Shown one piece after another: positions 1-43,299 of a stretch of 43,299 nt of DNA (its first letter is position 1; each line of letters opens with the position of its first letter). Both the position numbers and the translations under genes were made by a program. The notes under the pieces are model-generated. The model saw only the letters and a list, made by a program, of their open reading frames with translations. It made no database searches and was not told the origin of the DNA. The stretch lies in the NCBI GenBank assembly GCA_045533895.1, contig JAZSIT010000147.1:1-43299 (forward strand). The letters are read 5' to 3'. This DNA comes from Eubacteriales bacterium (lineage in GTDB: Bacteria; Bacillota; Clostridia; Oscillospirales; CAG-382).

Positions 1-37
1 TTCACATACTTTTCTTTGTACATTTCTTCTTCGTTGT

Positions 38-56
38 TGTTCGATTTTCAATGTCC
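38..56 (-). promoter_or_regulatory. boxA-like antitermination element of a probable rRNA operon leader (operon itself lies off the left edge)
   Basis: Minus strand reads GGACATTGAAAATCGAACA, resembling Firmicute rrn boxA leaders, about 40 nt downstream of a strong sigmaA promoter. Confidence 0.6.
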
Positions 57-98
57 GTTCTTGCTCCCCGCTCAGTCTCCCTCGCGGACAGCTTTGCT

Positions 99-127
99 AT
101 TCTACCACATACTTCTCCCTTTGTCAA
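99..127 (-). promoter_or_regulatory. Strong sigmaA promoter, probable rRNA operon promoter
   Basis: TTGACA-N17-TAGAAT with TG extended -10 and an A/T-tract UP element at about 132-158. Confidence 0.75.
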
Positions 128-157
128 CACCTTTTTTCAAAAAAAATAAAAAAATTT

Positions 158-187
158 TATCGCCGCTGTCCAAAGGCAGCGGCGATA
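158..187 (-). terminator. Rho-independent terminator after SASP gene
   Basis: Hairpin TATCGCCGCTG-TCCAAAGG-CAGCGGCGATA with a nearby T-rich tract on the minus strand. Confidence 0.7.
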
Positions 188-224
188 TTCAAAAAAGACT
201 GATTATATCTTAATTATTTCTCTT

Positions 225-422
225 TTAGTTACCGGACTTGATGCTGTTTTCGTAGTTTTCTACCATTTTCTTAACCATCTGGCCGCCGATGCTGCCTGCC
301 TGCTTTGCAGTAAGATCGCCGTTGTAGCCCTGCTTGAGGTTAACGCCTACTTCGCTGGCTGCTTCCATCTTAAAACGGTTGAGACCTTCCTTTGCTTCGG
401 GAACAAGATTCTTGTTGGACAT
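225..422 (-). CDS. Alpha/beta-type small acid-soluble spore protein
   Basis: LVPEAK..L.RFKME.A.E.GV...GYNGDLT.KQAGSIGGQMVK matches the SASP signature; AAAGGAGA RBS. Confidence 0.95.
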   Translation of the reverse strand: MSNKNLVPEAKEGLNRFKMEAASEVGVNLKQGYNGDLTAKQAGSIGGQMVKKMVENYENSIKSGN

Positions 423-484
423 AATATTTCTCCTTTTGATTTGTTTTACTTAATTTTTCTTTACACTGAGGTGTTTCCTCGTAA

Positions 485-514
485 TATATTCTTCACTTTT
501 TCTCCACAAATACA
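485..514 (-). promoter_or_regulatory. Possible forespore (sigmaG-type) promoter of SASP gene
   Basis: Minus strand GTATT-N18-AATATAT; imperfect match, supported mainly by known sigmaG control of SASP genes. Confidence 0.3.
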
Positions 515-525
515 CAAGGTATTTT

Positions 526-930
526 TTACCTTATATTTATAAGACGCAGTGCGTGATAAACAAGATTCTCGTAAAGCGTAAGTTCTTTCCTGTATCTTAC
601 TCCCACTTCGCCGGGAAACGCTTTTCCCACCGTGCGCGTTAAGGACAGAACTGCGCGGTCACCGTCTATGCAAGAAAACGACAATGTATCGCTTTGGCGC
701 ATTCCGCAGGTTATGACCCGATTACACCCGATTGCAAAAGGAAGGTTTATTTTACCGGGACAAATTACCGTTTCTGCTTTTCGCACACCGCGCTCAACGG
801 TGCCGTCTTCACCTATGAGAAGAATATTGTATTCATCCTTCAAAGGAAACACATCTGTTTTGAAACGGATGGTATTTAGAAACTCATTCGAAAAACCTAT
901 TGCAAGGCAATCACTCGTACTGATATCCAT
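526..930 (-). CDS. Hypothetical protein (134 aa), weak resemblance to a Mur-ligase central-domain fragment
   Basis: Start moved to ATG at 930 (MDISTSD) with GAGGT RBS; overlaps upstream gene by 20 nt; segment RVITCGMRQSDTLSFS. Confidence 0.6.
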   Translation of the reverse strand: MDISTSDCLAIGFSNEFLNTIRFKTDVFPLKDEYNILLIGEDGTVERGVRKAETVICPGKINLPFAIGCNRVITCGMRQSDTLSFSCIDGDRAVLSLTRTVGKAFPGEVGVRYRKELTLYENLVYHALRLINIR

Positions 931-1636
931 TTGCGTTGACCTCGCTTCCCGATGGATATAACATATCCGGTAACGAAACCGCTTCCAGTGAATTTGCCAC
1001 CGCCGTTGCCACGCTCTTCGCAAGAGCATACACAGTTTCGTCCCCCTCCGGCAGTATCTCTGTTATTCCGCCTGCACGGATTTGAACCGATGTGTCCGTA
1101 ATTACGGTTTCCGCCGATATGTAATATTGCCCGTATGCGGCAAGCACGGAGGAAAGCTGACCTTCGTTTTTCCCGTCATATCTCACATATTTAGGATATG
1201 TACCCGTAAGTGACATATATTTATCGTTCATGACTGCGATATATGACATTATATCTGCCCGCGAGGCATTTGAAAAATCCGCGCTGACCAGCATGCCCGG
1301 GATGTATTTTTCGCAAATTTCCGAAGCGTAATCCTTATTAGCCACTATCCAAGCTACATCCATAAAGCAGGTGGCGTTTATTTCGTAACCATCGCAGGCT
1401 TCCAAAACCAAACGGATATCGTTTTTATTTTGTGAATCTATTATTACCGTTACGGCATATACATTTTCGTCTGTTGCCACGCCTTTGATTGCAGGAGTAC
1501 GTTCTGCAAAAACGCTTTCCGACTCGCTGCCGCCGAAGATGATACACGCCACTGTCGCAATTACCAGTATTCCCACGAAAAGCATAAAAACGCCATCGGT
1601 CTTTTTTCGAAAGCGGATATAAAAAACTTTTCCCAT
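911..1636 (-). CDS. Degenerate polysaccharide deacetylase (NodB/PdaB-like) membrane-anchored protein
   Basis: N-terminal TM helix; PAIKGVATDENVYAVTV..D, INATCFM..WI and TGTYPKYVR segments follow the PdaB layout, but catalytic motifs are altered. Confidence 0.65.
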   Translation of the reverse strand: MGKVFYIRFRKKTDGVFMLFVGILVIATVACIIFGGSESESVFAERTPAIKGVATDENVYAVTVIIDSQNKNDIRLVLEACDGYEINATCFMDVAWIVANKDYASEICEKYIPGMLVSADFSNASRADIMSYIAVMNDKYMSLTGTYPKYVRYDGKNEGQLSSVLAAYGQYYISAETVITDTSVQIRAGGITEILPEGDETVYALAKSVATAVANSLEAVSLPDMLYPSGSEVNANGYQYE

Positions 1637-1662
1637 ATCAGTATTCTCCCTTCGCTTTAGGA

Positions 1663-1692
1663 ATTATATGCGAAGAAAATATTAAATATTTC
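1663..1692 (-). promoter_or_regulatory. sigmaE-type (mother-cell) promoter
   Basis: Minus strand GAAATA-N16-CATATAAT, close to the sigmaE consensus ATA-N16-CATACAAT. Confidence 0.65.
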
Positions 1693-1772
1693 AAACGAAT
1701 TTACATTTTGGTATTTATTTTCTCGCTTATTTATATTATAATGAAACAAACTTATAAAAAGGAGTTTTGAAT

Positions 1773-2234
1773 ATGGCAAAATTTTGTACTTACTGCGGAG
1801 CCCCTCTTGAGCAGAATGCAGTTTCCTGCAAGGAATGCGGAGTAAAGGTTTTGGGTGCTCAAGCTACCACCGAAACTATAGTTGAAACGACCACTCCTGT
1901 TGCTCCCAAGCCCGACGAAAATAATTCGCCCGCGCAAACTGTTGTAAAAGCACAAACACAAACAGAACCTACCGGAAGGTACGGCGTTACAAAAACTTCA
2001 GCTTTCTTTTGGCTTACCCTTTTATTTTCTCTTCCCGTTGTCGGTTTTATTTGCAGTATTGTATTCAACTTTACTGCCAAAAAATTAAGCACAAGACATT
2101 TTTCTCGTGCCATTATGCTTTGGTACATAGTCGGAATAGTTGCTTCCATTCTTTCTGTGATTTTACTTTTTGTATTAGGCGCAGTGCTCGGCTTCGGAAT
2201 CATGGATCTTATTGACGAGATTATGTATTATTAA
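1773..2234 (+). CDS. Zinc-ribbon domain membrane protein
   Basis: MAKFCTYCG...CKECG zinc ribbon, Thr/Pro-rich linker, two TM segments; AAGGAG RBS before ATG 1773. Confidence 0.85.
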   Translation: MAKFCTYCGAPLEQNAVSCKECGVKVLGAQATTETIVETTTPVAPKPDENNSPAQTVVKAQTQTEPTGRYGVTKTSAFFWLTLLFSLPVVGFICSIVFNFTAKKLSTRHFSRAIMLWYIVGIVASILSVILLFVLGAVLGFGIMDLIDEIMYY

Positions 2235-2257
2235 TAGGCGTTATTAACAAAAACATT

Positions 2258-2292
2258 AAAAAACGGACAGTTTTAACAACTGCCCGTTTTTT
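2258..2292. terminator. Bidirectional terminator between convergent genes
   Basis: AAAAAACGGACAGTT-TTAAC-AACTGCCCGTTTTTT. Confidence 0.85.
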
Positions 2293-2305
2293 GTTCGCAT
2301 AAATA

Positions 2306-4262
<1,957 letters not shown>

Positions 4263-4285
4263 TTAAGTAAAATTTTCCAAAACGT

Positions 4286-4314
4286 ATATTATCACTTGCC
4301 CTTCGGTTTGTCAA
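4286..4314 (-). promoter_or_regulatory. sigmaA promoter of groESL, overlapping the 3' end of the upstream gene
   Basis: TTGACA-N17-TAATAT with TG extension. Confidence 0.7.
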
Positions 4315-5431
4315 GGGTTTTGCGAAAAAACTGAAAAAGTTCACATTTTATCATACCATTGTACATTTTTCGTGCTTTATCTGCCCGACGGCCGAAGTGC
4401 TTTTGGAAATCCGTATCCGAGCTGATGATATACAACTGCCAATTGGGAACGGAATGTCCGAAAGCATTACCCATATCGCGGTAAAGCTTATACGCGCTTT
4501 CCTTATCCATCAGACGTTCGCCATAAGGAGGGTTGCAGACAATGGTTCCGCGAGCCTCGGGGATGGGAGACTCAAACCTACGCGCATCCTTCCTCTCAAA
4601 CACTATATGCTCGCACCCGGCACGGTGTGCATTGTTACGGGCAATATTCAGCGCCTCGTCATCAATATCAAATCCGAAAACCTTTCGCACGGGAGTGCGT
4701 TCCTTGCTTCTTGCCGCTTCCCTCGCCTCGCTCCACATTCCGGCAGGAAAAGCAGGAAAGCTTTCCGCCGCAAAGGAACGGTTAATACCCGGGGCTACGT
4801 TCATATCCATAAGTGCCGCTTCTATAGGAATTGTTCCGGAGCCGCAGCAAGGGTCCACCAAGATGACCTCGTCTCTGGGACGGGACAGTGCTACCATTGC
4901 GGCGGCAAGAGTCTCACGAATGGGAGCGAGATTTGCCTCGGTACGGTATCCGCGTTTATGGAGTCCCTCACCTGAGGTGTCTATCATTAAAGTTGCCTTA
5001 TCGTTAAGAATAAAAAACTCTATTTTATAAGTAACGCCGATTTCGGGAAACACTTTTCTTCCGTAAACGCCTTCAAGACGGGTGACTACCGATTTTTTAA
5101 TTATCTTCTGGCAATCTGGTATGGAGAACAGCTTGCTCTTTATACTGTGGCCCTTTACGGGGAAAGCATCGTATTCGCCGATATATTCCTCCCACGGAAT
5201 ACTTTTTACACCCTGAAAAAGCTGCTCAAAGGTATTGGCGGGAAATGACCCCATGTTTATATACAATCTTTCCGCGAAGCGGAAATTGATATTGCAAACG
5301 GCAACTGCAGACGGCGGTGCCTCAAAGGTGACTCTGCCGTCAATAGTCTCAACACGTTTATAGCCCAGGGAATCTATCTCCTCCCCTACCAGCTTTTCAA
5401 GTCCGAAAAGGCAAGTTGCAGTTAAAAGCAT
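4292..5431 (-). CDS. THUMP-domain class I SAM-dependent RNA methyltransferase (RlmL/YpsC-like)
   Basis: ATCLFGLE, DTSGEGLHKRGYR, APIRETLAAA, DPCCGSGTIPIEAA, NPPYGER; start at ATG 5431 with GGAG RBS. Confidence 0.93.
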   Translation of the reverse strand: MLLTATCLFGLEKLVGEEIDSLGYKRVETIDGRVTFEAPPSAVAVCNINFRFAERLYINMGSFPANTFEQLFQGVKSIPWEEYIGEYDAFPVKGHSIKSKLFSIPDCQKIIKKSVVTRLEGVYGRKVFPEIGVTYKIEFFILNDKATLMIDTSGEGLHKRGYRTEANLAPIRETLAAAMVALSRPRDEVILVDPCCGSGTIPIEAALMDMNVAPGINRSFAAESFPAFPAGMWSEAREAARSKERTPVRKVFGFDIDDEALNIARNNAHRAGCEHIVFERKDARRFESPIPEARGTIVCNPPYGERLMDKESAYKLYRDMGNAFGHSVPNWQLYIISSDTDFQKHFGRRADKARKMYNGMIKCELFQFFRKTLDKPKGK

Positions 5432-5465
5432 AAAACAAAACTCCAAAAATATTTTTACACATTAA

Positions 5466-5493
5466 GGCTCCTGTACCGAAAGGCACAGGAGCC
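5466..5493 (-). terminator. Hairpin/terminator after hpf
   Basis: GGCTCCTGT-ACCGAAAGGC-ACAGGAGCC; weak U-tract. Confidence 0.6.
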
Positions 5494-5517
5494 GATATAT
5501 TTCATTTGACGGAAATA

Positions 5518-6042
5518 CTACTCGATAGGCTCAATAACGCCGTAATCGTTTTCCTTGCGCTTATAGACTACGTTAAGCACACCGCTTTCTGCATTTCTGA
5601 ACAGATAAAACTCATGAGAGAGCAGGTTCATCTGAAGGATAGCTTCTTCAACTGTCATAGGAACTATCTCGAACTTCTTAACCTTGGTTACGCTAATCTC
5701 GTCCTCTGTATCGGCAGAAACATCTATATCCGCAAATGTCTCTTTAGGAAGATGTATTTTCTTTTCAAGACGGGTGCGGTTTTTGCGTATCTGGCGCTCG
5801 ATTATATCTACCGCTTTTATCAAAGCGGATTCATACTCATTATCAGCAACCTCTGCGCGGAAGATGGTGCCGCTTTTCTGGATGGTGAGTTCTACGCGCT
5901 CCTCACCGCGCCTGCCGAAGAGTGAGACTGTCGCCTCCGTGTCCGTAGGAAAGAACTTGTCGAGCTTGGCGAGCTTTTTATTTATATACTCGCGGGTTCT
6001 GTCATCGACAGTAAACTTCTTGGCATTGATCTTAACTTTCAT
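5518..6042 (-). CDS. hpf: Ribosome hibernation promoting factor (long HPF/RaiA)
   Basis: KL.KLDKFF, IERQIRKNRTRL, PMTVEEAILQMNLLSHEFYLF..NVVYKR..YGVIEP. Confidence 0.96.
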   Translation of the reverse strand: MKVKINAKKFTVDDRTREYINKKLAKLDKFFPTDTEATVSLFGRRGEERVELTIQKSGTIFRAEVADNEYESALIKAVDIIERQIRKNRTRLEKKIHLPKETFADIDVSADTEDEISVTKVKKFEIVPMTVEEAILQMNLLSHEFYLFRNAESGVLNVVYKRKENDYGVIEPIE

Positions 6043-6085
6043 TGTCAAATGCTCCTTTCAAGTATTTACTTTTCCTTACAGCCAT

Positions 6086-6114
6086 ATTATACCATACGTT
6101 GTCTGTTTTGTCAA
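6086..6114 (-). promoter_or_regulatory. Consensus sigmaA promoter of hpf
   Basis: TTGACA-N17-TATAAT with TG extended -10. Confidence 0.85.
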
Positions 6115-6174
6115 GAAATTACCTATATATAGTGGTAATAAATGTGCAAAAAATACACAAAACAACAATATTCA

Positions 6175-6753
6175 CTATAATGAATTCCAAAACTCCATAA
6201 AAGCCTTTATATCGTCAAGCACTTTTTGGTCAAGGGTACTGACATCCACCTTTTCTGCATGAGGCGGGAAAATATGATCATGATCTGCAAACTCGTTTTC
6301 ATAAACATGTCCTTTTACGGTAGAAGAGTCCAGCGGAACGATACAATAATCCTCACACACGGTATCGTAATCGTAAAGCACCACGCCCATGCGTGTGCGA
6401 CCTCTTATGTCGGAATATGAAATTACCTCTCCTTTGCTTGCGAAAACGGGGTATTTTACATCCAGATGGTTGATGCAGATCTCTCCGTTAAGGCATCTGC
6501 TCTCACAACCCGGCTCACGTTCAAAGGCATCTTTTTGCTGTTTTTCAATACCAAGACGGCGGATATATTCGGAAAAGGAAACGTCTTTTACAAAAGCAGA
6601 AAACTCCTCGAGCATTACGCCCTCGTCATAGATCGTGGGGGCAAAGTCTATTATTATCCGTGCAAGTTCCTGATCCGAAAAGGCATAGCCGCTTCTCTGT
6701 ATCTCTTTCTTAAGGCTTTCTGACGGTATTAACGATATTATTTTATCCTTCAT
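6175..6753 (-). CDS. Hypothetical protein (192 aa)
   Basis: ORF with GAGGTGG RBS fills the gap between terminator and hpf promoter; no family recognised. Confidence 0.75.
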   Translation of the reverse strand: MKDKIISLIPSESLKKEIQRSGYAFSDQELARIIIDFAPTIYDEGVMLEEFSAFVKDVSFSEYIRRLGIEKQQKDAFEREPGCESRCLNGEICINHLDVKYPVFASKGEVISYSDIRGRTRMGVVLYDYDTVCEDYCIVPLDSSTVKGHVYENEFADHDHIFPPHAEKVDVSTLDQKVLDDIKAFMEFWNSL

Positions 6754-6775
6754 TTTACCACCTCTATATCAACCA

Positions 6776-6804
6776 AACAAAAAATCCCGCAAATATTGCG
6801 GGAT
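6776..6804 (-). terminator. Rho-independent terminator after S1 gene
   Basis: ATCCCGCAA-ATA-TTGCGGGAT followed by a T-tract on the minus strand. Confidence 0.8.
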
Positions 6805-6811
6805 AAAGTGT

Positions 6812-7210
6812 TTATCTTCTGCCACGTTTGCCGGTACCGCGCTTGGACTCAAACCCGCGTTTGATATCGGCTTGTTTATCATTACTTACGGCCTTGAACC
6901 GTTTCATCATATTCTCGAAATCGGTATCAGCAGGAGTGTCACCCTCGTCAAACATGGGAGGAGGTGCGGTGCGCGCTCTTAAAGCTAAGCACTTTTTGAT
7001 AGACAATCCTATCTTGCCGTTCTCATCGATACTTACAACCATTGCCTCCACCTCGTCGCCGATGTGAAGATGGTCGTTGATATCCTTAACAAAGCCATCG
7101 GTTATCTCGGAAATATGTACCATACCGCTTTTGCCTCCCTCAACGGACACAAAAGCGCCGAATTTTGTTATTCCGGTAACTTTACCTTTTACAATTTCAT
7201 CAATAACCAC
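6812..7210 (-). CDS. S1 RNA-binding domain protein (YabR-like)
   Basis: GKVTGITKFGAFV...GMVHISEI...GKIGLSIK, DFENMMKRF; downstream of divIC. Confidence 0.93.
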   Translation of the reverse strand: MVIDEIVKGKVTGITKFGAFVSVEGGKSGMVHISEITDGFVKDINDHLHIGDEVEAMVVSIDENGKIGLSIKKCLALRARTAPPPMFDEGDTPADTDFENMMKRFKAVSNDKQADIKRGFESKRGTGKRGRR

Positions 7211-7222
7211 TGTTTTGTCCTC

Positions 7223-7504
7223 TTAATCCGCAATATCGTTATAAAATATAATTTCGTTTGGCATACGGTAGCCCTGCTCGCGGGCGACACGTTCTATATA
7301 TTCATCGGATATAGGAGTATTAAGTCTTATGGTAAGCTCGGCGATATCGTCTTCAATTTTCTGTATCTGTGCTTCTTTTTCCTCTTTGAGGGCGCGAAGC
7401 TCTTTAAGCTCAAACTGAAGGTTTATGACCGAGAACACAAGAAAACCCAGCACACATACGAATGCCAGTTTCATTACCATATTAGGACGTGTTTTCTTTG
7501 CCAC
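7223..7504 (-). CDS. divIC: Septum formation initiator DivIC/FtsB
   Basis: TM + coiled coil + EYIERVAREQGYRMPNEIIF. Confidence 0.9.
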   Translation of the reverse strand: MAKKTRPNMVMKLAFVCVLGFLVFSVINLQFELKELRALKEEKEAQIQKIEDDIAELTIRLNTPISDEYIERVAREQGYRMPNEIIFYNDIAD

Positions 7505-7922
7505 TTCTTTTCCTCCGAGGGAGTTTTATCCCGAATCCGTTAATTGCGTATTTAAGCAACCGTTTTTTGTAAAAATATCCTTTTACCGCGGCAACACGGT
7601 AGGAAAGCCGCGGTGAAATATAGGCTTTGATTCTCAAAGCGACGACAGTTAAAAATCTGCCGACCGTAAGTCTGTATACCACAAGACTTACAAAACAAAT
7701 AACAAAGGGGTACAGTCTTATTTTGCCGCTCCAATAATTAAACAGCAGTATCTGCACCGCGAAAAAGCACAAAAATGCCTGAAGCAGATCGGTAAAAAAG
7801 ACACCGATCTTACCAAACGGTATGCGCACAAGTCTTAAAACATCGTACACAGCGCCCAGCAGAAAACCTGCCGGCACCGACATAAACGCCAGTATAAACT
7901 GTGCGCGGTAATCAATCTCCAT
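7482..7922 (-). CDS. yabQ: Spore cortex biosynthesis protein YabQ
   Basis: GFLLGAVYDVLRLVR, D.L, G.IR hydrophobic pattern; yabP-yabQ-divIC order. Confidence 0.85.
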   Translation of the reverse strand: MEIDYRAQFILAFMSVPAGFLLGAVYDVLRLVRIPFGKIGVFFTDLLQAFLCFFAVQILLFNYWSGKIRLYPFVICFVSLVVYRLTVGRFLTVVALRIKAYISPRLSYRVAAVKGYFYKKRLLKYAINGFGIKLPRRKRSGKENTS

Positions 7923-8182
7923 CAGCCGAAGAAGCGGCGCTTCTTTTGCTTTGCACCGCTTTCAAGATAAACTATTGCGTCTATCCTGCCGGAAATATCA
8001 ACTTCCCCCGTCTCAAGAGAAAGACGGCGTAGAGTAAGACCCGAACCGCTTACGGAAAGGACTGTATCCTCCCCAATGGACAGGCTGATTTGAGTATCGT
8101 CAAAGCTGATAATATCGTTTACTGCGGTAACCAACGTAATATCACGCTGAGTCACGCTTACTGAGTGTTTCTTTTCGTTCAT
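7922..8182 (-). CDS. yabP: Sporulation protein YabP
   Basis: HSV.V.QR...V..V.DIISFD...GSGL.LRRLSLETGEVDISGRIDAIVY. Confidence 0.9.
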   Translation of the reverse strand: MNEKKHSVSVTQRDITLVTAVNDIISFDDTQISLSIGEDTVLSVSGSGLTLRRLSLETGEVDISGRIDAIVYLESGAKQKKRRFFG

Positions 8183-8205
8183 TTTTGCTCACGCTCCATA
8201 CTATT

Positions 8206-8234
8206 TATATATGAAGCGGAGAGTAATATCATTC
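8206..8234 (-). promoter_or_regulatory. sigmaE-type promoter of yabPQ
   Basis: Minus strand GAATG-N16-CATATATA; yabPQ is a known sigmaE unit in B. subtilis. Confidence 0.55.
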
Positions 8235-8471
8235 CGTTATTTCGTACATCGAGCTTGCATCTGCTTTGGTGGTATGCTCGTTAAGGCTGAGAACACGGAA
8301 CGAGGTGGTTCTGTTACCGAATGAAACGGTAATAACATCTCCCACCTTAACACTGTAGGAGGCCTTAGCGGGAAGACCGTTCACCGCCACATAGCTGCTG
8401 TCGCACGCCTCGTTAGCAACTGTTCTGCGCTTGATTATGCGCGAAACCTTCAAAAACTTATCCAGCCGCAT
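8229..8471 (-). CDS. yabO: S4 RNA-binding protein (YabO/RqcP/Hsp15-like)
   Basis: MRLDKFLKVSRIIKRRTVANEACD...VNG..AKAS..VKVGD. Confidence 0.95.
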   Translation of the reverse strand: MRLDKFLKVSRIIKRRTVANEACDSSYVAVNGLPAKASYSVKVGDVITVSFGNRTTSFRVLSLNEHTTKADASSMYEITE

Positions 8472-8501
8472 AAGACCTCTTACCTCATTAACTTAAATTA
8501 A

Positions 8502-8777
8502 TTACTTGTTGAGAAGCTCTTTGAGCTGCTTGCCTGCGGTGAAGTTAACAACCTTTGCTGCGGGGATAACGATAGGATCGTGAGACTTAGGGTTTCTGCC
8601 AACGCGCTCAAGTCTTTCCTTCATCTTGAAGTTGCCAAATCCTGCGATCTGAACCTTGCCGCCTGCTGCGAGCTCGTTTGCCATTGCTGCGAAAATTGCG
8701 TTAACAGCTACTTCTGCATCCTTCTTCTTAATACCAGCAGCGTTTGCTGCTACATCTGCCAATGTGATCTTGTTCAT
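8502..8777 (-). CDS. hup: HU family DNA-binding protein
   Basis: MNK...VQIAGFGNF...R.GRNP...I.IPA...F.AGK.LK; start ATG 8777 with AAAGGAG RBS. Confidence 0.95.
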   Translation of the reverse strand: MNKITLADVAANAAGIKKKDAEVAVNAIFAAMANELAAGGKVQIAGFGNFKMKERLERVGRNPKSHDPIVIPAAKVVNFTAGKQLKELLNK

Positions 8778-8819
8778 AAAATGAACTCCTTTCAAAATTA
8801 CTTTGCTTTCGCTTGAGAC

Positions 8820-8848
8820 AGTATAACACTATTTTCCCAATATTTCAA
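8820..8848 (-). promoter_or_regulatory. sigmaA promoter of HU gene
   Basis: TTGAAA-N17-TATACT with TG extension. Confidence 0.7.
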
Positions 8849-8883
8849 TAGTATTTTTAGACTTTTTTCGCAAAAAACCACTT

Positions 8884-9693
8884 TTAATCGTGGTTTTTTA
8901 TACGCTCCCAGAGGATATCCGCCTTCTCGGCAGTCATATCCGCCAATTTCACGCCCATACTTTCCGCTTCCTTTTCAAGAAGGGCGAAACGGCGCATGAA
9001 TTTTTCGGTTGCACGGGTAAGAGCTTCCTCCGGCTCTACCCCTACTTTACGGGATACGTTTACTACGGAAAAGAGCAGATCTCCCATTTCGTCAAACACT
9101 TTTTCCTTATCTCCGCTTTTATGAACCTCGTACAGCTCGTTCAGTTCCTCGGTAACCTTGGCAAAAGCCTCTTCGTCGGTAGGAAAATCGAAATTGGCTT
9201 TACCCGATTTTTTGCCCACCTTGTTTGCACGCATAAGAGCGGGCAGCATTGAAGGAACAGCGTACATTTCGTCTGCCAGAGTGGTACGCTGTTTTTCAAC
9301 CTTTTTTATTTTATCCCAGTTTTCAAGAACTTTTTCGGAAGTATCTGCATTTACGTCACCAAAAACGTGGGGATGGCGCAATACCAGCTTGCGGCATATT
9401 CCGTCAGCTACGTCATCCATAGTGAACTTGCCTTCTTCCTCGCCTATCTCCGCATGGAACGCAACCTGCAAAAGCAAATCTCCCAATTCCTCGCACATAA
9501 GCACAGAATCGTCTTTATCTATAGATTCCACAACCTCATAACACTCTTCTATAAGGTCTCTGCGGATACTTGCGTGGGTCTGCTCTCTGTCCCAAGGGCA
9601 GCCGCCTTCGCCGCGGAGAATCTTCATAATACCGCGAAGATCTTCAAAAGTGTATCTTTCTTTATTTACGTAAATTGATGCTTTTTCGTTCAT
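8884..9693 (-). CDS. mazG: Nucleoside triphosphate pyrophosphohydrolase MazG
   Basis: GGCPWDREQTH, EECYE, EELGDLLLQV, RHPHVFG; tandem MazG domains. Confidence 0.96.
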   Translation of the reverse strand: MNEKASIYVNKERYTFEDLRGIMKILRGEGGCPWDREQTHASIRRDLIEECYEVVESIDKDDSVLMCEELGDLLLQVAFHAEIGEEEGKFTMDDVADGICRKLVLRHPHVFGDVNADTSEKVLENWDKIKKVEKQRTTLADEMYAVPSMLPALMRANKVGKKSGKANFDFPTDEEAFAKVTEELNELYEVHKSGDKEKVFDEMGDLLFSVVNVSRKVGVEPEEALTRATEKFMRRFALLEKEAESMGVKLADMTAEKADILWERIKNHD

Positions 9694-11372
9694 CTCTTTT
9701 TACTCTCCTTAAGAAAGCCTCTTCTAATTAAAAATCCTGCCAGACGGTTTCCGAAAGGAAGCAGTCTTACCTCTGTAGCTGTAATTCCGCCGCAGGCAAG
9801 CATGGTTACAACGTATACTATAACGCCGGGAATAACACCGAAAACAAACATTACGATATTACCCAGTCTGGTAGTTTCTTCAACAAACAGCTTTGCAACG
9901 GAATAGCCGCCAAAGGCCGCCAAAGCGCACAGCGCAGAGCAAAGCACCGGCTTTCCAAACAGTTTTATGGGGTTGAGCTTCATTCCCGATACCTTGCGCA
10001 CCGCCTGCATATTAAGTACGGTTGCAACTGCATAGCAGAGAAGCGAAGCGATGGGCGCACCGTAAATACCGATTTTGGGAATACCCACAAGAACAGTTTC
10101 GGAAACCACAAGGAAAAGTATACCCACACCGATAGACAGCACCGGACGGAAATTCTTTCCGTAGGAATGAAGAAGTGCGTTGGTGGTAGACATTAACGAC
10201 AGGAAAATAATTCCGAAGGAAAGCATGGAAAGAGAGATAGCTCCCACATCAATAGGCATTACGGTACTTCCGTCAAGCAGGGTTATTTCCTTGGAAAGGG
10301 CGCCGAAGTAAATTGTCTGAATAACGGGACGGGAAAGCACCGCCAAACCGAATGCGCTGGGAATTGCGATAATACCGGAAATACGTATTGAGGAATGTAT
10401 GTATCCCATAGTTTCGCGTACTCTGCCTCCGGTGAGAGATGCTGTCATTGCGGGGAGAATACTCAGTGCAATAGGATACACCAAAGTAGAAGGGACCAGG
10501 TCCGAAATAGAGATTGCCAGCGTGGTATATGCAGTATACAGCCTGTCCGCCATTTCCTCGGCAAAGCCCGATGCAATAAGGCGGTTGTTGATGACCACCG
10601 TATCAAAAAAGGTGGAAAAATACAAAGCCGACCCTGCAAGAGTAACGGGAATTGCAACTCTTAAAGCTCGTCCCGCAAGCACGGAATAGGGCGCAACGGT
10701 ACGGTCGTTATCCGGTATAGCGGTATCGCGCTGACGGTAAAAACAGATAATGAGAAAAACGGTTCCCACAATAACGCCGACAGAAATACCTGAAACCGCA
10801 AAGGCGGCCTGCACGGGACCCGACCAGCCTCTTGCTCTTGCAAAGGCGGCGCCGCCCAAGCCGAGAATAAGCTTTAATACCGCTTCGATAAAATTGGAAA
10901 CAGCGGTGGGAACCATGTTGCGGAGTCCCTGAAAATATCCGCGTATGGAAGCGGTTATACATATAATAAACAACGTGGGGGATATTACCCGCATTGCCAT
11001 TTCTGCGCCGGGATGGGCTGTAATATTGCATATCAGCTCCGCGCCGAAAAACATTGCAAGCGAGCAGAAAAGCCCGATGGTGCCAAAGGTAAAAGCGCAG
11101 GCACGGAATACTGCCGACGCCTCTCTTCTCCTGCCCTTTTCCGCAGAAACAGCCACCAGACGGGAGACCGCAACGGGAAGTCCCGAGGTGGAAATCATAA
11201 ACAGCATTGCGTATATGGAATATGCGGCGTTGAACACGCCCATAAATTCTCCAAGCTGATCTGCAAGGGGTATCTTAAATAATACCCCCACAAGCTTGAC
11301 TGCAAAATTTGATACAGATACAATGGCGGCTTCAGCTACGAAGCTTTTTGCCGCCTTTCCATTGTTATTCAT
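9690..11372 (-). CDS. Polysaccharide biosynthesis/flippase protein (SpoVB/YabM, MOP family)
   Basis: Multi-TM; STSGLPVAVSRLVA, RGYFQG..NMVPTAVS; position next to mazG as for yabM-yabN. Confidence 0.9.
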   Translation of the reverse strand: MNNNGKAAKSFVAEAAIVSVSNFAVKLVGVLFKIPLADQLGEFMGVFNAAYSIYAMLFMISTSGLPVAVSRLVAVSAEKGRRREASAVFRACAFTFGTIGLFCSLAMFFGAELICNITAHPGAEMAMRVISPTLFIICITASIRGYFQGLRNMVPTAVSNFIEAVLKLILGLGGAAFARARGWSGPVQAAFAVSGISVGVIVGTVFLIICFYRQRDTAIPDNDRTVAPYSVLAGRALRVAIPVTLAGSALYFSTFFDTVVINNRLIASGFAEEMADRLYTAYTTLAISISDLVPSTLVYPIALSILPAMTASLTGGRVRETMGYIHSSIRISGIIAIPSAFGLAVLSRPVIQTIYFGALSKEITLLDGSTVMPIDVGAISLSMLSFGIIFLSLMSTTNALLHSYGKNFRPVLSIGVGILFLVVSETVLVGIPKIGIYGAPIASLLCYAVATVLNMQAVRKVSGMKLNPIKLFGKPVLCSALCALAAFGGYSVAKLFVEETTRLGNIVMFVFGVIPGVIVYVVTMLACGGITATEVRLLPFGNRLAGFLIRRGFLKESKKR

Positions 11373-12222
11373 AACGTTCCTTCATAAATTCCCGTAATAC
11401 GGACGACATTGGTACAAGAGAGTGGTCTATCGGCTCCTCGTCCTCAAGAGAAGAGAGAATACGGCAAGCCTTTTTATAATAAATGCTGTCCTCTTTTACC
11501 TGCGAAAGTATCATCCGTGCATCCAGCACGTGAACGCCGCGCTCATAGGTGAAATAAGTGTTTATCTTAAAATCCGCATAGTTTACAAAGGGATCTATAT
11601 ACAGCCTTTCCCCTTCCTTAACATCGCCCCACATAGAAAAGGTGAGGTCTGCATCTGCACCGCGATGGTGGTAATCTCTTACCATTCTGCGCAAAAAGCG
11701 GGGGTCTTTATCAAAATGACTTTCGGCGTAAAGATATACACGGACAAGATTCTTTTCGTCCACATATCCGCTGTATATAAGTGGATTAAGGGCGTGCAGT
11801 CCCTCAAGTATGACAACATCGTCATCGGAAATGCTGACGGGAGTATATTTATCGTCCCTGCGCTTGTTAACAAAGGTGTACTTGGGCAGATATGCCGTTT
11901 TTCCCGCCATAAGGTCGGTAAGGAAGAGGTGAAGATAATCAAGATCAATACTGTGGATAGTTTCAAGATCCTTTGTTCCGTCTTCGCGAACGGGAGTATC
12001 TGCGTAATTGAGATAAAAATCGTCAATGGAAACAGAAAGGGCTTTTCTGCCCGCCGCGGTAATTCCCTCGGTTATTTTACGGGTGGTGGTAGTCTTGCCG
12101 GCACAGGAAGGCCCCGCAATAAGAACTAATCGTTTTTCACGGTTTTCAAGCACTGCAGATACAACTTCGCCTATATTGTCTTCATATCTTTTTTCCTGAG
12201 ATTCAATCATTAAAATGCTCAA
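11365..12222 (-). CDS. Nucleoside (uridine) kinase family protein
   Basis: Walker A IAGPSCAGKTTT, SIDDFY, ILEGLHALNP, RRMVRD..HRG; TTG start with AAGGAG RBS. Confidence 0.88.
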   Translation of the reverse strand: MSILMIESQEKRYEDNIGEVVSAVLENREKRLVLIAGPSCAGKTTTTRKITEGITAAGRKALSVSIDDFYLNYADTPVREDGTKDLETIHSIDLDYLHLFLTDLMAGKTAYLPKYTFVNKRRDDKYTPVSISDDDVVILEGLHALNPLIYSGYVDEKNLVRVYLYAESHFDKDPRFLRRMVRDYHHRGADADLTFSMWGDVKEGERLYIDPFVNYADFKINTYFTYERGVHVLDARMILSQVKEDSIYYKKACRILSSLEDEEPIDHSLVPMSSVLREFMKERYE

Positions 12223-13690
12223 AATAAAACTCCTTGATACGGTCGGTGCCGATACCCTTCGGCTCGGCTAAGTATTCATACGGATATTTCTGATGTGCTA
12301 TACGGTCGATAATCTCTTCATCGGGAGAAACAAGCTTGGTTATTGCGCCTGCACCGCAAGCGAACACGCTGGAATGTTCCTCCATCATAAGTATGTTATA
12401 TAAATTTTCCTTGCCGGGTATAGAATATCCGGTATTTTCCGCGTTACCAACGGTGTTTTTCTGTCGGTATAGATAATAAGGCTCCATGCCGTGCTCGATC
12501 ATTCTGTCATAAACATACTGAACGCATTTTACCGCAAGATTACCCACCGGGTCATAGACGTTTTCTTTTTCAAACCGCATTGCGGCGGCGTTCTTTATAC
12601 TTAAAGTGTGCAGTGTTATATTCTCAAAGCCCATAGAAAGCACCTTTTCAAAGCTGGAAACAAAGGTATCGAAGGTATCCTCGGGAAGACCTGCGATAAG
12701 GTCGGTATTAATACAATCAAAGCCTATTTTACGGGCGGTCTCGTAAGCATCGAAAAACTGGCTGACGCTGTGCTGTCTGCCGATGGCGCGGAGCACGTTT
12801 TCGTTAAGGCTCTGGGGGTTTATGCTTACACGGTTTGCGCCGCTTTCCTTGGCAGCTATAAGCTTTTCAGGCGTGATAGTATCCGGTCTGCCGGCTTCAA
12901 AGGTAAATTCACGAAGTCCCGATAGATCGAAATTATCGGTAACCGTGCCAAGCACGCGGCGTGTCTGCTCGGGAGAAAGGATGGAAGGGGTGCCGCCGCC
13001 CACATATATGGACGATACCTTAATACCCAGTTCCTTCATAACAGATGCGGTATCTTTTATATCCTTTACCAAAAGTTCAATATAATCGGGCAGCATTTTG
13101 AGAAGACGGGGTGTCGAATAAGAAACAAAGGAGCAATATGCGCACCTTGTGGGACAAAAAGGGATGGAAATATAAAGTCCCGCCGTCTTTTTCTCAACAT
13201 CCTTGAGCATGCGTATCTCGTTATGCGCCGTACGGATGGAAAGGGCTGTCTTTTCGGGAGAGATGTTGTGGTCTTTTATAAAAAGGTTTGCTACAGTCTC
13301 GTCGTCATATCCGCGGTCAAGATAGTATCTTGCCCGTTTTACGGGACGCAGCCCTGTAATATATCCCCAGGGAAGAGAAAAACCAAACAGCTTTTCACCT
13401 GCCCGAAGAAAGGCTTTGCCGATGGCGCACTGGGCTTCAAGTTCCTTGTGAACGGGAACGGAAAATTCGTATCCGTCGGTACAAAATTCGCCCTCTGCCG
13501 AATATTCTCCGGCGTGAAGCACTGCTTTTCCGTAAAAGCCCCTGCCCCGCTCTTCCAAAACATATTCCGCACGGTTGGGGCTTGTGTCCTCACCTGTGGG
13601 AAATTTTTCACCGGGAAAATACAGCAAGCTTAAAGTCTGAAAATAATAATTATTAAGCAAGCCCGTGGTGTTATTTATGGTAAGTCTCAT
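12203..13690 (-). CDS. hemZ: HemN-like radical SAM protein HemZ
   Basis: PWG.ITG.RP.K, YISIPFCPTRCAYCSF, GGGTP, EAGRPDTI, PYYLYRQKN. Confidence 0.93.
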   Translation of the reverse strand: MRLTINNTTGLLNNYYFQTLSLLYFPGEKFPTGEDTSPNRAEYVLEERGRGFYGKAVLHAGEYSAEGEFCTDGYEFSVPVHKELEAQCAIGKAFLRAGEKLFGFSLPWGYITGLRPVKRARYYLDRGYDDETVANLFIKDHNISPEKTALSIRTAHNEIRMLKDVEKKTAGLYISIPFCPTRCAYCSFVSYSTPRLLKMLPDYIELLVKDIKDTASVMKELGIKVSSIYVGGGTPSILSPEQTRRVLGTVTDNFDLSGLREFTFEAGRPDTITPEKLIAAKESGANRVSINPQSLNENVLRAIGRQHSVSQFFDAYETARKIGFDCINTDLIAGLPEDTFDTFVSSFEKVLSMGFENITLHTLSIKNAAAMRFEKENVYDPVGNLAVKCVQYVYDRMIEHGMEPYYLYRQKNTVGNAENTGYSIPGKENLYNILMMEEHSSVFACGAGAITKLVSPDEEIIDRIAHQKYPYEYLAEPKGIGTDRIKEFYFEHFND

Positions 13691-14130
13691 AATGAAGCGG
13701 TATCAAGGTATACAGTAACGGGACCGAAGTTTTCCGCACTGATACGCATATCTCCTCCGAAAACTCCGCACACCGTGGGAACGGACTCCGATACGATGGC
13801 GGCAAGTTTTTCATAATATTCCTTTGCTTTATCGGCAGGCGCGGCGGAAATAAACTCCGGACGCCTTCCGTGAGAGCAATCTGCACAAAGAGTGAAGTTT
13901 GATATAAGCATTATCGAACCGCCCACATCGCTTACGGACAAAGACATTTTACCCGCATCGTTGCGGAAGATACGCATACCCGTAATTTTCTTTGCGGCTT
14001 TTTGAATATCGCTTTCGGTATCATCGGCTGTTACACCGCAGAACACTAAAAGACCTATGCCTATATCAGATATATGCTCGCCCTCCACGGTACATGAAGC
14101 GGAAAGCACTCTTTGTATAACGATTTTCAT
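13687..14130 (-). CDS. dtd: D-aminoacyl-tRNA deacylase
   Basis: MKIVIQRV..AS, SNFTL, GRRP.F, N.GPVT; follows rel. Confidence 0.95.
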   Translation of the reverse strand: MKIVIQRVLSASCTVEGEHISDIGIGLLVFCGVTADDTESDIQKAAKKITGMRIFRNDAGKMSLSVSDVGGSIMLISNFTLCADCSHGRRPEFISAAPADKAKEYYEKLAAIVSESVPTVCGVFGGDMRISAENFGPVTVYLDTASL

Positions 14131-16331
14131 TAAATACCTCTTTCGTTACCTCTGGTAACGTCTCTTACATTGGGCACCTTGCGAAGCTGGGACATAATGC
14201 TGTGCAGATGGTCAATATTACTGCACTTGATAACTACGGTAAGCAAGCAGTTACCCAGATTTTCCTTTGCAGACATGGATATTACATCAACCGACATATT
14301 CTTTAACTGCATGGAAACATCGGCAAACAGTGCTGACGAATACTGGGCGTAAACGTTAAGCACAGCCTCAAACTTGCCCGCCTCGCGCTTTTCAACTTGG
14401 GTAGACCAAGAAGCTACCACCCATCTGTCCTTATCCTCAGGCTTTTGAAGACCTGCCTGAGCATTGGGACAATCATATTTGTGTATGGAAACGCCATAAC
14501 CCTTGGTGATAAATCCTATAATACTGTCGCCTGGGAGAGGGTTACAGCACTTCGCGAACTTGACCTCACAGCCGGAAACGCTGTCTATAATTACCGATTG
14601 TGAATTGGTTATTCTGCCGGTAGACGCCGGTTTTTCGGGAACCGGAGTTTCCTCCACAGGTTCCGGAGGGCATACCACACGGGTGAATTCGTCCTTTAAT
14701 TTCGCGGCTATTTTGCTGACAGAAAGTCCGCCGTAACCGATATTATTGTAAAGATCGTCCGGCTCGGGAAGTCCGATACGGGACGCCACGTTGGTAACAA
14801 TCTCGTTTTTCTGCGCTTCGGAATAACTCTTACCGTAGCGCTTAAGCTCGCGGTCAATCTCTGTCTTGCCGACAATTATATTTTCCGCGCGCATTTCTTT
14901 TTTGAAATACTGGCGTATTTTATTTCTCGCTTCGCCGGAACGGACTATCTTCAGCCAATCACGGCTGGGACCTTTTGAAGATGATGATGTTATTACCTCA
15001 ACGATCTGTCCGTTTTCCAAAATGGAATCTATAGGCACGATACTTCCGTTAACGCGGGCGCCCACCATCTTGTTGCCGACAGCAGAGTGAATTGCATAAG
15101 CAAAATCTATGGGAGTGGCGTTGGTGGGAAGGTTTACAACGTCTCCTTTGGGAGTAAAAACGAATATTTCGTCCTCAAAAAGGTCGATTTTGAGAGGACG
15201 GTAAAATTCATCGGGATCATCGGTGTCTTTTTCGGTTTCAAGAAGGGTGCGTATCCACTGAAGTTTTTGGTCAACTATTTCCTTCGTCTGCTCGCCGGAT
15301 TTATATTTCCAGTGCGCGGCAAGACCGTATTCCGCCTCGCGATGCATATCCCATGTGCGTATCTGCACCTCAACGGGAATACCCTCTTTTCCTATAACTG
15401 TGGTATGAAGAGAACGGTAAAGATTTGGCTTCGGTGTAGAGATATAGTCCTTGAACCTGCCGGGAATAAAGTTAAACGCCTCATGGATTATACCGAGAGA
15501 GGTATAACAATCCAGCTCGGTATCAACGATTATGCGAATAGCGTAAAAATCGTAGATTTCCTCAAAGCTTTTACTGCCCGTATACATCTTTTTGTATATG
15601 GAATATATGGACTTGATTCGTCCTTCAAGGCGGTATTTTATATGGTTTTCATCCAATTTCTCGGCAACGAGAGCTTTATAATGTTCCAAAAAGCCCTTGT
15701 TTTCGCCGTAACGCTTATCAACGTCGCTTTCCACTTCATGATAGCCGATAGGATCGAGATAGCGAAGGGCTAACATTTCCAGTTCCTGCTTTATCTTCTG
15801 GATACCCAGACGGTGCGCAAGAGGCGCATAAACGTGCATGGTTTCCAAAGCAACGGAACGCTGTTTTTCCTCGCGGCGCACGTCTAAAGTGCGCATGTTG
15901 TGAAGACGGTCGGCAAGTTTTATGAATATAACGCGCAAATCCTTGCTCATGGCAAGGAACATTTTACGCAAATTTTCTATACTCTCGTCCTGCTTTGTTT
16001 CAAAACGAATGTGAACAAGCTTGGTAACACCGTCCACCAGTTCGGAAACCTCTGTGCCGAACTCCTTTTTTATAACGTTGAGATTTACCTTATCGCCGCA
16101 ATCCTCAACTGTATCGTGAAGAAGGGCGGCGCAGATAGAATCGGTATCAAGCTGAAGGTCAGCAACAATATGAGAAACCGAAACAGGGTGCATAATATAG
16201 GGTTCTCCCGATATACGGGTCTGCCCCTCGTGCATCCTTGCAGCAAATTCGTATGCTTTTGTTATTTTAGCTATATCGTAGCCGCCGCTTTGCTTTAGTT
16301 TTTCAACCAAGCTTTCAAAACTAACAGACAT
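14130..16331 (-). CDS. relA: Bifunctional (p)ppGpp synthetase/hydrolase Rel
   Basis: HD motif LLHDTVED, KLADRLHNMRT, YRSLHTT, EVQIRT, TGS and ACT domains. Confidence 0.98.
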   Translation of the reverse strand: MSVSFESLVEKLKQSGGYDIAKITKAYEFAARMHEGQTRISGEPYIMHPVSVSHIVADLQLDTDSICAALLHDTVEDCGDKVNLNVIKKEFGTEVSELVDGVTKLVHIRFETKQDESIENLRKMFLAMSKDLRVIFIKLADRLHNMRTLDVRREEKQRSVALETMHVYAPLAHRLGIQKIKQELEMLALRYLDPIGYHEVESDVDKRYGENKGFLEHYKALVAEKLDENHIKYRLEGRIKSIYSIYKKMYTGSKSFEEIYDFYAIRIIVDTELDCYTSLGIIHEAFNFIPGRFKDYISTPKPNLYRSLHTTVIGKEGIPVEVQIRTWDMHREAEYGLAAHWKYKSGEQTKEIVDQKLQWIRTLLETEKDTDDPDEFYRPLKIDLFEDEIFVFTPKGDVVNLPTNATPIDFAYAIHSAVGNKMVGARVNGSIVPIDSILENGQIVEVITSSSSKGPSRDWLKIVRSGEARNKIRQYFKKEMRAENIIVGKTEIDRELKRYGKSYSEAQKNEIVTNVASRIGLPEPDDLYNNIGYGGLSVSKIAAKLKDEFTRVVCPPEPVEETPVPEKPASTGRITNSQSVIIDSVSGCEVKFAKCCNPLPGDSIIGFITKGYGVSIHKYDCPNAQAGLQKPEDKDRWVVASWSTQVEKREAGKFEAVLNVYAQYSSALFADVSMQLKNMSVDVISMSAKENLGNCLLTVVIKCSNIDHLHSIMSQLRKVPNVRDVTRGNERGI

Positions 16332-16339
16332 TTTTCACC

Positions 16340-18433
16340 CTATACAAGTGCGTGTTTTGCTTTTATTCTGCGAAGCAAAGCAGAATTATCCAAATTGATT
16401 TTTCCGCTGAAGGGCAAAAGCTTTATTCGTATAAGCATCCCGGAAAGATGCTCCACCTCGGCAATACCCTGCTCTTGCAAAACATCGCTTATTATCATTA
16501 TTTTACAGATATTTATATCTTTGCCGGTTTCCTCGTGGATAGACCCCGATATACGTCGTAGAGAAAGAGGCTTGTTTCCGTCGGTATTGCGGCGGAGATA
16601 GCGGAACACTTCTCTGAAATCAATAAGATTGGGCACGCAGGAAGCCGGAATATCCTCTGTGTTGTTTTCATCCACTGCGGCGCGGTATATGCGCAGCATA
16701 CCCTCGTTGTTGGCATCCTCGCTGACAGAAAGCCGCATTCCCTTAACAAGAAGCTGGGGAACGGAATTGCCCATAAATTCATTTATTTCAAGAGTAAACG
16801 CTATATCGCATTTATCACCTTCGCAAAACTGGAAGCTGTCCGCGCTCATACCGAAATATACTGCGGTAACGTCGCTTCTGCTGCCATCGGATACTCTTAT
16901 TTTTATATGCTTTCCGCCGGAAAGAGGTGTAATACCTCTTATTACCGCATCCCGAAGAATAAACACGGGCACGGGGTTGGAAAGACCGAAGGGTTCAAGA
17001 CGCTGAATATCCTCCGCTTGCCTTAAGGTAAGCTCGGGAAAATACGCCTCGCAGTCTATTTCCAAAGGAATGACAAGTTCGTTTTTCTTTATATGTTTTT
17101 CCGCATAAGCGTTAAGACGGGCGGTAAACTCGGGCAGTTTATCACGTGAAATGGAAAGTCCCGCCGCAAGCTCGTGTCCGCCGTATTCAAGAAGCAGGTC
17201 GGAACATTCCGCCAAAGCGTCCATAAGAGAAAAACCTTTTATGCTTCGTCCGCTACCCTTGCCGGTATCCCCGTCAAAGGAAAACAGCACGCTGGGAAGG
17301 GAATATTTTTCGGTAATTCTTGACGCAACAACACCGATAACGCCTTGATGCCATCCATCGGAGGACAGCACGAAAGCGGTTTTATCCGAATGCTGTTCGT
17401 TTATCTGGTTTATTGCCTGATTATATATATCCAATTCGGTGGACTGGCGCTTTTTGTTTATCTCGCAAAGCTCCTCGGCAATACGGGTAGCCTCTTCCTC
17501 GTTATCTGCGAGCAAAAGCTCCACCGCTCTTACGGCGCTGGTAATTCTTCCTGCCGCATTTATACGGGGCGCAAGCACATATCCGATGGTTGACGATGTT
17601 ATCTTTTTAACCTTTTTGCCGTTTTTGTAAACGCCCACCTGCTCCATAAGAGCGCGAAGACCGTGATACTTTGTGTGGGCAAGATTTTCAATACCTATAG
17701 CCGCAATAAGACGGTTTTCACCTACGATAGGCATAACATCGGCAATAGTGCCGATAGCCACTATCTCGCCGTAACGCTTACAGATATCCTCACTGTTTCC
17801 GTGCAACGCGCAGAGAAGCTTGAACACTACCCCTACACCTGCCAGCTTCTTAAAAGGATAACCGCAATCCTCGCGGTGAGGATTTATAACGGCAACGGCA
17901 TCCGGCAGTACCTCGCGGCAGCTGTGATGGTCGGTAATTATCATATCCATACCCAACTGCTTTGCGTATTCTGTCTCTGCAACGGCGGTAATACCGGTAT
18001 CAACGGTTATGAGCAAATCCACCTTGCCCGCAAAACGCTGAATGGCGGCACAGCTTAGTCCGTACCCCTCGTTCATACGCTCGGGAATGAAATAAGTGGT
18101 AGGCACGCCCATAGAGGACAGATATGTATACAGCATGGTCGTGGAGGTAACACCGTCCACGTCGTAATCGCCGTAAATACAGACGCGCTCTTTATTTTGT
18201 ATAGCCTTTTTTATTCGGGCAACAGCCTTGTCCATATCCTTGAGCAGATACGGATCGTAAAAGGACAGCTTGGATATATCGTAAAATTCATCTATTTTTT
18301 CAATAGTATCCAGTCCTCTTGAGCACAACAGCCGTGCAGTAAGCGGCAAAAATCCGGATTCAGAACGCAAAGCGTTTACTGCGGATTTATCGGCGCTGTT
18401 TATGACCCACTTTCTGGAAGTCAATGCCCTCAT
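16340..18433 (-). CDS. recJ: ssDNA-specific exonuclease RecJ
   Basis: YGDYDVDG, TDHH, PRINAAGR, GSGRS, GGHELAAG. Confidence 0.98.
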   Translation of the reverse strand: MRALTSRKWVINSADKSAVNALRSESGFLPLTARLLCSRGLDTIEKIDEFYDISKLSFYDPYLLKDMDKAVARIKKAIQNKERVCIYGDYDVDGVTSTTMLYTYLSSMGVPTTYFIPERMNEGYGLSCAAIQRFAGKVDLLITVDTGITAVAETEYAKQLGMDMIITDHHSCREVLPDAVAVINPHREDCGYPFKKLAGVGVVFKLLCALHGNSEDICKRYGEIVAIGTIADVMPIVGENRLIAAIGIENLAHTKYHGLRALMEQVGVYKNGKKVKKITSSTIGYVLAPRINAAGRITSAVRAVELLLADNEEEATRIAEELCEINKKRQSTELDIYNQAINQINEQHSDKTAFVLSSDGWHQGVIGVVASRITEKYSLPSVLFSFDGDTGKGSGRSIKGFSLMDALAECSDLLLEYGGHELAAGLSISRDKLPEFTARLNAYAEKHIKKNELVIPLEIDCEAYFPELTLRQAEDIQRLEPFGLSNPVPVFILRDAVIRGITPLSGGKHIKIRVSDGSRSDVTAVYFGMSADSFQFCEGDKCDIAFTLEINEFMGNSVPQLLVKGMRLSVSEDANNEGMLRIYRAAVDENNTEDIPASCVPNLIDFREVFRYLRRNTDGNKPLSLRRISGSIHEETGKDINICKIMIISDVLQEQGIAEVEHLSGMLIRIKLLPFSGKINLDNSALLRRIKAKHALV

Positions 18434-18443
18434 CTCCTAAAAT

Positions 18444-19715
18444 TTATTTTATAACGATCTTAACGGTATACGCATCCTTGTTGTGAACGAAGACGCCGGA
18501 AATATCATCGGGAACTTCGGTAACCGTAACGGGAACCACCATCTCGCCTGCGGTAAGCTCCCCGAGAAGGGACATATCCACGGTAATTGCAATATCTTCC
18601 TCGGTAAGTTCGTTCAACACATCCTGCAAACCGCGAAGCTGTATTACAACATCCTCAAGCCCTTTGGCATCAAGCCCTTCGGGGATATTGATAAACTCAA
18701 TATTTTCAGAGGATATTACCATTTCGCGCTTGCCCATATCCGGCACAGTGATAAGCACCGTGGCGTACCGGCTTTCGCTTACATTAGTTACTCCCGCAGG
18801 GGGATTTATAAGCAGTTTTATAGGTAAATCAAGATCGGTAGCGGTCTCGTCAATAGAAATAACATACTCACTCACGTTTGCCATCTGCTCTACCGTGCCC
18901 TTAAACCTCACCGTCTCCATATCACAACGGATATCGGCGGTAAGGCTGGAATAAATCCCTCCGGTAAGATTTACCTTAACGGGAATATCCTTTTCCACAT
19001 AAACCGAAACAGACGCAGTAACGGTGCTGTTTTCGATAAAGATATAAGGATTATCTATTTCCTGCTTGTTGATATCCAGCAATTTAACGTCTGCGGAGGC
19101 TTTAACGGAATTAACCAGCTCGCCCAATTCCAAATCAAGATACGCTCCGGAAATTTTTTCCAGCTCATTGGCAGGCCCCCACACGGTAACAGAAGCGGGA
19201 CTGCAGTTAACGGTATCAATATACAGATTTTCGTCCAGCACATAGCTCATTTTGCGGATATTGACCACATACTGCTGGGAAATAAAATTATCAACATAAA
19301 GTCGAATCTCACTTACGGATTGGGAAGCAACGGTTGTTCCGTTAGGAGCGGATATCTGAACGCTGAATTTGTTCATACCGGCCGCCGCAACCGAAGACAG
19401 GTCGATAACCGCAGTAATATCGGAAGCGCGGACCTGATTCACATCGGTACGTTTGCCGACTATAGTAACGTCAACGGTGAGATTGGGCTGTTCAAGAAGA
19501 GTATAGCCGAGGTTTTGCCGCAGCTCCGCTTCACCGGTAACGCCTATTTCGATATTGGTAAAGGTTTTTGAAAAGTCGGGGCTGTCGTAATCTATGGCAA
19601 AAAACCAAAGCACAACAGCACATACCACCGCCAACAAAACCGTAAGAAAAGAAATTATCTTATTCTTGTTTCTGCGGCGGTCGGTATCAGGGGATTTACT
19701 GTTTATTCTGTTCAT
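18444..19715 (-). CDS. cdaR: CdaR/YbbR-domain regulator of diadenylate cyclase
   Basis: N-terminal TM (AVVLW) plus repeated beta-rich YbbR-like domains, overlapping cdaA. Confidence 0.85.
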   Translation of the reverse strand: MNRINSKSPDTDRRRNKNKIISFLTVLLAVVCAVVLWFFAIDYDSPDFSKTFTNIEIGVTGEAELRQNLGYTLLEQPNLTVDVTIVGKRTDVNQVRASDITAVIDLSSVAAAGMNKFSVQISAPNGTTVASQSVSEIRLYVDNFISQQYVVNIRKMSYVLDENLYIDTVNCSPASVTVWGPANELEKISGAYLDLELGELVNSVKASADVKLLDINKQEIDNPYIFIENSTVTASVSVYVEKDIPVKVNLTGGIYSSLTADIRCDMETVRFKGTVEQMANVSEYVISIDETATDLDLPIKLLINPPAGVTNVSESRYATVLITVPDMGKREMVISSENIEFINIPEGLDAKGLEDVVIQLRGLQDVLNELTEEDIAITVDMSLLGELTAGEMVVPVTVTEVPDDISGVFVHNKDAYTVKIVIK

Positions 19716-20580
19716 TTTCCATATCCCCCTTTTTCTTTTTGGTTATACGTGTAATCTGGCTCTTTACCCTGCTCTTAAGCAGGTTTTCTTTTACTATAAG
19801 CTGTTCTTCAAGATAGGTCTCCAGCTTTTTGCGGGAGAATCCTCTTTGGAGAGCTCCGTCGCAAGCGATGGAGATAACTCCGGTCTCTTCGGAAACAATA
19901 AGTACGATAGCATCGCTGTTTTCGCTCATACCAATACCTGCGCGGTGGCGGGTACCAAGGTCTTTCACTATCTCGCTGTTATCGGACAAGGGCAAAAAGC
20001 ATCCTGCGGCGTGAACACGTCCCTCGCGAAAGATGACAGCACCGTCGTGTAAAGGCGCTTTGTTAAAGAATAAGTTTCCGATAAGGAAAGAGGTAGGTTT
20101 TGCATCTACGACGGTACCGGTACGGATAACGTCGCCCAATTTGGTAGAACGCTCGAAAACCATCAAAGCGCCTGTTTTGGACTGGGAAAGCTGTTCTGCG
20201 GCGATAGCCACCTCGGTTATACACTCGGTATACGTTTTAACCGTTTCGTCATCCATTTTTCCCTTAAAGCTGCGGAGAGATTCGCCGCCCACCTTCTCAA
20301 GAACGCTGCGCAATTCCGGCTGGAAAACAACTACCAGCGCCAGAATACCTACACTGAACAGATTTGAGAGAATAAAGTTAAGAGCGTGCATATCCAGCAC
20401 TTCGCTTACCAGAAGCAGTATCAAAAGCAAAATAATACCGACAGCAAGCTTACCGGCACGGCGTTCCCTTATGAACTTAAATGTATAGTAAAGCAAAAAA
20501 GATACTATTACAATGTCTATTACGTCTATTACCGTAATGTTAAAGAGAGTTTCCTTTACGTAATAAAGAAAGTTACCCAC
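19696..20580 (-). CDS. cdaA: Diadenylate cyclase CdaA
   Basis: 3 TM, FQPELR, PLHDGA, LGTRHRA, VSEETG. Confidence 0.97.
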   Translation of the reverse strand: MGNFLYYVKETLFNITVIDVIDIVIVSFLLYYTFKFIRERRAGKLAVGIILLLILLLVSEVLDMHALNFILSNLFSVGILALVVVFQPELRSVLEKVGGESLRSFKGKMDDETVKTYTECITEVAIAAEQLSQSKTGALMVFERSTKLGDVIRTGTVVDAKPTSFLIGNLFFNKAPLHDGAVIFREGRVHAAGCFLPLSDNSEIVKDLGTRHRAGIGMSENSDAIVLIVSEETGVISIACDGALQRGFSRKKLETYLEEQLIVKENLLKSRVKSQITRITKKKKGDMENEQNKQ

Positions 20581-20617
20581 CTTACTTGCCTCCGTTCAAA
20601 AACTTTTCCCAAATATT

Positions 20618-20646
20618 ATAATACCACAATTAACGCATTATGTCAA
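20618..20646 (-). promoter_or_regulatory. sigmaA promoter upstream of cdaA
   Basis: TTGACA-N17-TATTAT with TG extension, overlapping rdgB 3' end. Confidence 0.7.
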
Positions 20647-21244
20647 CATTATCGGCGGCAAACACGGAAGCAAAAGTTTTAACTGCTTTGCCTCTGTGGC
20701 TCACCCTATTTTTTGTTTCCATATCCATTTCCGCGAAGGTAAGACCATACTCTTCGTTAAGGAAAACGGGGTCGTAACCAAAGTCGCCGTCACCACGGCA
20801 TTCAAAGATTATTTTGCCTTCGCTGTACTCCTCGCAGTCCAGACGTTTTCCGCCAGGGAACACACAGCAAATATGGCAAACAAAGCGTGCTGTGCGTTTT
20901 TCAAGAGGAACGCCCTCAAGCTCGCGAAGAAGCTTTTCTATGTTGCGGATATCATCAGAATCCGCGCCGGAATAGCGCGCACTCATAACGCCGGGAGCGC
21001 CGTTCAATGCGTCAACAGCAAGCCCCGAATCGTCCGCAACTGCGGGGAGACCGCAGAAATCGCAAACGGTACGCGCTTTAATATATGCGTTTCCCTCAAA
21101 TGTATCGGCATCCTCGATAATATCGCCGGAAAAGCCAACCTCTTTGAGAGTGAGAATTTTAACTTTATCTCCGAAATATCCGTGAAAAAGCTCACGAAGC
21201 TCGGAAACCTTGTGTGCATTGTTGGTAGCAAATACTAAATCCAT
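20630..21244 (-). CDS. rdgB: Non-canonical purine NTP pyrophosphatase (RdgB/HAM1)
   Basis: FATNNAHK, ADDSGL.VDAL.GAPGV.SARY, FGYDP, SHRG; start could be 21244 or 21253. Confidence 0.96.
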   Translation of the reverse strand: MDLVFATNNAHKVSELRELFHGYFGDKVKILTLKEVGFSGDIIEDADTFEGNAYIKARTVCDFCGLPAVADDSGLAVDALNGAPGVMSARYSGADSDDIRNIEKLLRELEGVPLEKRTARFVCHICCVFPGGKRLDCEEYSEGKIIFECRGDGDFGYDPVFLNEEYGLTFAEMDMETKNRVSHRGKAVKTFASVFAADNVDIMR

Positions 21245-21245
21245 A

Positions 21246-22154
21246 TTAATCACCGAACATAGCCTTTACAAAATCATCCGGTGAGAAGGGACGGAGATCA
21301 TCCACACCCTCACCTACTCCGATAAATCTTACGGGGATATCCAAAGTATGCTTTATTGCAAGGACAAATCCGCCCTTTGCGGTGCCATCCAGCTTTGTAA
21401 GCACAAGACCCGATATACCTGCGGCTTTTCCGAACTCCTGTGTCTGCATTATAGCGTTCTGACCTGTAGTTGCATCAAGCACGATAAGTGTCTCACGATG
21501 GCAATCGGGAAGCTCTCTGTCAATAACACGATTGATCTTTGCAAGCTCGTCAAGAAGATTCTTCTTGTTATGAAGTCTGCCTGCAGTATCTACTATAAGC
21601 ACGTCTGCCTTTTGTTTGCGGGCGGCGGCAGCCGCGTCAAAAACAACTGCGGCAGGATCGGCGCCCTCGGACTGGCGAATCATCTGTACCCCTGCCCTGT
21701 CTGCCCAGACTCCGAGCTGTTCGATAGCGGCGGCACGGAAGGTATCTGCGGCGGCAAGAATAACCTTCTTACCTTCTGCCTTATACAAAGACGCCAGCTT
21801 ACCGATAGAGGTGGTCTTGCCTGCACCGTTTACACCGATGACAAGTATAACGTTAAGACCGTCCTTTATCTCAAGAGGCTGATATTCGCCGATAGTCTCG
21901 CCCATAATGCGGCGAAGCTCGGTTCTCGCCTTGTCCGCCTCCCAAATGTTTTTGTCTTTAAGGTCGGCACGGAGAGTTTCTACGATATAATCGGAAGTCT
22001 CCACACCTACGTCTGCCATTATAAGCACATCCATAAGTTCATCGTAAAAATCGTCGTCCACCTTTTCGGCAGAGGAAAACAATTTTTCAAGAGGGGTTAT
22101 AAGCGCCGCCTTGGTTTTTGCAAGACCTTGCTTTAATTTATCAAAAAAGCCCAT
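21246..22154 (-). CDS. ftsY: SRP receptor FtsY
   Basis: [31 protein letters not shown]. Confidence 0.98.
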
Positions 22155-22165
22155 TGTTGCTCCTT

Positions 22166-25100
22166 TTATGAATGACTGTATTTTTTGATATTTTCTTCCA
22201 TCATATCCACGTTGAGACGGAGGTAATCGGAAACGCCCTTTTCGTACATGGTTACACCGTAAAGTACGTCTGCGCGCTCCATAGTTCCGCGTCGGTGGGT
22301 AATGAGAATATACTGGGTGGATTCGCTGTGCTCTCTTACGTAATCCGCAAACTTGGCAAGGTTAACATCGTCAAGGGCGGACTCAATTTCGTCAAAGATA
22401 CAGAAGGGAGAGGGGTTGATCTCCTGCAACGCCAGATACAAAGCGATAGCCGCAAAAGATTGTTCGCCGCCGGAAAGGAGAGAAATACTCTTTACGCTCT
22501 TTCCGGGAGGTCTTAAAATAATATCTATGCCGCATTCCAGAGGATTTTCGGGGTCTTCCAATTCAACTCTGCCGCTTCCGCCGCCGAAAAGTGCGGCAAA
22601 GGTGCGTCCGAAAGCGGAATTGATACGTTCAAAGCAATCTATAAAGGTGTCCTTCATTGTGCGTGACAGCTTTTCGATAGTGGAATCAAGCTGACGGCGC
22701 GTGCGGTTAAGGTCGTCTGTCTGTGCGGTAAGAAAATCAAAACGCTCTTTTTCCGTTTTGTATTCTTCCACAGCATTTACGTTTATATGACCCATTGCGC
22801 GTATCTTTGCGCGGAGAGACGCAACGCGGGTAGCCGCAGAGCCCATCTGTTCCGCAGGAAGCCTGTATGCACAGGCGGCGGTATAGGTAAGCTCATATTC
22901 GTCCCAAAGCTTTGCGGAAACAGTATCGTAATCGGTACCGAGGTTTTCACCACGGGATTCCAGCTCGGTAAACTTACGCAACGCTTCTTCCTTTTTGTTC
23001 TGGGCATCCTTAACCAGACCGCGTATATTTACTGCGTTCTTTTCTGATTCATCACGGGAGGAAAGAAGAGTTTGGAGCTTTTCGCGGTAAGATTTGGTTT
23101 CGTTTTCGTATTGAGCCTTGCGTACGTCGTACTCGGCAAGGGCGTTTTCGGATTTGACAGCGTTTTCCTCCGCTTCGCGGATGGACGCTTTTATATCCTC
23201 AACGCGGGAAACAATTCCGTCCTTCTTTTCTGTGAGAGCGCGGATATGGGTGTTCTGTCTGTCAAAGGACGAAGTCTTTTCAAACAGCTCAAGACGGATG
23301 CGGTTGCATTCCTCAAAAGCACTGCTCTCTTTAACCTTTGCCTGCGCAGACTCAAAGGACGCCTGCTCAAGAGAGGTGCGGAGAGAAGCCAATTCCGCTT
23401 CACTTTCAAGAAGACGGCTTTCCGCATCTGCAGAATCCTTTTCCGCATCCTGCTCCAGACGGGAGTTTTGCTGACGGATAGCCTCGTTATGACTGCTTTC
23501 CTCTTCCAGTCTTACTCTTATACCGTCGCATACGCGGACAGCATCGGTAACGCAAGCGGAAGCGGCTGCCACCAGCTTTTCGCACTCCTCTGCCTGCAGG
23601 CAAAGGGAATTATATTCATCATCAACCGCAATTTTCTTTTCCTCAAGAGACAGTATTTCTCTGTTTTTACCGTCTATCTCTGCGGAAAGGCGGTCAATAT
23701 CCATAGCACGGGTGAAAAGCCCTGTCTTTTTATGGGCACTGCCGCCGGTAATACTGCCGCCGGGGTTTACTGTCTGCCCGTCAAGAGTTACTGCTTTTAC
23801 CTTGTAACCGCAAGCGGCGGCAACTGCAGTAGCGGAATCCATAGTATCCGTAATTACTGTTCTGCCCAGAAGGTCATCCATAACAAGGCGGTATTTATCA
23901 TCGCTCTTAACAAGGTCGGAGGCGATGCCCAGATAACCCTCGATATTCTTAAAGGGTTCTTCGTTTACGCGGTTACCGCGCACTGTTTCGATAGGCAGGA
24001 AGGTGGCTCTGCCACCCGAGGTCTTTTTAAGATAACGCACCGCGTTCTTTGCATCCGCTTCTTTTTCGGTAATGATAAACTGTGCGGAGGCACCCAAAGC
24101 GGTCTCTAACGCCAGCACGTATTTTTCATCAACAGAAACCACAGATGATACCGTGCCTATGATACCGCCAAGCTCTTTGCCCGCAACGCTCATTACGTTT
24201 TTAACGCCATCGGAATATCCCTCAAAGAGAGCTTCCATTCTGCGCAGATTCTCTCTGCGGTGGTCAAGTGCGGAAATTTCAAGATTTATTGCGGAAATAT
24301 TATCTGTTATCTCCTTATGCAAAACGCGGTTGGAAGCGCACTTTGCCTGAACGTCTGCGCTTTGCGAAGTTGTTTTTTCATATTCGGCCACGCTCTTTTC
24401 GTGGTCGGCAGAAGCCTTTTCAAGGTCGGCACGAAGCTGTGTAATACGGGAAGCGGACGCCAAAAGCTGTTGCTCCGCCTCGTCCCTCGCTTTAACAGAC
24501 TGCTCCAACTTCACACGAAGGCCTGCATAAGTTTCGCGAAGGGAGGAAACCTTCTCATACAAAGCGGTATATTCGCTGCTTGCCTTTTGCTCTGCTTCGG
24601 ATGCGTTTACCGCTTTTTCTCTGCAGGCAGAATAAATTTCCTCTGCGGCGGTAAATTCCTTGTTTACCTTTTCCATTTCACCGCGAAGAGATTCGCCAAC
24701 CTCCATAGCGGAGGAAAGCATATCCGCAACCATACTTAGCTCGCGCTCACTGCGGGAAATATCGTCTGCATACTGGCGAGCCACACGGCGGTAATGCTCG
24801 GCATCGTTAACGCGAAGAGCTTTTTCGGCTTCGACTGCAGCAACATTCTTTTCGCACTCGGATATAAGCCGCTCGGTCTCAGAAAGCTCGCGTCCGATAT
24901 CGTAGCCCTCACGGAGCGCGTTATCCAGCTTTTCGTCCAGCTCTTTTACAAGGTTTTCGCTGTTATCAAGAGAAAGACGCGCACCTGCAAGGTCAACGGC
25001 GTTTTTCTCCATCTCTGAACGAAGTTTATCTATTCTATCAAGCCAGAGAGTTATCTCCAGTCCCTTCTTTTCTTCGGAAAGAACAAGATATTTCTTTGCG

Positions 25101-25804
25101 TTTTCGGCTTCCTTTTCCAAAGGACCGATACGGGAAGCAACTTCGCTTAAAATATCGTTTATACGGGTAAGATTATTTTCGGTCTCAGCAAGCTTGCGCT
25201 CAGCCTCCGCTTTCTTATAGCGGAACTTGGATATACCTGCCGCTTCCTCAAAAATATCGCGTCTCTCGTGGCCTTTCTGTGAAAGCACCTCGGATATTTT
25301 ACCCTGAGATATTACAGAATAGCCTTCTCTGCCGATACCGGTATCATAGAAAAGCTCGTAAATATCCTTAAGTCTTACCTGTTTTTTGTTTATGTAATAT
25401 TCACTTTCACCGCTGCGATAATACTTGCGGGTAACAGTAACTTCGGTACCGTCGTGAAGCTTATATCCTTCATTTTGAGCGGAAGCAGACTGCTCTTCGG
25501 GATTAAGCTCCATAAAGGTCTGTGCATGTCTGTCATATTCGGCAGTAGTATCCAGAATAATAGACACCGAGGAAAAGTTTGCGGCGGGACGGGTGGGCGT
25601 ACCGTTAAAGATAACATCCTCCATCTTACTGCCGCGCAGACTCTTCATTGACATTTCGCCCAGAACCCAACGAACCGCATCGGAAATATTGGATTTACCG
25701 CTTCCGTTGGGACCGATAATGGCAGTTACACCGTTATCGAAGGTTATGCGCGTTTTATCGGGGAACGATTTGAACCCCTGCATTTCAATACATTTTAACT
25801 TCAA
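22166..25804 (-). CDS. smc: Chromosome segregation protein SMC
   Basis: GFKSF, GPNGSGKSN, hinge GRATFLP, LSGGE, DEIESALD. Confidence 0.98.
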   Translation of the reverse strand: MKLKCIEMQGFKSFPDKTRITFDNGVTAIIGPNGSGKSNISDAVRWVLGEMSMKSLRGSKMEDVIFNGTPTRPAANFSSVSIILDTTAEYDRHAQTFMELNPEEQSASAQNEGYKLHDGTEVTVTRKYYRSGESEYYINKKQVRLKDIYELFYDTGIGREGYSVISQGKISEVLSQKGHERRDIFEEAAGISKFRYKKAEAERKLAETENNLTRINDILSEVASRIGPLEKEAENAKKYLVLSEEKKGLEITLWLDRIDKLRSEMEKNAVDLAGARLSLDNSENLVKELDEKLDNALREGYDIGRELSETERLISECEKNVAAVEAEKALRVNDAEHYRRVARQYADDISRSERELSMVADMLSSAMEVGESLRGEMEKVNKEFTAAEEIYSACREKAVNASEAEQKASSEYTALYEKVSSLRETYAGLRVKLEQSVKARDEAEQQLLASASRITQLRADLEKASADHEKSVAEYEKTTSQSADVQAKCASNRVLHKEITDNISAINLEISALDHRRENLRRMEALFEGYSDGVKNVMSVAGKELGGIIGTVSSVVSVDEKYVLALETALGASAQFIITEKEADAKNAVRYLKKTSGGRATFLPIETVRGNRVNEEPFKNIEGYLGIASDLVKSDDKYRLVMDDLLGRTVITDTMDSATAVAAACGYKVKAVTLDGQTVNPGGSITGGSAHKKTGLFTRAMDIDRLSAEIDGKNREILSLEEKKIAVDDEYNSLCLQAEECEKLVAAASACVTDAVRVCDGIRVRLEEESSHNEAIRQQNSRLEQDAEKDSADAESRLLESEAELASLRTSLEQASFESAQAKVKESSAFEECNRIRLELFEKTSSFDRQNTHIRALTEKKDGIVSRVEDIKASIREAEENAVKSENALAEYDVRKAQYENETKSYREKLQTLLSSRDESEKNAVNIRGLVKDAQNKKEEALRKFTELESRGENLGTDYDTVSAKLWDEYELTYTAACAYRLPAEQMGSAATRVASLRAKIRAMGHINVNAVEEYKTEKERFDFLTAQTDDLNRTRRQLDSTIEKLSRTMKDTFIDCFERINSAFGRTFAALFGGGSGRVELEDPENPLECGIDIILRPPGKSVKSISLLSGGEQSFAAIALYLALQEINPSPFCIFDEIESALDDVNLAKFADYVREHSESTQYILITHRRGTMERADVLYGVTMYEKGVSDYLRLNVDMMEENIKKYSHS

Positions 25805-25808
25805 AAAA

Positions 25809-26807
25809 TCAATCCTCTATATAAATTCGAGCCGTATATTCGGGGATATCATCACAACCGTACACCGAAATATACTTGAATCCGTATACTTTCTTGAAAA
25901 ATTCGATATTTGCTCTGTGCTGTCCCGCCGCCTTTGACGGAGCGGACGCAGGCACATTTATTACAAGTTTTTTGCCCCGTTTTTCACCGATGAGGGCGGA
26001 TATTCTTCTGCGGTATATCTCGCTTTCCACCAATTCACCCATCGCGGGATGGGTGGCACCGTACGGTGCGGACACCAAGGATTCCGAAGCGTGTAGCCCC
26101 ACACGAAGCACTTTTACGCCACGTTCAAGGAATATCTCCATACAATCGGCACATCTGATAACTGCATCCTCTACCGAAAGCGGGGTGTATTCACCGCTTA
26201 ACGTCATACGGTACAGTGGTGTATCCTCAAAAACTACCGTAGGGTAAATGCGGGTTTCGTCCGCGCCCCATTGGCATATAGACTTTGCCGTTTGCACTTC
26301 GGTGCTTTTGTCCGAAAGAGGAAGTCCCACCATCATCTGTCCACCAAGACGGAAACCGTGTTTTTTAATGAGTTTGCAAGCCTTTTCGCTGTGCATGGCG
26401 GTATGTCCTCTGCCGGATGCCTGCAGTACCGCATCTGAAACACTTTGTATACCCAATTCGATTGCGGTAACACCTTTGCTTCGGAGCAAAGTAAGTATAT
26501 TGTCATCAATAAAATCCGGTCTGGTGGAAACTCGTATTCCGCTTACCTTGCCGTTTTTTACGTATTCGTATGCCGCGTCCAAAAGAGAGGTCATACGAGG
26601 TATGTCGATAGCGGTAAAGCTTCCGCCGAAAAAAGCAATTTCGCTTTCCTGCCACTTGCTTTCCAACGCCTTTTCAACGGTAACGTGAAAAGTATCCAGC
26701 TCTGCACGGCGGTCTACTCCCGTTATTTTTTTCTGGGAGCAAAATACGCAGGCGTTTGGGCACCCCTCCTGGGGAATAAAAACAGGTATGTTACGATGGG
26801 TCTTCAT
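25809..26807 (-). CDS. Elp3-like radical SAM protein (conserved between rnc and smc)
   Basis: NIPVFIP..GCPNACVFC.Q, AFFGGSFT, STRPD, IELGIQS; start ATG 26807. Confidence 0.9.
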   Translation of the reverse strand: MKTHRNIPVFIPQEGCPNACVFCSQKKITGVDRRAELDTFHVTVEKALESKWQESEIAFFGGSFTAIDIPRMTSLLDAAYEYVKNGKVSGIRVSTRPDFIDDNILTLLRSKGVTAIELGIQSVSDAVLQASGRGHTAMHSEKACKLIKKHGFRLGGQMMVGLPLSDKSTEVQTAKSICQWGADETRIYPTVVFEDTPLYRMTLSGEYTPLSVEDAVIRCADCMEIFLERGVKVLRVGLHASESLVSAPYGATHPAMGELVESEIYRRRISALIGEKRGKKLVINVPASAPSKAAGQHRANIEFFKKVYGFKYISVYGCDDIPEYTARIYIED

Positions 26808-27516
26808 CAAGCTCACCAAGTACGGCAAGAGCTTCACGGGCGGCATGCTGTTCCGCCTCCCGCTTGGTTCTTCCCCTGCCCTCTCCCAGACAGTTGGAAT
26901 TAAGCATTACGCGGAAGGTAAACACACGGTCGTGAGGAGGGCCTTCCTCGCTTACGGGAACGTACTCAAGCAGTTCCTCGGGAGTTTGCTGTACTATTTT
27001 CTGCAATCTGGATTTATAATCCTCGTTGCCGCCTTTTGCCAATTTTGCTATTGCACCTTTTATGCGGGGCATGAGAAAACGCTTTGCCTGCTCCATACCG
27101 CCGTCAAGATAAATTGCGGCAAGCAACGCCTCAAATGCGTCTGCCACAGTGCTTTTCCTGTCTCTGCCGTTGGTAACCGCTTCGCCGTGTCCCATACGCA
27201 GATAAGAGCCTAAATCAATTTCCTTTGCAAATTCGCTCAAAGAATTTTCGCACACCACGTTTGCTCTTATTCTGGTAAGATGACCTTCGTCCAGTTCCGG
27301 CAATGATCTGTATATATGCTCGGAAACGATAACCGACAAAATAGAATCTCCCAAAAACTCAAGTCTTTCGTTAGAGCAGTAAGCTGTTCTTTGTTTGGTT
27401 TCGTTTACAAAGGAAGAGTGTGTAAGTGCGTTGAGAACATAATCCTTGTTGCGGAAAACATAGCCGATCTTTTTCTCAAGCTCTGTATAATGCAGGGGCT
27501 CAATTAACTGATTCAC
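26791..27516 (-). CDS. rnc: Ribonuclease III
   Basis: NERLEFLGDS, ADAFEA, C-terminal dsRBD (DYKSRLQ, GPPHDR.F). Confidence 0.98.
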   Translation of the reverse strand: MNQLIEPLHYTELEKKIGYVFRNKDYVLNALTHSSFVNETKQRTAYCSNERLEFLGDSILSVIVSEHIYRSLPELDEGHLTRIRANVVCENSLSEFAKEIDLGSYLRMGHGEAVTNGRDRKSTVADAFEALLAAIYLDGGMEQAKRFLMPRIKGAIAKLAKGGNEDYKSRLQKIVQQTPEELLEYVPVSEEGPPHDRVFTFRVMLNSNCLGEGRGRTKREAEQHAAREALAVLGELDEDPS

Positions 27517-28504
27517 TGTTTATAGCCTCCTTAAGTTTGGGAATAAGTCCGCTCTCATGGAAGGTTTTTGCCTGACGGATAGCGGTGTATATGCTCTTTT
27601 CGTCCGAGCTTCCGTGAGCTTTTATTACCGGCTTTGCAAGTCCCAGGAAGGGTGCGCCGCCGTGCTCGCGGTGGTCAACCTGCTTTTTAAGAGCGGTTAT
27701 CTGCTTTTTGGTAAGTGCACCTGCAACCTTGGAAACGGGATTTGCATAAAAGATGCCTTTTATCTTTCTGTTCATAAACAATCCCATACCTTCGATAGTC
27801 TTAAGCAGAATATTTCCGGTAAATCCATCGCACACAATAACATCGCAGGTATCGCCGGGAATATCTCGTCCCTCTACGTTGCCCACAAAATTTATTCCCC
27901 TTGCTTCACGCAGGATAGCGTTGGCTTCAACGTAAAGGGGTGTACCCTTGGTGGTCTCACTTCCGTTATTCACCAGACCGATACGGGGATTATCTATTCC
28001 CATTACCAGATTTGCATAAAGACTGCCCATATAGGCAAAGGTGCGGAGAAGCTCGGGCGTGGCGTCGATATTGGCGCCGGAATCCACAATAAGCACGGGG
28101 TTTTCCAGCGGAACGACTGCACCGAGCGCCGCACGGCGTATACCGGGAAGTCTGCGCACCTTAAGGGATGACACAGTGAACAGCGCGCCGGTGTTTCCTG
28201 CGGAAACAAGTGCATCCGCCTTTCCGTCCTTAACAAGCTCTGCGGCAACCGCCATAGAGCAGTCTGCCTTTTCCTTAAGCACCGCAGAAGGATTATCCTC
28301 CATGGTAATTACGCTTTTTGCGTGGACTACCGAAATATTATCCGGAGCGTTTCCGTTTTTCAGTATTTCTTTATAAATGGCATCGCTGTCGCCAACAAGT
28401 ATTATATCTATAGGCAGTTGCTGTGCCGCGCGCAACGCGCCTGCAACTACCGATTCGGGCGCTTTATCTCCGCCCATTGCATCTACGGCTATTGTAGTTC
28501 TCAT
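27500..28504 (-). CDS. plsX: Phosphate acyltransferase PlsX
   Basis: IAVDAMGGD.AP, SAGNTGA, CDGFTGN, IKAHGSS; start ATG 28504. Confidence 0.97.
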   Translation of the reverse strand: MRTTIAVDAMGGDKAPESVVAGALRAAQQLPIDIILVGDSDAIYKEILKNGNAPDNISVVHAKSVITMEDNPSAVLKEKADCSMAVAAELVKDGKADALVSAGNTGALFTVSSLKVRRLPGIRRAALGAVVPLENPVLIVDSGANIDATPELLRTFAYMGSLYANLVMGIDNPRIGLVNNGSETTKGTPLYVEANAILREARGINFVGNVEGRDIPGDTCDVIVCDGFTGNILLKTIEGMGLFMNRKIKGIFYANPVSKVAGALTKKQITALKKQVDHREHGGAPFLGLAKPVIKAHGSSDEKSIYTAIRQAKTFHESGLIPKLKEAINSESVN

Positions 28505-30723
28505 TTTTTGCTTTCCTCTGTCCATCCGCAGTTACCGCGGCAATAATACTGGTCTTTGTTCTTCTTTTTGAGCACTATATCTCCGCACTGGGGACATCTT
28601 CTTGTCTGGGGAATATCCCAAGAGATAAATCCGCAAGCAGAATCCTCACAAACGTAATAAGTCGTCTTTTTCTTGCTGGTGCGTATAACTATACGCTTAC
28701 CGCAGTTGGGACATACCACGCCGCTGTCCTTGATAACAGGAAGCGTGGTTTTGCAGTTGGGATATGAACGGCAGGCAAAAAAGCTTCCGTATCTGCCCTT
28801 GCGAAGCACCATTTCGCCGCCACAGGCAGGACACTTCTCGTCGGAAACAATTTCCTTTGCGTCAATTGGCTTTTGCTCGGTTTCTAAAGGCTTGGTATTC
28901 TTGCACTTGGGGTAATTGGGGCAAGCTGCGAATTTTCCGTAGCGTCCTGAACGGATAACCATTACAGATCCGCACTTTTCGCAGATCATATCCGTTTTTT
29001 CGGGTTCTACAGTAATTCTGTTGGCACCGATGGTGCTTTCTGCGGCGGAAAGTTCCTCGGTTAAATCCTTATAAAAGCCTTCAAGCACGGCAATATAATC
29101 CTTATCGCCGGATTCGATCTCGTCAAGATTTTCTTCCATTTCGGCGGTGAAGTTATAGTCAACTATCCGAGAAAATGCGTTCATCATAAGATCTGTGGTA
29201 ACAAAGCCAAGGTCTGTGGGAACAAGGGATTTACCCTCTCTTACAACGTATCCTCTTGCGATAATGGTTGTAATTGTAGTAACTATAGTGGAAGGTCTGC
29301 CGATACCTTTTTCTTCCAGCATCTTTACCAAAGAGCCTTCGGTGTATCTGAAAGGAGGCGCGGTAAAATGCTGCTCGGGCAGAATGGCAGAGCATACGCA
29401 AACGTCGTTTTCGTTAAGAGGAGGAAGCTTATCCTTGGCCAGATCGTCATCACCGCTATCCGAATCATCGCAGATAACCAGATATCCGGGGAATCTTACG
29501 GTTGCACCCGTTGCACGGAAAATATTTCCCTTTGCGTCCAAGTCCACGGAAACTGTATCTATTTCCGCAGGCTTCATCTGGCTGGCGATAAAACGGTCGT
29601 ATATAAGCTTATACAGACGGTACTGGTCTGTGGTAAGACGGCTTTTTATCATATCGGGGGACAGGGTGGGGTCGGAAGGACGGATAGCCTCGTGAGCGTC
29701 CTGCGCGCCCTTTTTTGCCTTGTAGATATTGGGGATGGAAGGATAATACTTATCGCCGTATCTGCCAACGATATATTCCTTCGCGGCGGCACGTGCTTCG
29801 TCCGAAACGCGAAGTGAGTCAGTACGCATATAGGTGATAAGACCGTGGGTGCCGCGCTCGCCGATATTAATACCCTCGTATAATTCCTGCGCGATCATCA
29901 TAGTGCGCTGGGTGGGAAGAGAAAGACGGCGGTTTGCCTCCTGCTGGAGGGTACTTGTGGTAAAGGGAGGCTGGGGGCGGCGATGCTTTACGGAGCGCTT
30001 TACGGAGGAAACCGTAAAAGGCGAATTTTTAACGCCGTTTACAACAGCCATGGCATCCCCTTCGTTATGAAGTTCCTGCTTGCCTGCGGAAGTGCCGAAA
30101 TACTTTGCAGTAAATGTTTCTCCTGCGGAATTGGCAAGCTTTGCCGTTACTGTCCAGTATTCATCGGGCACAAACGCCTGAATCTCTCTTTCCCTCTCTA
30201 CAATAAGACGGGTGGCAACCGACTGAACACGTCCTGCAGAAAGACCGTTCTTAATCTTTTTCCACAGGAAGGGGCTTATTTTATAACCTACAAGTCTATC
30301 CAGAATACGGCGGGTCTGCTGTGAATTGACCAAATCCATATCTATATTACGGGGAGATTTTATTGCTTCTTTAACTGCCGCTTTGGTTACCGAGTTAAAG
30401 GTTATACGCTTTATTTTTTCTTCGGGTATACCCAGTACGGCTGCGAGATGCCAGCTTATAGCCTCTCCCTCACGGTCAGGGTCGGCTGCAAGAAGAACTT
30501 TATCGGCGTTTTTTGCCTCTTTTTTAAGTTCTTTTATAAGGTCGCCCTTGCCGCGTATGTTGATATACTGAGGCTCGAATCCGTTTTCAACGTCAATACC
30601 CAGTTTGCTTTTGGGAAGATCCCGTACGTGGCCGTTGGAGGCTATTACTTTATAGCCTTTGCCCAAAAAGCCTTTGACGGTATGTGCCTTGGTAGGCGAC
30701 TCAAGTATTACAAGTGTGCTCAT
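28501..30723 (-). CDS. topA: DNA topoisomerase I
   Basis: LVILESP.KA, DPDREGE, SAGRVQ, ITYMRTD, C-terminal zinc ribbons. Confidence 0.98.
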   Translation of the reverse strand: MSTLVILESPTKAHTVKGFLGKGYKVIASNGHVRDLPKSKLGIDVENGFEPQYINIRGKGDLIKELKKEAKNADKVLLAADPDREGEAISWHLAAVLGIPEEKIKRITFNSVTKAAVKEAIKSPRNIDMDLVNSQQTRRILDRLVGYKISPFLWKKIKNGLSAGRVQSVATRLIVEREREIQAFVPDEYWTVTAKLANSAGETFTAKYFGTSAGKQELHNEGDAMAVVNGVKNSPFTVSSVKRSVKHRRPQPPFTTSTLQQEANRRLSLPTQRTMMIAQELYEGINIGERGTHGLITYMRTDSLRVSDEARAAAKEYIVGRYGDKYYPSIPNIYKAKKGAQDAHEAIRPSDPTLSPDMIKSRLTTDQYRLYKLIYDRFIASQMKPAEIDTVSVDLDAKGNIFRATGATVRFPGYLVICDDSDSGDDDLAKDKLPPLNENDVCVCSAILPEQHFTAPPFRYTEGSLVKMLEEKGIGRPSTIVTTITTIIARGYVVREGKSLVPTDLGFVTTDLMMNAFSRIVDYNFTAEMEENLDEIESGDKDYIAVLEGFYKDLTEELSAAESTIGANRITVEPEKTDMICEKCGSVMVIRSGRYGKFAACPNYPKCKNTKPLETEQKPIDAKEIVSDEKCPACGGEMVLRKGRYGSFFACRSYPNCKTTLPVIKDSGVVCPNCGKRIVIRTSKKKTTYYVCEDSACGFISWDIPQTRRCPQCGDIVLKKKNKDQYYCRGNCGWTEESKK

Positions 30724-30732
30724 ATATTCTCC

Positions 30733-31845
30733 TTATTGCTTGCCTGCCTTTATATAACGTCCTCCTGCGGCGGCGATTATTGCACCGTCCAGTTCAAGAG
30801 TGGTAAGCAGCTCATATATTCTGTCAATGGAAACGCCGGTCTTATCCGAAAGTTCGGTTGCCGTTGCGGGACCCTCGCATATTATCTTCAAAAGTCCCAA
30901 TTCGTCCGTATCCTTGGTTTTAGTCTGTACGGGCGGTGTTATTTTTCTGCCGTAGCTTTTGGTTTTGGTTACGGTATATGCAGTTACGGGTATGCGCAAG
31001 GTGGGATCATTTAACTGCATATTCTCCATTACCTCCGCAGGGGAAGAAACGGACACCGCGCCGTCAAGCATTACGGTTACCCTGCCCGCCACAAAATATA
31101 CGGGCTTGTTTTGCTGGATCGCCCGTTTTGCGGTGATTATTGCACCGCTTCCCTCCGCCGCCTCAACAACCAAGGTACAATCGGACAGGGCGCTTATTAT
31201 ACGGTTGCGGGCAGGAAAGGAATATCTGCCCACGTCTGCGCCGGGGGAATATTCGCTTATAACCAGACCGCTTTTATACATTGTGTGGAAAAGCCGCACG
31301 TTTTCGGGCGGATAGACTTTATCTATGGGTGTTCCCAAAACACCTACCGAAACGCCGCCGTTCATAAGCGAAGCGTTGTTCGCGGCGCCGTCTATGCCCT
31401 TGGCAAGTCCGCTTATAACGGCGATACCCGCTTTGGCAAAACTTTCCGCATACACCTTTGCGTATTCCATTCCCGCTTCAGTGCAGGTCCTCGTACCGAC
31501 GATGGCAACTGCCTGCTTATTTTTAAGGCGGGAAATATCCCCGTAGCAAAAGAGCATTACCGGCGGGTCAGGTATCTCACGCAGGGCGGGAGGAAAATCC
31601 TCATCGTGGTATGTAACAAATCTTATACCACGGTTAACGCAGGTTTTATATATCTCCAGCGAAGCTGAAAGATCTTTGTTGCAAAGTCTGTCCTGATATT
31701 TTGAATATCCCTTGGGCAGGAAAGAAAAATCTCTGCACTCATACACCTCAACAGCCGAGGAAAATTTGTTAAAAAGATAATCCGTAAAACGGTTGGCGGC
31801 ACCGACGATACGTTGCAGCCATATATAATAAAGCCTTGAATCCAT
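30733..31845 (-). CDS. dprA: DNA-processing protein DprA
   Basis: AIVGTR, ISGLAKGID, FPARNRIISALS, C-terminal winged helix. Confidence 0.96.
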   Translation of the reverse strand: MDSRLYYIWLQRIVGAANRFTDYLFNKFSSAVEVYECRDFSFLPKGYSKYQDRLCNKDLSASLEIYKTCVNRGIRFVTYHDEDFPPALREIPDPPVMLFCYGDISRLKNKQAVAIVGTRTCTEAGMEYAKVYAESFAKAGIAVISGLAKGIDGAANNASLMNGGVSVGVLGTPIDKVYPPENVRLFHTMYKSGLVISEYSPGADVGRYSFPARNRIISALSDCTLVVEAAEGSGAIITAKRAIQQNKPVYFVAGRVTVMLDGAVSVSSPAEVMENMQLNDPTLRIPVTAYTVTKTKSYGRKITPPVQTKTKDTDELGLLKIICEGPATATELSDKTGVSIDRIYELLTTLELDGAIIAAAGGRYIKAGKQ

Positions 31846-32615
31846 TATCCCCGTGTCATCTCCCAGATTATAATAGATGCGGCAGCGGCAGCGTTAAGGC
31901 TTTCGGTTTTTCCGGTCATGGGAATTATGACAGATGCATCTGCCAGTTTTTTTATCTCCTCGGAAATACCTTTTCCCTCGTTGCCGATAATAAAGCTATC
32001 GCCTTTATTGATTTTGAATTCGCCCAAAGTGAGGGAATTTTCATAAAGCGCCGCGGCGTATACTTTGCCGTATTTTTTTGCGTTATTCACCGCCTCCGAA
32101 AAGGACGACGGAATATATATGTTTGCGGCAAACACCGCGCCCATTGAGGCGCGGAGCGTCTTGGGGTTAAAAACATCTGCGCAATCGGGGGAAAGGACTA
32201 TTCCTTCTACGCCCAGAGAGACCGCAGTTCTTATTACGGTACCCAGATTACCCGTATCACGCAAGGATTCCAAAAACAATACGGAACCGTGGTCGGGATA
32301 CTGCCTGTCAAAGAGAAGCCGGTTGCAAACACACAGTATACCCTGGGGCGATGATTCGGTAGACATTTTCTCAAATACGCTGTCCGAAACAAGGGTCTTT
32401 ATATCCTCCGGAAAGGCAGAAAGAAAACCGGAATACATATCACACGCTTTATTGGTGAAATACACACGCAAAGGCAAGCCGCAATGGCGGAGATATTCTT
32501 CCGCAAGATGTATTCCCTCTATAAAAAACAGACCCGTACGGGCGCGTTCTTTACTTTCCTTAAGGCGTACCACTGCTTTAATCTGTTCATTGTTTCTGGA
32601 GGTTATCTCGTTCAT
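31845..32615 (-). CDS. TrmH/SpoU family RNA methyltransferase
   Basis: ITSRNN, D.GNLGTVIRTA, IIGNEG.G, IPM.G.TESLNAA. Confidence 0.94.
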   Translation of the reverse strand: MNEITSRNNEQIKAVVRLKESKERARTGLFFIEGIHLAEEYLRHCGLPLRVYFTNKACDMYSGFLSAFPEDIKTLVSDSVFEKMSTESSPQGILCVCNRLLFDRQYPDHGSVLFLESLRDTGNLGTVIRTAVSLGVEGIVLSPDCADVFNPKTLRASMGAVFAANIYIPSSFSEAVNNAKKYGKVYAAALYENSLTLGEFKINKGDSFIIGNEGKGISEEIKKLADASVIIPMTGKTESLNAAAAASIIIWEMTRG

Positions 32616-32658
32616 CGTCGTTTTCCCAAGACAAAAAAATATACTATTATTATATTAA

Positions 32659-32687
32659 ATAATAGTACATTCTTTTTTTATTGTCAA
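32659..32687 (-). promoter_or_regulatory. sigmaA promoter upstream of trmH-dprA-topA block
   Basis: TTGACA-N17-TATTAT, -35 overlapping the prmC stop. Confidence 0.7.
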
Positions 32688-33544
32688 CACTTTTTTCCTA
32701 AAACTACACGGTCAATTCCATGGTTGTCTCTCAAAACCGCCACAGAGAAGCCTGCCGCCTTAAGAATTGCCGAAACATCCTGTGCTTGACCTATACCTAC
32801 CTCGTAGCATATAACGCCATCGGGAGCAAGTATTATAGGCAGATTGCGTGTTATCTCGCGGTAAAACTTAAGCCCGTCCTCGCCGCCGTCAAGTGCTGTT
32901 TCCGGCTCAGACAGCACGTTTGCGTCCAGTCCCGGAATATCATCGGTGGGAATATAGGGCGGGTTGCTTACCACAAGGTCAAACTGTCTTCCGTTGGCTG
33001 TAACAAGGTCCTCATAATCCTCGGGGTCAAGTGCATCAAATCTTTTAACGGTTACTGAAGGAAGGTCTTTAAGGTTTTCCTCTGTATACGGAATAGCTTT
33101 TCTGGACAATTCAAGTGCAAAACCGCGCACATCGGGACGCTCGGAGGCAATAGCTGCGGAGATACATCCGCTTCCCGAACAGATATCCGCAAAACAACCG
33201 TCCTTGGGAATAGCCTTCATAGCCGCCTGCGCCAGTTTTTCGGTATCTCCTCTGGGGATAAATACGCCGGGGCCCACCTTCATCTCTCTGCCGTAAAACC
33301 AACAGCTTCCCATAACGTACTGAACAGGGACACCCATGGCTATCTGCTGAAGGGAATCAGCCATACTTACGGGGAGTTCGGGAGGAATATTATCCTCCAG
33401 CTTAAGATACAGCTTGCTTCTGGGAATAGAAAGATGATGGCAGAGAAGAATATCGATTATCTCTGTTATCTCTCTTGCGTTGTCCTCCGAGCAGCCTTCG
33501 GTAAGATTCTTTTTTATTTCATATCTGTATTCGCCGATATTCAT
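32684..33544 (-). CDS. prmC: Release factor glutamine methyltransferase PrmC/HemK
   Basis: PVQYV.G...FYG, VFIPR.DTE, DICSGSG, SNPPYI, ALDGGEDGL.FY. Confidence 0.95.
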   Translation of the reverse strand: MNIGEYRYEIKKNLTEGCSEDNAREITEIIDILLCHHLSIPRSKLYLKLEDNIPPELPVSMADSLQQIAMGVPVQYVMGSCWFYGREMKVGPGVFIPRGDTEKLAQAAMKAIPKDGCFADICSGSGCISAAIASERPDVRGFALELSRKAIPYTEENLKDLPSVTVKRFDALDPEDYEDLVTANGRQFDLVVSNPPYIPTDDIPGLDANVLSEPETALDGGEDGLKFYREITRNLPIILAPDGVICYEVGIGQAQDVSAILKAAGFSVAVLRDNHGIDRVVLGKKC

Positions 33545-34608
33545 TTACTTTCCTCCGCAGGTGCGTTTTCTTCGGTATTTTCTTCCGTGTTTTCCTCAAC
33601 TGCATCCTCAGTGGGAACAACAAAATCAGGGAATTCTGCGGGAAGTGCGGATTTTATGGAGCAAATTGCCACTTCCATCATGCTGTCATCAGGCTCGCGG
33701 GTGGTAATACGTTGCATCCACAGACCGGGAGCGGAGAATATTTTGGTAAACAAATTATCGTGCTTGCCTGCGTACATAACGTACTCGTAGTCGATACCCA
33801 CAACAAGGGGAAGCGCAATTAACTTTACGAGAACGATAAACCATCTCTCCCCTACGGGTGCCATAGGGAATACTGCGCTTACAGCCCAGAGAATGAGAGA
33901 GTTTACAAGAATTGAAACTATAAGCACCAAAAACATAAAGGAGGTGCCGCAACGAGGGTGGAAACGGGTATGCTTGCGCACGTTTTCCACGGTAAGCTCC
34001 TCGCCGGATTCATAGCAATCTATACTCTTATGCTCTGCGCCGTGGTACATATACACACGCTTTATATCGGGAATAAACGAAGTGAGTCCGATATAGCCGA
34101 TAAAAATAAGTATTTTAAGTACGCCGTCAACACATCTGGATGCAAAATGGAAATCCGTATCCTCAACCTTAAAAATAAGGTCGGATATAAACGAAGGCAG
34201 CCACATAAACAGCACCAACGCCAAGGCTACACCTAAGACAACCGCTATGGCTGATATGACCTTCATCAGTTTATCGCCTAACTTTTCGGTTATCCATTTA
34301 TCAAATTTGCTCTCGCTCTCCATCTCGTCGATACCCAGCAGCTCGGTAGCTTCTGTCATAGTACCCATGGAAAGCATAAGTGTTTCCACGAAATTCACTA
34401 TACCGCGAATGATAGGTATACGGAGAAAAGCGCTTTTTTCTTTTATGGATTTATGTTTCTTTTTTCGTACGGTTATCTTTCCGTTGTCTGTACGGCGGAC
34501 AGCCATGGCAATATCGTTGCCGCTTTTCATCATTACGCCTTCCATAAGCGCACTGCCGCCCACCCTGCCCAAACGGCAGGAAATTTTATTATCGGATTTC
34601 TTTGACAT
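33541..34608 (-). CDS. DUF1385 (YqhQ-like) membrane protein
   Basis: GG.A.MEGVMM, YHGAEHK, RFHPRCGTSF, PGLWMQRITTREPD. Confidence 0.93.
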   Translation of the reverse strand: MSKKSDNKISCRLGRVGGSALMEGVMMKSGNDIAMAVRRTDNGKITVRKKKHKSIKEKSAFLRIPIIRGIVNFVETLMLSMGTMTEATELLGIDEMESESKFDKWITEKLGDKLMKVISAIAVVLGVALALVLFMWLPSFISDLIFKVEDTDFHFASRCVDGVLKILIFIGYIGLTSFIPDIKRVYMYHGAEHKSIDCYESGEELTVENVRKHTRFHPRCGTSFMFLVLIVSILVNSLILWAVSAVFPMAPVGERWFIVLVKLIALPLVVGIDYEYVMYAGKHDNLFTKIFSAPGLWMQRITTREPDDSMMEVAICSIKSALPAEFPDFVVPTEDAVEENTEENTEENAPAEESK

Positions 34609-34624
34609 ATTTTGCCCTCCCGAC

Positions 34625-34674
34625 TTGAAATCTTAACAAATAGATATTATAATAAAAACAAAGTGAAAAGTAAA
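34625..34674. promoter_or_regulatory. Overlapping divergent sigmaA promoters sharing a palindromic -10 region
   Basis: Plus: TTGAAA(34625)-N17-TATAAT(34648-53); minus: TTTACT(34674)-N17-TATAAT(34651-46). Confidence 0.65.
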
Positions 34675-34705
34675 CAGTAATTTGTAAATAAATTTGGAGG
34701 AGCAA

Positions 34706-35041
34706 GTGGAAAACACACTATTTACAAAAAAAGACAGTGGTTTTGTTTGTCTTAACTGCGGAAAAGAAGTTCCGCCGCTGGGATATTCGTCCAGAAACCA
34801 TTGTCCCTTTTGCCTTTGCTCGCGCCACGTAGACATTAATCCGGGGGACAGAGCAAGTGAATGCGGCGCGGTTATGGACCCTGTTGAAGTACGCACAGAG
34901 GCAAAAAGAGGTTTTGTTATAACACACAAATGCAGAAAGTGCGGTTTCAAACGGGTGAACGGCAGCCAAAAGGACGATGATACCCGGTTACTTATAGAAT
35001 ACACCAATCCATATAATATTCCAAAAGGAGGAGGAAAATGA
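34706..35041 (+). CDS. RNHCP domain protein
   Basis: F.C..CG..V, SRNHCPFCLCSRHVD..PGDRA..CG..M; GTG start after GGAGG. Confidence 0.9.
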   Translation: MENTLFTKKDSGFVCLNCGKEVPPLGYSSRNHCPFCLCSRHVDINPGDRASECGAVMDPVEVRTEAKRGFVITHKCRKCGFKRVNGSQKDDDTRLLIEYTNPYNIPKGGGK

Positions 35042-36069
35042 AAAAATTTCTTAAACGCTTTTACGATGCCGCATTCTCACCCCTTCTCTGCGCGGTACTG
35101 GGATTTATCGGTGCTTTATGCATAACTCCCTTTTCCGGGGTTGCCACCGCCTTGCCCATACTTCCCCTTTGCGCTTTGGCGGCAGGATTTCTTAAAATGA
35201 ATCCCACGGTGAAAATACTGTTTTTTGCATTATGCGGAGGATTGATGCGAGCAGGATATTCTGCGGAAGTGACAGACATTTTAGTATTCGCCCTTGTTTG
35301 CGCCGCCTGTGTCGCACTGGGGCATTATACGGTGCTGCTGTTCAAAAACAAAAAATACCGTTTCTGGGCTGTAATTCCTCTCGGAGTTGCTTTTGCAATA
35401 CAAATGGCGTTTGGCGGAAACTTGGTTTCGTATATCAATGCGAAAAGCGCAACTGATAATTATGTCAACTCGCACTACGACGGCGAGAACGAAGACGTGG
35501 GCGGACTTGAATATCATTATATTTCCCGCACTTGGCGCAGGGAAATAAAATCTTTGCCCGTACCCGTGGTTGTGGGTGAATTGGTTGTTTGCAAGAATTA
35601 TGTCAGAGATGATTATGTAAACAAGGTCGAGGTTTATCTTATGACGGAGCAACGCGCCGCAGTCGCAAATGCCCTGCGCGCCGCTTTCCCCGACGGTTCA
35701 TTTAAGGTAGAAGCAGAAAAGATTTACGGATACCCCGATAGTGACGTTTTCACCACCGACAAAGCTGATTATACAGACAGAATGGTGTTTGCTGTATATC
35801 TGGGCGCGCTGACAGACCAAGAAGGATTTCTTAGCACTGCTTCTCTTTACCGCAAGGCTCTGGAAAACGCAGGAGTTGATGCGGCGCAGATAATATTCCG
35901 TGGCGGCGGACACGGCTTGTACCCTATGGAGGAGGTATATTTTGAGTCTCCTCTGCAAAACACAAGAATAAAATATAACTGCGGAAGCGTATTTTATCCC
36001 CTTCAGAGAGAGCTTGACAAGTACTTCGGAAATGAACAAATTGTATATATTAAAGGAGAAAAACAATGA
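35038..36069 (+). CDS. Hypothetical membrane protein (about 5 N-terminal TM plus soluble C-terminal domain)
   Basis: 4-nt ATGA overlaps with both neighbours, strong RBS, hydrophobic N-terminal third. Confidence 0.8.
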   Translation: MKKFLKRFYDAAFSPLLCAVLGFIGALCITPFSGVATALPILPLCALAAGFLKMNPTVKILFFALCGGLMRAGYSAEVTDILVFALVCAACVALGHYTVLLFKNKKYRFWAVIPLGVAFAIQMAFGGNLVSYINAKSATDNYVNSHYDGENEDVGGLEYHYISRTWRREIKSLPVPVVVGELVVCKNYVRDDYVNKVEVYLMTEQRAAVANALRAAFPDGSFKVEAEKIYGYPDSDVFTTDKADYTDRMVFAVYLGALTDQEGFLSTASLYRKALENAGVDAAQIIFRGGGHGLYPMEEVYFESPLQNTRIKYNCGSVFYPLQRELDKYFGNEQIVYIKGEKQ

Positions 36070-37847
36070 AAAGCAGACGCGAAATGAATCCCGAATATAT
36101 GTGGGATTTTACACACATTTATCCTGACAAGGCTGCTTGGGAAAATGCACTTGCAGAGGCTGACCGTCTTACGGATACCATTCCTGCCGTAAAAGGCACT
36201 TTGGGCAACAGCGCGGAAAGTCTTAAGGCGGCTTTGGACCTGCTGGCACAGACAAATCAGGCGGCAGAGCTTCCCTATATCTACGCTATGCTATATAAGA
36301 GCGCAGATAATTCCGATAACGAAGCGCAGGAAATGGAAGCAAAGGCTATGATGCTATTGGTAAAGCTGGGCACAGTATGCTCTTTTATCGAGCCCGAGAT
36401 ACTTTCCATACCCGAAGAAACACTTAAAGAATACATGGCTGACGAAGATCTTGCTACCTACCGCCATATGATTGAAGATATATCAAGAGGCAGAGCGCAC
36501 GTCCTTGACGAAAAGAGCGAAAAGCTGCTTGCACAGATGGGCGATATAACCAACGTGCCCGACGATTGCTTTACCATGTTCTCTAACGTTGATATTGAGC
36601 TTCCTTGTATCACCGACGAAAAGGGCGAAAAGGTACAGCTTACCAACGGCAACATGGGTATTTACCGCGAAAGCAAGGACAGACGAGTTAGAGAAGAGAC
36701 CTTTGAGGGTTATTTCGGCACATACAAAAAGTACGTAAACACCGTTGCGGCAATGTATGCGGGCAACGTGAAAATAGATAACTATTTTGCCGAAGTGCGC
36801 GGCTACGAAAGCGCTTGCCACAAGGCACTCTTCGGCGGCAATATTCCCGTTTCCGTATACGATTCTCTTATTGAAGCGGTTCACGGCGCACTTCCCACTA
36901 TGAAGAGATATATACAGCTCCGCAAGGAAACTCTGGGTCTTGAAAGCATTGATATGTTCGACCTTTACACTCCCATGATCGAGGACGTGGACTTTACCGT
37001 CACCTATGATCAAGCAAAGGATATGGTAAAGAAAGCACTTCTCCCTCTGGGCGAAAGATATCAGGAGCTCCTCGACAAGGCTTACGCTGAGCACTGGATG
37101 GACGTATACGAAAACAAGGGCAAGCGTTCAGGCGCATTCTCCTGCGGCGTATACGGCGTGCATCCTTACGTACTTCTTAACTATACCGACAGTCTTGACG
37201 ATGCGTTCACTATGGCTCACGAGCTGGGACACGCAATGCACTCTTATCTGTCCTCCGAAAAGCAAGATTATGTTAACCACAATTACCGCATAATGGTAGC
37301 TGAAGTGGCTTCTACCGTAAACGAAGTTTTGCTTACCATGTACCTGCTTAAGAACGAGACAGACAAGAAGCGCAAGGCGTATATACTCAATCATTTCCTT
37401 GAAGGATTCCGTACAACCGTATTCAGACAGACACTTTTCGCTGAATTTGAGCGTAAAGCCCACGATATGGCGCAGGCAGGCGTTCCTCTTACACCCAAGG
37501 CTCTGTGCGATATTTACCACGGTCTTATTTCCCTTTACTACGAGGGAGCGGGTATAAACGATATTATGCAGTACGAATGGGCATATATCCCCCACTTCTA
37601 CACGGCATATTATGTCTACCAGTACGCTACCGGATTTTCAAGCGCAGTTGCTATTGCAAGGAATATTCTTGAGACGGGCGATGCATCCGGATATCTTGAA
37701 TTTCTTACCACCGGCGGAAGCGATTATCCTCTTAACGAGCTTAAGATAGCAGGCATCGACCTTACCAAGCCCGAAGCGGTGAGCAGTGCGATGAAAGTGT
37801 TTGACGATACCGTAACCGAACTGAAAGAGCTTCTTTCCGAAATATAA
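36066..37847 (+). CDS. pepF: Oligoendopeptidase F (M3B)
   Basis: WD...IY, GKRSGAFS, HPYVLLN, HELGH zinc motif, AEVAST.NE, IPHFY..YYVYQYATG. Confidence 0.97.
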   Translation: MKSRREMNPEYMWDFTHIYPDKAAWENALAEADRLTDTIPAVKGTLGNSAESLKAALDLLAQTNQAAELPYIYAMLYKSADNSDNEAQEMEAKAMMLLVKLGTVCSFIEPEILSIPEETLKEYMADEDLATYRHMIEDISRGRAHVLDEKSEKLLAQMGDITNVPDDCFTMFSNVDIELPCITDEKGEKVQLTNGNMGIYRESKDRRVREETFEGYFGTYKKYVNTVAAMYAGNVKIDNYFAEVRGYESACHKALFGGNIPVSVYDSLIEAVHGALPTMKRYIQLRKETLGLESIDMFDLYTPMIEDVDFTVTYDQAKDMVKKALLPLGERYQELLDKAYAEHWMDVYENKGKRSGAFSCGVYGVHPYVLLNYTDSLDDAFTMAHELGHAMHSYLSSEKQDYVNHNYRIMVAEVASTVNEVLLTMYLLKNETDKKRKAYILNHFLEGFRTTVFRQTLFAEFERKAHDMAQAGVPLTPKALCDIYHGLISLYYEGAGINDIMQYEWAYIPHFYTAYYVYQYATGFSSAVAIARNILETGDASGYLEFLTTGGSDYPLNELKIAGIDLTKPEAVSSAMKVFDDTVTELKELLSEI

Positions 37848-37859
37848 AATTATCTTTTA

Positions 37860-37895
37860 CAAGTCCTCTGTTTCAAAAAGCAGAGGACTTGCTTT
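37860..37895 (+). terminator. Terminator after pepF
   Basis: CAAGTCCTCTG-TTTCAAAAAG-CAGAGGACTTG-CTTT. Confidence 0.8.
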
Positions 37896-37925
37896 GTATA
37901 ATACTGTCCCGTGCTGGCAAAAATA
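37896..37925 (+). promoter_or_regulatory. sigmaF-type (forespore) promoter upstream of mazF
   Basis: GTATA-N15-GGCAAAAATA fits the B. subtilis sigmaF consensus GYATA-N15-GGnrAnAnTw at all positions. Confidence 0.6.
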
Positions 37926-37965
37926 GTTTAGCCGGAATAAACTGAAAACGGGGCGATGATAAAAA

Positions 37966-38343
37966 GTGAATGAACAAACTGTAATACGGCGCGGAGATAT
38001 ATATTATGCGGACCTTTCACCGGTGGTAGGTTCGGAACAAGGGGGAATAAGACCCGTCCTGATCGTACAAAACGACGTGGGTAACCGACACAGCCCCACG
38101 GTAATTGCCGCCGCAATAACATCACAAACAGGAAAAGCGAGACTTCCCACACATATAGAAGTAACCGGAAGCAGTATAAAAATGGGCAGCGAAAACGGTT
38201 GCGGTCTGGCGAAAAACTCCATAATTTTACTGGAACAAATACGTACTCTGGACAAAAAGCGACTCAAGGACAAAATGGGGCATCTTGACGAAGACACCAT
38301 GCGGCAGGTCAACGAAGCGCTTAACGTAAGCTTTGGATTATAA
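37966..38343 (+). CDS. mazF: PemK/MazF family endoribonuclease (NdoA-like), no adjacent antitoxin
   Basis: [51 protein letters not shown]. Confidence 0.96.
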
Positions 38344-38348
38344 CTAAT

Positions 38349-38382
38349 AAGGGCATCCTTTGGAGGAATGCCCTTTGTTTTC
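38349..38382 (+). terminator. Terminator after mazF
   Basis: AAGGGCAT-CCTTTGGAGGA-ATGCCCTT-TGTTTT. Confidence 0.8.
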
Positions 38383-38421
38383 GTTAAAAGAAAAAATATA
38401 AAAATAATAGCAAAAAAAGTA

Positions 38422-38449
38422 TTGACAAATTTGTTTTTGTGAGTATAAT
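38422..38449 (+). promoter_or_regulatory. sigmaA promoter of tRNA gene
   Basis: TTGACA-N16-TATAAT with upstream A-tracts, typical of stable-RNA promoters. Confidence 0.85.
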
Positions 38450-38462
38450 AGTGAATGTTCAC

Positions 38463-38545
38463 GCGGCTGTGGCGGAACAGGCAGACGCGCACGTTTGAGG
38501 GGCGTGTGGGCAACCGTATGGGTTCAAGTCCCATCAGCCGCACCA
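38463..38545 (+). tRNA. tRNA-Leu(GAG)
   Basis: Acceptor GCGGCTG/CAGCCGC, anticodon arm CACGT-TTGAGGG-GCGTG, long variable arm, T arm ATGGG-TTCAAGT-CCCAT, encoded CCA. Confidence 0.96.
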
Positions 38546-38580
38546 AAATCCAAGTCTTCGGACTTGGATTTTTTGTTTTT
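38546..38580 (+). terminator. Terminator after tRNA
   Basis: AAATCCAAGTC-TTCG-GACTTGGATTT-TTTGTTTTT. Confidence 0.9.
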
Positions 38581-38606
38581 ACAGTTCTTTCTCTGCACAA
38601 GATAGG

Positions 38607-38635
38607 TTGATTCTTTATTAAAAATACTGTATAAT
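38607..38635 (+). promoter_or_regulatory. sigmaA promoter of DUF4855 gene
   Basis: TTGATT-N17-TATAAT. Confidence 0.65.
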
Positions 38636-38661
38636 ATCAGTGTTTTAAGGAGGTAACGCTT

Positions 38662-40299
38662 ATGAGCTCATATTACACCAATAAACCGATTGAAAAAGCA
38701 CTTCCCGTTTATGGGGAAACGGTATCTGAAGAAAGAAAAAATCTGCTTTTGGGCGTACCCATACACGCTATTGAAGAAAAAAAGTTTTTTGCCGTTAAAG
38801 GCGAGCGTGTCCACATGAACTATGATACAGACTGCCTCTTGCTTACAGACGGTGAGTACAGTCCCAACAACGATTACCGCAACAAAGAGTGGTTTCATAT
38901 CCACGGCGGAGGCGGGCGTATAATCACCTTCAAGCTTCCCTATCTTTGCGCGGTAGACGGATTTTCATTTAACACCTGCCGTCACGACGAGGTGGGAGTA
39001 AGATCGCCCATATACGTAAAAATGCGTGTTTCCGCAGACGGAGAAAACTTTGAGACCGTTTACGAAAACAACGACACACGCTCTTCCCGCGATCTGCATA
39101 TCCATAAAATAACCGGAAAATTTAATAAGGTAAAAGCGCTGTACGTTCAATTGGCACTTGAGGTCACACACCACGTTTATATCGATGAATTGGAGATTTT
39201 CGGCTGTACCGACCTTAAAAACGCAAGAGAACCCGTAAACGACGGCAAGTGTGTTTTCAACGATTCCCCCTCCCCCGACGAAATAAACGAATATCCCCCC
39301 GAGGACATACTGGGTGCGAAGAACATCGTGCTTGCATACAACTACCGCCCCGTTGACGAAAATAAGGGACTGCTTACCTATGAAAATTTCCTGCCCATGA
39401 CGGCGTATCTTGACAAGGACGGAAACATTACCGACACTTTTATGGACGGATTTTTGTTTTTGCCCGATGTTTCCTTTGAGTTTTCCCCCTTTGGAAAGCG
39501 TTCTGAGGGCTGGCGCGACTATATGGACAGCATCTTTGCGCCGGACAAAAACTTAAACGCCCTTGAAAAAGCAGCTTATGATGTCGGAAACAAATTAAAT
39601 ATACCCGACTATAAGGTAAAGGTATTCTTCCCTATTCCTTACACCTACACGGGACCTGAAGAATTCGGTATGGTTAACGGAGAGAATCTGGTATTCGATA
39701 ACCCCGAAAGCCGCAAAAAAGCTATAAAATGGCTGATAGATTCACTTATCGAGCGGTATAACGGCGGCAATTACCCTCACACCGAGCTTGAAGGCTTCTA
39801 CTGGTTTGAGGAAGCGCTGAATGTTACAGATAAATACGAAAAAGAAATAGTGCGTTTTGCCTGCGATTACTTAAAGGAAAAAGGGCTTAAATGCTTCTGG
39901 ATACCCTACTTCTGCGCACTTGGTTACGAAGAATGGCAAAGCTACGGCTTTACCGCCGCGTGCATGCAACCCAATTATATGTTTGATTACTCCATTCACA
40001 AAGACAGACTGTACGAAACCGCAAAGCAGGCGCACCGTATGGGTATGTGTGTGGAATTGGAGGTATGGAAGATATACGAGGATGAAAAGGGTAATATAGA
40101 CGATGACAGCCGCGAAAATATAAGAAGATTTATTGAATATCTTGAAGCAGGCAAAGAAACCGGATATATGAAAACAGCCAAAATGTACTACCAAGGCAGT
40201 GCCCACGGATGTATTATTACAAGGGGCTGGAACAGCAAAAACGAATATTACAGAGAAATGTATGACAAGGCTTATCTTTTTGCAAAGAAAAAGCTGTGA
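38662..40299 (+). CDS. DUF4855-domain protein with N-terminal discoidin/F5-8-like beta-sandwich
   Basis: DTFMDGFLFLP, LEGFYWFEE, WIPYF, QPNY.F, G..VELE, YYQG motifs; N-domain LTDG..., VSADGENF, VYIDELEIFG. Confidence 0.8.
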   Translation: MSSYYTNKPIEKALPVYGETVSEERKNLLLGVPIHAIEEKKFFAVKGERVHMNYDTDCLLLTDGEYSPNNDYRNKEWFHIHGGGGRIITFKLPYLCAVDGFSFNTCRHDEVGVRSPIYVKMRVSADGENFETVYENNDTRSSRDLHIHKITGKFNKVKALYVQLALEVTHHVYIDELEIFGCTDLKNAREPVNDGKCVFNDSPSPDEINEYPPEDILGAKNIVLAYNYRPVDENKGLLTYENFLPMTAYLDKDGNITDTFMDGFLFLPDVSFEFSPFGKRSEGWRDYMDSIFAPDKNLNALEKAAYDVGNKLNIPDYKVKVFFPIPYTYTGPEEFGMVNGENLVFDNPESRKKAIKWLIDSLIERYNGGNYPHTELEGFYWFEEALNVTDKYEKEIVRFACDYLKEKGLKCFWIPYFCALGYEEWQSYGFTAACMQPNYMFDYSIHKDRLYETAKQAHRMGMCVELEVWKIYEDEKGNIDDDSRENIRRFIEYLEAGKETGYMKTAKMYYQGSAHGCIITRGWNSKNEYYREMYDKAYLFAKKKL

Positions 40300-40377
40300 A
40301 AAATTTTTTTCATTTTCTTGTAACCTTTTTGTGTTTTGAAAGGTATTACATATGAAACCATGAAAGGAGACCCCATT

Positions 40378-40884
40378 ATGAAAGGTAAAAGCAAGTGTAA
40401 AATATTAAAAGATATCCGCCGCAAGATAGCGCAGGATAACGATATTGAATTTATAACCACCGAATGCAAGCACAAGGGAGATTGTCTCGGCACCTGCCCC
40501 AAGTGCGAGGCAGAGGTGCGCTATCTTGAAGAACAGCTTAAAAAGCGCAAAGCTGCGGGAAAGCAGGTTGCCGTTGCTGGAATTGCCGCCGCCTTTGTAG
40601 TGGGAGGCACATCCTGCGATATACTTGAAACATTGATTCCCATACAGGGAGATATGGCTCCCCCGCCCGAGGAATCCGTACAGGAAATAGTAAACGGCGA
40701 AATGCCGTCTGAAAGCTCTGAATATGTGACTATGGGAATCTTGCTTCCGCCCGAGGAAAGCGACATTTCCGAGGAAGAAAGAGACGAAAATTCCGAGGAA
40801 TACGCAGAAATGGGAGAAGTGCCCGAAGAATCCTGGGTGGAACTTATGGGCGACGTGGCGGAAGACTTTTCCGATGGAAAGTAA
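40378..40884 (+). CDS. Cys-rich N-domain / hydrophobic segment / acidic Gly-motif repeat protein (168 aa)
   Basis: AAAGGAGA RBS before ATG 40378; C7,C30,C36,C40,C43; internal signal-like stretch ending GGTSC; five x-G-[DEI]-hydrophobic motifs. Confidence 0.85.
   Translation: MKGKSKCKILKDIRRKIAQDNDIEFITTECKHKGDCLGTCPKCEAEVRYLEEQLKKRKAAGKQVAVAGIAAAFVVGGTSCDILETLIPIQGDMAPPPEESVQEIVNGEMPSESSEYVTMGILLPPEESDISEEERDENSEEYAEMGEVPEESWVELMGDVAEDFSDGK
40636..40866 (+). repeat. Degenerate intragenic peptide repeats centred on Gly
   Basis: IQGDMAPPPEES, VNGEMPSESS, TMGILLPPEES, EMGEVPEES, LMGDVAED; DNA echoes CCGCCCGAGGAA twice and GCCCGAAGAATCC. Confidence 0.7.
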
Positions 40885-41509
40885 AGCGATGACAGCGCCT
40901 GTAATAACTTTTTCAAGACTGCGTATGCAAACCGATGGAAAAGGAGTAACTACCCTTGTGTGCTTTCACGGCTGTCCTCTGCGGTGCGCTTGGTGTATAA
41001 ACCCTTTTTCCTTCGCACCGGACACAAAGCGCACGGATATGACACCGAAAGAACTTTACGACAAGGTGAAGGTTGATAATTTATATTTTCTTGCCACGGG
41101 AGGCGGTGTGACATTCGGCGGTGGCGAGCCCCTTTTGTATGCCGATTTTATAAAAGAATTCCGCAGTATCTGCGGAAACAAATGGCATTTGTGCGCGGAG
41201 ACATCACTTAACGTACCTGCCGAGAACGTAAAGCTTGCTGCAGAATGTATTGATATGTTCTACGTTGACTGCAAGGACACAAACCACGAGATATATTCGC
41301 GCTACACCGGCAAGGACAACCGCAATATGCTTGAAAATCTGAAAATGCTGGTTGACCTTGTGGGCGCGGAGAGAATAACCGTCCGTCTGCCTCTGATTCC
41401 ACAATACAACACGGAAGAGGACAGACAAAAAAGCAGATATCTGCTTGCGAAAATGGGAATTACCCAGTTCGATGAATTTACATACAAAATTAAGAGCACT
41501 TCAAGTTGA
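40874..41509 (+). CDS. Radical SAM enzyme, glycyl-radical activating enzyme (PflA-like) family
   Basis: DGKGVTTLVCFHGCPLRCAWCINP, GGGVTFGGGEPLL, ETS, D.K, VRLPLIP.YN; overlaps upstream gene by 11 nt. Confidence 0.9.
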   Translation: MESKAMTAPVITFSRLRMQTDGKGVTTLVCFHGCPLRCAWCINPFSFAPDTKRTDMTPKELYDKVKVDNLYFLATGGGVTFGGGEPLLYADFIKEFRSICGNKWHLCAETSLNVPAENVKLAAECIDMFYVDCKDTNHEIYSRYTGKDNRNMLENLKMLVDLVGAERITVRLPLIPQYNTEEDRQKSRYLLAKMGITQFDEFTYKIKSTSS

Positions 41510-41523
41510 AGTGCTCTTTTTTA
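41492..41523. terminator. Terminator hairpin between convergent radical SAM and catalase genes
   Basis: AAGAGCACTTCA-AGT-TGAAGTGCTCTT-TTTT, overlapping the radical SAM stop codon. Confidence 0.85.
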
Positions 41524-41532
41524 TCGGGGTGA

Positions 41533-42198
41533 TTAACCGTTAAAAGACGGCTTTTCAGTTTCTCCGGTGGCAAAAGAATTGGGTCCGGGATTGGAGAGGG
41601 AGAAGTACATTTTTGCGGCTTTTGTAGTGCCGAAATCGCGGTTTGAGCCCGTTTCCTGCACCTTGTTGAAGGCATCGCGGAACATTTGGTTGTGCGCTTC
41701 CTCGCGGTTGAGCAGGAAGTCTATGGTCTCGCGCACCTTTTTATCGTCGATCTGGCGGTAGAGATATTCATACACAACCTTTGCGCGCTGTTCCGAGGCA
41801 ATATTGCTGAGTAAATCGGCGCACAAATCGCCTGTGACGGTTACGTAGTCGCCCGTCCATGAATAGCCCGAAGCATTTATAAGACCGGGGTTAAGACCTA
41901 AAAGCACGTGGGACTGAATCTCACCGCAGGGTACATTTGCGGCATCAACATCGTGTCCGTTTAATAGGTTGATAGTCTGTGCTACCATCTCCATATGACT
42001 AAGTTCCTCGGCGGCAATGTCAAGAAATAAATCTTTAATCTCAGGGTCTTTGATTCTAAAACTTTGGGACATATACTGCATAGCCGCCTTAAGCTCACCG
42101 TTACCGCCGCCAAGCTGTTCCTGTAAAAGTGCCGCATACTGCGGATTTGGTTTCTCCACCGCTACAGGATGAAATAGCATCTTTTCGTGTTTAAACAT
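41533..42198 (-). CDS. Manganese catalase family protein
   Basis: LQEQLGG.NGELKAAMQY, DIAAEELSHMEM, NIASEQRAKVVYE.L, FLLNREEAH. Confidence 0.94.
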   Translation of the reverse strand: MFKHEKMLFHPVAVEKPNPQYAALLQEQLGGGNGELKAAMQYMSQSFRIKDPEIKDLFLDIAAEELSHMEMVAQTINLLNGHDVDAANVPCGEIQSHVLLGLNPGLINASGYSWTGDYVTVTGDLCADLLSNIASEQRAKVVYEYLYRQIDDKKVRETIDFLLNREEAHNQMFRDAFNKVQETGSNRDFGTTKAAKMYFSLSNPGPNSFATGETEKPSFNG

Positions 42199-42255
42199 AA
42201 ATTTACCTCCGTTTACTTTCTATTTACTATTCTTACCAATTTGCAAACGGATATG

Positions 42256-42284
42256 TAGCAATTTTAATAATTATGTGGTATAAT
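42256..42284 (+). promoter_or_regulatory. Extended -10 sigmaA promoter
   Basis: TAGCAA-N17-TATAAT with TG extension. Confidence 0.55.
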
Positions 42285-42315
42285 TATTTTAATAAAAAAA
42301 ATAACGGAGGAAATT

Positions 42316-42645
42316 ATGATGGAATTTATAGTTCCTTTTATTGTTGGAGTTGTATTGATTGCTCTCGGCATTTCGAATATGCGGGGAAATATTTCATCAC
42401 TACATTCATATCATCGCCATAGAGTTTCCGAAGAAGATAGGATTCCGTTTGGAAAACAAGTGGGATTAGGTACTGTTATTATCGGTGTGGGTATAATAAT
42501 ATTCAGCATTTTGTCTGCTATAACTTTATATACCGAAAATAACATCTTTGTTTTAATTGGAACCGCAGTTTTAATTGTTGGTATTATTGTAGGGCTTGTT
42601 TTAAGCTTTAAGGCGATGATTAAATATAATAAAGGAATTTTCTGA
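42316..42645 (+). CDS. Small 3-TM membrane protein
   Basis: GGAGG RBS; GNISSLHSYH..RV.EED motif between TM helices, ends KYNKGIF. Confidence 0.85.
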   Translation: MMEFIVPFIVGVVLIALGISNMRGNISSLHSYHRHRVSEEDRIPFGKQVGLGTVIIGVGIIIFSILSAITLYTENNIFVLIGTAVLIVGIIVGLVLSFKAMIKYNKGIF

Positions 42646-42675
42646 TGAATTCAATTTATAGAGAGGTATACCTAT

Positions 42676-42831
42676 ATGAAAAAGAAGAAATTGTTATTTG
42701 CAATATTATGTGCTTTGGGTAGTGGAACAGTAGGATTCTTTGCAAACCAGTTAACCGAAGTATATGGTTGTGTATTATTTGGTATTGGTGTTGGCATTAT
42801 GGTCTATTCAATTATAAATTTAAGTAAGTGA
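42676..42831 (+). CDS. Small hydrophobic protein (51 aa, 2 TM), not in ORF track
   Basis: GAGAGGT RBS; MKKKKLLFAILCALGSGTVGFFANQLTEVYGCVLFGIGVGIMVYSIINLSK. Confidence 0.65.
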   Translation: MKKKKLLFAILCALGSGTVGFFANQLTEVYGCVLFGIGVGIMVYSIINLSK

Positions 42832-42881
42832 ATAATATATTGAACTGATAACAAAATTCAAATATTTTTGAGGGAAAATTT

Positions 42882-43299
42882 ATGAAAGACGAATGTTTAA
42901 TTTGCGGAGCACCGCTTACATATTTAGAAAACGAAACGCAAATGGAATGTGCCCTTTGTCATAAAAAAGAAAATAGCAAGACTGCTTGTGAAAAGGGACA
43001 TTATGTTTGTAACGATTGCCACACAAAAGGAATGGATAGCATTATTGGGCTTTGCCTTGTCGAAACTTCAAAGAACCCGATAGAAATTATCCAAAAACTA
43101 ATGGCTCAACCGTTTTGCCATATGCACGGGCCCGAGCATCATATTATGGTGGGTGCGGCACTACTGACTGCATATAAGAACGCAGGCGGTAATATTGATT
43201 TACCGAAAGCCTTGGTGGAAATGCAATCGCGAGGCAAACAAGTTCCCGGCGGAGCTTGCGGTTTTTGGGGCGCTTGCGGTGCAGGTATAAGTGCAGGTA
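42882..43299 (+). CDS. Cys/His-rich DUF5714-like protein (truncated by window end)
   Basis: MKDECLICGAPL...CALC...CEKGHYVCNDCH...MHGPEHH...PGGACGFWGACGAGIS; GAGGG RBS. Confidence 0.8.
   Translation, partial: MKDECLICGAPLTYLENETQMECALCHKKENSKTACEKGHYVCNDCHTKGMDSIIGLCLVETSKNPIEIIQKLMAQPFCHMHGPEHHIMVGAALLTAYKNAGGNIDLPKALVEMQSRGKQVPGGACGFWGACGAGISAG

What the first reader, a model, noticed from the sequence alone, without database searches (positions are those of the whole stretch)
40378..41523. Candidate new system: glycyl-radical-activase-like enzyme coupled to a Gly-motif repeat protein instead of a glycyl radical enzyme
Seen: a two-gene unit (11-nt overlap, own terminator) encodes a compact PflA-type radical SAM enzyme and a 168-aa protein. 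No PFL/NrdD/GRE gene is in the window. The partner has a Cys-rich head, a hydrophobic segment and an acidic tail with five Gly-centred motifs. Established: this activase family abstracts H from a substrate Gly C-alpha and uses a DGxGxR loop near the substrate peptide; here the loop is DGKGVT. Inference: the enzyme modifies the repeated glycines of its partner in a RiPP-like way (radical formation, cross-link, epimerisation nearby or oxygen-dependent backbone cleavage), giving a modified membrane/lipoprotein or an oxygen-sensing switch.
Basis: partly seen in the sequence, partly recalled or inferred. Interest (0 to 1): 0.8.

Follow-up and report, generated by a model that had tools for sequence, protein, structure and literature searches.

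The report
Radical SAM enzyme with cysteine-rich partner
A small enzyme related to the activator of pyruvate formate-lyase is always encoded beside proteins that carry a unique cysteine-rich head, a pairing common in gut anaerobes, not described in print as far as I could find, and probably a new way of modifying exported proteins.

Summary
Genes at 40378-40884 (168 aa) and 40874-41509 (211 aa) overlap by 11 nt and end at a 12-bp hairpin terminator.

The enzyme is a PflA-fold radical SAM protein. It scores below every curated activase cut-off. The genome's only two glycyl radical enzymes, PFL and NrdD, each have a curated-grade activase elsewhere in the genome.

The pairing is tight:
- The enzyme lies beside the partner in 76 of 80 fetched loci from Clostridia, Bacteroidales and Selenomonadaceae; the 4 misses are at contig ends.
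- It lies beside it in 10 of 10 partner-positive genomes among 300 sampled.

What travels with the enzyme is the partner's 60-aa cysteine-rich cytoplasmic head plus a membrane helix, not the tail. Downstream domains vary: acidic tails, TonB_C, CarboxypepD_reg-like. Up to five head-bearing paralogues follow one enzyme gene. In rare relatives the head is fused to the enzyme.

The Gly-centred tail motif is nevertheless real and conserved (MGD 33 seen, 2.5 expected).

Best reading (about 0.4): the head works as a leader-like docking module inside an extended signal peptide, and the enzyme abstracts hydrogen from the partner before export. The chemistry and the exact site are unproven. Eight literature searches found no description.

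The parts
40363..40369 (+). Shine-Dalgarno-like AAAGGAG, 8 nt before the ATG at 40378
   Evidence: Read from the sequence. It supports the 168-aa start rather than the TTG at 40336.
40378..40884 (+). Partner gene, 168 aa: head, membrane helix, lipobox-like Cys, acidic tail
   Evidence: ORF. No Pfam or NCBIfam family. 2944 relatives at E<=1e-3. 2907 representative clusters at E<=1e-3.
40378..40560 (+). Cys-rich head, residues 1-61: helix 3-20, Cys/Gly loop 21-40, helix 41-59
   Evidence: Invariant in 102 sequences: G3 K4 C7 L10 I13 R14 I17 A18 N21 C30 G34 C36 G38 T39 C40 P41 C43 E44 E46 G61. AF2 model has mean pLDDT 69.5. No PDB relative by sequence or by fold.
40561..40617 (+). Hydrophobic helix (residues 62-79) ending in lipobox-like GTS-C80
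   Evidence: C80 is present in 87 of 102 relatives. The PROSITE-type lipobox core pattern occurs in 84 of 102; 13 others have an ...EAQ(T/A) end instead.
40618..40881 (+). Acidic tail (residues 81-168) with five Gly-centred motifs at G91, G107, G120, G146 and G158
   Evidence: Family-wide enrichment: MGD 33 seen against 2.5 expected, LMG 27 against 1.6, GDM 27 against 2.8. G[DE][IVMLPA] occurs in 95 of 102 partners, median 3 copies.
40874..41509 (+). Compact PflA-fold radical SAM enzyme, 211 aa
   Evidence: AF2 pLDDT 92.6. Top fold match is 3cb8_A, PflA with peptide, TM 0.81, E=1e-14. Best PDB sequence match is PflA 3c8f, E=7.7e-26.
40934..40951 (+). DGKGVT loop (residues 21-26), counterpart of DGPGIR in PflA
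   Evidence: D21, G22 and G24 are invariant; T26 and T27 are at least 90% conserved in 75 family members. Aligned to PflA DGPGIR.
40973..40996 (+). CPLRCAWC, the radical SAM cluster motif C34-x3-C38-x2-C41
   Evidence: Invariant in 75 sequences.
41492..41518 (.). Hairpin terminator (12-bp stem, 3-nt loop), T-run on the + strand. It also faces the convergent gene at 41533-42198.

Best explanation
The two genes form a dedicated module. A PflA-clade radical SAM enzyme works on, or with, proteins that carry a conserved 60-residue cysteine-rich head.

The head is cytoplasmic and is followed by a membrane helix that ends in a lipobox-like Cys or an AXA-like site. Head plus helix therefore look like an unusually long signal peptide or signal anchor.

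I read the head as a leader-like docking module. It recruits the enzyme to the newly made protein in the cytoplasm. There the enzyme, by the chemistry of its family, cleaves SAM and abstracts a backbone C-alpha hydrogen. The most likely site is the glycine of the repeated motif hydrophobic-x-G-[D/E]-hydrophobic-P, which starts about 11 residues after the helix. The protein is then exported and the head is cut off.

Shown: the genetic coupling, the separate enzyme clade, the PflA fold, the conservation of head and motif, and the variable architectures.

Inferred: head-enzyme binding, the partner being the substrate, the modified residue, the fate of the radical, the export and the cleavage.
For: Coupling.
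- The enzyme lies on the same strand next to the partner in 76 of 80 loci. The 4 misses are at contig ends.
- In a sample of 300 scored genomes of the class, 10 have the head. In all 10 the enzyme-profile match lies within 400 bases on the same strand.
- 10 genomes have an enzyme match of 149 bits or more. Nine of them have the head; the tenth is a fragment at a contig start.
- No third gene family is shared by more than 14 of 81 sources.

Not a spare activase.
- PflA (258.2 bits, cut-off 231.75) sits next to PFL on C33.
- NrdG2 (208.8 bits, cut-off 131.15) is on C193.

Separate clade. All 81 head-associated enzymes group together (SH-aLRT 95), apart from 5 PflA and 11 other rows.

Leader-like logic.
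- The head is nearly invariant across phyla while what follows varies: TonB_C, CarbopepD_reg_2 or no family.
- 19 of 77 loci have 2-5 head-bearing genes per enzyme gene.
- In four relatives (L093, L094, L099, L100) the head is fused to the enzyme. Three of them have a protein with an M/V-G-hydrophobic motif directly downstream: two small ordinary lipoproteins and one 404-aa protein. The fourth, L099, has no ORF called there.

Motif. Strong enrichment, and a first copy at a nearly fixed distance after Cys80.

Predicted complex of enzyme with head 1-62: weak support.
- Score 0.47; best of 3 controls 0.00.
- The mark was reached by 58 of 80 solved complexes and 2 of 110 mismatched pairs.
- Scores of 0.60 or under were given by only 7 of those 80 solved complexes, and by both mismatched pairs that passed.
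- The runs agree in at least 86% of contacts; partner pLDDT is at least 74; no contacts were given.
Against: No modification, radical or binding has been measured.

The enzyme has no RRE, SPASM or other known peptide-binding or auxiliary domain.

Seven of 102 head-bearing proteins lack the motif by my loose regex, and the CarboxypepD_reg-type paralogues have none or one.

The motif could simply be the unit of an acidic, Pro-rich spacer.

Two architectures fit a head that is a domain or substrate in its own right at least as well:
- the fusion of head to enzyme;
- variant B, where an unknown cytoplasmic domain carries the head at its C-terminus with no membrane helix.

Other weaknesses:
- The complex score is in the range where passes are more often wrong than right unless the pairing was likely beforehand.
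- The Cys is at about position 80, outside the usual range for lipoprotein signal peptides, so cleavage is a guess.
- The tree is a quick search with long branches.
Confidence: 0.4

Rival explanations
1. The head itself is the substrate. The enzyme abstracts hydrogen from one of the two invariant glycines (G34, G38), or from a neighbouring Cys, in the Cys-rich loop. This makes a small radical- or redox-bearing cytoplasmic domain, a membrane-tethered relative of the glycyl radical domain. The exported part only defines where or with what it acts.
For: - The head is the most conserved element and the only one always present.
- C7, C30, G34, C36, G38, T39, C40, C43 and E46 persist in all three architectures, including fusions without helix or tail.
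- Activases of this family act on a Gly in a loop of a folded domain. This is family knowledge; the PflA-peptide complex 3cb8 is the top fold match.
- The model of the head puts these residues in an exposed 20-residue loop between two helices.
- The complex prediction used the head alone: 0.47 against a best control of 0.00, weak support with the calibration counts given under the best explanation.
Against: - The loop does not resemble the RVxG[FWY] glycine site of glycyl radical enzymes. That motif is recalled, not taken from a call.
- Five Cys including a CPxC knuckle look more like a metal site than a radical site.
- The reading leaves the conserved tail motif, and the multiple paralogues with different exported domains, unexplained.
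- A 60-residue domain has no substrate pocket for radical catalysis.
Confidence: 0.25
2. The head is a metal-binding accessory domain of the enzyme: a Zn or Fe site used for docking, electron input or membrane tethering, supplied in trans. It would stand in for the ferredoxin-like insert that most activases have. The real substrate would be another protein or a small molecule.
For: - Rosetta-stone fusions of enzyme and head exist in L093, L094, L099 and L100.
- The enzyme lacks the ferredoxin insert: its TIGR02494 match is in two stretches.
- A 2026 review says most activases carry that insert (passages read).
- The five invariant Cys include C36-x3-C40-P-x-C43.
Against: - An accessory subunit would not be expected on 2-5 different exported proteins per operon, nor in front of a cleavable signal-like helix.
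- PflA and NrdG work without such a domain.
- No other conserved neighbour exists that could be the substrate.
Confidence: 0.15
3. It is an ordinary spare activase for the genome's PFL or NrdD, and the neighbour is incidental.
For: - Sources name relatives 'pyruvate formate lyase activating enzyme'.
- A bona fide PflA lies 3-5 kb upstream of the pair in 4 of 80 loci.
Against: - Its scores are below every curated activase cut-off.
- PFL and NrdD have their own activases.
- The pairing is conserved in two phyla and from both directions.
- The clade is separate.
- The Arg of the DGxGxR loop is replaced.
Confidence: 0.02

Closest known systems
Pyruvate formate-lyase activating enzyme PflA (E. coli; PDB 3c8f, 3cb8)
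   Same: - Radical SAM core only, with no ferredoxin insert.
- N-terminal CX3CX2C, GGE motif and D-x-K strand.
- Best sequence match in the PDB (E=7.7e-26) and best fold match (TM 0.81).
- Acts on a protein backbone glycine (family knowledge; passages).
   Different: - About 33% identical to the genome's own PflA.
- 98.3 bits against a cut-off of 231.75.
- About 35 residues shorter at the C-terminus (211 against 245 aa).
- Loop is DGxGVT, not DGxGxR.
- Never next to a glycyl radical enzyme in the loci examined; always next to a head-bearing protein.
Radical SAM RiPP maturases with adjacent precursor peptides (sactipeptide, ranthipeptide and epimerase systems)
   Same: - The enzyme gene abuts one or several substrate-like genes.
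- A conserved N-terminal part is followed by a variable C-terminal part with repeated short motifs.
- One enzyme serves several paralogues.
   Different: - No RRE or SPASM/twitch domain.
- The 'leader' is a folded 60-residue Cys-rich domain followed by a membrane helix.
- The 'core' can be a whole domain such as TonB_C.
- Partners are 99-514 aa among the 150 best representatives, so they are proteins rather than peptides.
Autonomous glycyl radical cofactor GrcA/YfiD with PflA
   Same: A small protein that serves as substrate of a PflA-type enzyme.
   Different: The head has no similarity to the glycyl radical domain: no Pfam or NCBIfam hit. It is membrane-tethered and Cys-rich.
TonB-family proteins of Bacteroidota
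   Same: Many Bacteroidales members of the partner family carry TonB_C after the helix and are named 'energy transducer TonB'.
   Different: - The window's protein has no TonB_C.
- The head is not mentioned in the TonB paper read. Its Table 1 and supplementary figures were not visible.
- A lipobox-like Cys after the helix would detach the domain from the helix that canonical TonB needs (inference).

Membership tests
Glycyl-radical enzyme activating enzymes (TIGR02494 / TIGR02493 PflA) | Score at or above the curated family cut-off | tested here: not met
   TIGR02494 139.6 against 174.35; TIGR02493 98.3 against 231.75; NrdG2 48.7 against 131.15.
Glycyl-radical enzyme activating enzymes (TIGR02494 / TIGR02493 PflA) | Radical SAM core with CX3CX2C and a GGE SAM-binding motif; PflA-like fold | tested here: met
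   Fold match 3cb8_A, TM 0.81.
Glycyl-radical enzyme activating enzymes (TIGR02494 / TIGR02493 PflA) | DGxGxR loop. The motif name is recalled from the PflA structure paper, which is not held. | tested here: not met
   D, G and G are invariant, but the Arg position is Thr in at least 90% of 75 members. The fused variant C keeps DGPGVR or DGTGVR.
Glycyl-radical enzyme activating enzymes (TIGR02494 / TIGR02493 PflA) | A cognate glycyl radical enzyme, adjacent or otherwise without its own activase | tested here: not met
   The genome has one Gly_radical protein (PFL, with PflA adjacent) and NrdD (with NrdG2 on C193). No glycyl radical enzyme is among the conserved neighbours in 81 sources.
Glycyl-radical enzyme activating enzymes (TIGR02494 / TIGR02493 PflA) | Generates a stable glycyl radical on its substrate | not testable with these tools
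   Needs EPR or label transfer.
Radical SAM RiPP maturase / precursor systems | Enzyme gene adjacent to precursor gene(s) with a conserved leader and a variable core | tested here: met
Radical SAM RiPP maturase / precursor systems | Peptide-recognition (RRE) or auxiliary-cluster (SPASM/twitch) domain in the enzyme | tested here: not met
   Only Radical_SAM and Fer4_12 in 211 aa. There are weak sub-threshold hits to SPASM maturases only.
Radical SAM RiPP maturase / precursor systems | A defined post-translational modification of the precursor | not testable with these tools
   Needs mass spectrometry.
Bacterial lipoproteins (lipobox signal peptide) | [LVI..][AST..][GAS]-C at the end of an N-terminal hydrophobic segment, with the Cys within about the first 35 residues (position rule recalled from PROSITE PS51257) | tested here: inconclusive
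   The core pattern is present in 84 of 102, but the Cys is at about residue 80, behind a 60-residue domain. Cleavage is untested.
TonB family | TonB_C domain | tested here: not met
   The window's partner has no TonB_C. Bacteroidales paralogues do.

The most novel reading that the evidence does not exclude
This is a previously unrecognised protein-maturation system of gut anaerobes. A folded Cys-rich 'leader' built into an extended signal peptide recruits a minimal PflA-type radical SAM enzyme. The enzyme makes backbone C-alpha radicals at repeated Gly motifs of proteins about to be exported, giving cross-linked, cleaved or otherwise altered lipoproteins, or multi-core lipopeptides. The system is modular enough to be attached to TonB_C and TonB-box-like domains and to travel on plasmids.
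Probability: 0.3. Interest if true: 0.85.

Novelty: new variant of a known kind. Interest (0 to 1): 0.72.

Why it matters
PflA-type enzymes are textbook 'activases' with one known job: putting a radical on a glycyl radical enzyme. Here a whole clade of them has a different, dedicated protein partner.

The scale is large. There are 7809 relatives of the enzyme at E<=1e-30 among the 7999 candidates scored; this count includes ordinary activases. The head occurs in 2907 representative clusters.

The partner family has no Pfam or NCBIfam model. It is annotated as 'hypothetical', 'energy transducer TonB' or 'radical SAM protein'.

If the enzyme modifies these exported proteins, three things follow:
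- It would widen the chemistry known for the smallest radical SAM scaffold.
- It would give a new kind of leader, one inside a signal peptide.
- It would touch TonB-related proteins of Bacteroidales, which dominate nutrient uptake in the gut.

The pair is small and has clear candidate sites, so the question can be tested directly by anaerobic co-expression.

Tried and rejected
- Searches failed on my off-by-one start; I corrected this.
- Searches failed on parameter form; I corrected this.
- Fold search of the head model against the PDB found nothing at E<=0.001. The profile search against PDB sequences had a best E of 0.45.
- Atlas searches of the head and of the variant-B N-domain gave only unnamed clusters below 0.9.
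- Pfam and NCBIfam found nothing for the variant-B N-domain, for the small lipoproteins next to the fusions, or for the 404-aa protein of L100.
- Expression could not be assessed. The one RNA run listed held 0.09 of the words. When laid, it gave only three short pieces at 90-95% likeness that run on into unlike sequence, so they come from relatives and not this organism. The other run (kind unknown) holds a 3037-base contig across the whole stretch with 20 differences. Nothing about transcription of this copy follows.
- A search for more enzyme-head fusions in the order of G249 found only G249 itself, 1 of 12 genomes. The metagenome scan gave 27 loci, of which only 2 were full-length fusions.
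- Literature: eight searches and passages of five papers gave no description of the head or of this pairing.
- The PflA structure paper (PMC2571006) is not held, so the DGxGxR loop's role is recalled, not read.
- Supplements are closed, and Table 1 and Fig S1 of the B. thetaiotaomicron TonB paper were not visible. I cannot say whether any of its 11 TonB proteins carries the head.
- I considered an anti-sigma-factor reading (zinc finger plus helix). I dropped it because no sigma factor or other conserved neighbour exists and there is no zf-HC2 hit.
Full report
WHAT IS THERE

The window holds two overlapping genes on the + strand. The first ORF (40336-40884) has an internal ATG at 40378, preceded by AAAGGAG, and gives 168 aa. 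The second (40874-41509) gives 211 aa. They share 11 nt. A 12-bp hairpin with a T-run at 41492-41518 follows.

The enzyme has the CX3CX2C cluster motif (C34, C38, C41), FGGGEP, and the loop DGKGVT.

The partner has these features:
- five Cys in residues 1-43;
- a basic stretch, then a hydrophobic segment (62-79);
- Cys80;
- an 88-residue tail with 28 D/E and 2 K/R;
- Gly-centred motifs at G91, G107, G120, G146 and G158.

THE ENZYME

Pfam sees Radical_SAM and Fer4_12 only. The best NCBIfam model is TIGR02494, glycyl-radical enzyme activating protein, at 139.6 bits. That is below its cut-off of 174.35, and the match falls in two stretches that skip the ferredoxin insert. PFLA scores 98.3 against 231.75.

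A family alignment of 75 members (A2) keeps D21, G22, G24, the three cluster Cys, N43, FGGG, E109 and D132-x-K134. T26 and T27 are at least 90% conserved, so the Arg of the PflA loop is gone.

The AF2 model is confident (pLDDT 92.6). Its best fold match is E. coli PflA with its peptide substrate (3cb8_A, TM 0.81, E=1e-14), followed by QueE. PflA is also the best PDB match by sequence (E=7.7e-26).

Public sources name relatives 'pyruvate formate lyase activating enzyme' or 'radical SAM protein'.

IT IS NOT A SPARE ACTIVASE

The genome is 2.1 Mb in 200 contigs, 97.6% complete.
- It has one Gly_radical protein. This is PFL on C33, with a PflA directly downstream that passes its curated cut-off (258.2 against 231.75).
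- It has one NrdD on C144. An NrdG2 on C193 passes its cut-off (208.8 against 131.15).
- The window's pair is single-copy, and the enzyme is 33% identical to that PflA.

THE PAIRING IS CONSERVED FROM BOTH SIDES

From the partner side:
- The partner has 2944 relatives at E<=1e-3 among proteins of 92-294 aa. None has a Pfam domain or an informative name.
The 80 best loci come from Clostridia (Oscillospiraceae, Lachnospiraceae), Bacteroidales (Bacteroides, Muribaculaceae, Prevotella) and Selenomonadaceae.
- tblastn found the enzyme on the same strand in 76 of 80 loci. One of these, L047, shows only the first 26 residues before the contig ends.
- The four misses are explained by contig ends. L037 ends 140 bases after the match. 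L069, L071 and L081 have fewer than 960 bases upstream, and they belong to a group where the enzyme lies upstream.
- Clustering all ORFs of 81 sources shows only these two families as conserved neighbours. The next real family occurs in 14 sources.

From the enzyme side:
- The profile A2 was searched in 301 genomes of the class, and 228 had a match at E<=1e-20. The scores break sharply: 10 genomes at 149 bits or more, and all others at 131 or less.
- The head profile A3 matched 10 of 300 scored genomes.
- Nine genomes are in both sets. G127 has only an enzyme fragment at the first base of a contig. G081 has the head next to a truncated enzyme (115 bits).
- In all 10 head-positive genomes the two matches lie within 400 bases on the same strand.

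A quick maximum-likelihood tree of 97 rows puts all 81 head-associated enzymes on one side of a branch (SH-aLRT 95). On the other side are 5 PflA, 10 other activase-like genes and NrdG. The careful search did not finish and several branches are long.

WHAT IS ACTUALLY CO-INHERITED: THE HEAD

Of the 106 ORFs in the partner cluster, 102 had the head by my pattern. The 4 left out were one cut by start calling, one with a variant spelling, and two TonB_C fragments without a head.

Conservation in the 102:
- Residues 1-61 are nearly invariant across phyla. G3, K4, C7, L10, I13, R14, I17, A18, N21, C30, G34, C36, G38, T39, C40, P41, C43, E44, E46 and G61 are identical in all 102.
- C80 is present in 87.

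What follows the helix is not conserved:
- acidic tails in Clostridia;
- in Bacteroidales, TonB_C (for example L042, L085 and L070 of Bacteroides faecis) or CarbopepD_reg_2 (L046), or no known family; of 10 proteins scanned, 3 had TonB_C over cut-off, 1 had it under cut-off, 1 had CarbopepD_reg_2 and 5 had nothing;
- among proteins of 295-2000 aa, 706 carry the head at E<=1e-5, and the 120 best show PF13715, PF03544 or nothing, never Radical_SAM.

Copy number: 58 loci have one head-bearing gene, 17 have two, one has four and one has five, all next to a single enzyme gene.

Scale: against 1.84 billion representatives, the head profile finds 2907 clusters at E<=0.001 and 599 at E<=1e-30. In nearly all of the 150 best, the head starts at residue 1-5.

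Structure: the head has no PDB relative by sequence or fold. Its AF2 model (pLDDT 69.5) is a helix (3-20), a 20-residue Cys/Gly loop, and a helix (41-59).

After the helix:
- 84 of 102 have a lipobox-type core pattern.
- 13 have an ...EAQ(T/A) end that looks like a signal peptidase I site.
- With five K/R just before the helix and an acidic tail after it, the head should be cytoplasmic and the rest exported.

Head plus helix thus look like an extended signal peptide or signal anchor. This is an inference.

THE TAIL MOTIF IS REAL TOO

After removing near-duplicates, 87 of the 102 tails were kept. In these 87 the most over-represented tripeptides against composition-preserving shuffles are:
- MGD, 33 seen against 2.5 expected;
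- LMG, 27 against 1.6;
- GDM, 27 against 2.8;
- MGE, 27 against 3.6.

The loose pattern G[DE][IVMLPA] occurs in 95 of 102 partners, median three copies. Its context is acidic-x-x-[LTV]-[EMDQ]-G-[ED]-[IVMPL]-[PAV]-P-E-E. The first copy usually lies 10-14 residues after Cys80.

VARIANT ARCHITECTURES

Variant B occurs in two genomes of one genus (L091, L092). The gene before the enzyme encodes 333-347 aa with an unknown N-terminal domain. The head is at the C-terminus, with no membrane helix.

Variant C is a fusion of enzyme and head.
- It occurs in two other genomes (L093, L094) and two metagenome contigs (L099, L100). The proteins are 302-315 aa, keep DGPGVR or DGTGVR, and have no helix.
- In L093 and L094 a small protein with an ordinary lipoprotein signal peptide and one M/V-G-hydrophobic motif lies directly downstream.
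- In L100 a 404-aa protein with GEEMGLP near its start lies directly downstream. In L099 no ORF of 45 aa or more follows the fusion on that strand before position 1598.

C7, C30, G34, C36, G38, T39, C40, C43 and E46 persist in all variants; D35 does not.

The tree places variant B inside the main clade and variant C as its sister.

The fusions argue that head and enzyme bind each other. The one complex job gave weak support:
- score 0.47, best control 0.00;
- the mark was reached by 58 of 80 solved complexes and 2 of 110 mismatched pairs;
- scores of 0.60 or under were given by only 7 of those 80 solved complexes, and by both mismatched pairs that passed;
- runs agree in at least 86% of contacts, partner pLDDT is at least 74, and no contacts were reported.

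HOW IT MOST LIKELY WORKS

Taken together, the head behaves like a leader. It is conserved, sits at the N-terminus of diverse proteins, is present in several copies per enzyme, and is dispensable on the neighbour when it is supplied on the enzyme.

The enzyme keeps the PflA scaffold that abstracts a backbone Gly hydrogen.

I therefore favour, at about 0.4, recruitment of the enzyme by the head and hydrogen abstraction at the tail's Gly motifs before export, with the head removed at the lipobox or AXA-like site.

Rivals:
- The head's own Gly/Cys loop is the target (0.25).
- The head is a metal-binding accessory domain and the substrate lies elsewhere (0.15).
- It is a plain spare activase (0.02).

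What the radical leads to (cross-link, cleavage or something else) cannot be said from sequence. The coupling itself I hold at about 0.95.

COMPARISON AND NOVELTY

The module works like PflA with a protein substrate, and is organised like a radical SAM RiPP system. It fails defining tests of both: curated score, Arg of the loop and a cognate glycyl radical enzyme on one side; an RRE or SPASM domain on the other.

Eight full-text searches and passages of five papers gave no description.

RefSeq annotates a Segatella copri plasmid copy as two 'energy transducer TonB' genes plus 'radical SAM protein', next to a relaxase and MobC.

I rate it a new variant of a known kind. That kind is a radical SAM enzyme with an adjacent dedicated protein substrate.

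Noticed in passing
window 41533-42198 (-): Convergent gene for a manganese-catalase-like protein (NF052557, 141.5 bits, below its cut-off of 350). It shares the hairpin at 41492-41518. It is not a conserved neighbour of the pair.
   Followed up: partly
window 42882-43298 (+), runs off the window: Cys-rich protein whose first 134 residues match the metal-binding double selenoprotein MbdU model (95.3 bits, cut-off 600).
   Followed up: no
window 38662-40299 (+): 545-aa protein with no NCBIfam hit. The same family lies upstream of the pair in 7 of 81 sources.
   Followed up: no
window 37966-38343 (+): 125-aa ORF whose start (…[29 protein letters not shown]…) looks to me like a MazF/PemK-type toxin. 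This is recalled resemblance, not tested.
   Followed up: no
L126 (NZ_CP137558.1, Segatella copri plasmid) 3130-5618: Two head-bearing 'energy transducer TonB' genes and the 'radical SAM protein' sit next to a relaxase, MobC and a transposase. The module can therefore ride on a plasmid.
   Followed up: partly
MT838070.1 and MT837469.1 (phage collection): Two unannotated 'Bacteriophage sp.' contigs from faecal samples encode head-like sequences (76% and 53% identity over residues 1-54; three places in one record).
   Followed up: no
L016 3098-3817, L028 730-1530, L038 1291-2007, L053 3418-4140: A bona fide PflA lies 3-5 kb upstream of the pair in these four Clostridia loci (L016 242.6 bits and L038 235.2 bits, cut-off 231.75; the other two judged by similarity only).
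   Followed up: partly
L095 (G081:C8) 1121-2032: Here the enzyme seems split or truncated: a 147-aa ORF, then a 90-aa ORF that ends in a head without a helix. It may be a decayed fusion.
   Followed up: no
L050 1654-2607, L057 5992-6927, L072 7165-8094 and similar: The CarboxypepD_reg-type paralogues carry ...ALLGEVVV... after the domain. To me this resembles the N-terminal extension plus TonB box of SusC-like transporters (recalled). They sit beside TonB_C paralogues in the same operon.
   Followed up: no
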